64,000 nt of DNA from Mustelus asterias (lineage: Eukaryota): the NCBI RefSeq assembly GCF_964213995.1, contig NC_135822.1, forward strand, positions 53,134,001 through 53,198,000, written 5' to 3'. A program made the position numbers and the translations under genes. The stretch's first letter is position 1. Each line of letters opens with the position of its first letter. Positions 1-64,000 of this stretch are shown here, one piece after another. The notes below the pieces were generated by a model. That model saw only the letters and a list, made by a program, of their open reading frames with translations, searched no databases and had not been told where the DNA came from.

Positions 1-66
1 CCAGGGTCCGATAGAAAAGGTGACAAAGGTGACAAAGATTCTGACCGTTTTGGCTGAGATTGCCAT
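1..66 (-). CDS. Candidate leader/signal-peptide exon running off the window (possibly the next V gene)
   Basis: ATG at 66 opens MAISAKTVRIFVTFVTFSIGPW. CCAAT motifs and a CACGTG lie upstream (~185-220). Same strand as the V array. The splice donor is not visible in the window. Confidence 0.35.
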   Translation of the reverse strand, partial: MAISAKTVRIFVTFVTFSIGPW

Positions 67-1262
67 CAGCCTTCTCAGGAGCCGATGGACAGAGTTACTT
101 CCAGATAAGACGCCGCTTGTGAATTTACTCGTCTGGCAGTAGAAATGCCACAAGTTATGAGGAACTGAACCGAACACTTGGTCGTCCAATCACGTGGCTG
201 AACAACACAAGTCAACCAATAGAACACGGGGATCATTTCCGATGGGAGCAGTGCTTATTTTGCAAATTCTTCCAAATCCCCCTTCCCTGCCTTCTCTCGC
301 CTCTTATGTATTCCTTTTCTTCTTTTCTCTCCCTTCTACCTAGTATTGCCTCATTAATCATTGTTCAGAGATGAATCCATTCAGTAGTAAATGAGCATGT
401 GTGGTGCAGCATTGCCATCTCTTGCTTTAGAGGCTACTTGAGCCTCTAAATCACCGTATTGGTATGGATTTAGAGTCCTTTCTATTGCCATCTGTTGCTT
501 TAGAGTCTACATGAAGCTTAGGAAACACAGCACTTAAGTGTCACAGTTGATACGTTCAGAGCACATCTACGGGCACTGCATCTATGGGGTGAATGCATTT
601 GCATCTTCTTGACAGCAACTCTTTTCGTTCTGCGATTGACACATGCGATTGAATGTCAAAATAGGCAAGGACGTTAGATTTTCCTCCGTAAATCACATTA
701 TTGTCACACAAGCAACAATAGCATAGTAGTTAACATTGCTGAAATTAGCATTATTATATAGGTTTAAACAATGGAATTCAAATTGCAGCAATAGCCTTGG
801 AGTAATTAAACCCTAGTCCACCAGAAGATTAGTCTGGGCTTCTGGATTGCCCGTCCAATTATATTATCATCAGACAAGCACCTGAAAGTTTCAGTACCGA
901 TTCCATTCATGATAGACTTGAAATGTGCGAATGAGCTTGTTGTTTTTATAGAAGGACATGTCGAGTGCATACTTGAGCAAATTGTTCAGAAGTGGATATA
1001 GATCAGAAGATATTATATCCCCCAAGTTCAAGGGGTATAAGGGATGGAAAACAGTCGCCCATACCCCGGCAAAGAATCGGTCTGTACCATGGATTCAGGA
1101 TTCAATCCTGGACCGGGGAGCGGCGCGGGCTTGGAGGGCCGAAGGGCCTGTTCCTGTGCTGTATTGTTCTTTGTTATATCTAATGTCGTCATATCTTTTG
1201 CAAAGTGTGTTGCTCCGAATTGGACAGAGTCCTAAAGAAGCCAAGAATCTTCTACATGTTAC

Positions 1263-2245
1263 CTGCCTGGACAATCAGTTCATTTGACGTTAAGCGGAAG
1301 ACCAGGTAGAACATAGACGAACCTTTTTGAAATTGTGTTCCCACGACCTTTGAGGACCAGCGGAGGTTTCCGGTTGATTTGTTTATCATTAATCTGGAGA
1401 CTCTCCTCGGCAGCTCTTAGTACACGCACCGAGGCGTCAACCAGTAAACTTCTGACCAGGGGTATAAATGATACCAGCTGAACCACGGTTGAGCCACAGC
1501 GTTAGTAATGTTTCGGCTGTAATGTGCGTCTAAAGATTAAATTGACAATGAAAGCGTCAGCGAACATCACTGCCAGCAGCACAAACCACATTAAGGTTGC
1601 CCTCCTATGCTTCCTCGCTACAATGATCCGCCAAACTATCACCATTGCACACATCGTCACTATGATAGTAAGAAGCCCACCCTGATCATCCCGGACATTG
1701 TTATCAGAGCCACTTCTCAATGCAATTATCATGGGTGACTTATTTTTCATTGGGGGATGTGCGGGGAGCAAGGTCGACATGTATTGGCCAGATAAGTACA
1801 ACAATGTTCTGTTAGGCAACTGGAGAAGGCAGTTATAGTTGTTCTGTGTCTGGTATCATATAGAGATATAACTGGATGAGGTGGCGGATTCCCACACTTC
1901 AATGAGATGGTCACCATTGCTGAAACGAGCTTCACATTCCAGCCTCGTTTACTTTAAAATAACATTTTGCATGGAATGTGCGTGCCGCTGGAAAGGTGGG
2001 CAATTACTGTCCATCTCTGTTGCGCTTCAGAGATTAGTGATGGATCACTGCAGTCCCTCTTCCCAGCACGTCGGCCGAGCAGCAGTAATGGATTAACTAT
2101 ATCGTTCCACATCAGAGAGAAAACTGCAGGAGGCAGTATGACCTTTGCATCTGCTGTCCTTGTCCTTCTTGGTGGCGCAGATCCCGGGCTCCGGAGGCCG
2201 TTGTCAAATGAGCTTTCACAACTTCTTGCAGTGTATTTTATAGAC
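1263..2245 (-). other. Unidentified ~1 kb module, copy 1 (TATA box to splice donor), just beyond the RSS
   Basis: TATAAAA at 2236-2242 (minus) and CAG|GTAAC at 1263. Homologous to 5926-6786 and 19664-20655. No intact ORF and no recognisable TE features. Confidence 0.5.
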
Positions 2246-2347
2246 GAGAGTCTCTGCACTCACCGCCGGAAGGGAATGGAGTGAAATTCTTCAGCTGCCG
2301 CGGAGAATTTGCACTAGAGTCTGAGGCAGGTATCTTCCCGCCGGGGG

Positions 2348-2386
2348 AATTTTTGTCTGAAAATCCTGCATTCATGTAACGCTGTG
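2348..2386 (-). other. 23-RSS
   Basis: CACAGCG + 23 nt + ACAAAAATT directly after YYCVAYKD. Confidence 0.9.
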
Positions 2387-3159
2387 TGTATCTTTGTACG
2401 CCACACAGTAATACGTGCCGCTGTCTTCGACCTGTGAGTCTTTAACGAACAGTAAAGTCGTTGTCCTGAGGCTCAGACTTGACCTTCGTTCGTTTTCTGT
2501 CCGTCGATCTGAAAGCTGTCGTGGATCTGATCCATTAAATTTGGTGGCCAGCGGAACCAATAGTCGACCATGTTGGCCTGCCAGATGCTGCAATAGAAAA
2601 CAGCTTCCTCCCCTGGAGACAGAATCATTGGAAACGGAGAGAGGACGACTTGGTGTTTGGAGCTAACATCTAATAAGGTAATTAAAACAGGACAGCAGAT
2701 CAACCAGGAAGTAAAATGATGAGCGGAAGATGGGACAGAGGTAAAGAGAAATAGAAATAAATAGATTGGCTTTCTCCAGTAGCATTGCTACATTCGATCT
2801 TATATTTGCTCTTCAAGCTATGTCCAATTACCAATCAGATTTAGTGAATATTTAAACAATAAACGCGCCAAACTCTAAAATTGTTCCAAGTCAGATCACA
2901 GCGGTTCTGAAAGACGGAAATTTGTAATGGCTCGGAATGCCCTGTGCTGAAATGATAACAATTTAGCGGATTAAAGAACAGCGAATTATTTGTGTTGTGT
3001 TCACCAGAATTTGTCACCGAACACAAAATGTGGTAATTATGATCAGCAAGTTTCGTTAATGAAGCAGCGAAGTTTCGAACTGAGAGCAATTGTTTCTGCT
3101 ATCTCATATATTCAGGCATTGGACAACAGGAATATGGAAAGCCAAGAAATAGTGAACAT
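2387..3159 (-). pseudogene. Antigen-receptor V pseudogene, second family (V-delta/VH-like), copy 1
   Basis: Leader 3114-3159 MFTISWLSIFLLSNA with donor mutated GT>GA. V exon 2387-2669 with FYC..YWFRW and VEDSGTYYC, frameshifted. TATA at ~3238-3244. Confidence 0.85.
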
Positions 3160-5464
3160 TCTCCAAATAACATTCCGCCCTCTTTTGTCAACTGATCTCA
3201 AATTACTTTGAGGTGATTTCTGAGAGGAACCGACTCGTTATATAGAGAGTGATAGCGCCGCGGCGGCCGCTGTTCGGACTGCAGCCCAAAGAAATAATGT
3301 TTTACTCTCCTGTGACCACTTGCAGGGCCGGCCACAAAATTGACAAGACGCTGCCACTTGGTTAATTTGATTACGAAGCTTTCCCTGACCAGAGAGTGCA
3401 AACAAAATCATAGATGAAACAGATCAGAACCATCGAACGGCCAACATATATATTAGAGGGAGAGAGAGGTTTGAGGCAGAAAGAGAGAGGCAGAATAAGG
3501 CAGTGACAGCGACTGACAGGTACTTCGAAGCAAGATCTCCCACAGAAAGTGATGCAGAGAAAACAACACGTTCGAGAGAGGGGAAGAATGAGAAAAGAAA
3601 CAGAGAGAGAAAATGAGAGAAAGTGACAGACAGAGCAAAAACAGAGGCTCAGCGCGATAGAGAGAAAATGAGAGAAGGAAAGTGACCGAGATAACTGGAA
3701 TGAATGAGCGGTGTGTGAGAGAGAGTGAAACATCCAAAGCAACAAAGAGAGACAGAGTTCGAGACAGTTTGAGAACGTAAACCATTTAAAAAATGATTTA
3801 CTTTATTTTAAAATATCGATCCAGCTTTGGTTCTAATTTAAACGTTCGACCAAGAGGGAGAGGAAACAATCACTAGATTGAATGTGGGCGTAGAATAAAT
3901 CGGCCACTTATGTATCATCCCAATTGGTGTGGATTGAATGAGCGGTTAAATTAGGTTTAAAGGAGAATTTATTGATGAGAGAACAAGTTCCGCCATCTCC
4001 TCCTGACAGCTACCCTACATCACCGGTTCCAGGTAACCTCTTCTGCACGCGTTCCTTCTTTCTAATGTTGCTCCCTTGTTTCTTAGTGAGATTAGACTGT
4101 GCTATTTTACTATATTTTGTGCTTAAGGTAGGGCTGATTTAAGAGTGTGTTTTATTACAGGAGTCAATCAATCTCGGAAACAGGTAGTTTAAATATTAAC
4201 AATGCAGGATAATATATCATATTAGCAAGCGATCTGATTCTTTGTAGAATTAATGGACCAGTTGTTTGTTTGGGATCACTTGCATTCTGGCTATATTTAG
4301 AGTCATGAGGATAATGGGAAGAACAAAACTTGCAAGGTAGATGTACTATTTCAGTTTCATTTTAAAACAAAAGGAGTAGCTGCCCGGGCTACCAGACAAA
4401 AAAAAAGCAATTGCTCTCTCTCTCTCCCTGAAATAACATCTGGGAAAGCAGGAGGCCATGGCCTAACATCTGTTACTGGGGAAATCCTGCAACTTACAAA
4501 AATCACAATGCCATCAAGCAGTCTCGATGTACTTTTGTGAAAGAAAGTAGTTCGTGACCACCTTTAAGAGATATTTGAGGATATGATGAGAAAGGTGGTT
4601 AAAGGGGAACCACTAGACGCTCGGTGTTTGGATTTCCAAAACTCATATCATAAGGTGCCGCACATAAAATCTTACAGCACAGGATAAGACTTTATGGTGT
4701 TGTTTACTTTCCGTCTGCTGTGTTTAATTTCCCTTTCTCCCACTTGCTTATCTTTAGTTCCTTCTGCACGGCAACAATTCAGGATCCTGTCATTCGCAAT
4801 TCATTTCCACACAGATTTTGATTAATTACTTATGCAGTTGCCAATTTATTTGCCCTTGCAAGGCGAAAAAGTTATTACTTCATCTGTCCGCCACCCACCC
4901 CATGTTGCCTTTTCGCACCCCGCCCTGCTTCACTAGCTCAAAGCCTATTCCAGCTCTAACATTTCCCAGCGTGTTTTGGAGCTCAAACTGAATTTGATGT
5001 GAAGTTCGGGCTTGAATTCGAAGGGGCATGCACATAATGGGTGTGGACAACACATGCGCAGATCCGCTTTGCAAAGTTCCTTGGGGTCCGGTGCACTTTT
5101 CCATAACCGTAAAACTTGCAGCGAGGGTATAGGGAGAGAGCCCACAATAAGGTCCCAGGCAAAGGCAGAGACTGGGGGCAGAAATTGACCATGGTTGAGT
5201 TAAGAAAAAACACAGAAACAGCTGTTTGTAGCAGCCTTGATTTGAAGGGGCTTCAGAGAAGCTCGGATAATCAAAGGTTGTTCAAGAGAAGCTCTGAAGA
5301 TCCAAGGGATAGGTGAAATTTATGAATCCGCATTGGAGTGTATGCACCCATTTGGAGCAATAGTCTTCTGCATAACACGATGGAAGATCCGAATCTGGGA
5401 GGTGTGAATTTGCAATCTGAATGTAGGCTCAAATTTAATGGAATGGAACCTCGGGAGATCGTGT

Positions 5465-5740
5465 TACATAAGAACATAAGGACTAGGCGCCGGAGTAAGC
5501 CATCTGGCCCCTCCAGCCTGCTCTGCCATTCAATAAGATCATGGCTGACCTTTTAGTGGACTCAGCTCCACTTACCCGCCCGCTCACCATAACCCTTAAT
5601 TCCTTTACTGTTCAAAAACTTATCTATCCTTGCCTTAAAAACATTCAATGAGGCAGCCTCAACTGCTTCACTGGGCAGGGAATTCCACACATTCACAACC
5701 CTTTGGGTGAAGAACTTCCTCCTCAACTCAGTCCTAAAAC
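5465..5740 (-). mobile_element. CR1 LINE 3' fragment
   Basis: FRTELRRKFFTQRVVNVWNSLP and a (TTCTTATG)n tail. Confidence 0.9.
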
Positions 5741-5925
5741 GTTGAAGCGCGATTGGGGCGAACCTTTGAGCGAGTTCCCAAGGCCAGATCTTCAAAGGTA
5801 GATGCCCACGTCCCATCAAAGAATCAGTCTGTACAATCTCTAGTGCGGTGACATACTTTTGAAAAGGCGCTCTCCAGTATTGGACTCCATGGATCAATAG
5901 AAGCCAAGAATCCTCAAAAGTTTAC

Positions 5926-6786
5926 CTGCCTGGCCAATCGCTTTGATTGATGTTAAGCGAAAGAACAGGCAGAATGCCATAGAAATTCTTTGAAATTTTG
6001 GCTTGAGATCTTTGAGGACGACCAGAAGTTTCCAGTTGATTTGTTTGTCAATGATGTGGAGCAGCGTTTGGTACAGGGAGTGTTTGGTACAGGGAATGAG
6101 ACGTCAACCAATAAACCTCTGGCCATTGGGAACTGAGATAAAAACTGAGTCACGGTTGACACAGAGTTAATGATGAAAAGGTCGTCATGGAATTTAAAGA
6201 TGTAGATTGACAAGGGAAGCGTCTTGATATTGGTTGGAGCTCAGACTGCTCATTTGCTCATTCGAATTTTGCCACACTTGCATTCCTTCAATCTGACCTC
6301 CACCAGCTCAACCCTCATGAATGTTGCGCTGCCATACTATATCATCATCAGCTACGTAATCCGCCAAATCATTACCACTGCACACATCGTCAGTTTAATT
6401 ATCAGAAGCCCATCCTCATAATCCTGGACATTGTTATCGGAATCACACCAGAATTATCATCAGGGACTTATTATTCATTCGCCAGAAAAGGCAACATGTA
6501 TAGGCCAGCCAGGTGCAGCAATGTTCTGTTAGGCAACTGGAGAAGGCAGTTACAATTGTTCTGTCCTGGTGTCATGTCGAGACGCAACTGGATCAGGCGG
6601 CAGGTTAATATTCCAGCCTCTCTTACTTTTAAGGAACAGCCTGCTGGCATCGTGTTCGTCGTTGGCAAGGTCTACAATTATTGTCAATCCCTGTTGGCCT
6701 TGAGAACTTGGTGATGAACGACTGCAGTGCCCGTTCCGAGGTCTTGGGACCAACAGCCGTATTGGATTAACTATATCGTTCCACAA
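5926..6786 (-). other. Unidentified module, copy 2 (5' part deleted)
   Basis: Homologous to copy 1; ends CAG|GTAAA. Confidence 0.5.
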
Positions 6787-7176
6787 GTATATTACGTTTC
6801 TCCAAGAGCATTGTTACATTCGATCATATATTTGCTCAAGGTAAGTCCAATTATTAATCAGACTTAGTGAACGTTTAAAAAATAGAGGCGCCAAACTCTG
6901 AAATTGTTCCAAGTCAGATCACAGCTCGAAGAAAATTGTTAATGATTCTCTTGGAACTGTGCTGGAGTAATAGCAATTCAGCTGATTAAAGGACAGTGAC
7001 TTATTTGCATTTTGTTCACTGGAATTTATAACTGAATACAAAACGTAGCAGTTATGGACAGCTTAAGTGTCCTTAAGGAAGGCGTGTAGAAATGAAGTGG
7101 GAGCATTTGTATCTGTCATCTCACACATACAGGCATTGAACAACTGGAATATGGAAAGCCAAGAAATGGTGCAAAT
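6787..7176 (-). pseudogene. V remnant, copy 2: leader and intron only; V exon and RSS deleted
   Basis: Leader 7131-7176 with ATG>ATT. The intron is fused directly to module X at ~6787. Confidence 0.8.
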
Positions 7177-7357
7177 TCTCCGAATAAAATTCCGCCATCT
7201 TTTGTCAACTGCTCTCAAATTACTTTAACATGATTTCTGAGAGGAACTGGCACGTTATATACAGAGCGAAAGCACCGCGGCAGGCCGCTGCAGCTAAAGG
7301 AAATACGCGTCTGCTTTCCTGGAGCACTTGCGAGGGACGCCCACAAAATTGCGCACA

Positions 7358-8412
7358 CAAACAAAGAACAAAGAACAAAGAACAATACAGCACAGGAACA
7401 GGCCCTTCGGCCCTCCAAGCCCGCGCCGCTCCCCGGTCCAGGATTGAATCCTGAATCCAGGATCCCCGCCCAATTTTCCAGCCTATCTACATACCAATAT
7501 CCTATCCACCGAGCTGTCCCTCACAGCTACGATGCTTTGTTCATTACAACCTATTAACTCACCCCCACCCCCCCATTCCAGACCATGTGATCTCCAGGGA
7601 GAGGCGAAAACCCAGAGTGAAAAACCCCAGGGCCAATATGGGGGAAAAAAATCTGGGAAATTCCTCTCCGACCCCCTGAGGCGATCGAAACGAGTCCAGG
7701 AGATCACAATGGCCCTGATCGGAAAATGCTTCCCAACCCTAGTCATTTCCACTTCCACGAACACCATATGAATTCCCTGCCCCCGAGACAGGTTCCCAAC
7801 TATCCGCAGTCTCGCTCTGTACTGGCACCAGCAAGATGATCATAGAATGAAGCCTTGAAATGAGAAACCAGGAACAATTAGCCCGCGCCGCTCCCTGGTC
7901 CAAACTAGACCACTCTTTTGTATCCCTGCATTCCCACTCCGTTCATATAACTGTCTAGATAAGTCTTAAACGTTCCCAGTGTGTCCGCCTCCACCACCTT
8001 GCCCGGCAACACATTCCAGGCCCCCACGACCCTCTGTGTGAAATATGTCCTTCTGATATCTGTGTTAAACCTCCCCCCCTTCACCTTGAACCTATGACCC
8101 CTCGTGAACGTCACCACCGACCCGGGGAAAAGCTTCCCACCGTTCACCCTATCTATGCCTTTCATAATTTTATACACCTCTATTAAGTCTCCCCTCATCC
8201 TCCGTCTTGTCAAAGAACAAAGAATAGTACAGCACAGGAAACAGGCCCTTCGGCCCTCCAAGCCTGTGCCGCTCCTTGGTCCAACTAGACCAATCGTTTG
8301 TATCCCTCCATTCCCAGGCTGCTCATGTGACTATCCAGGTAAGTCTTAAACGATGTCAGCGTGCCTGCCTCCACCACCTTACTTGGCAGCGCATTCCAGG
8401 CCCCCACCACAC
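7358..8412 (-). mobile_element. Stacked CR1 3' ends with an extended 3' UTR module
   Basis: RGDLIEVYKIMKG..FTQRVVGAWN; (TTCTTTG)n tails; partial inverted copy at ~1095-1177. Confidence 0.85.
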
Positions 8413-10160
8413 TTACCGCTTGATTTATATTGACGACGAGACATTGCACTGGTCACATAGTTCCAACAAAAACCAAAGATGGAACCAGAGCAGAACATCT
8501 CAGTGAGTGAGAGCAAAAACAAAGGCGCGATGGAGAAAGAAAATGAGTGAAGTAAAGAGATCGAGATAACGGGAATGAACGAGCTGTGTGTGAGAGAACA
8601 GAGAAACATCCAAAGAAACAAAGAGAGAAAGAGTTAGGGGCAGTTTGGGAAAGAAAAGCATTTTAAAATGTTTTTAAAAAAATATCGGTGAAGTTTTTGT
8701 TCTAGCTCAAATGCTAGATGTTTGAGCAAGAGGGAGTGCAATCAATCTCGAATTGACTGTGGGCATGGAGCAAATCGGCCACTTCCGTATCACCCCAATT
8801 GGTGTGGGTTGAATGAGTGGTTGGCGCGCTTTGGATAGTTCCTTTTGTCACAGTAGAACAGTGCCCGCCTTTGGCGGCTGTTAACTACTCCTTGGGGCTT
8901 TATGAAAGATTTGGGGAATTTTATAAAAGAGCGCCAAGCATCTTTGCAGGCGCAGTGGTTGGGGTGCTGCTGGGAGACCCGGGTGAGCTCCAGCCTAAAT
9001 ACTGGGTCTCTGGGCTTCAAATAATTCCAACGTTCAACTGGAACGCTGGCCGGGTGATTTATTTGAGGCATCCTATTCTTCCAAAAAGCACAGGAGTCCA
9101 TCGATCTATCGTTCCCGAGATATCCATTCTCCCGTGTTAATATTCTGAAAAGTAATACTTGACTATGTATTTGATTCAATTGTGAACGGTACGGTTAATT
9201 TCATGCAGTAGATTCGACATCAAAACATTCTCAATGCCTAAAAGAAAGCCCCTCTTAATTGTAAATAACTTTCGCTATTGTACCTTCTCTGCGTTCGAAT
9301 AATAAACCCCAGGTTCTCTCGTCTCTCCATGTAGCGTAAGAACTTAACCCAGGTACCTTCCGGAACAATCACCACTTGCATCAAGCCGAATAATTGCATT
9401 TTCTGGTAAGCAATATTTGGAGGAAGGGAAACAAGTTAAATGCGATTTTTTTTGTGTGAGAGGACAGGTTCAGGCAGACGGAAGTGACGGGTGGTGGTTG
9501 GCGATTGTTCAGGCCACTGTATGAGGAAAAAAGCTAAAAGTTCTCAGGACTTCCTGGTGGGGAATGGAGGTGTCGGGAAATTGTGCATCCATGGTAATGA
9601 GGTTTAAAGGAAATATTGTTGTGTGAGAGGACAAGTTCCGCCGTCTGCTACTGACAGTTAACTGGCATCACTGGAAGCATTCCGGGAAACCTCATCTGCA
9701 CGCATTCCTTCTTTCTAAAGTTGCTTCCTTGATTTTTGCTGTGATGATACTGTGCTCTTTTGATATATTTTTGAGTTTAAGGTCGGGCAGCTTTATGACG
9801 CAGTGTTTTGCGGCAGGAGTCGGTTAGTCTAGGAACAGGCTGCTTCAATGCTAAGATATTAGCTGTTAATGTGATTATTTGTGGAGTTAATGGACCATTT
9901 GTCTGTTTAGGTTCTGGGATATCAGGCTAGGTATACAGAGTCATTAGGTTAATGGGAGGAGCCAAGCTTGCATAGAAGAAATACTGTTGCACTTTCATTA
10001 TGAAAGCAAGGGGAGTAGCTGCCTCGGTTACCAGAAGGAAACTGGATACCACGGCCTAACATCTGTTACTGGGGAAATCATGCAATTTACAAAAGCAGAA
10101 TGCAATCAAGCAGCCTCGATGTACTTCTGTGAAAGAACGTTGTGCGTGACAAATTTATAA

Positions 10161-10776
10161 CAACAGTAAAAAGTCTCACAACACCAGGTTAAATTCCAAC
10201 AGGTTTATTTGATATCACGAGCTTTCGGAGTGCTGCTCCTTCATTGGATGACACACCGGATGAAGGAGCAGCTCTCGAAAGCTCGTAGTACCAAATAAAT
10301 CTGTTCGACTTTAACCTGGTGTTGTGTGACTTCTTACTGTGCCCATCCCAGTCCAAAGCCGGCATCTCCACATCATGGCTATCACCGACACTGCAAACCG
10401 CTGGCTCAAAGTGGAGAGGATCTCCAAGAACATTGCGCATATTGACACAGACATCAAGTTTCTACAAAGATGCAAGAAAGCAGACAAGATCCCGAAAGGT
10501 CGACAGGTCACGAACCCACTCATGTCGACTTATAACAGACTATGCTGAGGGACTTTGCCGTCGCACCTCTCTCATATTCCCCACCACCTCATGCACCAAC
10601 TTTACAGCAGACGCCACAACCTGGAAACCATAGGAAAACCAAATAAAAGACTCACCTGATGAAGGAGCAGCTCTCCAAAAGTTTGTGATACCAAATAACC
10701 CTGTTGGACTTTAACCTGGTGTGGTGAGACTTCTTACTGTGCCCACCCCCGTCCAACGCCGGCCTCTCCACATCAC
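10161..10776 (+). mobile_element. Penelope-like element fragment with inverted and direct pseudo-LTRs
   Basis: ORF start MAITDTANRWLKVERI..FLQRCKKADKIPKG; pLTR copies; candidate TSD ATTTATAA (10153-60/10777-84). Confidence 0.8.
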
Positions 10777-12136
10777 ATTTATAAGAATTATTTGAGGATA
10801 TAACGGGCAAAGTTGTAATGGGGAACCAGTAGACGTACGTCTTTGGTTTTCCAAAAGTCAATACATAAGGTACCGCACATAAAACCTTATACCACGAGGT
10901 AAGTGCTCATGAGAGTAGAAATCACTGAAGCTTAGAGTTGGTCCTCGCATCAAATGGGTTATTTCGCCAGCGGGGAGATGGCATCTGGTAAAGCCCAGTG
11001 TCTCTCTCTGACGAACAAAGCAAAAACATCCATTCTTATACATTTTCCAACCATCTACTCAGCCCATCACGGCTGGACCTTATCAAATAATATTTATCAC
11101 AGAGTACATATATTTGTCACATAGCGAATGGAAAAGGCATTACATAAGGTGGGCTTGTGCATGATCAGCTCATGGCCTCATGGGCACGACTCGTGGTGCC
11201 TCATTAATATTATCTTCCTTTCTCCCATCTACAGTCCTTGATTTTACAATAGTCCTTGTTCAGTGGGCTTCCTTATCATTTTCTATGAAAGCTCTCCCTA
11301 ATCTTATGCGTCTGGCTTCCACCCGACATCTTGGACCATAGGCTGGTACCAGCCACCAGTATTGGTGGTAACTGTCTCTGCTGTTGTATGCAAGCTTGTG
11401 ATTAAGCCAGCTAATTGTGTTCAGGAATGCAGCTAGTGTCCATGTTGTGTCGTTTTAATATTCTGAACTTCTGTCAACATGGTGGAGCTGATATGCATGA
11501 CTTTTGTGATCGTATAGCAACAAACTCAGACACATTCATTATATAATATATATTCCTGCAAATACAGATTGTTATACAGACACTTAAGAATATTAATTGC
11601 AATACAGGCACCTCGACAAACGACACCATTCCCTCTAAAACTATTCTTTAAATCTCCCTTCAACACTTGCTCTTCCTGTGCGGTAGCCAATCCCTTTGCC
11701 CTTACAAGGCACCACATGTATTATTTAAACTCTCCGCAACCACGACCTCCATATTGCATTTTCTCACCCCTGCACCGTTTCACAAGGTCAAAATCTATTC
11801 CAGCTCTAACATTTCCCAGCGTGTTATGAAATACAAACTGAATTTGATGTGGAGCTCGGACTTCAAATCTGGGATGGGCATCGAAATTTTCGAGCATGTG
11901 CATAATATATATGGACAATACATAGGGAGAGCCGTTTTCTAACGTTTTGGGGGGCCCGGTGCACATTTGCATAACAATAAACCATGCGAAGAGGACAGGG
12001 AGAGAGCCAAAAGTAAAGTCTCGACTGGAGACAGAAACAGATCCTGGCTGAGTAAAGGAGGAAAACGGGGAGCAGAGAAAAAGGAGGAACAGCCTTTAAT
12101 TTCAGTTTTGAATTCAGTTTCAATTTCAGCCTTCAG

Positions 12137-12650
12137 TTCTGCTCGCCCCATTACAGGAGGGATGTGGAAATAATTGAAAGGGTGCAGAGAAGATTTACAA
12201 GGATATTGACTGGATTGGTTGGCATGCCTTATGAGGACAGGCTGAGGGAGCTCGGCCTTTTCTCCTTGGAGAGACGAAGGATGAGAGGTGACCTGATAGA
12301 GGTGTACAAGATGTTGAGAGGTACAGATCGGGTGGATTCTCGGAGGCTTTTTCCCAGGGCTGAAATGGCTGCTACGAGAGGACACAGGTTTAAGGTGCTG
12401 GGGAGTAGGTACAGAGGAGATGTCAGGGGTAAGTTTTTCACTCAGAGGGTGGTGGGTGAGTGGAATCAGCTGCCGTCAGGGGTGGTGGGGGCAAACTCGA
12501 TAGGGTCTTTTAAGAGACTTCTGGATGAGTACATGGGACTTAATAGGATTGAGGGTTATAGGTAAGCCTAGGTGGGTAGGGACATGACCGGCGCAACATG
12601 TGGGCTGAAGGGCCTGTTTGTGCTGTATTTTTTTCTATGTTCTATGTTCT
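12137..12650 (+). mobile_element. Young CR1 3' fragment
   Basis: Open RT C-terminus (ERVQRRFTR..RGDLIEVYK). Near-identical to 14302-14606 (-) and 26782-27548 (+). Confidence 0.9.
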
Positions 12651-12824
12651 AATTGAAGTGGTCTTGAGAGAAGGTCGGATAATCAAAGATGGCTCAAGAA
12701 AAGCTCTACACATCCAAGAAGCAGTTGAAGTTTGATGGCTCCTTATTGGGGCGTATGTACCCCGTTGGAGCAGTAGTGTTCTGCTTGGCATGGTGGAAGA
12801 TCAGAATGTGGGCTGCTAATTTCA

Positions 12825-14120
12825 CAGAATCACATAATCTCAGAATACTGCAGTGCAGAAGAGGCCCTTAGGCCCATCGCGTCGGCACCGACACATGAAA
12901 TGCCCTGACCTGCCCACCTAATCCCACTTGCCAGCGTTTGGCCCATAGCCGTGAATGTTATGGCGTGCCAAGAACACATCCAGGTACGTTTTAAAGGCAT
13001 CCCGCCTCCACCACCCTCCAAGGCAGTGCATTCAGACTGTCACCACCCTCTGTGCAAAAAGCTTTTCCTCAAATCGCCCCTAAACCTCCCACCCCTCACT
13101 TTTAACTTGTGTTCCCCGCGTAACTGACCATTGAACTAAGGGGAACAGCTATTCCTTATCCACCCTGACCATTCCCCTCAAATTATTGAACACTTCAATC
13201 ACGTCGTCCCTCAGTCTTCTGTTCTCCAACGAAAACAAAACAAGCCTATCCAACCTCTCTTCGTAATTTAAATGTTCCATCCCAGGCAGCATCCTGGTAA
13301 ATTTCCTCTGAATCCTCTCCAGTGCAATCACATCCTTCCGATAATGTGGTGACCAGAACTGCACACAGTACTCCAACTGTGGTCTCACCCTCGTTCTCTA
13401 CACCCTAGCTATGACTGTAACCATATATTCTGCACTCTCTCGTTTCCTTCTCTATGAATGATATGTTTTGCCTGTATAGCACGCAATAAACAATACTTTT
13501 CACTGTATCCCAATGCATGTGACAATAATCAATCAAATCAAGTCAAACGCTCGCTATAATTGTAACACTACATTCTGCATCCCCTCCTTTCCTTCTCCCC
13601 AGTGTACTCTATGAATAGTATGCGTTGTCTGTATAGCGTGCAAGAAACAATACTTTTCACTGTATCTCAATATTTGTGACAATAATAAATCATATCTAAC
13701 AATACTTTTCACTATATCCCAATACATGTGAGAATAATAAATCAAATCAATCAGAATATATTAAGTGATCGTTCTCTACACCCTAGCTGTGACTGTAACA
13801 CTACATTCTGCACCCTCTCCTTTCCTTCTCCCCTGTGTAATCTATGAACGGTATGCTTTGTCTGTATAGAGCGCAAGAAACAATATTTTTCACTGTATGT
13901 TAATACGTGACAATAATAAATCAAATCAAATCAAAACAAATCAATCCAAAGTTCTATACAACTCCATCATAGCCTCTCTGCTTTTGTAATCTATATCCCG
14001 ATTTTTAAAGGCGAGTGTGCCATGTGCCTTTTTCACGCCCTATTAACCTGCCTTTCCGCCTTCAGAAATCTATGACAAACACGCCAAAGTCCCTTTGTTT
14101 TTTGGAACTTCCCAGTGTCA
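12825..14120 (-). mobile_element. CR1 3' fragment interrupted by a Rex1-tail array
   Basis: RPQLEYCVQFWSPHYRKD. Confidence 0.85.
13392..13945 (+). repeat. Tandem array of 3-4 Rex1-like 3' ends
   Basis: Repeated CTCTACACCCTAGC..CAATACTTTTCACTGTAT..AATAAATCAAATC; matches the element tail at ~48315-48430. Confidence 0.75.
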
Positions 14121-14301
14121 GACCTTTTGTCATATATTTTAATAATTTGCCGCTTGAGCACAGACTAGCAAATTCAGTGGAATGGAATCTTGCAAGATGG
14201 CATTGAAACATTGACGCAGAGTTGGACTTAATTTTGGAGAGAATTTCCAAGGCAAAATCTGCGAAGGTGAAGATTGTGATCCCTCATGAGAGCAACTCAT
14301 G

Positions 14302-14606
14302 ATAGAAACATAGAAACATAGAAAACTACTGCACAAAACAGGCCCTTCAGCCCCACAAGTTGTGCCGAACATTTCCCTACATTTTAGGCCTACCTATAAC
14401 CCTCCATCCTATTAGGTCCCATGTACTCATCCAGGAGTCTCTTAAAAGACCCTATTGAGTTTGCCTCCACCACCACTGACGGCAGCCGATTCCACTCACC
14501 CACCACCCTCTGTGTGAAAGACTTCCCCCTAACATTTCCCCTGTACCTACACCCCAGCACCTTAAACCTGTGTCCTCTTGTAGCAGCCATTTCCACCCTG
14601 GGAAGA
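14302..14606 (-). mobile_element. CR1 3' fragment
   Basis: TRGHRFKV..FTQRVVGEWN; (TTTCTATG)n tail. Confidence 0.9.
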
Positions 14607-14889
14607 AGTATTATCATCAGATTGGTTGGCTCGTATAGTTTACTGATGCCTGGGTGGATTGTTAAGAAATCCATAGGATCTGAGTTGGTAACAGCAGCTA
14701 AAATGCTAGTGTTGTGTGCTCCGCCAGAATTGCCTTGGCAATTTGCGTGTATCTTATATTTCTCCTCACTGCCACAGTACAGAATAAATACTGTACATTG
14801 CTTTCCCCTTTTTGCCATATATAGTGAAAGTTTATTCTCCTTTACAGAAGCCATGGAATCTTGTGGTTTTATTAACTGAGAGCTGGTTC

Positions 14890-15470
14890 GCACTGTTGCA
14901 CAGTGACTAGTACGACTGCCTCACAGCACCAGGGGCCCTGGTTCGATTCCCAGCTTGGGCCACTACATGTGCAGAGTCTGCACGTTCTTCCCATGTCTGC
15001 GTGGGATTCATGCGGAATTTCTGGTTTCCTCCTTCAGTCAAAGACATTGGTGCATTGGCCATAGTAAATTGTCGCTCATTGCACACAAACAGGCGACAGA
15101 GTGTGGCGACTAGTGAACTTTATCAGTAAGGTTTAAGTTAATTTATTAGTGTCACAAGTCGGCTGACATTAACACTGCAATGAAGTTTCTGTGGAAATCC
15201 TCCAGTCATCACACTCCGGCGCCTGCTCGGGTATACTAAGGGAGAAATTAGCGTAGCCAATGCACCTAACTAGCACGTCTTTGAAGCACCTGGGAAACCC
15301 ACGCAGACACAGGGAGAACGTGCAGACTCTGCACAGACAGTGACCTAAGCCAGGAATCGAACCCGGGTCCCTGGTGCTGTGAGGAAGCAGCGCTAACCAA
15401 TATGCCATCTTGCCGCCCATGTAGGTTCATTGATGTGCTAATGTAAGCCTACTTCTGACACTAATAAATA
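14890..15470. mobile_element. Two HE1/V-SINEs in opposite orientation
   Basis: tRNA-like head and V-domain (TTCTCCC..GTGTCTGCGTGGG). Confidence 0.8.
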
Positions 15471-15774
15471 AAATTAAATGCACGCCTTGAATTTCACACT
15501 TTGATACTTTAACCAAAACGTCACTGCCCCTGATCAACAGCTTGGTGGTCTCGCAAAGGAACATAACAAGCTTTACATAAGACACAAAAGCAAGGGAGGG
15601 CCATTTGAATCTTTGGGCATATTTCGCCATTCTGCAAGATAGCAATAGAAAGTTAATTTCATTGCTATGGATCTAGAGTCATAGAGAGGCCAGTCAAAGC
15701 AAAGATGCCACATTTTCTTCTGTAAAGTACATCATTAAATCAGATGAATATTTCACAGCACCAAAGACAGTTTC

Positions 15775-18700
15775 GTGGTCACTATGGGTAATGACTTCAA
15801 CTTTCCCAACATTAACTGGGATATACATAGTGCTAAGAGCTTGGATGGAGCTTATTTATTGAAATGTGTCCAGGAGAACATTTTAGATCAACATGTAGGT
15901 GTTCCAACAAGGGAAGGTGTTCTGTTGGACTTAATTCTGGGGAATGAAGCTGGACAGTTGGTTGAGTTGGTGACGATGGAACATTTTAGTGAGAGCGATC
16001 ACAACATGGTACAATTTAGGTTTGTTAACGACAAGGAGATAGATGATTTCCAAAAAGAAGTTTTGGATTGGGGGAGAGTGGAATTTAGAAAAATAACGCA
16101 GGATCTGGCCAAGGCAGAACGGGGACAAATACTAATGAGGAAATCTACAGAAGTGCAATGGGGGGGGGGGGGGGCGTTCAAAAAGGAAATGTAGAGGGTA
16201 TAACCCCAGCATGTTCCCTCTAGGGTGATAGGAAGGAGTAGAAGCCCAGAGAACCATGGATTATCAAGGATATTCAGGATACAATGAGGACCAAAGGAAA
16301 ACCTTTTTACAAGTACAAGGGCAGCAAATCAGCGGAGGCATTCGTGAAGTATGGAAAGTGCAGAGTGGAGATTAAGAAAACAATTACGAAAGCAAAGCGG
16401 GGATATGAGAAATCTCAGGCTGGTAAAAATTGGGGAAATCACAAGTTATTTTACACATTTCTCAATGGGATGAGGATAGCCAGGGAAAGACTAAGGCCTA
16501 TTAGGGACCAAGGGGGCAAATCTGTGGGTGGAGCCAGAGGACATTGATAGAATGCTGAGTGAATCCTTCACATCCATCTTCGCCAAGAGAATGAGGAATT
16601 CAAGGAGAGAGACAGTGAGGTTCGTGATCAAATTGACAGAGGGAAGGACAAGGTATTGGAGGTGTTAGCAGGCTTAAAAGTGGATACATCTCCAGGTCCA
16701 GACGAATTTTGCCCCAGGCTGCAGTGGGACGCAAGATTGCAGGGCCTTTGAACCATTTTAAAAATTTCCTCACTGGCCACGGGGAAGGGCAGTAAGAAGT
16801 TTAACAACACCAGTTTAAAGTCCAACAGGTTTATTTGGTAGCAAAAGCCACAAGCTTTCGGAGCCTTAAGCCCCTTCTTCAGGTGAGTGGGAATTCTGAT
16901 CACAAATAGGGCATATAAAGACACAAACTCAATTTACAGAATAATGGTTGGAATGTGAATACTTACAGCTCATCAAGTCTTTAAGTAACAAACAATGTGA
17001 GTGGAGAGAGCATTAAGACAGGTTAAAGAGATGTGTATTGTCTCCAGACAGGACAGCCCCGAGGCATGGTACATTGGGGAAACCATGCAGACGCTGCGAC
17101 AACAGATGAATGAACACCGCTCGACAATCACCAGGCAAGACTGTTCTCTTCCTGTTGGGGAGCACTTCAGCAGTCACGGGCTTTCGGCCTCTGATATTCG
17201 GGTAAGCATTCTCCAAGGCGGCCTTCACGACACACGACGGTGCAGAGTCGCTGAGCAGAAACTGATAGCCAAGTTCTGCACACATGAGGACGACCTCAAC
17301 CGGGATATTGGGTTCATGTCACACTAACTGTAATCCCCACAGCTTGCCTGGACCTGCAGAGTCTCACTGGTTGTCCTGTCTGGAGACAATACACAGCTCT
17401 TTAACCTGTCTTAATGCTCTCTCCACTCACATTGTTTGTTACTTAAAGACTTGATATGCCCTTTATATGCCCTGTTTGTGAACAGAATTCCCACTCACCT
17501 GAAGAAGGGGCTTAAGGCTCCGAAAGCTTGTGGCTTTTGCCACCAAATAAACCTGCTGAAATTTAACGTGGTGTTGTTAAACGTCTTACTGTGTTTCCCC
17601 AGTCCAACGCCGACATTTCCACAGCACGGGGAAGGAGCCAGAGGACTAGCAAAAATGTTAATTGGTTCCACTATTTAAAAAGGGTTGTGGAAATAAACTA
17701 GGAAACTACAGACCAGTAGGTCTCACGTTCGTGGTAGGGAAACTAATGGAGAAAGTTCTGAAGGAGAGCATCTATCTACACTTGGAGAGGCAAGGCTTGA
17801 CCGGGGATAGTCAGCATGGTTTTGTCAGAGCATGGTCATGCGTAACAAATTTGATTGATATTTTTGAGGAGGTGACCAGGTGTGTAGATGGAGGTCGTGT
17901 AGATGTTGTACTTTACATGGATATCAGCCAAGCCTTTGACAAGGTCCCATGTGGAAGGCTTGTGGAGATGGTAAATGCACCAGATACAGAGTAATTTGAT
18001 AAAATGTATTTACAATTGGCTCAATTGAAGGAGACGGAGTGTGATGATAGGAGGCTGATATAGATACTGGAAGCCAGTGTCCATTGGTGTACCAGAGGGA
18101 TCTGTGCTGTGTCTCCTAGTTCACTTGGTGGGCGGTAGTGTTGGTAAGTTTGTGAATGACACAAAGATTGGGTGGGTGATTAACAGTGAGGCTGAGCGTC
18201 TTGAGCTACAAGAAGATGTAAGCGGAATGGTCAAATTGGCAGATAATTGGCAGATGGAAGTTAACGATGAAAAGTGTGGTGTTATATAGTTTGGAAGGAG
18301 TAATTTTACAAGGAGGTATTGAATGACCAGAACATGAGAAACTTCTGTGGAACAAAGGGACCTTGGCGTGTTTGCTCACAGATCTCTGCAGAAGGGCATG
18401 CTAGCATTGTGGTGAAAAAAGGCATATGGGTCATTTGCCTTCATCAATCGAAGCATAGATTACAAACACAGGGGAGACATGTTGAAGTTGTATAGAGCTT
18501 TGGTGAGGCCACAGTTAGAGCACTGTGTGCAGCTCTGGTGGACACATTATAGGAAGGATGTGAATGCATTGGAGGGGGTGCAGAGGAGATTCACCAGGAT
18601 GGTGCCTGGGATGGAACATTTAAGTTATAAAGAGATTGGATTGGTTTGGGTTATTTTCGTTGGACCAGATAAGATTGAGGGACAACCTGATTGACATGTG

Positions 18701-19065
18701 CAAGGTTATGAGGAGCATGGACAGAGTGGATAGGGATCAGCTGTTCCCTTAAATCAAGCGTCGCTAACGAGGGGACATAGGTTCAAGGTGAAGGACAGGC
18801 CGTTTAGAGGGGATGTGAGGAAAAACGTTTACTCAGAGAGTGCTGACGGTCTGGAATGCGCTGCCAGGGAGGGTGATAGAGGCGGGTTGCCTCACATCCT
18901 TTAAAAAGTACCTAGATGAGCACTTGGCACATCATAGCATTCAAGGCTATGGGCCAAGTGCTGATAAATGGAACGAAGTGAAAGATCAAGTGCTTCTCGC
19001 GCGTTGGTGCCAACTCGATGGGCCGAAAGGACTCTTCTGCACTGTATGATTCTATGATTCTATGA
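15775..19065 (+). mobile_element. Degraded CR1 ORF2 (APE + RT)
   Basis: GNDFNFPNINW, LDLILGNE, SDHN, NYRPVGLT, SQHGFV, AFDKVP; many frameshifts; (GATTCTAT)n tail. Confidence 0.9.
16789..17624 (+). mobile_element. Penelope palindromic insertion with GIY-YIG fragment
   Basis: WYIGETMQTLRQQMNEHR..VGEHF..AEQKLIAKF..LNRD; ~250 bp inverted arms; TSD CACGGGGAAGG (16778-88/17625-35). Confidence 0.9.
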
Positions 19066-19663
19066 TCACTGAGAAAAACTTTACGTTCCAGATTTAATGA
19101 ATTGAATTCAAATTTCAATAGCTGCCGTGGGGTATTTAAATTCCAGTCCCCCACACGATTAGTCTGTGCCACAGGATTGCTAGGCTAGTGGCAATAATAT
19201 CAGACAATCACCTTACTGTTTCTGCTGTGATTCCATGCATAATAGACTTCAAATACTACAATGAGATTGCCCTTTATATAGAAGCAAAGGTTGAGTGAAT
19301 ATTTGACGAAGATGTTCAGAGGTGGAGAGAGTAAATTGGAAGATATTATATCTTCCGAATCCAAGAGCTACGAGGAATGCGAAACAGGTAACACAGGCGC
19401 CCACATGCCATCAGATAATCAGTTTGTGCCATCTCTAGTGACTTTGTATCTTTTGCAAATACAGAAAATGAAAAGCGGTAGAAGTAACTACACTTTAAGA
19501 GGCCATAATCTCCAGTTGACATCTGCCCAGCAATGCCATTGAGCTTTAAAAACCTGAATATACGAGGTGCAAGTGTGTGCAGGCCTTCCTGCGTTTGAGA
19601 GACACAAACTGATTACTACAGATATGGACAAAATGCATCAATTGAAGTTAATAATCTTCTAAC

Positions 19664-20655
19664 CTGTCTGCCCAATCAGCTTGATTGATATTAAGTGGAA
19701 GAACAGGCAGAACACCATTCAACGTCTTTGAGATTGTTGTTTCAGACATTTCAGGGCGACCAGAAGTTTCTGTTTTTTCACTAATCTGAAGTGCGTGAAA
19801 ATTCAAACAACAAAATTCTGGCCAGAGGGAAAATTGCGACCAGCTGAGTCATGGTTGACACTGAGAGTTAATGATGTAGAGGGTACCACGTCCAGCTAAA
19901 TATGTAAATCGAGAAGGGAAGCGTCTGAATATTGCTTTTAGCTGCAGATTATCCATTTGCTCTTTCCAATATAGGGACACTTCCAAACGGTCAACATCAC
20001 TGTCACTAACTCAACCCTTTTGAATGTTGCGCTGCGATACTTTGTCATCCTCAGCTTATTAATCCGCCAAATCATTTCCATTGCACAAGTCGTCAGTATA
20101 ATTATCACAAGTTCATTCTCATCACCCTGGCCATAGTTATCAGAATCATTCCAGAATTATCACCAGGGACTTATTGTTCATTCGCCAGATGTGCAAAGGC
20201 AACATGTATTTGCCAGGCAAGTACATGAATGCTCTGTGAGGCAACTGAAAACAGCAGTTATAGTTGTTCTGTGCCTGGTGTCACATAGAAACCAAACTAA
20301 ATGAGGTGGCAGATTTCCTCCCTTCAATTACATGGTCGCCATTGCTGAAACCAGCTTCACACTCCAGACTCGTTTATATTCGGCTTGGAACGAGTGTGTC
20401 GCTGGAAACGTCGACAATTTTTGTCCATCCCTATTGGCCTTGACAGGTTGGTAATAAAGCAATGCTGTCCCTGTTCCCAGGAGTTCGACACAGCAGCAGC
20501 AGCAATGGATTAACTAGATGTGAGTGCCATGTGCCTTGGAGAGAAACCTGCAAGAGGCACTATTCTCCCTGCATCTGCTGCCCTTGCCCTTCATGGTAGC
20601 GACGAGGACGTTGCCCAATAAGCTATAACGACTTGCTAAAGTGTATTTTATAGAT
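19664..20655 (-). other. Unidentified module, copy 3
   Basis: TATAAAA at 20646-52; CAG|GTTAG at 19664. Confidence 0.5.
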
Positions 20656-20826
20656 GACACGCTGTGCACCCGCAACCTGAAGTGAGTGGAGTGAAATTCT
20701 TCAGCTGCCACACGAATTTAAACTCCTGTGATCTGTATAATTATCTAAGGATTACTAACTCCGGTAACGGAATCACTCTGCTCACCTCTCTCTAGAGACT
20801 GAGGCAGATGCCTTTCTGCCACGGGC

Positions 20827-20865
20827 AGTTTTTGTCGGAAGACCTTGCATTCTTGTAATGCTGTG
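20827..20865 (-). other. 23-RSS
   Basis: CACAGCA + 23 + ACAAAAACT. Confidence 0.9.
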
Positions 20866-21976
20866 TATCTTTGTACGACACACAGTAATATGTGCCGCTG
20901 TCTTCGACCTGGGAGTCTTTCACGAACAGAGTGAATTCGTTGTCCTGAGGCTCATGCTGGACCTCCATTCGTTTTCTGCCCCTAGTTGAAGAAAGTACCC
21001 GGATCTAACCCACTCAATTTGGTCGCTGATCTGGATGTACCAGTGCAACCAATAGTCGGTCATGTTGCCTTGCCAGATGCTGCAATAGAAAGCGGTTTCC
21101 TCCCCTGGAGACAGAAACATTGCCGATGGAGACTGGACGACGAGGTGTTTCGAGCTAACATCTAATAGGATAATTAAAACAGGGCAGCAGATCAATCAGG
21201 GGGCAAAATGATAAGCCGAAGATGGGACAAAGGTAGAGAGAAAGATCAATAAATAGATTGGTTCTCCAGTAACATTGCTACATTCGATCTTATATTTGAT
21301 CTTCTGGCGGCACGGTGGCACAGTGGTTACCACAGCTGTCACACAGCGCCAGAGACCCCGGTCTGATTCCCGACTTGGGTCACAGGCTGTGTGGAGTTGC
21401 ATGTTCTCCCCGTGTCTGCATGGGTTTCCTCCGGGTGTTCCCATTTCTTCCCACACTCCAATGATGTGCGGGTTAGGTGGATTGGCCATGTTCAGTTGCC
21501 CCTTAGTGTCAGTGGGACCAGCTGGGGTAAATGCATGGATTTATGGGGGTAGGGCCTGAGTAAGATTGTGGTTGGTGCAGACTCGATGGACCGAATGGCC
21601 TCATTCTGCACTGTAGGATTCTACTGTTCATCAAGGTAAGTGCATTTATCAATCAGATTCAGTGAACATTTAAACAATTAATGTGCCTAACTCTGAACTT
21701 GTTCCAAGTCAGATCACACCGGTTCTGAAAGAAGACATTTTGTAATGGCTCGAATGCACTGTGCGGGAATGACAACAATTTAGCCCATTAAAGAACAGTG
21801 AATTATTTGTGCTGTGTTCAACAGAATTTGTCACCGAACACAAAATGTAGTAATTATAAACAGTAAGTGTCGTAAAAGAAGCAGCGAAGATATGAACTGG
21901 GAGCAGTTGTTTCTGCTATCTCATCCATACAGGCATTGGACAACAGGAATATGGAAAGCCAAGAAATGGTGAACAT
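20866..21976 (-). pseudogene. V pseudogene, second family, copy 3
   Basis: Intact leader 21931-21976 with GT donor. V exon 20866-21161 reads VVQSPSAMFLSPGEETAFYCSIWQGNMTDYWLHWYIQISDQIEWV / frameshift / NEFTLFVKDSQVEDSGTYYCVSYKD. HE1 SINE in the intron. Confidence 0.9.
21306..21625 (+). mobile_element. HE1/V-SINE
   Basis: GGCGGCACGGTGGCACAGTGGTT head; absent from cassette copies 1 and 2. Confidence 0.9.
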
Positions 21977-23595
21977 TCTCCGCATAAGATTCCGCCCTCT
22001 TTTGTCAACTGATCTCAAATTACTTTGAGATGATTTCTGGGAGGAACCGCCTCGTAATATAGAGTGTGATAGCGTCGCGGCGGCCGCTATTGGGACTGCA
22101 GCTAAATGAAATAAGTTTCTGCTCTCTTGCGAGGGCCGGCCAAAAATTGCTAAGACCCTGCCACTTAGTTTAAATTGATTACAAAGCTTTCACTGACCAG
22201 AGAGTGACAACAAAACCATAGATGACAGGGAGTGACAGGTAGTTCGAGGCAAAGAATCCTGACAGAGGGTGATTCGGGGGAAAAAACACGTTCGAGAGAG
22301 GGGAAGATTGAGAAAAGAGACAGAGAGAGAAAATAGGATAAAGTGAGAGATAAAACAAAGACAGAGACAGAACGTGATAGAGAGTGAAAATGAGAAAAGG
22401 AAGGAGACCGAGATAACGGGAACGAATGAGCCGTGTGAGTGAAGAAAAAACACCCAAGACAACAAAGAAAGACAGATTTAGTAATAGTTTCCGGGGAAAA
22501 AAACATTCTATATGATTTATAAAAGATGAGTCAAGTTTGGGTTCCTTTTAAATGTTAGAATTTTGACCGGAGGGAAGGGGATACAATCACCAGATTGACT
22601 GTGGACATGGAGTAAATCGGCCACTTCTGTATCATCCCAATTGGTGTGGATTGAATGAGCGTTTGGTGCGTTTTTGGATTACTCCTAGTATCGAGGGCAA
22701 CAGTAAGAAAAGGACAGTTTTGGTGTAGACTCTACAGTGAGCACCCCGGCAGCTGCCCAGAGCTTCCTCGGGCTCTTGAAAGATTTGGGGGATCTCATAA
22801 AAGAGCGCCCACGTTTCTGCACTCCATGCATCATTGCAGGCGCAGGCGCCGATGTGCCACTGGAAGACTCTGGTGAGCTCCAGACTAATCTCATGATGGC
22901 TGGGACTCTGGGCTTGAAAAAGAAATCCAAGGTCAAAGTGCAAGCATGGACGGATGCCGGGTGATTTGATCGAAGCTCCCCATTTTTCGGAGAAGAACAG
23001 AAGGAGATCACGAGATCCATCATTCCCGAGATTTCCATTCTCCATTGTTATATGTTCTGAAAAGTAACTGCTTCATGATGTATCTGAATCAATTGTGAGT
23101 GTCGGTCTTAATTTGACGCAGTAGAGTCTAAACCAAAACCGTCCCTTTCCTAATAAAAGACTCTCATTATTGTTAATAACTTTCAAACCTGCATCTCCCC
23201 TGCTTTGGGAAAAGCAATCTCAGTTCCTCTGGAATGTCCATGTAACTAAAGATGCTCCACGCTGGTACCTTTCCGATCAATACCCCTTGCTTGAGCTGAA
23301 TAATTGAATCTTCGCCTACAAACCCAGCGAACTGACATGACTGGTAACATTCCGGGAAACCTCTTCTGCTCTTTCTGTCGTTCCTTCCTAGTTTCTTGAA
23401 TTCTGCCTTGCTTCGCTCTTGCTCTCTCATTTTCTTCCACACTTCCCTGCACTGTTTCTTTCTTTCAATCTCTCCTGCTTTAATCTGTCGTGTTCAGTCT
23501 CTCCTTGTTAAAAGGGCTGCAAAATAAGCCCACACGATGCAACGCGATTACTTTTTTTGTATGATTTCATTCACAGGTGTCTCCTGCTGCCTTTG

Positions 23596-23634
23596 GGGTT
23601 TTGCTAAACTGCTGCATCTCTCTGAGTCACTGTG
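23596..23634 (-). other. 23-RSS
   Basis: CACAGTG + 23 + GCAAAACCC. Confidence 0.92.
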
Positions 23635-24457
23635 AATACTCCAGGTGCAGTAATACACGGCCGAGTGATTCACCCGCCGGCTGGAGCATTCCAGGTTGAA
23701 CTCAGAGCCACTCAGTCGCTTGGCAGTGAAACTGTCCACCGTCCCCTTTTCATTCACGTCTTGCGCAACTGCGGAGTAAAACATCAACTGGGGTTCCTTC
23801 CCCGGGTATCGCCTGTACCAGAACCTCCTACCGATGCTGCTGCCCTCGACGGTGCATTTCAGAACCACTCCGTCCCCAGGATGTTTCGAGACAGCAGCGG
23901 GAAACTGGAGGATACTCTGTGAGTTCACGCCTGTGTAGAGTACGGGGAGAGAAGGCAGTCAGTAAACAGAGACATTCCGGTAGTGAGGGGAGCGAAAGAG
24001 GGAATGAAAGATAAAAGCGACAAAAAGCCAGAGAGGCAGATATACGTAGTGAGGGAGATGGGGAGAGGGAGGGTGGTGGAGCACGAATGTTTGAGTAAAT
24101 CTTCTCACAGTGAAACAAAATCACCAAACCCAGGACCAGGTGGTCCTGGCGGCACGGTGGCACAGTGGTTAGCACTGCTGCCTCACAGCGTCAGGGACCT
24201 GCGTTCAATTCCCGGCTTGGGTCACTGTCTGTGCAGAGTTTGCACGTTCTCCCCCGTGTCTGCGTGGCTTTCCTCCGGGTGCTCCGGTTTCCTCCCGCAG
24301 TCCAAAGATGTGCGGGTTAGGTGGATTGGCCATGCTAAATTGACACTTAGTGTCGGGGGGATTAACAGGGTCAATATGATGGGTTACGGGGATAGGGTGG
24401 GATTGTTGGGCCGAATGACTCCTTCTGTGCTGCAGGGATTCTATGATTCAGGTATAT
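23635..24457 (-). pseudogene. TRBV: TRBV30-like V gene with open V exon but destroyed leader
   Basis: V exon 23635-23930 is open (LKCTVEG..FWYR..AVYYCTWSI). Leader is split by an HE1 SINE and its start codon is ATA. Confidence 0.88.
24148..24448 (+). mobile_element. HE1/V-SINE inserted in the leader exon
   Basis: Candidate TSD CAGGT 24137-41/24449-53. Confidence 0.9.
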
Positions 24458-24744
24458 CTTTTGCTTGAGGCTTCCCTTCAACAACGGAAGGAATTAACTC
24501 AGGAAAGCTGAGTCTTGTGAGGAGCCAATCAGGTACTTTAAGCTACTGAGGAAATGATCAAGATCGCAGGGTGATGGGAACCAGTTGGACACATCCCTTC
24601 TAACCAACCAGAATTAATATGATTGTTAATTTCCGATTGCACTTCTAATATTTGCCATGCAAATGTAATTAAAAACAACTTCATAAGAGCCAGCAGTGTA
24701 TTTACCGATTTAATTATATTTGGATCGTTTCCATTTGGCCATAT

Positions 24745-25000
24745 GTAACAAATTCGATGGGCTGAATGGCCTCTTCTTGTTCCGATGTAACTGATTGGAG
24801 GGGATGCTCTTGGGATTGGTTGAATTACCTTCGTCTTCCATGTAATAATCTCGGGAAGGGATGAACTAGTCTCCCCTTTCCGTTTTTAATCAGTCTCGAA
24901 TAGGGATGCACGGTCACCTCTTCTTCCTTTGTAGCAGGCTCCAGGGGCTGAATGGCCTCGCCCTGTCCCTTTGTTGCAGGCTCGAGAGGGCTTGAGTAGC
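24745..25000 (+). repeat. ~39 bp minisatellite derived from the CR1 tail (also ~35910-36125 and ~40820-41005)
   Basis: TGTAACAGGCTCGAGGGGCTGAATGGCCTC-type units. Confidence 0.7.
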
Positions 25001-25949
25001 CCCATCCCAATCCATCTAAATATGTTTCAGTCACTGAAATGTCTCCTTGTCAAAAAGCACCGCCTTCTCTCCCTGTGGAGAAACAAAATCGCTGGCAGTG
25101 GAAGAAAACCAAATCTTGTTTTATTCTTCTCTTCTTTCTATCTACCATTTGTTCATTGATTCATTCTTTCCGTGTTCCATTGCTTTTTCCTGTCTTTCCT
25201 CCCTGCTTTAGATAGTCGTCAGTAACGAACAATTGGATTGTCGAATTTCTAATACATTCCTAGTCTAGACCCTAAGTGACATAAAACCAAACAAAAAAAG
25301 AACGTGGACGTACTCAGCAGGTCAGCGAGTCTCTATGGAGAGAGAAACCGAGTTAATGGTTCAGACCAGTGAACTTTCATCAGAACTGATATTCATTTCT
25401 TCCTCATCCGTTTATCCAGCTTGATAGTATCCTGCACCCGCAAATTGGAAGAGGGGGACTCTGGAATAGCAACGTACTTTGTTTATCCAGCTCCACAAAT
25501 CATTAAAAAACAATAGGCATTTCCAAAAAGGAATCATAAAATGCCTTCCAAAGGTGGACTTTGCATCCAAGAAACTGGAATACAAAATGGAGGAAGCCTT
25601 ATTTGAATTGTTACAGAACTACAGGCAGACTGCAGATGGAACACCTCGTTCAGTTTTAAGCAGCACATTTACTAAAGATGATTGGGGCTCAGAGGGAATG
25701 CACAGTGGAATATACTGAATGATTTTGAGGCGTTAAGAGCTAAAGCATGAGGACAGTTTATAAAAGGTTGTCTGCACTCCGCTGGGTAAAAATAATTGAG
25801 GAGTGAACTCATTGAATTGTGAAGCCCCATTCAAAATAGTTCATAATGTAGAAAAAAAAGCATAATTTCCTCCAGTGCAGTAATCCAGATCAAAGATGAA
25901 CGGTTCCAGAATTAAAGGCCAAGTTTTCAGACATAACACCTGGGAAAAC

Positions 25950-26250
25950 TTGAAATTTATTTCTTAGCGTTACAAGTATGCTTACATTAACTCTGCATTG
26001 AAGTTTCTGTGAAAATCCCCTAGCCGCCACACTCCAGCACCTGCTCGGGTACACTGAGGGAGAATTTAGCAAGGCCAATGAACCCAACCAGCACGTGTTT
26101 CTGACTGTGGGAAGAAACCAGGGCACCGGGAGGAATCCCACGCTGACACAGGGAGAACGTGCAGACTCCAGACAGACCGTGACCCAAGCCAGGAATTGAA
26201 CCCGGGTCCCTAGCGCTGTGAGACAGCAGTGCCAACCACTGTGCCACAGT
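25950..26250 (-). mobile_element. V-SINE with alternative (Rex1-like) tail
   Basis: HE1 head and V-domain; tail CATTGCAGTGTTAATGTAAG-like. Confidence 0.8.
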
Positions 26251-26781
26251 GTGCAGTTTAAATTCAAATGATAAATCTGAATTTGAAAAGTATTCTCAAT
26301 AATGGTGACCACGGAATGATGGTGTGCTGTAAAAACCCAACTGACTTAATAATTTCCTTTAGGGAAGGAAATCTGCCATCCTTACACAGTCTGACCTACA
26401 TGTGACTCCGAACCCACAACAATGTGCTTGATTTCTTACTGTGCTAATGGCCTATCGAGCCAATCATTTCAAGGACATTTTGGCATGGGCAACAAATGCT
26501 GACCTTGCCGCCAGCGCCCACATTTCATGAAATAATTTTTAAAACGTCTTTATTCAAATGTAGTGGAAATGTGGAACTTCCTTCAGATGCATCACGGCCT
26601 TATGCTCACGGTTTCCTCAATGATTTGTGATGTAAAGTCAAACAGTCTCGAAATGTTAAATATTTTTCTCTCACTACAGATGCTGTCAGACCTGCTGAGG
26701 TTTCCCAGTTTTATCTTGTTTTGTTCCTGAATAATATGTTTTGCTCAGAGTAAAATTCACCTCCATAATTCACCTACACTA

Positions 26782-27548
26782 CTGCGTAGTGGTCCATTTT
26801 GGCAGGTCAAATGGGATGAAGGAGTACAATATAAAGGGAAAGATTCTTAGTACGGTAGAGGATCAGAAGGACCTTGGGGTCCGGGTCCATAGGACTCTAA
26901 AATCGGCCCCCCAGGTGGAGGAGGTGGTTAAGAACGTGTATGGTGTTCTGGCCTTTATCAATCGAGGGATTGAGTTTAGGAGTCCGGGGATAATGATGCA
27001 GCTATATAAGACCCTCGTCAGACCCCACTTGGAGTACTGTGCTCAGTTCTGGTCGCCTCATTACAGGAAGGATGTGGAAAATATTGAAAGGGTGCAGAGG
27101 AGATTTACAAGGATGTTGCCTGGATTGAGTGGCATGCCTTATGAGGATAGGCTGAGGGAGCTCGGTCTTTTCTCCTTGGAGAGACATAGGATGAGAGGAG
27201 ACCTAATAGAGGTATGGAAGATGTTGAGAGGCATAGATCGGGTGGACTCTCAGAGGCTTTCTCCCAGGGTGGAAATGGCTGCTACGAGAGGACACAGGTT
27301 TAAGGTGCTGGGGAAATGTTAGGGGGAGGTTATTCACACAGAGGGTGGTGGGCGAGTGGAATCGGCTGCCGTCAGTGGTGGTGGAGGCAAACTCAATCGG
27401 GTCTTTTAAAAGACTCCTGGATGAGTATATGGGACTTAATAGGATGGAGGGTTATACGTAGGCCTAAAAGGTAGGGGTATGTTCGGCACAACTTGTGGGG
27501 CCGAAGGGCCTGTTTTGTGCTGTAGTTTTCTATGTTTCTATGTTTCTA
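26782..27548 (+). mobile_element. Young CR1 3' fragment
   Basis: KDLGV..LYKTLVRPHLEYCAQFWSP. Confidence 0.92.
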
Positions 27549-28143
27549 CACATGGAAACCAGCTACCTCTGCTGAGTGAATTTGCTCACCCCCTCAGCAA
27601 CAGGATGTACTGAAATTCTACTCCAGCAGCATGTCCTTCTATTTCTCTCTTCCTCGTGTCTCTATGCAACTTCTCCTGAAAAACAAATACGCTATTCACC
27701 TCAACCCAATTTCTGTAGCAGCGAGGTTTACAACGGACATTCTTGTAAAACAAGTTGTCCCGAATTCCCAGTTAAATGTGTGAATGCCGACATTTTAGTT
27801 GAGGCCTCGTGTTGCTCTTTCACTAAAGTGAAAACATGCTCCCTCTGTCTATTCCATAAACTTCCTTTCTTAATGCTCAAATTATCTATCAGTTCCACTT
27901 CAAACTTCTCTTCAAAAGAAACAAATATATGCAGTCTTCCCTACAACTTACAATCTCTCAGTTCTGGCAACATCCTTGCTATTGTTCCCTTTCACCTTTT
28001 TCCAGTGTTGCTGAATCTAACCTGTCATTTTCATTGTAGCCCTTGGCTTTTATTGTCAATAACATGTTTAGTGGACAAAACAACATGGTACGGCGAACGA
28101 CTGCGCAGAGTTGTCAACGACAGCTGTTTCCTAATGTCTGTGG

Positions 28144-28182
28144 CGTTTTTGTTGAGCTGCTCCATCTCGCTGAGTCACTGTG
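28144..28182 (-). other. 23-RSS
   Basis: CACAGTG + 23 + ACAAAAACG. Confidence 0.92.
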
Positions 28183-28656
28183 AAGACTCCAGGCGCAGGA
28201 ATACACGGCCAAGAGATTCGCCAGCAGGCTGGAGGCATTCAGGGTTAAACTCATTCATATTCGGTCTCACGGCGGTGAAGCCATCCACCGTCCCTTCTGA
28301 ATTCACGCTTTGTACAGTTGCAGAATAAAACATCAGCTGCAGCCCACTGCCCGGATATTGTCTGTACCAGGACATGTAACTGCTACTGGCTCCCGCTGCG
28401 TCACAATCCAGTTTCACTCCATCCCGAGCGTGCATGGAGACAGCGGTGGGAGTCTGGTGGGTCTGCGTTGAGTTCACGTCTGGAAGAGAGATGGAGTGAG
28501 CAGGAAGTTAATAAATAGGCAAATTCTGGTGGTGAAACGGCGCAAGAAAAAAAGAAAACACTTAAAGGAGAAGGAAATAAAATCAGAAGAGATTGTTGTT
28601 CGGAAAAACACGTGACTTACATTGAAAGAACACCGTAAGGCTCAGTAAACACACAT
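28183..28656 (-). pseudogene. TRBV: TRBV30-like pseudogene
   Basis: Leader 28621-28656 is 36 nt (-1, contains a stop). V exon 28183-28479 has a +1 frameshift before ..AVYSCAWSL. Confidence 0.9.
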
Positions 28657-28894
28657 CTTTAATTATAACTTTTACTTGTGTTAGAAAACTGAGCGGAAAC
28701 ATGAAGTATTCTGGGGACTCGACTGGTCTCTGTCGAATCGTTGAGGAAATCTTACAGGCCAAAGGGAACCCCGCCGGCAGAAAGGCACCTCCCTATATGT
28801 ATGATTGGCGAGAAGTGAACCGGTGGGGAGCAGGAAGTGCCAAAGGGAGCAGAAACAGATGAAGCGAAAGCACAAAGCGAACGGGTAAACTATG

Positions 28895-29100
28895 AGCGAG
28901 AAACTCGGCAGGTTTGACAGCATCTGTGGAGAGAATAGAGGGGGGTTTGGAATCTGGATGTCCCTTCGTCCGCTCTGCAAAAGGATAATCCAGACTCGAA
29001 GCGTTGGCTCTATTCTCTCTCCACAGATGCTGTTAGACCTGTTGAGATTTTCCAGCCTTTTCTGCTTTTGTTTCAGATTCCAGCATCTGCAGTATTTTGT
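28895..29100. mobile_element. Penelope-pLTR-derived hairpin repeat (also ~43247-43525, 44800-44900, 48990-49070)
   Basis: CAGCAGGTCTGGCAGCATCTGT / ACAGATGCTGCCAGACCTGCTG inverted arms. Confidence 0.65.
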
Positions 29101-29244
29101 CTTCAGACAAATGAGGCATCGTCCTGAGCAATTTAGAGCGGTACATCTTCTAACTGGCGAGAGGCAAGAAACTGTTAAGAAGGAAAGAAGTTCAGCTTCA
29201 TGAATCACAAAACCAGGTAGACCTGGAAAAAAAGATTTCAAATG

Positions 29245-30110
29245 TCAAATGTTGATATAAATCGGTTGGAGACTTGGGCGGTGAGATGGCAGATTGTATC
29301 TGCCCAAGGTGAATCCGTCCAGTTTAATCGGGACAAATGTGAGGTAATGCATTTTGGAAGGTCTAATACAGATAGGAAATATACAGTAAATGGCAGAACC
29401 CTGATGAGTATTGATAGGCAGTTGGATCTGGGTGTAGAGGTACACAAGTCACTGAAAGTAACAACGCAGGTGGAGAATGTAGTTAAGAAGGCATACGGCA
29501 TGCTTGCCTTCATCGACCGGGGTATTGAGTTTAAAAATTGGCAAGTCATGTTGCCGCTTTATAGAACCTTCGTTAGGCCGCACTTGGAATATAGTGTTCA
29601 ATTCTGGTCGCCACACTACCAGAAGGATGTGGAGGCTTTGGAGAGGGTATAGGAAAGATTTACCAGGATGCTGCCTGGTATGGAGGGCATACTCTCACTG
29701 GAACGACGGAGGTAGAGGAGCGACCTGATAGACGTCTACAAGATTATGAGGTGCATGGACAGAGTGGATAGTCAAAGCTTTTTCCCAGGGTGAAAGAGTC
29801 AATTATTTGGGGGCATATGTTTAAGGTGTGAGGGGCAAGGTTTAAAAGAGATGCATGCGGCAAAATTGTTACACAGAGGGTGGTGGGTGCCTGGAACTCG
29901 CTGCCGGGGGAGGTAGTGGAAGCAGATACGGCAGTGACTTTTAAGGGACGTCTGGACAAATACATGAATAGGATGGGAATAGAGGGATATGATCCCCGGA
30001 AGGGTAGGGGGTTTTAGTTCAGTCGCGCAGCATGGCCGGTGCAAGTTTGGAGGGCAAAATGGGCCTCTTCCTGTACTGTAATTTTCTTTGTTCTTTTCTT
30101 TGTTCTTTGT
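29245..30110 (+). mobile_element. CR1 3' fragment
   Basis: KCEVMHFGR..DLGV..RPHLEYSVQFWSP. Confidence 0.9.
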
Positions 30111-31109
30111 TCAAATTCTAATCGAATGCTATCACTTTCGCCATGGGAACTGGAATAGCAAACGGAGGACGTTTTCCTTAAATAGTAACAGAACTCTGGA
30201 ACGTTGCGCTCAGATCTGGATTCCACATCCAGAAGGATATAGGGATTGATAGGAGGGATTGCGAAATTGATTCACCTGCATGATACGGGGGCTTGTTTTA
30301 CAATCATGGGCGTCGCTGACAAGGGCACCAAATGTTGCCCATCCCGAATTGCCCCTGCATTGAGTGGTATTTCAGAGGCAGTTAAGAGTCAACTACATTG
30401 GTCTGGCGTCAAATGCTTTTACAACAATCGACAATTATTCCGTGGGCAGCATTACATAAACCGGCTTTCAACTCCAAGGTTTGTTTTTATTAATTGAATT
30501 CAAATTCCATTAGCTGCTAGGGTGAGTTCTGAACATTTCCCGCAAGAGCCTGAAACACTGGACTAGTGGTTCAGTGACATTAACACTACCCAACGGACTG
30601 CACCGGAATCAATCAAAATCTCATAAAGACAGCTTGTCTGCGTTCCTTTGTGTTCAGGAGTTTGAGGGACGGGTGAACAGATTTACATTTTTGGTATTTT
30701 ATAAGGAGAACCTGAGGTCAACTGAATAAGGTACTGCAGAGTTGGGAGTCAGCACAATAGAATGTCATAGTTAGGGCCGGACCATTCAGAGGAGAGGACA
30801 GGAAACATCCCTTCACACAGAGTTTGGGGAAATCTGGAACATTTCCCCACAAAGGATGGTCGATGGCTGGTGGTTAAATGGACATTTCAAGACAAAGATT
30901 GATATAGACTTCTTGGTTAATGCGTTGAGAAATGTGGACTGAGGTGGGCGAGTACCCATCAGCTATGATCTCATTGTATAGCATTGCGGTAATGTCACTG
31001 GACTGGTAATCCAGAGGTTAATGCTCCTCGGGGCCCATATCCAACCACGGCAGTTGGCGAAATTTCATCACAATGCATTAGTACCTCTCTGGAACCGTAA
31101 GCAAGGAAA

Positions 31110-32710
31110 CCTCATGCTGATTGCCACCTACTGCCATCAACCCACCCCGCAATGATGAATCAATTCTCCTCCATGTCGGAATGCCAGTTGACACTCTCAG
31201 CGTGGCAAGAGCAGACACTGTACCCTGGATGGGGATCTTCAAATTCCAGCGCCATTGCGGGTTGGTAGCACCATTGCTGGCCGGATCGTAAAGGTCATAG
31301 CTGCTAGGCTGAGCCTGCAAGAGGTGTTGAGAGAACCAATAAGAGAGCAAAGCCTATTTGAATTCACCGTTGCCAAGCTACAATACTAATGGATTACAAA
31401 AAAATCTGCTGGATGAAAACTGCATGAGGCATTGTGGGTCATCAGCAGTAGTAGAATTCTATACAACTACAATCTGTAACCGCACTCTCCCATTATCGCC
31501 AAACTGGAAGATCATTCCGGGAGTTTAATGAACTGTGCAGGAGGGCCTACCAAGATCAGCACCTGATAAAGGTTAAATGAGCTGTCAACCTGGCGAAGTC
31601 ACAACACAGGATTACTTGCATGCCAAACTGCGAAACAGATTTAACTTACAGAACTTAGTGAACCCACAACTAACAGATCTGCTCTAAACTCTGCAATCCT
31701 GCTACAACTTGTCATGAAGGCTAGTAGACAATTAAACAAAATACGAGAGAAGAATGTGCCACAAACATTCCGTCCTCAATGTTGGGGGAGCCCACCAGAT
31801 CAGTGCAAAAGATAGGGCTGAATCATTCACAAATATCTTCAGCCAGAGGTAACGCGTGGAAGATCCAGCGTCCTCCTCAGGAGGTCCCAGCATCGCAGTA
31901 GCCAATTCCATTCACTGCATGCAATATCAAGAAACGGCGGAAGGCACAGATTGCTGAAGAGGCAATGGCCGGGACAACATTCTAGCAACAGCAATCAAGA
32001 CTTGTGTTCCAGTACTAGCTGCTCCCCTCCCCAAGCTAGTCCAGTATAGCTTTAACACTGGCATCTACGCAGCAATGTGGAAAATTGCTCAGATAAGCCT
32101 GGGCAACGAGAAGAAGGACAAACACAACGACCATAATTACTGTGCTATCTGTGTATTCTCAATCATCAGCAAAATGATTGGAGGTATCCTAAAAAATGCT
32201 GCCATGCACCACTTTCACAGCAATAGCCTGCACCAACAGATCGCATTTCTTAATTTCACTCACTTTCTGTTCTTATTACAGTCTTGCTCCAGATATGGGT
32301 CAAAGAGATTAATGCAAAATGCGAGGTGAATGCAAAATGCGAGGTACTTGACATCTGCCTTACATCAAAAAAGCCTGGCGAAACTGAAATCAATGGACTC
32401 CACTGGCTGGAGTCATATTGAGCACAAAGGAAAACGTCTGTAGGTGTTGAAGCTCAGTCATCTCAGTCCGAGATCATTGCTTCAAGAGTTTCCCGGGCCA
32501 ACCCATCTTCAGCTCATTCATTAATCAGCCTCCCTCCATCACAAGGTAGGAAGTGGCGATGTTCACTGATAATTATACAATGTTCAGCACCATTCATGAT
32601 TTTTCAGTGACTGAAGCATTCCCATGGACAGCAAGACTTGGGCAACATTGGGCTGTCGAGTGGTACGTAATATTCGCGCCATACAAATGTCAGACAATCA
32701 CCGCTTACAG
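31110..32710 (+). mobile_element. Degraded L2/CR1-group LINE (APE + RT remnants)
   Basis: KTCVPVLAAPLPKLVQYSFNTGIY..MWKIAQ..NYCAICVFSIISKM. Confidence 0.65.
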
Positions 32711-33014
32711 AGAGAATCCTTCTGTTCCCCTGTTCCGATTAAGCCGTGTTCTCGGAGCTGCTGTGTTCTAATGGTCCCAGAGCGCCCTCATCCGACGTTG
32801 TGGAAAAAGGCAAGATAAACTCGGTATAAAATGGTTTTCCTTGCTCTGTTTTTTCCCTTTCGTTCCCTATTCCTTTTTATATGTCTTATCCAGAACCTAC
32901 TTCACCCGTCCCTGCAAACCAGCGTCAACTGCTAACTGAATGTGTTACTCGCTTCAGTACAGGATGGGTTAATGTTTCACTGCATCAGCAGATCTTTCTA
33001 TTCCTTTCTTTCTC

Positions 33015-33424
33015 GATGTGGAGTTGCCGGCGTTGGACTGGGGTAGGCAAAGTAAGTAGCCTCACAACAGCAGGTTAAAGTCCAACAGGTTTATTTAGTA
33101 GCACGAGCCTTCGGAGCGTTGCCCCTTCATCAGGTGAGTGAATGAAGAATTCGGTTCACAAACAGGGCATACATAGACACAAACTCAATTACAAGATAAT
33201 GGTTGGAATGCGAGTCTTAACAGGTAATCAAGTCTTTACAGGTACAGACAATGCGAGTGGAGAGAGGGTTAAGCACAGGTTAAAGAGGTGTAAATTGTCT
33301 CCAGCCAGGACAGTTAGTGAGATTCTGCAAGCCCAGGCAAGTCGTGGGGGTTACAGAGAGTGTGACATAAACCCAAGATCCCGGTTGAGGCCGTCCTCAT
33401 GTGTGCGGAACATGGCTATCAGTT
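33015..33424 (-). mobile_element. Penelope 3' end and pLTR
   Basis: Reverse-complement homology to 17260-17620. Confidence 0.85.
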
Positions 33425-33900
33425 TATTTCTTTCTCGTGCGTTTATCCAGCTTCCACCGTAAATACATCTGCGCTATTCGCCTAAAACCACACCCTGCGG
33501 TGGCGAGTTCCACACTCTCAGACCTTCTGTGTTAAAAAGACTCTCCCTAGTTCGCAGTGAAACTTATGAGTGATAAATTTTACTTCCAAAGTTCCGTTTG
33601 ACCTTCCATTCAAATGAAAATACCTTCTCTACATCTATCCTATCAAACCCCTGTCAGAGATTCATGACCATTATCAGGTTAAACATGTTCCATCTTTCCT
33701 GATAATGCAAAATTCTCAGAACTGGTAACATCTCTGCTAAATTTTATTTTCACCGTCCCCAGCACTCGCGAAACGAGTCACTTACTTCCATTCTAACGCT
33801 TCTCCAGATTGTCAAAACCATATTCGCTCTGCAAAGAAGGATCGCAGTGGCTCGGAACCCCGCAGTTTTGTCTCGATCATATCTTGCCTGCTGTCATTGG

Positions 33901-33939
33901 GGTTTTTGATGAACTATTCCATCTCTCTGAGTCACTGTG
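33901..33939 (-). other. 23-RSS
   Basis: CACAGTG + 23 + TCAAAAACC. Confidence 0.95.
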
Positions 33940-34402
33940 AATACTCCAGGCGCAGTAATACACGGCCGAGTGATCCACCCGCAGGCTGGAAGAATTCAGG
34001 TTGAACTTAGAGTCACTAGGTCTCTCGGCGCTGAAACTGTCCGCCGCCCCCGGTGGATTTACGCTGTTGGTACCTATGGAGTAAAACATGATCTCTGGCT
34101 CCTCTCCCGAGTTTTGTCTGTACCAGTATAGGTTCGGGTTGCTGGTCCCCTCCACAGTGCACTCCAGGTTCGCACCCTCCCCAGGAAATTTGGAGACAGC
34201 GGCGGGAGTCTGACGAATATTCTGCGAGTTCACTTCTAGGAAAGAGAGAGGGAAATGAAGTCAGTAAATGAGCACAGTGTCAGCAGCGAAGAGAGAAAGA
34301 GAGGACAGACAACAGTGGAAGAAATAATGATTATTAGTCATTTGTATTTTAAATAAGTTTCTTACGGTGAAACCAGACGATTAGTCCCAGAAACAAATGC
34401 AT
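33940..34402 (-). CDS. TRBV: Apparently functional TCR beta V gene, TRBV30-like
   Basis: Leader 34366-34402 (MHLFLGLIVWFH) with GT/AG intron, in frame with V exon 33940-34235 SQNIRQTP..LECTVEGTSNPNLYWYRQ..SAVYYCAWSI; good RSS. Confidence 0.93.
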
Positions 34403-36491
34403 CTTTATTAGGAATTTCCCTTTCAGTAAAAAGAGGTGTAACAACAAGAGTGGAGTTGTGCAAGAACCCGCTCTTTTCACATCATTGCAAGAAAAATGTA
34501 ATGTTGAAACGTTTTATACGCCCCCTTCCTCGGTCAAACCAATCAGAATGGCTGAGTTGCTAAGTACCCGTGATTGACAGGGTTGACTGAGGTTACATTC
34601 TCAAGAACCGCGTCGGTCACTCCGTATTTAACCGAATTCAATAATCGCATCTGGGTTTCCCAGAAGGCTTATGCGAATCCAGATTTACATTCACGATGTG
34701 ACAAATGTCTAAAGAATTGAACCACGTTGCTCGAAGAGAAGGCTTTTAGGGGCCAACGGCGGAGAATGTAACATGCGGAGTTACACATCACGATTGGTTC
34801 ATTCTTTGCCCTATGATGACGAAGAGGATTGAATGATTCCGCCTTGAGGGAGGCCCCGTTATATTCAGGATGCACGTAACTCATCCTCGCTCAGAGGCGC
34901 CATTCAGTGAAATCGGTTGTGAATATTCGCAGATGTGGAGTTCTGTGTATGGGTGAGCTTGTACCGCACGCATTTCTGTCTGTCTCTCCCTCCGACGTTC
35001 AGCCTCTGTCTCGCACTTTACTCTCTGTTGCTCTTTCTTTACGTTGTCCCTCTCTGTCTTCCTTTTTAACCTCCATCCCTGTCTCTCAGTCTGCCTCAGT
35101 CACCGCCCCCACCGGCTCCCCCTCCCCCGCCCCTCCCCCCATCTCTCTCTGTTTATCGCTTCATTTTTTCTAATTCTGTAAGAATCTCCCAGTCTTTCTT
35201 ATATATCCAGTTGACTTCTTTGCTCTCTCTCTCTGCATCTCTCTATCTCTCTCTTTGACTTCTTCTTACTTGCACGCGTTTTCTTTGTGTCTCTCTCCTC
35301 TGTGTTGCCACCTCTGGCTTCTTCTGTCTCCCTTCTTCAATCGCTCACTCTCCATTTATCCGCCTGTCGCTCGCTTCTTGTCTAATTTTCCTGGTTGCTC
35401 TCTCACTTTCTAGTCTGCGGAAAAATCTTTTAAAGATAGAGAGAATACAAAGAGGATTCGCCAGAAAAACATTCGGCTCATAGAATTAAATCATGGGTAC
35501 CGTTTGCTTAGGTGCTTCTGCATTTCTTTGACAATATAAGTTTGAGAGGAGAATGAATGATATTACATGTAAACATTTTCCAAAGCGTTTACAACGTTAA
35601 TAATTTGGTACGATTTCATCTCGTGGTTCAGCGCTGAACAGCCAGACTCATGTTCACCACTCTTCAGACGTGAGGCAAGTAAGTAGTTGTGACACAAAAG
35701 GCAGTGGAAATCTGGAACCCTCTCCCACAATACAGTCAATGCGGATGGTCAATTGGACAGTTCAAGAGTGAGATTGATAGATTTTGTTGGGTCAGGAACG
35801 GTTATTGGAGACTGGGAGAGGGAAGTCAGGTATAGATAAACTCTCATCTAATTCTATAGAGGAGCAGACTGGCATGGTGGTGTTCACCATTCCTTCCTGT
35901 TTCTATTGAAGTCTCACACCAACCTCCTCCAGTTCCTCTGTAATTGGATAAAGGCTATGAACGATTTCATTCATCCCTGTGTAACAGACTCAGCGCAGTG
36001 GGGATTGAATGTATAACAGGCTTTAGAGGGGTTTAATGGGCTAACCCTGTTCCAGTATAAGAGGCTACAGAGGGGTTGAATGTTTCGGTGTAAAATGAGG
36101 AGCCTTCTGTTCCTCTAAAACAGGTCTATCCAATGATATTTGTGCAGGATGCGCACAATTCGATTTCTTTGTCGCTCAAGAGGTCGATGAGTAATGTCCA
36201 GAAATAGAAAGTTTGGTGTAAACGGGACATGGCCTTGGTGGGATTGTTGTTGGTGCAGTCTCGATGTGCCGGATGGCTTCCTTCTCTACTGTAAGGACTC
36301 TATGATTCTATTAACGATTTTTTTTAAACATCGAAGCAAATGCCTTACAAGGCCTCCAGTTGCTTAGCAACGACTGCTGCTGCTATTATTTCTTCATGTC
36401 ATAACCCTGTCCAAACACGATAGAATAACAGTTGAAATTGAATTCAACCCCATGCGTACAAGCAATTTCGACCAACATCAATCTAACATTA

Positions 36492-36812
36492 GGGCCGGCA
36501 AGATGGCACAATGATTAGCATTGCTGCCTCACAGCGCCAAGGACCCGATTTCTATTCCCAGCTTGGCTCACTGTCTGTGTGGAGTTTGCACGTTCTCCCC
36601 GTGTCTGCGTGGGTTTGCTCCGGGTGCTCCTGTTTCCTCCCAAAGTCCAAACATGTGCAGTTCAGTGAATTGGCCATGCCAAATTACACCTTAGTGTCAG
36701 GGGGACCAGCTAAGGTAAATGAATGGGGTTATGGGGTTGGGCCCGATTGGATTGTGGTCCGTGCATACTCGATGGGCCAAATAGCTTGCTTCTGCACTGT
36801 ATGATTCTATGA
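36492..36812 (+). mobile_element. HE1/V-SINE
   Basis: Head, V-domain and GATTCTAT tail. Confidence 0.85.
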
Positions 36813-37859
36813 TTAGCTTTTATTCTTCCAGTCACAAAAATATTAAATAAAACGCACTTAAAGACATGCCTTATTACAAAGGCTTACCAATATAAACAGA
36901 AATCCATTAAAACTACCTTGTTTGCCCCTAACACTTGACTCTCATGCAAGGGAGGCAACATACCAAGTCATACTTAAGTCACGTCTACAGCCACAGTAAG
37001 GCCTATCTGTTCCCCTAATGATTCTTCGCTGACTAGTGCTGCCCTCCAACATCCTCTCCTCCTGTTCAGCTAAGCTATTCATGGTGTCACAACCTGGGTC
37101 TGACTTCACTCCTCTGAGGAACTAGCAGCTTCACCATCTTCCAAGACGGAAAACAGATTTCTCAGCTGGACACCATGGGGCTCCTACACGACCTGCCTAG
37201 TTCTCTTGGACTGCTTGGAGGTCACCCATTTCCTCTCTGCCTCCAGGCTCTTAAGAAAATATGTGGCCAACTTTCCGACAGTGTTATCCACGTAGCTCTC
37301 AGTCTCTCTGATGCTCTACAGTGTTGTCCAGCTGCAGTCCAAGCTCTGAAACCCTGAGCTCAGAGTTCTGCAGCTTGCAACACTTCCTGCACAAACGGTC
37401 ATCTAGCACACAACTAAAGTCCATGGCTTTACACAAAATACAGTACGGGCAGCCGTCTCAATGAGCTGATCTGTCATTTCTTAGCTTTAGTGGGATTATT
37501 TGCAATTACCTTATAATGTTGGTGTTAATTCTCCCTTATTCCATACGTTGCTTTTTCACACTGTCCCTTACACTGAGACCTTAGCAGCCACTCAACTTAC
37601 TAGTTTCCTTGCAGTTGCAGTCCGTGCAACACCTGCCCCTTTACTTCCTCTTTCTTCATCATTTGAGAGCCTGGACACTCTTTCAGTTGAAGCAGCATTT
37701 CACAAGCAGCTCCGTCTATCTACTCTAATGGATGTTCTGCTCCTGATGCAGTCTCCTTTACATTGGGAGGTTACTGCGGACTTGGTGCTCACTTTGCAAA
37801 ACATATCCGCTTTTCCCATAAACATGACTAAACCTTCATTTTATTTGCCATTTTAATTC

Positions 37860-38430
37860 AGCATGTTGCTCTCTTGCACACATTTTCATTCTCGCCTTCT
37901 GAAATGTTCCCGTGAAGCCCAATGCAAACTGGGGTATGAGTACCTCATCTTCCAATTGGGCACTTTACAGTCCTCAGGACTCAACATTGAATTCAATAAC
38001 TTTAGACGGTGACCTTTCTGCTCCATCTTGTCCCCATATTTAATCCAAACGGTTTCTGTCTCAAAAGAGCTCCTCTGCCCCAGATGGCCATCTGTCACTT
38101 ATTCTTTGGTTTATCTTTCATTCAGCACTGACCTTTGTTCTCCCATTAAAACATTCCAATATCTTACTTTGATATCACAATCAGTGCCTTTTATAGTGCG
38201 TCATGCCGTCAACTACACTTCCTCTGTCTCATGTCTGACACATCTTTGTTGCAATCTCTCCCAACTCACCAATCACTGTCTATCTACTCTGCTCCAGCTC
38301 TTCCACCCCCTCATATACTTTTTAATCCACCATATTTCTCTTTAATTGTGATGAAGAGTCACGTGGACAATATTTTCTCTCTCCTCAGATGCTGCCAGAT
38401 GTGATGAGTTTTTCCAGCATTTTCTATTTT
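37860..38430 (+). mobile_element. Penelope GIY-YIG C-terminus and pLTR, degraded
   Basis: YLIFQLGTLQSSGLNIEFNNF. Confidence 0.7.
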
Positions 38431-39034
38431 TATTTATAGGTGTTTATTGTGCCTCACAGTTGTTTTTGATTTCCCCGCTTCTTCAGGCTAGCTGAAATAT
38501 TCACCAAATAAGAACCCTCTTCTCCTCCAGCAAGGCAAAACCACTTCCTGATGGCAAAGAAAGTTATAGAGCAAAAGGAAACTCTTTCTCCCATGCACTG
38601 AATTCCCACTTTGAAACATTCTCAGTTCTACTCATCTGGTCTTTGTCTCAGTCAGGTAGAATCTCCCTCACTGACCGTGCGCCATACTGGCCCTTACTTG
38701 TTAGTTCTCATATTTATATTTCTCCTTAGTTTCTTGTCAGAGTTAATACCGCTTCTCTTTAATGCTGGTCTCCAGTTTTGAACCCCCACAGCGGGAGCAT
38801 ATTCTTCCAGGCGACTTCTATTTTCTAAAGGAATACAGCCTACCTCTTCAGATTTCCCTGTTATTTATAATCTCTCAGTTCTGGTATGAGCCTTATAAAT
38901 AGTCGAGCATTCAACAAATGCCTCGACATCTAACCCGTCACTCTTAATCTGTCTAAAAAGTTTTATCTGTAAAATAAACCGCGCCAGAACGTGAGCAGTT
39001 TTCTCATTCGCAGCTGTTTCCTGCTGCCGTTGGG

Positions 39035-39550
39035 TTTTTTTGTTGAACTGCTCCATCTCCCCTGAGTCACTGTGAAGAATCCAGACACAGTCATACACGG
39101 CCGGGTTATTCACCCGTAGGCTGGGGGAATTCAGGTTGAACTCAGAGCCACTCAGTCGCTTGGCGGAGAAACTGTCCACCGTCCCCTGCGGATTCACAAA
39201 GAGTATAGCTGCAGAATAAAATATCAACTGCAGCCCCCTCCCCGGGTATTTTCTGTACCAGAATATGGAACCGATACTTGCTCCCTCCACACTGCATTCC
39301 AACTCCACTCTCTCTCCAAGATATCTGGAAACAGCTGGGGGTGTCTGATGGATTGTCTCTGAGTTCACATCTGGAGAAGAAATCGGGAGAGGAGATCAAG
39401 GAAGAGGATATTATTATGCGGAAGGAGGGAAGGAAAGAAGGAACTGGAAAAAAGGAAGAAAAATAGATAATGGCAGATGGTAACAAAACATGTTTCCTGA
39501 AAAAAATACTTACACTGAAATAAAATCAGCAGCCTCAGTAACAGAAACGT
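39035..39550 (-). pseudogene. TRBV: TRBV30-like ORF/pseudogene
   Basis: V exon 39075-39370 is open but ends AVYDCVWIL. Leader 39514-39550 starts with ACG, with an in-frame TAA upstream. RSS is CACAGTG + 24 nt + ACAAAAAAA. Confidence 0.88.
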
Positions 39551-41439
39551 CCTTTACTTTGAGCTTGTCTTGTCCTAGGGGACAGTCCTTGTCCAAGTGA
39601 ATCCGTCTACGTTTAGACCATTGAGAAAAAGATGAAGGCCCCGAATAAATGATGCCAATGTGCACTCGGCCCTCCCTTGCTGATGGAAATGATTGGCTGT
39701 AAGTGGAGCCGATAAGAACAGGAGGTTTCTTGGGGACGGTGACAGAGGAAGCGAGTGGGCAAAGCAGTGGCAGCTGCAGTTCAACGTGGACAAATCCTAG
39801 ATCACAACTTTCAGCATAAGGAAGAGAGACGAGTATGTTTTCTAACTGGTGAGAGGCGAAGATCCCCAGGGCTGCAAAGGAATTAGTTGTCCAGCTCCAG
39901 AAACCATTAAAAACACGACCAAAATGGTATAGTGGAAAGCTAGCCTTTACTTAAGCGGAGCTGGAATGTAACATGGAGGAAGCGGTACTACAGTTGTTAG
40001 AAAGCCATGGGTGGACTCCATCTGGAAGATTTTTTTCAGTACTGGGCAGATCACGTCAGGGAGAATTTTTTAGACAGAGGGAGAGTGCAAAGTGGAGGCA
40101 CAAGAATAGCACTGGGCTAAAAGGGTTAAATCATGAGGACAGTTTGCATAAGCATTCTATAAGTGCTGCTACTGATTTGATTGTTCCAGACACTAGGGTG
40201 TTTCACGGTCCCAGCACACTCCCTGCTGCCTGCATTATAAGGAAGAATAGGTCACAAAATACAGTATTTTCCCCATCCGTTTCCCATTCTGTTTCCCGTT
40301 CCTTATTTATTTTTGTTACTTAATTTGCTGTTCTATCTCAATATTTTCTTCTATTGCTTCCCCATTCAGTTTTGCAGCTTCATCTTAAAGGCATCGGTGA
40401 TATTTCCCTCAACTACTCGGTTCCTCAGAGTTCCACATTCTTACTGCTCTTTGGATAAAGACGCTCATTTCGAAATCCCTATTGGATTTTGGAATTAATT
40501 CTCATATTCCCCAGCTCAATCCTCTTAAACCCCTTTCCTAATTACAAAGAAGGATGACTCCCAACTTCATTCTCCACTGGAAACGAACAAGTTCGGTATT
40601 TCCTGATAGTTTTACCAATCAGATCTGTTAACATTCCAGGTAACATTCTTGTTTTCACTTCAGAAATTCTTAATCTAACAAGTTAATTTTATTCTTAGGT
40701 TCTTATAGTCAAAAAGCCAATCAGGAATATTTACAAATTTATCTTCAGTGTTTCTTCATTGCAACTAACCACATCTGGAATGGCAATTATCCACAATGAA
40801 TTGTAATTTAATCATATCTGGATGGCCCCTTCCGTTGTAACAACCTCGACTGGGGCTGAACAGCTTCCTCCTGTTCCGGTGTAACAGTCTCGAGTGGGGT
40901 TGCATGGCCTCTTCCTGTTCCTGTGTAACAACCTCGAGTGGGGCTGAATGACCTCTTTCTGTTTCTTTGTAACAGACTAGAGAGGAGTTGAATGGCCTCC
41001 TGTTCATCTCAAAGATGTTTCAGGCACATGGTCCTAGTGCACCTCCCTGCAGTCCAATTGGGGAAACCCAAAGCGTGAAGAACCACGCTGATGTTACCTG
41101 CCAGAGTGTCTCAAATTCCCAGAGGATAACCTGAAACACTGGTTCTTAGTGGTGAATGTCTGTTTGGAATATTGTAAGTAACAACGTACAACCCAGCGAG
41201 TAACCAGTCCAGTCTTGTGTAAACAATTATTAAAGGGTATTTATTAATGGAAAATTAAAAAATTAAAAATTACACAAGAAAGACTAATGAGCACAATGAC
41301 ACCTAAGTGTCTCAATGAAATTAAATGTATCGCTTTAAGTGAAATTGTCTCTTGTTCTTAAAATATACCCACATCCCCTGAATTCACTGACACACCCCTT
41401 TTCCCAAACAGCATCCAATTTAGTAACTCGGCCCGACAG

Positions 41440-42690
41440 CTCCATGCTGGTAACTTTAAAGACCTGGTAAAATGCAAACTTGTTCATTTTGAAAGAAGTA
41501 ATGAGAAGGCGGATTATTATTAACTGGAGAGAGACTGCAGTGCTGTACCACAAAGGCACTTGGGGACCCGTGTTCATGAAATCCAGATGCAGAAAGTAAT
41601 AGAGAAGAGAAATTGAATGCTAGATTTTACTACAAGGGGGCTCGAGTATACATTTGAAGGGGTATTTCTGCAATTGTACAAGTTACTAGTGAGGCCACAT
41701 TTAGAATACTGTGTATAGTGTTGGCCTCTTTATTTAATGAAAATTATATTAACATTGGAAACAGTATGGTAGAGGTTTACTAGGATGATCCTGGGTACGG
41801 AGGGACAGCCGTACGAAGAAATACCAAACAGGTTGGTGTTGTACACCTTGGAGTTCAGAGGAATGAAAGGAGGTATGGTTGAAGCATAGAAGATTCTCGG
41901 GGTTAGGCAGCGTAAAGCTTTAGGGAATAATTGCTCTCTCGCACACTGGAATGCTGCATACAGTTCTGGTGCCCTTGCCTAAAAATGATACAGTAACATT
42001 GGATATCCACCAGACTATTTCCTGGGATGAACGAGTTGTCCTATCAAGAGAGACGAAAGGGCTTGACAGGGTGGATGGTAAGATTTTTCCACTAGTGGGA
42101 GCGCCTCGAACAAGGTGACGTAGCTACAAGAGAAAAGGCAGGTCATTTAACACTGATGTGCAGAGAAATTTCTTCTCGCAAAGGGTGGTGAATTTCTGGA
42201 ATTGTCTGCCACAAAGGGTGGCGGAGGCTGGATCATTAGAAGTATTTAAAGTCGAGGTGGATAAAAATGTGATAAATCAAGGAATATGGGGAACTGGCAG
42301 AGAAAAGGAGCTGAGGCCATGATTGTACTGAATGGCAGAGTAGGCTTGAAGAGCCTGGTGGCCTATCCTGCTTCTATTTCTTGTGGTGCTGTGTTCTCTT
42401 CGGAGAGGACAGAGAAATATCGGGGCGCTCATTTAGGACAGGCCTGAGGAAGAATTTATCTCAAGCAGGGGCGAATCTTTGGAATTCTTTACTCCAAGAC
42501 GGCGTGGAGACCGAGTCCTAGACATTTTCAAGGCTCAGATCGATAGGATTTCGGTCAGTTGGAGAATCAAGGATTACGGGGATAAGGCAGGAACGCGGAC
42601 TTAGTGAGTGTTAGATCAGCCATGGTCTTATTAAAAGGCGGAAGAGGCTCGACGGGCTGATTAGCCCACCACTGTTCCTATTTCGTATGG
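41440..42690 (+). mobile_element. Old CR1 fragments
   Basis: LVRPHLEYCV and FFSQRVVNFWN remnants. Confidence 0.75.
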
Positions 42691-42832
42691 CTCTAGCAGG
42701 TCTCACCACAATCTTCTCTATTCTATTGGTGGATATAGGAAGCTATTCAGCCTTTCCTGCTGGTTTTAACATCTCAGTTGTGATGTCAGACATTACCGAT
42801 CTTTCTGTGTTCCTCCTGCACTGCGTCTATAA

Positions 42833-43178
42833 TCATAGAATCATAGAAACCCCAGTACAGAAAGAGGCCATTTGGCCCATCGAGTCTGCACCGACCACAG
42901 TCCCACCCAGGCCCTACCCCCATATCCCGGCATATTTACCCACTAATCCCTCTAACCTACACATCTCAGGACACGAAGGGCAATTTTTAGCATGGCCAAT
43001 CAACCTAACCCGCACATCTTTGGACTATGGGAGGAAACCGGAGCACCCGGAGGAAACCCACGCAGACACGAGGACAATATGCAAACTCCACACAGACAGT
43101 GACCCAAGCCGGGAATCGAACCCAGGTCCCTGGAGCTGTGAAGCAGCAGTGCTAACCACTGTGCTACCGTGCCGCCCG
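42833..43178 (-). mobile_element. HE1/V-SINE
   Basis: Full head, V-domain and tail. Confidence 0.9.
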
Positions 43179-43584
43179 ATAATCTAAGATCAATTACTCT
43201 TCATTTCACAGTAAAGTTCAACTTGCAAAATCGACACCAATTGAGAAAATGCTGGAAAATCTCAGCAGGTCTGGCAGCATCTGTAAGGAGAGAAAAGACC
43301 TGACGTTTCGAGTCCAAATGGCCCCTTGTCAAAACTCAAGGCTCAAAGCAGAGGCCGACATAGATGCCTCAGCTTTGTCAAAGCTCAAAGCTTTTAGCTT
43401 TGACAAAGGGTGATTTCCACTCGAAACTCAGCTCTTTTCTCTCCTTACAGATGCTGCCAGACCTGCTGAGATTGTCCAGCATTTTCTCTTTTGGTTTCAG
43501 ATTCCAGCATCCGCAGCAATTTGCTTATTGTCGACACCGATAGAACCAGTTTTCTCATTCACAGCTGCTTGCTGCTGTCTTTGG

Positions 43585-44148
43585 GATTTTTGTTAAACTG
43601 CTGCATATCTCTCAGTCACTATGAAGACTCCAGGCGCAGTAATACATGGTCGAGTGATTCAACCGCAGGCTGGAGGAATTCAGGTTGAACTCATCGGCAT
43701 TCGGTCCCTTCGCTGTGAAACCTTTCACCGGTCCATTTGGACTGACATGGTCTTTCGTGTGGGAGAAAAAACAACAGCTGCAGCTCCCTTCCGGGTATTG
43801 TCTGTCCCAGAATGCTAAGAGTACTGCTGTTCCCCTTCACAATGCATTTCAGTTCCACTCTCTCCCCAGGAAATTTGGAAACCGCAGGGGGAGTCTGGTG
43901 CATAGTCTGAGACTTCACATCTGAGGAAGAGACAGAGAGCAGAAATCAGGAAATGGGACACTCCGTATGATAGAATGAGAGGAAAGAGAAAAAGGGAAGA
44001 CAATTAAGTGAAATAGAAAGAAAGAAGGACAGAAAGAAAGCAAGCAAGAGGGTGGTCAGCAGTGGAAGGAAAGTAAGATGTTGAATAAAAACTGTTCCGC
44101 AAGTTCCTCACGGTGAAACATGATGAACAGAGGCAGCGACTGATACAT
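43585..44148 (-). pseudogene. TRBV: TRBV30-like pseudogene
   Basis: Intact leader 44112-44148; V exon 43624-43920 frameshifted; heptamer CATAGTG (CAC lost) + 23 + ACAAAAATC. Confidence 0.9.
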
Positions 44149-44149
44149 C

Positions 44150-44350
44150 TTCCACTTCAACTTTCCTTTTAAACAGTCTTTCTCACTGGAACAAAACAAT
44201 TGCAATACTCCGCCTCCTCACTGTTTGATTGACAGCCCGACCCCTTCCGCAGCCGGAAGGCCCCGCCCTTTTTCTGCATCAGCCCCGCCCCTCACTCCGT
44301 GATTGGTTTATCTGGAACTAGCAGCAACAGGAAGTTACAAAGACACATTG
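44150..44350 (-). promoter_or_regulatory. TRBV promoter region (GC boxes, CCAAT, Ets-like GGAAG); inverted copy at ~49143-49350
   Basis: CCCCGCCC x2, ATTGG, CAGGAAGT; ATTGG/CCAAT plus GGAAG also occur upstream of the other V leaders. Confidence 0.6.
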
Positions 44351-45479
44351 AGGGGTTGGTGGAGGAATCACAGCTCAGGTCCACAGAACAATCCTGGGGT
44401 TTAGAGGGGAAATTCAGAAGACAGATTGCAAAAACCTGGATTACTTTTCCCTCAATGTAGAATATTGAGGGTGGTTTAATTAAACTGTTCAAAAGGGGTT
44501 TTGATAGACTAAGTGGGAGACCAACAATTTGCAATAATCCGAAAATTCGAGTTAGCAATGAGAGGTGAAGTTGTTGAGACAAATAGGATTGGTTTGAGCG
44601 GGTAAATAGTCGCGGATGTCTCCCTTCAGAGGGAATAGAGAACAAGGTATCCATTCAAAAAAAGAGTCACCCACTTAAGAGGGAGGTGAAGAGGAAGTTA
44701 TTTGAAGATGGTGATCCTTTGGGCTTTTCACGTTCAGATCAGTGGGGCTGGGTCATGGAATCAAGGGAAGCCTGGTATAGATATTGAATAATGGCAAAGT
44801 ACCGGATGCTGGATTCTGAAACAAAAGCTAAAAATGCTGAAAAAATTCAGCAGGTCTGACAGCATCTGTTGGAGAGAGAATAGAGTCAACGTTTCGAGTT
44901 GGGCTCCGACGAATGGTCATCCCGACACGAAACACAGATTTTGAATTATGAGGTGAGGGGGGCGGGGGGATTGGTAATGGTTTGGGATAGGTGCAGGCAG
45001 GAATACGAGGGAAAGGGCACAATGAGATCAGCAATGATCCTATTGAACAACGGCCCCGGCTCGAGGGGCGGAGTGGCCTACTCCTGTTACATAGCAGTTT
45101 ATATCTTCCCCGGATATACCAGACTCAGACTTGGCTTCCATTAATTTAGAAACTTGATCAAATCAAAGTGTTTGAGATTAATACTGTAGTCACAAACTCT
45201 CATTTCTGGGATTATCCTTGTTAATCGACTCCAGTGTTTTTAAGAACATAAGAACTAGGAGCAGGAGTAGGCCATCTGGCCTTTCGAGCCTGCTCCGCCA
45301 TTCAATAAGATCATGGCTGATCTTTTTGTGGACTCAGGTCCACTTACCCGCCCGCTTTATCCTCTCGGTTTTACGTTTATCGAGTACCCTCTTCTTGTAA
45401 TAATTTCTGCAAGGATGTGGAAAATGAGGCATCTCCTTTTATTTTGTTTCCATTAACACCCGTTTCCTGCTGCCTTTGG

Positions 45480-45539
45480 GGTTTTTGCTGAACTGCTCCA
45501 TTTCTCTGAGTCACTGGCGTGTAGACTGTGAGTTCACAA
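45480..45539 (-). pseudogene. TRBV: TRBV relic with nearly the whole V exon deleted
   Basis: Acceptor + VNSQSTRQ fused to GCCAGTG + 23 + GCAAAAACC. Confidence 0.85.
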
Positions 45540-46019
45540 CTGAGGAAGAGGTAGGAAGAGGAAGGGGTGAGGAAATTGGGAAATTCCAGATAGTGGGGAG
45601 AGAAAAAGTGTTGAGGGAGCAGCAGTGAGACGAACAATAAAAATGGATCATCAGACTTCGGAACAGAAGCACCGTTCAGTTGAACGTGGCCTCTTAATAA
45701 TTTCACGGACAGAGCGCAGAGGAGAACTGCTCTTCTCAAATACTGAGGAAAGCACGAAGGAGCAGCGAGGTTTTAACATCCCCCACCCTCACCCCACTGC
45801 CGCCCATCAGAATTCAGGTGGTTGATAGTGAGGGAAGACTGGCTGCAGCTTCTCCACCGCATCCACCACCCCCTCCACCCACCTCCCCCGCCCCCCCACC
45901 CCGCGCCCCCCACACCGCCCACCCAAACGGGCTATTCAGCTTGAAAAGAATCAATAAACCTGATGTCTGGGAGATGGAGTCAGGAAATATCAGCAACGGG
46001 AGGTTGTCAATATCAAGGG

Positions 46020-46432
46020 TTTGTGTACTCAGTATGTATACTCAATCAAGATGAGGTACATGCTTTTGGTGTGGGTACTCTGTGTGTATATGCAGTGAAG
46101 GCGAGGATGTGTGCACTTAGTGTGTGTACTCAGTCAAGGTGAGGGTGTGTGCGAATTGTGTGTACTCGGTTGTATACACTGTGAAGGTGAGGGTGTGTAC
46201 TCGGTGTGTACATGGTGAAGGTGACGGTCTGTGTACTCCGTATGCATGCACAGTGAAGGTAAAGGTGTGTACTCTTTGTATACATGAAGATGAGGGTGTG
46301 TGTAATCTGTATGCATACACAGAGAAGGTGAGGGTGTGTGCTCTGTGTATACACAGTGAAGGTGAGGATGTACGTATTTAGTCAAGGTGAGAACGCATAC
46401 TTCCTATGGATACACACAGAAGGTGAGGGTGC
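46020..46432 (+). repeat. Minisatellite (GTGTGTACTC..CAGTGAAGGTGAGG units)
   Basis: About 10 diverged units of ~36-40 bp. Confidence 0.85.
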
Positions 46433-47167
46433 TGGAGATTACAACAGTGCAAATAAATATCTAAATATTTCTTAAATGTTACCAGAGTTTCTGACTCCAC
46501 CACCGTTTCAGGCAGTGAGTTCCAGACTTCCACCGCCCTTTGGGTGAAAAAGTTTATCTTCAACTGACGGATCGTGATCTGCACTCAGAGCCCTGGAAAC
46601 CTCACAGAGAGAGAGAGAGAGCGAGATAGAAAGAGAGATAGAGAGGGAGACACACACACATACACACACACACACAGAAAGACAGACAGAATGACCACAT
46701 CTCCTCTTCTCACCATCATAAAACCAGAGGAATAAAACTGAAAACGGATGGTGAGTAAAGGCTCGATTTTGGCTGCAAGTACTCTGTCAGCAGTGTGTGT
46801 GAAAGAGAGAGAGAGAGCAGAGCAGAGATTGTTAAACGTGTGAATGTGGAGTGGATGGATGGCATTTAATCTAATTGAAGTGGCTTCAGTTCACTGTTTG
46901 AAGAATTGTTTAATGCTGGGGACACCTAGTTGAACTGGGAGTCAGTCCACCGCTTGGTGGTAAACGCATGCAGCATTCCCTCTGGGTTCACAATACGGCC
47001 TGCACTGGAATAAAATAGCAACTTGGTTTGGACACGTCCTCGTCTCATGCAATCGATCAGAATTAATAAGATTATTGATAATTTCCCTTTTTTCGGAATT
47101 TGCTATTCATTAATGCATGCCTGATAGAGCCCAAGTGCATAACTAAATGGGTCATATCACTAACAAA

Positions 47168-47500
47168 TGGCACGGTAGCACAGTGGTTAGCACTGCTGCT
47201 TCACAGCTCCAGGGTCCTGGGTTCGATTCCCTGCTCGGGTCACTGTCTGTGTGGAGTTTGCACATTCTCCTCGTGTCTGCGTGGGTTTCCTCCGGGTGCT
47301 CCGGTTTCCTCCCACAGTCCAAAGATGTGCGGGTTAGGTTGATTGGCCAGGTTAAAAAAAATTGCCCCTTAGAGTCCTGAGATGCGTATGTTAGCGGGAT
47401 TAGTGGGTAAATATGTGGGGTAGGGCCTGGGTGGGATTGTGGTCGGTGCAGACTCGATGGGCCGAATGGCCTCCTTCTGCACTGTAGGGTTTCTATGATT
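47168..47500 (+). mobile_element. HE1/V-SINE
   Basis: Head, V-domain and tail. Confidence 0.9.
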
Positions 47501-47789
47501 TCAAACAGAGAATGCTGGAAAAGCTTGGCAGCCCCGGTAGCAAGAGAAACAGAGCTAATATTGCAAACCCATTTCGTTCTTTAGCAGAACTGAACGGGAA
47601 ACCCGTTAGATATTATACTGCAGCAGGAAGAGATTGCAACAAAAGTGTAGCAACGTTAGGTAGAAGAGGTGGATGACCGGGAGGCGGGGAGGGAGGGTGG
47701 GGGAGGGGTTGAAGTGATTTTGTATTGAGACAAAAATGTTTGGGATATACACAAGGAGGTCAGATGGAGTTGAAAGGTGAGAGTGTAAA

Positions 47790-48432
47790 CTGCACCAAAA
47801 TCAATGGATCGAAGTACAAATGGTCGATAGCGTCAAGATTTTAGGTGTCCAGTTCATCAACAAGTTGTCTGGACCCCTCCATGCCGAGGCTTTAGTTAAG
47901 AAAGCCCAACAACGCCTCCACTTTCTCGGAAGGCTAAGGAAATTTGGTATGTCCGGTATAATTCTCACCAACTTTTAAAGGTGCACCATAGGCAGCTATC
48001 TTTCCGGTTGTATCATACTTTGGTATGGCTCCTGCTCTGTCCAAGATCACAAGAAACTATTCAGGGTTGTTAACAAAACCCAGTGCATCACTCAAACCAG
48101 CCTCCCACCCATTGACTCCGTCTATACTTCCCGCTGCCTCGGAAAAGCAGCCTGCATAATTAAGGACCCCACACAACCTATCCGTTCTCTCTTCTCCCTT
48201 CTTCCGTCGGAAAAAAATACAAAGCGCTGAGGCACATACCACCTGACTCAAGAACAGCTTCTTCCTTGCTGCCACTAGACTTTTGAATAAACCTATCTCA
48301 CATGAAGTTGATCTTTCTCTACACCCTAGCTATGACTTTAACACGACATTCATCACTCTCTCTATTCCTACGCTGTGTACGGTATACTTTGTCCGTATAG
48401 CACGCAAGAAACAATACTTTTCACCGTATACT
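47790..48432 (+). mobile_element. Rex1/Babar-like LINE 3' fragment
   Basis: LVKKAQQRLHFLGRLRKFGM..LTNF..RLKNSF. Confidence 0.75.
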
Positions 48433-49351
48433 GTTAAGTCCTGAGGGCTGGAACGTACTCAATCAGAAGATGGGGTTCTGCTGCTTCAAGTTATTTTGGG
48501 CTTCTCTGGAACATTTCAGTTGTCAAAGGATGGCCATGTGGGCATGAGAGCAAGATGCGGAGTTAAAATGGCAAGCAAAAGGAAGGTTCGGGCCATGTTG
48601 TGGTCTGCGAAACGGTGCTCCGCAAAAGTGGTCACCCAGTCTGTGTTCCGTCTCCCCTGTAGAGAGACGGCAAATTAAGGCAAATGACATGTTGCTCTAC
48701 GTGAATGTAAGGTGTTTGGAGCCATGATGGTGAGGGGGGAGGAGGTAAAGGGTCAGATGTTGCACCTTCGCAATTGCATGGGAATGTGATATTGGGGGAG
48801 TTTGAGAAGTTGGGGTAATGGAGGAGTGGACTAGAATGTCACTGAGGGAGCTGTCCCTGCAATGTTGTTGGGAGTGGTGGGGGGGGGGGGGGGGCATTGA
48901 TGGGAAGATGTGTTTCATGGTGGCATCTCTAAGGAGATAAAACAGAGTTTGTTCGAATCTGCATTCAAAGGATCATTCTCCACCATTTCCACCGACTCCA
49001 GCAAGATGCCTGCTAAGTTTTTCCAGTATTCTCTTTTTGTTTCAGATTCCAGCATCCGCAGTATTTTGCTTATCTTGGGCATATCACTGTTGTCACTTCC
49101 TGTTGTTAGGTAATAGTTGAATAGCTTTATCTGCACTGACACGTCAATGTGTTTTGCAACTTCCTGTTGCTTCCAGCTTCACATAAACCAATCAGGGAGC
49201 GAGGGGCGGGGCTGATACAGGAAATAGGCGGGTCTGTCTGTCTGTGGGCGGGGCCGGGCTGTCAATCAAACAGTGAGGAGGAGGAGCATTGCAATTTAAG
49301 TGTTTTCTTCACAGTCAGAGAGAATGTTAAAAAGGGAAGCTGAAGGGGAAG

Positions 49352-50072
49352 ATGCATCTGTTGCTGGCTTTGTTCATCATGTTTCACCGGAAGGAACTTT
49401 CCCAACCACAATTCTTATTTAACATCTAACGTTCCCTTCCACTTGCTGACCTTCCTCTTGCATTCTTTCCTTCTGTTCTTCATTCTGTTTCATTTTATTT
49501 CCCTCCCTTTTCTCTCCCTTTCATTTCTACGTTCGCGGCCAGGTGTCCCTGGAGAGGGAGCATGCGGTGTCCACGGGCGAGGTTGACGCTTTCCGCGCCC
49601 GCTGGGCACCGCAGGGGTTGGGGTGCATTATTGACCCTAATAATCACATTTTAATTTGATGTTTTTAAGTTTCCTTTGTATTTTGATTTCTGTTCGGGCT
49701 GTTCCCCCTCCTTTTGGGGGAGCTGCCCCTTTTACTTTGTCCTGATTTAATCTGAGTTTGTTTACTTGGTTTGGTTTGACCTAAAAAAAAAGAGGTCTCC
49801 CTTTCATTTCTTCCCACCACTCAGATTGTACTAATTTCCTCATCTCCCCTCCCTGTCCCTTCCGCGGATGTGAAGTCTCAGACTATCCACCACACTCCCG
49901 CCTCGCTCTCCCAATTTCCAGGGAAGAGAGTGGTACTGAAATGTACTGTGGAGGGAACAAGTAATCCTGATAGGTTCTGGTACAGACAATGCCAGGGAAG
50001 GAGCTGAAGCTGATGTTTTCCTCCCCAACTATACAAGGTGTGGATCCAAAGGGGACGGTGGACAGTTCCAGT
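49352..50072 (+). pseudogene. TRBV: Inverted TRBV30-like pseudogene, 3'-truncated
   Basis: Leader 49352-49388 MHLLLALFIMFH with donor GG; acceptor CGG. V from 49868 reads KSQTIHHTP..LKCTVEGTSNPDRFWYRQ, frameshifts, and is cut by CR1; no RSS. Confidence 0.9.
49529..49795 (+). mobile_element. Tx1-clade LINE 3' end in the V intron
   Basis: VSLEREHAVSTGEVDAFRARWAPQGLGC; A-tail; 16 bp TSD TCTCCCTTTCATTTCT (49513-28/49796-811). Confidence 0.75.
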
Positions 50073-50720
50073 AAGTGTCTGGAACAAGCTGCCAGAGGTA
50101 GTAGTAGAGGCAGGTACAATTTTGTCTTTTAAAAAGCATTTAGATAGTTTAAATGGGTACGATGGGTTTAGAGGGATATGGGCCAAATGCGGGCAATTGG
50201 GAATAGCTTAGGGGTTTTAAAAAAGAAAGGGCAGCATGGACAAGTTGGGCTGAAGGGCCTGTTTCCATGCTGTAAACCTCCATGACTCTATAACTCATGT
50301 TTGACGAATTTGTTGAAATTCTTTCAGGATATAGCTAATCGAGTTGACCAAGGACAACTGGTGGATGTGGTTGATTTAGACTTTCAGAAGGCTTTCGACA
50401 AGGTCTCACATAGCAGACTACTATTTAGTTTAAAACTCATGGCATTAAAGCCAGTGTTTTGAGATGAATGGAACACTGCTTAACATATAGGAAGAAAAGA
50501 GTTGACAGAAACGGATATTTGTGTAATTGGCAGGCAGTGACTCGGGGGTTGCACAGGGATCTGTGTTAGAACCCCAATTATTCACATTATATATTAAGGA
50601 TTGGGAAGAGGGGAAAAAAATATTTGTTTCCAAATTTGCAGATGATATAAAGTTGGTTGAAAGTCTGAACTGTGACGAGGATTCACAGATGCTTCAGCGT
50701 GATTTGGACAGGCTGATAAG

Positions 50721-53700
50721 AACATAAGAACATCAGAAATAGGAGCAGGAGTAGGCCATCTGGCCCTTCGAGCCTGCCCCGCCATTCAACAAGATCATGG
50801 CTGATCTGAAGCGAATCAGTTCCACTTACCCGCCTGCTCCCCATAACCCCTAATTCCCTTATCGATCAGAAAACTATCTACCCGTGATTTAAACATATTC
50901 AACGAGGAAGCCTCCACCACTTCAATGGGCAGAGAATTCCAGAGATTCACTACCCTCTGAGAGAAGAACTTCCCCCTCAACTCTGTTCTGAACCGCCCCC
51001 CCCCCCCCCTTATGTTGAGGCTGTGCCCTCTAGTTCTGGTTTCCCTTCTAAGTGGAAAGAATCTCTCCACCTTTACCCTATTCCGCCCCTTCATTATCTT
51101 ATATGTCTCTATAAGATCACCCCTCATCCTTCTAAACTCCAACGAGTACAGACCCAATCTGTTTAATCTCTCCTCATAAGCTACACCCCTCATCTCCGGT
51201 ATCAATCTGGTGAACCTTCTCTGCACTCCCTCCAAGGCCAATATATCCTTTTGCAAATAAGGGGACCAAAACTGCACACAGTACTCCAGTTGCGGCCTCA
51301 CCAGTGCCTTGTACAGTTGCAGCAAGACCTCCCTGCTTTTATATTCTATCCCCCTCTCGATAAAGGCCAACATTCCATTCGCCTTCTTGATCACCTGCTG
51401 CACCTGCAGACTGAGATTTTGCGATTCATGCACAAGGACCCCCACGTCCCTCTGCACAGTCACACGATGTAATTTTTCTCCATTTAAATAATATTCCAAT
51501 TTACTATTATTTCTTCCAAAGTGGATAACCTCACATTTGCTAACATTATATTCCATCTGCCAGATCCTCGCCCACTCGCTCAGCCTATCCAAACCTCTCT
51601 GCAGACTTTCCGCGTCCTCCATGCAATTCGCTTTCCCACTCACCTTCGTGTCATCAGCAAACTTGAATACCCTAGATTCAGTCCCCTCCTCCAGATCATC
51701 TATGTAAATGGTAAACAATTGAGGCCCCAGCACCGATCCCTGCGGCACGCCACTGGTCACCAACTGCCAACCAGAAAAGCACCCATTTATCCCAACTCTC
51801 AGCTTCCTGTTAGATAGCCAATCCCCAATCCACGCCAACACCTTACCCCTAACTCCGTGTACCCCAATCTTCTGCAGCAACCTTTTGTGAGGCACCTTAT
51901 GGAACGCCTTCTGGAAATCTAAAAACACCACATCCACCGGTTCCCCTCTGTCAACCGCACTCGTGACATCTTCATAAAAGTCCAGTAGATTCGTCAAACA
52001 TGACTTTCCCTTCATGAATCCATGCTGCGTCTGCTTGATCGAACCATTCTTATTCAGGTGCTCTGTTATTTCCTCTTTAATAATGGACTCTAACATCTTC
52101 CCAACTACGGACGTTCAGCTAACCGCCCTGTAGTTACCCGCCTTTTGTCTACTTCCTTTTTTAAACAGCGGCGTAACAGTAGCTGTTTTCCAGTCAGCCG
52201 GCACTACCCCAGAGTCCAGCGAATTTTGATAAATTACTACTAACGCATCTGCTATTACCTCAGCCATTTCTTTCAGTACCCTGGGATGCATTCCATCCGG
52301 GCCCGGGGACTTGTCTACCTTCAGTCCTATTAGTCTACCAAGCACCACCTCCTTAGTAACAGTAATTGTATTAAGGACCTCCCCTCCCACCAACTCCCGA
52401 TCTCTAATATTCGGCAAATTATTTGTGTCTTCCACCGTGAAGACCGACACAAAGAACTTATTTAAAGTCTCAGCCATTTCCTCGTTTTCCACTATTAAAT
52501 CCCCCCTCTCATCTTCCAAGGGTCCAACATTCACTCTAGCCACTCTATTCCTTTTTATATACTTGTAAAAACCTTTACTATCATTTTTTATATTTTGAGC
52601 TAGTTTAGTTTCATAATCTATCTTTCCTTTCTTAATCGCTTTTTTAGTCGTTCTTTGTTTTTCTTTAAAGCTTTCCCAATCCACTAATTCTCCACTAATT
52701 TTGGCCACTCTGTACGCATCTGATTTTATTTTAATACTCTCCTTTATTTCCTTCGTTATCCACGTCCGGTTATCCTTTTTCTTACACTCCTTCTTTATCA
52801 CCAGAATATATTTTTGCTGAGTACTTTAAAAAATCTCCTTAAAAATCCTCCACTGTTCCTCAGCTGTCCTACCTACCAGTCTGCTCGCCCAGTCTACATT
52901 AGCCAATTCCACCTCTACATTAGCCAATTCCACCCTCATCCTATCGTACTCCCCTCTGTTCAAGCAGAGGACACTGGTTTGGGACCCTACTTTCTCACCC
53001 TCCATCTGTATCAGAAATTCCACCATATTATGATCACTCATCCCAAGAGGATCCTTCACAAGAAGATCCTTAATCCTACCTGTCTCATTGCACAGAACCA
53101 GATCCAAGATAGCTCGCTCTCTCGTAGGTTCTGTAACATACTGTTCAATGAAACAATCCCGACAGCATTCCAAGAACTGTTCCTGAAGCGCTCCACGACC
53201 AATTTGAGTCGACCAATCAATATGTAGGTTAAAATCCCCCATGATTATTGCCGTTCCACTTTTGCACGCATCCATTATTTGCTTGTTTATAGCCCTCCCC
53301 ACCTCTAAGTTGTTATTTGGGGGCCTATAGACCACACCTACCAGTGTCTTTCTCCCCCTACTATTCCTTATCTCCACCCACAACGATTCCACGTTTTGCT
53401 CCTTAGAGCCTATGTCGTCTCTCACTACCGTCCTGATATTATCCTTTATTAACAAAGCTACCCCAACTCCTTTTTCTACCTGTCAAGCCTTCCTAAATGC
53501 CTGATAACCCTGTATATTCAGTTCCCAGTCCCGGTCACCCTGCAACCACGTTTCTGTGATGGACACTAGATCATATTCATTTGTATGGATTTGTGCCATC
53601 AACTCATTTACTTTGTTTTGAATGCTTCGTGCATTCAAGCAAAGTGTCTTTATGCCAGCCTTTATCTGGACCCGGTTTGTTGAAGCGCTACTAACATCTC

Positions 53701-55890
53701 CCAAGCCCTCTCCTCCTTTAGCTAGTTGTTTATTCACTATACTCCTGGCATTAGAGTAGACACATCTCAATCCTATGGTCTGACCTCTCCCCTTCTCTGT
53801 TCCCAGTCCACCTGCCCTCTTGCACTGCCTATAACCCTTCTCTGTTTGCGAGCTACCTTCCTCACTCTCAGTCACGTCACTTTGATCCCCTCCCCCAACC
53901 TATCTAGTTTAAACTCTCCCCAGTAGCCTGAGCCAACCTTCCTGCCAGGATATTGGTCCCCCTGGGATTCAAGTGCCACCCGTTTTTAGTATACAGGTCA
54001 CACCTGCCCCTAAAGAGGTCCCAATGGTCCAGGAACCTGAATCCCTGCCCCCTGCACCATTCCCTCAGCCACACATTCATCCTCCACCTCACTCCATTCC
54101 TTTCCTCACCTTCCCGTGGCACAAGCAGCAATCCCGAGATTACTACCTTTGCTTTCCTCCTTCTCAGCTGTCTCCCTAATTCCCTATACTCTTTTTTCAT
54201 GTTCCCTTCCCCCTTCTTACCCACATCAGCGGTACCAATATGTACCGCTACCTCCGGCTCCTCTCCCTCCCACCTCAGGATTTCTGGGACTCACCCAGCG
54301 ACATCCTGGATCCCAGCCCCAGGGAGGCAGACCACCATGCGAGACTCCCGCCTGCCTCCACAAAATCGCCTGTCCGTCCCCCTGACTGTCGAGTCCCCGA
54401 TTAATACTGCCTTCCTCCTCCTTTCCTTAGCCCTCTGAGTTACAGGGCCGGACTCCACCCCGGAGACACGGCCACTGCTGCTTCCCCCAGATGGGCTGTC
54501 CCCCCCAACAGTACTCAGACAGGAGTACTTGTTTTGTAGGGGCACTTCCACCGGGGTGCTCTCAATCACCCGTGTTTTTCCCTTCCTGGCTGTTACCCAC
54601 TTGGCCTCCTCCCGTGGCCCTGGTGTGACCACCTGATGATAGCTCTTGTCTATCACCTCCTCATTCTCCCTCACCCACCTAAGATCGTCAAGCTGCAGTT
54701 CCAGCTCCCTAACACGGGCCTTCAGGAACCGCAGCTCGACACACCCCTCACAGATGTGGATGTCCGGGAGGCCAGGTGCCTCCAGGACCTCCCACATACT
54801 GCACTGCGAGCAACACACTGGCTTAACACTCATATTTCACCCTTTCTTCCAAGGTACACAGAGAAAAGTAAATTATAAATAAAAAAATAAGAAACTCACC
54901 TCTGCTCGCCCTTTCTGCCTAAGCCCGATGAGCCAAAGCCCCTCCGTTCTCACTCAGCTCCCTCTCACTCCGCTGCCCGTTAGATAGTGGGGCCTGCCTT
55001 TTAAACCTCCCGTGCACTAAAAAAAACTCAAAAGACCCTTCCCAGTAAACCCCGCGGCCACTGCTGGTTTCGCGCCAAAATTTAAAAATAATTAAATAAA
55101 TAAATAACACCCGCGAAAAAGTACTTTAAATTAAATCTTACCCCAAAAATCCTGTCACCAGTCACACCTCTGCCTTTCTCCAAAGCAAGAAGTTTAACAA
55201 CACCAGGTTAAAGTCCAACAGGTTTATTTGGTAGCAAAAGCCACACAAGCTTTCGGAGCACTAAGCCCCTTCTTCAGGTGAGTGGGAATTCTGTTCACAA
55301 ACAGAGCTTATAAAGACACAGACTCAATTTCCATGAATAATGGTTGGAATGCGAATACTTACAACTAATCAAGTCTTTAAGAAACAAAACAATGTGAGTG
55401 GAGAGAGCATCAAGACAGGCTAAAAAGATGTGTATTGTCTCCAGACAAGACAGCCAGGTACACAGGTAACAAGGTACACAGAGAAAAGTAAATTATAAAT
55501 AAAGAAATAAGCAACTCACCCCTGCTCGCCCTTTCTGCCTAAGCCCGATGAGCCAAAGCCCCTCCAAAGCTTGTCTGGAGACAATACATAACTTTTTAGC
55601 CTGTCTTGATGCTCTCTCCACTCACATTGTTTTGTTTCTTAAAGACTTGATTAGTTGTAAGTATTCGCATTCCAACCATTATTCATGTAAATTGAGTCTG
55701 TGTCTTTATAAGCTCTGTTTGTGAACAGAATTCCCACTCACCTGAAGAAGGGGCTTAGAGCTCTGAAAGCTTGTGTGGCTTTTGCTACCAAATAAACCTG
55801 TTGGACTTTAACCTGGTGTTGTCAAACTTCTTACTGTGTTTACCCCAGTCCAACGCCGGCATCTCCACATCATTTCTCCAAAGCAACAAA
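50721..55890 (-). mobile_element. Near full-length CR1 LINE
   Basis: ORF1 53904-54833 (CxxC..CxxC finger, GDS..HxN SGNH esterase, one stop). ORF2 ~50816-53720 APE + RT (FADD) with a few disruptions. (TTCTTATG)n tail. Confidence 0.95.
55189..55872. mobile_element. Penelope pLTR palindrome inserted in the CR1 5' end
   Basis: ~260 bp inverted arms; 14 bp TSD TTTCTCCAAAGCAA (55175-88/55873-86). Confidence 0.88.
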
Positions 55891-57044
55891 GATAAGTGGG
55901 CAAGTTCATGACAGATGCAATATAATGTGAATAAAAGTGAGGTTATGCACTTCGGTCGCAATACTAGGGAGATAGATTGTTATTTGAATCTTATAAATTG
56001 AGAGGGGTGGATAGTCACCGAGATCTGGGTGATTGGGTGCATCAGTCGCTGAAAGTAGGCACGCAGGTGCACGCAATAAAAAAACCAAATTACATTTTGG
56101 CCTTCATTAAGAGATAAGGTAAGTATAAGATTGTTTCACTGTAATTGTACAGGGCCTTGGTGTTGCCGCACCTGGAAATTCATGTTGCAGTTTTGATATC
56201 CTTCTCTGAGGAAGGATGTCCTTGCTATAGAGGAAGGTCAGCAAAGGTTTACCAGGCTGATTTATTTGATGGCAGGTTTGCCAAATGAGAAACTATGACA
56301 GTTAGGATGATATCCATTGGAGCTTAGAAGAGTGAGAGGGGATCTCATAAAAACTGACAACATTCTAATAGGCTTAGAGAGGGTAGATTCATAAAGAATG
56401 ACCCCGAAAGTGGTGTCATCCAGAACTAAGGGTCATAATTTGTGGTTTAGGGATAAACCTTTTTAGGGTTGAGGTGAGGTGAAATTAGTTCACCCACAGG
56501 GTTTTAAATCGATGGAATTCACGACCTCAGAAAGTAATTGAGGTCAAAATCTTGTGTGATTTCAAGAAGAAATTAGGTATAGCTGTTGGGGCTAACGGGA
56601 TCAAGCAACATCGGGGTAAGGCGGGACCAAGATATTGAATTCGATGTTCAGCGATGCTAAAATGGTATGGTGGAGTGGCCTCAAAAGGCCTAATGACCTC
56701 AAGTTTCTATGTTTGTATCTATTAAATTGTATGTCTCTATTTACTTTAGTGTGTGTGTAGGTTTCTGTGTGTGCGGGTTAGCATGTGTGTGTGCATTTAT
56801 TTTTACATCTCCATTTCTGTGTATATTTGTGTGCACGTATTTCATTGTTCGCAAATTCGATTTTTTGTATGCTTATATTGCAGTGTATCTATTCGAGCAT
56901 TGCTCTATTCACGCGTGTGTCTGCCTGTGTGATTGCATATCTGTCTGTGTGTATAAGTGTGTGTGTGTGTGTGTGTGCGTTTGTGCGTGTGTGCATGTGT
57001 TTGTGTATTTGTAAATCCAATCTCGCAGGTTATTAAAGCGGTAA

Positions 57045-57281
57045 ATGCGTTTCCTGTTCTGCAGGTTGCCTCTGTGTCTCTTTCTGTTCGTTCCAGCTGA
57101 CAGTACAATTATTCTGAGGGAGTGGCAGGGACATATCACGTCTTCCGGGTATCCTCGAGGATGTCCAAGTAATGGATCCGAACACTGGCACATGACTGTT
57201 CCCAGTGATTATGGTGTCATCATTTCATTCACTAATATTGATATTAAACCATCAACTGACTGCGTCATTGATAACATTCAG
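57045..57281 (+). CDS. C1r/C1s/MASP-family gene: signal peptide and CUB1 first-half exon
   Basis: LPLCLFLFVPADSTIILREWQGHITSSGYPRGCPSN..W..TVPSDYGVIISFTNIDIKPSTDCVIDNIQ|GT. Starts either at a phase-2 acceptor (57064) or at ATG 57045. The phase-0 end matches C1s ..DSVQ|. Confidence 0.8.
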
Positions 57282-57831
57282 GTAAAACATTTCTTTCTTT
57301 CTATCTAGGGTTTTTTTGCTATTATTTAGTGTCACATGTAGGCTTACATTAACACTGCAATGAAGTTACTGTGAAAATCCCCTAGTCGCCAGACTCCGGC
57401 GCCTCTTCTGGGACACGAATGTGCAAATTAGCATGTCCAATGTACCTAACCAGCACGTCTTTCGGACTGTGGGAGGAAACCGGAGCACCTGGAGGAAACC
57501 CACGCAGACACGGGGAGAACGTGCAGACTCCAGACAGACACTCACCCGAGGCTGGAATCGAATCCGGGTCCTTGGCCCTATCTATCTATCTGTCTGACTT
57601 TCTCTTTCCTTTCTATCTGTTATGCTAAATACCGAGCCTCCCCTATTCCGAAAAAAGCGAAGATCTCTATCCATATATTTGTTGCTTTATACAATAGAAA
57701 GGTGGAATCGAGTGATGAACAATTCATTAATCTGCTACACCGTGCTCTTGCTATTTATCAGCTCGAATACAGCGAGAAACAATAAATGTACAATGTCATT
57801 TTATTCTTTGTGTGATACCCCAACCCCACAG

Positions 57832-58009
57832 ATAGATTCTGAAGAAGCCACTTATCCCCCAATCTGTGGCACCAGCAGACATTATGAGAAAAGCTTCCAA
57901 TTTCCACAAGAGTACTACACTGCTGGAAACTGGATGACAGTCATCTTGAACTCCGATTGTTCCAAAAAGCAATTCTACACTGGATTTTCTGCTAATTATT
58001 CAGCATTTG
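57832..58009 (+). CDS. CUB1 second-half exon
   Basis: AG|IDSEEATYPPICG..GNWMTVILNSDCS..YTGFSANYSAF-G|GT, open, phase 1. Confidence 0.85.
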
Positions 58010-58384
58010 GTACGAGTTACAAAACATTATATAATTTGCCGTGCCCAGCAAGTCTATATTATGCACAACCAGCCCATCCCCGTGTATATACTGTCATAAG
58101 CGGTGTCCCAGAATGCTTGTTTTTTAAAAAATATATTTTTACGGGATATGAGCATTATCGTGATTGTGAGTATTTTCTGTATTGCCCTTGGTAACATCGT
58201 TGTGGGTTTCTGAACTGCAGTGATAAGTGTACATGCACAGACAATGCTATTAAGGAGAGAGATGAAGGATCTTGACCCATCAATTTCTTTATATTTTATA
58301 TACATTCTCCCTTGTGCTGAATCAGTTCGGTCATTTGTTTTTCGAGTCCTGAGGTCAACCAATTTCCTTCACCACAGAATAGAA

Positions 58385-61175
58385 AAAACAAACAACAAAG
58401 AAAATTACAGCACAGGAACAGACCCTTAGGGCCTCCAAGACTGCACTGACCATGCTCCCGACTTAACTATAACCCTCTACCCTTCCGGGGAACATATCCC
58501 TCTATTCCCATCCTATTCACGTATTTGTCAAGACGCCCCTTGAAAGTCATTACTGTATCCACTTCCACTACCTTCCCGAGAAACGAGTTCCAGGCACCCA
58601 CCATCCTCTCTGTTAAAAAGCCTGCCTCGTACATCTCCTTTAAACCTTGCCCCTCGCACCATAAACTTATGCCCGCCAGTAATTGACTCTTCCACCCTGG
58701 GAAAAAGCTTCTGACTATCCACTCAGTCGATGCTTCTCATAATCGTGTAAATTTCTACCAGTTCGCCCCTCAACCTCCGTCGTTCCAGTGAGAATAAACC
58801 AGTTTCTCCAACCTCTCATAGCTAATGCGCTCCATACCAGGCAACATCCTGGTAAATCTTTTCTGTACCCTCTCCAAAGCTTCCACATCCTTCTGGTAGT
58901 GTGGCGACCAGAATTGAACACTATATTCCAAGTGCAGCCCCACTAAGGGTCTATAAAACTGCAATATGACTTGCCAATTTTTAAACTCAGTGCCCCGGCC
59001 GATGAAGGCAAGTATGTCGTATGCTTTCTTGACTACCTTCTCCAATTGCATTGCCACTTTCAGTGACCTGTGTACCTGCACACCCTGATCCCTTTGCCTA
59101 TCAATACTATTAAGGGTTCTGCCATTTACTGTATATTTCGTATCTGTATTAGACCTTCCAAAATGCATAACTCACATTTGTCCAGATTAAACTCCAACTG
59201 CCATCTCTCCACCCAAGTCTCCAACTGATCTATATCCTGCCGTATCCTCTGGAGGTCCTCATTGCTATCCACAAATCCATGAACCTTTGCGTCATCCGCA
59301 AACATACTAATCAAACCAGTTACATTTTCCTCCAAATCATTTATATATATATTACAAACAGCAAAGGTCCCAGCACTGATCCCTGAGGAATGCCACTTAT
59401 TACAACCCTCCATTCAGAAAAGTACCCTTCCACTGCTACCCTCTGTCTTCTTTGACCGAGCCAGTTTTGTATCCACCTTGCCAGCTCACCTCTGATCCCA
59501 CGCAACTTCACCTTCTGCACCAGTCTGCCACAAGGGACCTTGTCAAAGGCCTTACTGAAGTCCATGTAGACAACATCCACTGCCCTACCCTCATCAATCA
59601 TCTTTGTCACTTCCTCGAAAAACTCGATCAAGTTCGTGAGGCACGACCTTCCCTTCACAAAACCATATTGCCTCTCACTAATACGTCCACTTATTTCCAA
59701 GTGGGAATAAATCCTGTCTCGAAGAATCCTCTACAATAATTTCCCTACCATTGAAGTGAGGCTCACTGGCCTGTAATTACCTGGATCATTCTTGCTACCC
59801 TTCTTAAACAAAGAAACAACTTTGGCTATTCTCCAATCTTCTGGGACCTCCCCTGTAGCCAGTGAGGATACAAATATTTTTCTCAAGGCCCCAGCAATTT
59901 CCTCCTTTGCCTCTCTCAGTATTCTGGGGTATATCCCATCAGGCCCTGAGGACTTGTCTACCTTAATGTTTCTCAAGAACCCCAATATCTCCTCCTTTTT
60001 GATCACAACATAACTCAAACTATCTACACACCCTTCCCAAGACTCATCATCCACCAAGTCCTTCTCTTTGGTGAACACTGACGCAAAGTACTCATTTAAT
60101 ACCTCACCCATTTCCTCTGGCTCCACGTATAGATTCCCTCCCTTGTCCTTGAGTGGGCCAAACCTCTCCCTGGCTACCCTCTTGCTCTTTATATATGTAT
60201 AAAATGCCTTGGGATTTTCCTTAATCCTGCTGGCCAATGCTTTCTCGTTACCCCTTTTAGCCCTCCTTACTCCTTGCTTAAGTTTCTTTCTACTTTCCTT
60301 GTATTCCACACTTGCTTCATGTGTTCCCAGCCTCCGAGCTTTGACAAATGCTTCCTTTTTCTCTTTCACCAGGCTCACAATATCTCTCGTTATCCAAGGT
60401 TCCCAAAACCTGCCATATTCATCCTTACAGGAATCTACCGGTCTGGAATCCCCTATCAACTTACACATGAAAGCCTCCCACCTGCCAGATGTTGATTTGC
60501 CCTCAAACATCTGCCCCCAATCTACATTCTTCAGTTCCTGCCGAATATTTGTTGTAATTAGCCTTCCCCCAATTTAGCACCTTAACTTGAGGACTACATT
60601 TATCTTTATCCATCAGAACCTTAAAGCTTACTAAATTGTGGTCACTGTTCCCGAACTGCTCCCCTGCTGAAACATCGACTACCTGGCCGGGCTCATTCCC
60701 CAATACCAGGTCCAGTGTGGCCCCTTCCCTAGTTGGACTATCTACATACTGCTTCAAGAAGCCCTTCTGGATGCTCCTTACAAACTCTGCCCCATCCATG
60801 CCCCTGGCACTAAGCGAGTCCCAGTCAATATAGGGGAAGTTAACATCTCCCACCACAACAACACTGTTACTTTTACACCTTGCCAAAAGCTGTCTACATA
60901 TCTCTTCCTCTTTCTCCCACTGGCAGTTGGGTGGCCTATTGTAAACCCCCAACATTGTGACTACACACTTTCTATTCCTGAGCTCCACCCATATTGCCTC
61001 GCTGTACGAGCCCTCCGAGGTGTCCTCCCGCAGTACAGCTGTGATGTTCTCCTTAACCAATAATGAAACTCCCCCACCCCCTTTACATCACCCTCTATCC
61101 CGCCTGAAACATCTGTATCCTGGAATGTTAAGCTGCCAACCCTGTCCTTCCCTTAACCAAGTCTCTGTAATGGCA
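58385..61175 (-). mobile_element. CR1 ORF2, frameshifted, intronic
   Basis: GDVNFPYIDW, SDHN, NYRPVSLTS, DFSKAFDKVP, PQGSVLGP, FADD. Confidence 0.93.
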
Positions 61176-62155
61176 ACTACGTCTAGAATCTCAACTTATC
61201 ATCATTTTATGCAGCTAAATATATTTTCTGTACGTGCCTGGTTGAACAGTAACAATCACATAGATCGATCTTTGTTCCTGATGCCCCAAAGCAGAATACG
61301 CTTCCCCATGTGCAAATTATCAGATTCATGTACCCGCAAAAAGAAAACAACCTCCTTTTATAGTGCTACCCAGCCTTCTGTTACTGGAGCTAAGAACCTA
61401 AACATCTACAATATTTTCAAAGGTGTAGTCAATCGGGACTCCTTAATTGATTATTTTTCCACCATCTCAGGAGCCTCTAAATCAGGCGAGAGAAACGAAA
61501 GTCAAACTCAAATCTTGCACGAATCATGTTGTATTTGGAGCGTAACTTATTACTCTAAGTGTTGCCTTATAAAGATTGATTGAATCCAAAACTCTGTAAA
61601 GAGCTCCAGATGCGCCGAAATAAAGTTTTCGACATGCTGGATCCATGCAGAGTGTCCTGAGTATGGTGTGTCCGCGTGTTCTGGAAACCAAACCCGCGCA
61701 GTTTCTTTGGTGTATTTTGCAACGAGGTTCAATACAAGTTCAAGGGACTTGTGCTACATCTCGATTGATGAATGTCACATTGAAAGGTAACATGTCTATT
61801 TGCTATGTTTTCACCGATAGTGAAATGCGCAAATGGAACACCAATCCTTTGAGATATTGTATTTAAGTTTTGTCCAGGTGTTCTGACTGTGCTGATAAAT
61901 GCACTGTTCTCAAAATGCACTGGCAAAAAAGACCACAGGATTCAGTGGAAAAATTCGCAAAGGACACCACGGAAACATAAATAAATTTAATTAATTCAAC
62001 AAAAGAAAGATTATGACAACTAATTGGATAGTTTTTGTGAGCTCAAATCTGGATATAATTTGTTAAATTTCCACGGGTTTGTCTGCACCTCTCTACGGAG
62101 AAAACATGTCTTCTCCATGAAAGTCTGACACGGTTTATGTTCCTTCATCCTTCAG

Positions 62156-62268
62156 TTAAGCATTGTTCTGATGATATTCTGGAGCACGGCATTATTGAGC
62201 CACAGAAAAGCGAGTTTGATTTTAAAGATTGGGTGCAAGCGAGCTGTGAGCTGGGATATCAACTTTAT
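62156..62268 (+). CDS. CCP1 (sushi) first-half exon of the same gene
   Basis: TTCAG|(V)KHCSDDILEHGIIEPQKSEFDFKDWVQASCELGYQLY|GTAAGT. Phases 1/0 as for the split CCP1 of C1r/C1s/MASP; in frame with the CUB1 exon. Confidence 0.85.
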
Positions 62269-63288
62269 GTAAGTTGACTAAATTTATTTTGCTTCATTTG
62301 GCAGAAATTGCAACAGCCATCATTGCTGTTAATTTTGTGGCATGGTCGGTGCAGGCTTGGAGGGCCGACGAGCTTGTTCCAGTGTTGTAATGTTCTTTGA
62401 TCTTTGTTCAATAATGCCGTGCTCCAGAATATCATCAGAACAAAGTTTGCTTCTGTACTCACTTTCGCAGCTCTTTACCGGGACATGTTGATGCCTGTCT
62501 GAATCAATGCCTGTCTGACTTTACCATGTTTTCGCGACCGCAAACGGACCCGACAAAATGGTAAAATCGGGCCCTCTATCATCCTGGCATTTATTAATAT
62601 TTTTCTGGGCAAGGAAGTTGGTAAATCTTATACAGGGCACAACGTATACCTCAGATGTGGAATTTAGTTAAATTCCTGGCAGCACACAATAGGGAAGATG
62701 TGCATGCATTGGGGATAGTGCAGCAGAGGTTTACAGGAACGATTCCAGGTGTGAGAAAGTTCAATTGTGAGGATATTTTGACGAGGTCGGGATTAATTTA
62801 CTGTAGAGAAGATGTCAAGAGGGTTATTTGATAGAGGTACTCACGCTCATAGGAGTCAGCAAAGAGTAGCGAATGAAAAACTGTTGCCATTCTTGAGGTG
62901 ATCGAGAACGAGGTGGGTGCAGATTTAAAGTGATTTGCAGAAAAAGCAAATGTGAGGTGAGAATAATGTTTTATTAAACATCCAATGCTCTGGGAATGGA
63001 ATCCATTTCAGGGAAGGTTGAGTTTGGTTTAGTGAAGGTATTCAAAAGGGTATTAGAATGTTCTTTACTGAAAGTCCATGGTACATGGGGAAAATGCAGG
63101 GAAATAGCATGACGTGATACTACTCACTTAGCGAACATAGCTTGGCAGGCAGGGCCATTCTTCAGCGTCATAACAGTCACGTGAACATGTTATTAATGTG
63201 CCAGGGCAGCCGATTTGTCTTTGCTGTGGAATTCTCCATGTTCCTTTTTCATTAATTCTTCCGACAACAGTTTACAGATTCAGATTTG

Positions 63289-63648
63289 GGGGCGGCACGG
63301 TGGCACAATGGTGGGGGCGGCACGGTGGCACAATGGTTAGACACTGCTGCCTCACAGCTCCAGGGACTTGGGTTTGATTCCAGGCTTGGGTCACTGTCTG
63401 TGTGGAGTTTGCACGTTCTCTCCCGTGTCTGCCTCGGTTTCCTCCGGGTGCTTCTGTTTCCTGCCACGGTCCAAAGATGTGCGGGTTAGGTGGATTGGGC
63501 ATGCTAAATTGCCCCTTAGTGTTCGGGGGACTAACAGCGTAAATACTTGTGGTTATGGGGATAGGGTCTGGATGGGATTTTGGTCGTTGCAGACTCGAAG
63601 GGCCGAATCGCCTCCTCCTGCAGTGAAAGGCTCTATAATCTATGATTC
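63289..63648 (+). mobile_element. HE1/V-SINE with duplicated 5' end
   Basis: GGGGCGGCACGGTGGCACAATGGT occurs twice. Confidence 0.9.
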
Positions 63649-63759
63649 TGGATCTTCCTGCATTATACTCCCACTGCAAATATTTAATCACTAATTAATA
63701 GTATCCGTATGTATTTGTAGAAACTTCCTATACAGAGGTGAGTTTGCGATATTATTGAT

Positions 63760-64000
63760 TTTATTATTAGTGTCACATGTAGGTTTACATTAACACTGCA
63801 ATAAAGTTGCTGTGAAAATCCCCCAGTCACCACACTCTAGCCCCTGTGGGTACACTGAGGGGCAACTTCAGCATGGCAAATGCACATAAACAGCACCGCG
63901 TTGGACTATGGCAGGAAACTGGAGCACCTGAAGGAAACCCACACAGACACAGGGAAAACATACAAACTCCACACAAACAGTGACCCAAGTTGGGAATCAA
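63760..64000 (-). mobile_element. V-SINE with Rex1-like tail (also 57320-57580)
   Basis: V-domain plus GCAGTGTTAATGTAA..GTGACACTAATAA. Confidence 0.8.

Follow-up and report, generated by a model that had tools for sequence, protein, structure and literature searches.

A probable transcribed pseudogene of a duplicated C1s gene in the shark Mustelus asterias

The window analysed here, 64,000 nucleotides of Mustelus asterias DNA (contig NC_135822.1, forward-strand positions 53,134,001 to 53,198,000), contains no N and carries three plus-strand exons of a C1s-like gene: CUB1a with the rest of the signal peptide (57065..57281, phase 2-0, GT donor after 57281), CUB1b (57832..58009, phase 0-1) and CCP1a, the first half of CCP1 (62156..62268, phase 1-0). 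As proposed in the initial annotation, translation confirmed that all three exons are open, are bounded by canonical splice sites and join in frame as ..YSAF-V-KHC. A CUB domain was recognised by Pfam in exon 1 (E 1e-5) and a weak Sushi match, below the cut-off, in exon 3 (E 0.005), and no domain was matched by the CUB1b exon alone; shark C1s profile HMMs gave 67, 77 and 50 bits for CUB1a, CUB1b and CCP1a, respectively. The intron between CUB1b and CCP1a, expected to measure about 4.1 kb and to consist mostly of a LINE, is 4146 nt long and includes a 2.8 kb repeat block on the minus strand (58373..61183), located where the EGF and CUB2 exons would sit. The minus-strand frames of this block resemble LINE endonuclease and reverse transcriptase, and we take it to be a fragment of the CR1 type. 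The following intron starts at 62269 (plus strand) and runs to the window end at 64000 without a CCP1b exon, the gene continuing past the window. Within it, positions 62408..62448 on the minus strand repeat the first 41 nt of CCP1a (62158-62198) almost perfectly in inverted orientation; the long hairpin predicted between the two copies (fold -126.6 kcal/mol, z -7.4) would place the CCP1a donor in its loop.

Regarding the 5' end, the signal-CUB1a exon had been read from the ATG at 57045, which is followed by six more in-frame codons (MRFLFCR, 57045..57064, plus strand). The exon itself is real, but this ATG falls where the paralogue has its acceptor tract, and homology places the exon start at 57065, in phase 2, so that the start codon is uncertain. 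In the C1s paralogue the start codon is on a separate upstream exon, and no homologue of that exon was detected in positions 1-57064 of the window. The NCBI model of the locus starts at Met 57192.

Beyond the window, a CCP2a exon (L006:1920-2039, plus strand) and a CCP2b exon (L006:3176-3253, plus strand) were found, so that the copy holds five of the ten main C1s exons in 384 kb (CUB1a, CUB1b, CCP1a, CCP2a and CCP2b), with canonical sequences at 9 of 10 splice sites. The exception is the CCP2a donor, which reads AT in place of the paralogue's GT; translation through this site ends in ..GNDEKHAT*. The five exons that are gone are EGF, both CUB2 exons, CCP1b and the protease exon. Consistent with the predicted absence of EGF and intact CUB2, tblastn retrieved no EGF, CUB2a or CUB2b exon, and profile HMMs remained at noise level over the 384 kb: kept exons scored 33-77 bits, EGF, CUB2b, CCP1b and SP at most 2 bits, and the best CUB2a match (12 bits) was CUB1a itself. 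Forward DNA alignment gave z of 14-42 for the five kept exons, while all 25 tests of the missing ones stayed at z ≤ 2.0. CCP1b and the protease exon were likewise not found in 384 kb by tblastn, profile HMM or DNA alignment; the genome search revealed no second C1s-type CUB2a, and the best candidates listed in the genome searches included no SP exon on this part of C22, the chromosome of the copy. Thus, of the CCP2 and SP domains anticipated downstream, both CCP2 exons are present and a protease exon with its catalytic triad is absent over 384 kb. It should be noted that a weak, gapped DNA alignment points to a possible inverted, heavily decayed CUB2b remnant at 57588..57702 (minus strand); its score of 45 was reached by 0 and 2 of 1000 shuffles and in 0 of 152 control windows, for a trace chosen after about 50 tests and without support at the protein level. 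A single assembly was examined, and other haplotypes may lack the lesions.

The locus had been assigned to the C1r/C1s/MASP family, and identity, tree and exon structure specify it as a copy of C1s. Over 232 aa its exons share 48-54% identity with ten elasmobranch C1s (P0269, Sphyrna C1s1 P0270 and Squalus C1s P0031 among them) and 23-36% with every other family member aligned. An intact C1s on another chromosome (G000:C24, corresponding to P0269) has all exons and catalytic motifs, and the kept exons share its exact lengths and phases. In a tree that did not include C1RL and human C1r, the copy grouped with elasmobranch C1s, nearer to C1s than to any other aligned family member, its place inside the clade being weakly supported. 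Sequence and exon structure thus point to descent from C1s of the elasmobranch clade. By contrast, the suggested link to C1RL found no support in these identities or in this tree.

The calcium- and C1q-binding residues of C1s CUB1 comprise E45, Y52, D53, D98 and S100 (PMC4222235). According to the alignment (human C1s numbering), CUB1a of the copy carries Y17C, E45K and Y52I with D53 kept, and CUB1b retains D98 and S100 next to F99C, N101K and E102K. Because the equivalents of E45 and Y52 are lost, a seat of the product in the C1 complex appears unlikely. To this extent the idea of a family member acting outside C1 holds, although a functioning protein is not supported. Neither the CUB1-EGF-CUB2-CCP1-CCP2-SP architecture of C1s nor a His/Asp/Ser protease domain is present, with five of ten exons in 384 kb and no SP exon near the gene.

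The locus is transcribed, as judged from one contig of one run of unrecorded kind (X23), with reads viewed over 246 nt. This 173-nt contig (depth 5.6) runs from exon 1 to CCP1a to CCP2a; it joins 57281 to 62156, thereby skipping CUB1b and passing out of frame, and lacks CCP1b. The proposed joint between 58009 and 62156 is present in the public gene model P0192 and absent from the spliced contig. P0192 (XP_078094684.1, 'complement C1s-1 subcomponent-like'), a one-member cluster, is an automatic 136-aa model of this locus in which CUB1b is joined to CCP1a and CCP1a to CCP2a; it begins at an internal Met, has no signal peptide and ends out of frame, and its name gives no sign of the lost exons. 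Translation of six splice paths yielded products of 130-204 aa that all lack a complete CCP, and the only stop-free in-frame cryptic donor in the vicinity of CCP2a (66007) deletes the second Cys of this exon. Any protein made today would consist of CUB1 and a half-CCP tail with unpaired cysteines, and is likely misfolded and functionless. The working CUB-CCP-(CCP-SP) protein of the initial annotation is not supported in this genome, where protease and CCP1b are missing over 384 kb, CCP2a has a broken donor and none of the splice paths translated gives a complete CCP; this architecture may describe a past state of the gene, or its state in other sharks.

Taken together, these results make it probable that the locus is a transcribed, unprocessed pseudogene of a duplicated shark C1s: introns are kept, an intact parent exists elsewhere and disabling lesions are present. 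Disruption of downstream exons in an unexpressed locus had been named as the mark of a simple pseudogene; this description largely applies, although the locus is spliced. How long the copy has been dead can be approached from its coding sequence. Its 232 codons hold no stop and no indel, and 11 of 11 invariant Cys/Trp are kept, so that the gene probably worked without EGF and CUB2 before a recent death. In neutral simulations, the absence of stops had a probability of 0.03-0.04 and the absence of Cys/Trp loss one of 0.007-0.045, the joint probability being ≤ 0.003 in six simulation settings. The pairwise dN/dS to the intact C1s on C24, a value that mixes both branches, is 0.44 (bootstrap 0.29-0.64). 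These figures weigh against an old, long-dead duplicate whose exons were lost at random and whose frames stayed open by luck, which we regard as improbable. In keeping with pseudogene status, the copy has changed at 24 of 89 positions invariant across ten elasmobranch C1s (branch 0.63), whereas eight sharks differ at 1-4 of about 91 and the two most divergent elasmobranch C1s at 13/102 and 10/59. In favour of the old duplicate, this rate resembles the 25 of 83 invariant sites changed in a plainly dead, orphan C1s-type protease exon on scaffold C73, and the retained splice sites, taken alone, are compatible (P 0.24) with a neutral divergence of 0.14 substitutions per site. However, the C73 exon has accumulated 5-6 lesions in about 247 codons (3 stops, 2 frameshifts and a 14-codon insertion, with His->Gln and Ser->Ala) against none in the 232 codons of the copy (P 0.02-0.04), and any EGF or CUB2 trace is faint at most beside the clean kept exons. 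Intact frames, kept Cys/Trp and splicing argue against old decay and fit a recent death.

The preserved frames could also mean that a product still works, namely a secreted, protease-less mini-protein made of signal, CUB1 and a short tail, acting as a binder or decoy loosely like MAp19/MAp44 on a target other than C1q. Exon 1, CUB1b and CCP2a join in frame (184 aa in the read-through form), and the predicted hairpin would promote the necessary skipping of CCP1a. The X23 contig has a 30+113+30 shape, as would be expected for one side of a splice bubble, with CUB1b possibly forming the other; X23 contains 0.42 of the words of 57040-58020, close to the sum of 0.35 expected from two exons and about 0.07 seen in small-share runs. 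The ATG at 57045 would yield a signal-like start, and the new cysteines Y17C and F99C could pair. Nevertheless, no splice path avoids a half CCP with unpaired Cys, the absence of EGF removes the dimer interface, CUB1 holds 17 of the 24 altered invariant sites and the NCBI model has no signal peptide. Among the best 150 of 282 phmmer matches, high identity was confined to the locus's own model and no close relative appeared; word-based searches, which are weak since they also missed known shark C1s, returned no relatives. Such a mini-protein is in our view unlikely. Less credible still is a working CUB1-CCP1-CCP2-protease gene in this animal whose missing exons are hidden by assembly error or heterozygosity. 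The in-frame CUB1b-CCP1a joint also found in P0192, the two CCP2 exons, a 200-N gap 75 kb downstream of the gene and the orphan exon on C73 would suit it, but CCP1b is missing from gap-free DNA as well as from the spliced contig, the CCP2a donor is broken and the C73 exon is damaged. Moreover, the paralogue's protease exon lies about 0.6 kb after CCP2b, a position at which the copy has none, and DNA runs X21 and X22, possibly from the source sample, agree with the assembly without differences over 246 nt.

Returning to the pseudogene, its surviving exons likely belonged to a shortened working form until fairly recently. C1s would have been duplicated early in elasmobranchs, and the EGF-CUB2 block then dropped, a loss that the reading frame survives because the block is phase-1. 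The copy would then have persisted as a CUB1-CCP1-CCP2 gene, the protease kept or not, evolving fast under constraint and no longer binding C1q, until a recent death by loss of CCP1b (a 0-1 exon, whose loss therefore breaks the frame), by the change of the CCP2a donor and probably by loss of the start exon. A broader version, in which this old second elasmobranch C1s, devoid of EGF, CUB2 and C1q-binding residues, worked outside C1 and is dead here only recently and intact in other sharks, is put forward tentatively; with similar reserve, its CUB1-CCP1-CCP2 form, protease optional, could have arisen in parallel with mammalian C1RL but independently of it. Other sharks may carry a working orthologue, though none was found. 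The decayed exon on C73 may be the severed 3' half of the copy, in which case the later gene would have been a stand-alone protease-less regulator; intron homology between the two gave no signal, the copy's intron after CCP2b matched the paralogue marginally (z 4.1), and no C1s exons were detected on its strand in the 146 kb upstream of the C73 exon.

Mammalian C1RL (C1r-LP) has the architecture CUB-CCP-SP, and both it and the copy are short family members without EGF and CUB2. C1RL, according to PMC7526369, has protease activity towards prohaptoglobin and pro-C1s, whereas the copy has no protease and no whole CCP and is closest to C1s. MAp19 and MAp44, splice forms of MASP2 and MASP1 that keep CUB1-EGF, are described as protease-less derivatives within the family (PMC7982787); the copy differs from them as a separate, C1s-derived locus without EGF and is not a MASP splice product. 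A shark CUB-CCP-CCP-protease is already in print, as the chondrichthyan 'C1rL' of Stegostoma tigrinum (PMC11312191). Compared with the locus by its architecture as listed there, it matches the one initially proposed here; it may instead belong with a tandem C1r/C1s-like pair on C2791, the relatives of which read CUB-EGF-CCP-CCP-SP. As found, the locus is an ordinary duplicated pseudogene already under an automatic C1s-like label, and it cautions against taking short shark C1r/C1s models for primitive or novel architectures. Should other sharks prove to have an intact orthologue, a C1RL-like short protein would have been reached by a second route, from C1s, and the orthologue would reveal the role of these modules once freed from C1q.

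Haptoglobin, which consists of one or more CCPs and an inactive protease domain without CUB, was rejected as an identity because the copy has CUB1 but lacks an SP; another SP, on C3954, looks inactive and is presumably haptoglobin. Matches in the ESM Atlas were generic CUB/sushi clusters. On C22, calsyntenin and three Eph genes sit 9-47 Mb from the copy, too distant to be informative about an ancestral C1r/C1s locus by synteny.

The window (G000:C22:53134001-53198000 of the Mustelus asterias assembly) was extended by 320 kb, its numbering being continued past the end, and searched with profile HMMs built from ten elasmobranch C1s. Five of the ten C1s exons were detected over these 384 kb (33-77 bits). 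Three of them, all on the plus strand, are the real and open exons of the initial annotation, CUB1a (ending at 57281), CUB1b (57832-58009) and CCP1a (62156-62268), and the last two join in frame as proposed, reading ..YSAF-V-KHC. The 4146-nt intron between them contains a 2.8 kb LINE block (58373-61183). The absence of the EGF and CUB2 exons was borne out, as EGF and CUB2b gave at most 2 bits and the top CUB2a match in the 384 kb was CUB1a itself. The downstream half expected of a CUB-CCP-(CCP-SP) gene was recovered only in part: CCP2a (65920-66039) and CCP2b (67176-67253) were found by C1s homology on the plus strand beyond the window, but no protease exon. CCP1b and the protease also gave at most 2 bits over 384 kb, and DNA alignment was concordant. 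The window contains no N, and a 200-N gap sits at 141957 of the extended stretch; that the assembly conceals an intact CUB-CCP-CCP-protease gene here is very improbable.

Within the genome, the nearest relative lies on C24 and has all family exons from CUB1a to CCP2b; a protease encoded by one exon, its TAAH and GDSGG motifs intact, follows after ~0.6 kb. Compared with solved structures, this protease matched C1s best (E 7e-55), ahead of MASP-2 (2e-44) and C1r (4e-42), and the C24 gene and its shark relatives carry the name C1s in public records. Exon lengths and phases of the window copy are those of the C24 gene, gap-free, and over 232 residues the copy shares 48-54% identity with the ten elasmobranch C1s and 23-36% with the eight other family sequences aligned. 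In a tree from which C1RL, haptoglobin and human sequences were absent, it joined the shark C1s group basally by a long branch (0.63); its precise placement had weak support (53-74). Judged by sequence, the window copy is C1s by descent, and to that extent the family assignment stood. It departs from C1s in architecture, protease and C1q site.

A genome search for a second C1s-type CUB2a found none, the next best match after C24 being 45% identical, on C3. Weak inverted similarity to the CUB2b exon of the paralogue at window 57588-57702 (minus strand) may mark the rearrangement that deleted CUB2, or be due to chance. The ATG at 57045 falls inside the acceptor tract of the first window-copy exon. 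The likely start exon of the paralogue (ATGTG/GT) lies 2.7 kb upstream, and no homologue of it was found upstream of the window copy, where the DNA is mostly repeats. The CCP2a donor is AT, that of the paralogue GT.

Loss of EGF-CUB2 spans phase 1 to phase 1 and so keeps the frame, whereas loss of CCP1b spans phase 0 to 1 and breaks it; the CUB1-CCP1a-CCP2a path meets a stop 9 codons into CCP2a. Six splice paths translated to 130-204 aa, none with a whole CCP, so the proposed working protein is not supported. In the CCP fold, both cysteines of the first half bond with two of the second, so every half-CCP product would have free cysteines. The CUB1b-CCP1a joint is present in the NCBI model P0192 (XP_078094684.1), a one-member cluster; this model is 136 aa long, begins at Met 57192 and terminates in CCP2a in the wrong frame. 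When reads over 62090-62335 were compared among runs none of which is on record as RNA, X23 yielded a single 173-nt contig at a depth of 5.6. Its loose ends correspond to the end of exon 1 on one side and to the start of CCP2a on the other, an out-of-frame spliced form without CUB1b, EGF, CUB2 and CCP1b; the CUB1b-CCP1a joint was not seen in this contig. At 62408-62448 the first 41 nt of CCP1a recur, inverted and nearly unchanged; this copy, present in runs X21, X22 and X24, is predicted to fold back onto the CCP1a exon, and this hairpin would favour CCP1a skipping.

The kept exons have no stop or indel over 232 codons and retain 11/11 invariant Cys/Trp. Under neutral simulation at the same divergence (six settings of 600 runs each), the probability was 0.03-0.04 for no stop, 0.007-0.045 for no Cys/Trp lost and at most 0.003 for both, which argues against an old neutral relic, an improbable reading. 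The pairwise dN/dS against C24 was 0.44 (0.29-0.64), a value mixing both branches. Together, these data suggest that the kept exons were probably constrained for most of their history, as would fit a gene that worked in shortened form until its recent death. A CUB1 mini-protein still at work is unlikely. In the window copy, 24 of 89 invariant positions are altered, 17 of them within CUB1. Mutation of E45 or Y52 in human C1s strongly impairs C1q binding (PMC4222235); the copy has K and I there and Cys for Y17 and F99, and retains D53, D98 and S100. The head-to-tail dimer interface that this paper also describes is lost with EGF. Most probably, the window copy is an unprocessed C1s pseudogene that is transcribed and that was formerly a shortened gene.

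An orphan C1s-type protease exon (G000:C73:4083348-4084161, minus strand) has decayed (3 stops, 2 frameshifts, a 14-codon insertion, catalytic His and Ser lost) and its tree branch is similarly deep and long. This exon and the window copy may be parts of one duplicate, the exon being its severed 3' half; no direct link between the two was found. On the opposite strand, 39 kb from the protease exon, is a V-set exon with a J-like end fused to it.

C1RL lacks EGF and CUB2, and its likeness to the window copy is limited to these absences. C1RL is an active protease (PMC7526369), and MAp19 and MAp44 are splice forms retaining CUB1-EGF (PMC7982787), unlike the window copy. Among sharks, short members of the family are not uncommon: CUB-CCP-CCP-protease is listed for Stegostoma (PMC11312191), and Rhincodon and Heterodontus models read CUB-EGF-CCP-CCP-SP from their sequences. 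No description of the window-copy locus was found in the literature searched, including PMC9207270, a weak negative given incomplete coverage.

Elsewhere in the genome, C2791 carries a tandem pair of C1r/C1s-like genes, fused in public models. CUB2 is missing from their Rhincodon and Heterodontus relatives, and the second gene has no CCP1 and carries TSASC/GDGGG instead of the catalytic motifs. CUB1a, CUB1b and EGF exons of another member, at a guess MASP2-like, lie at C22:33286515-33302945. No single-exon protease near them was among the matches listed, and its absence would fit the protease-less MASP2 transcript reported in hammerhead (PMC6795676). At C3954:22022-22791 (minus strand) lies a protease exon of the family that looks inactive (GDRGA) and may carry a frameshift close to its start; it is probably haptoglobin.

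At C22:61.80 Mb, an intronless kringle-plus-protease stretch with an in-frame stop, presumably HGF/MST1-like, is likely a processed pseudogene. Frames of gag, protease-RT-RNase H and env type mark an endogenous-retrovirus-like element some 50 kb downstream of the window copy (C22 ~53.248-53.255 Mb). V-like segments of T-cell-receptor type, which resemble TRBV30, form a cluster of at least seven at window 23584-50072 (six minus strand, one plus), with an additional V-like match near 2400; several end in YYCAWS/YYCTWS followed by a CACAGTG-type signal, and several are broken.
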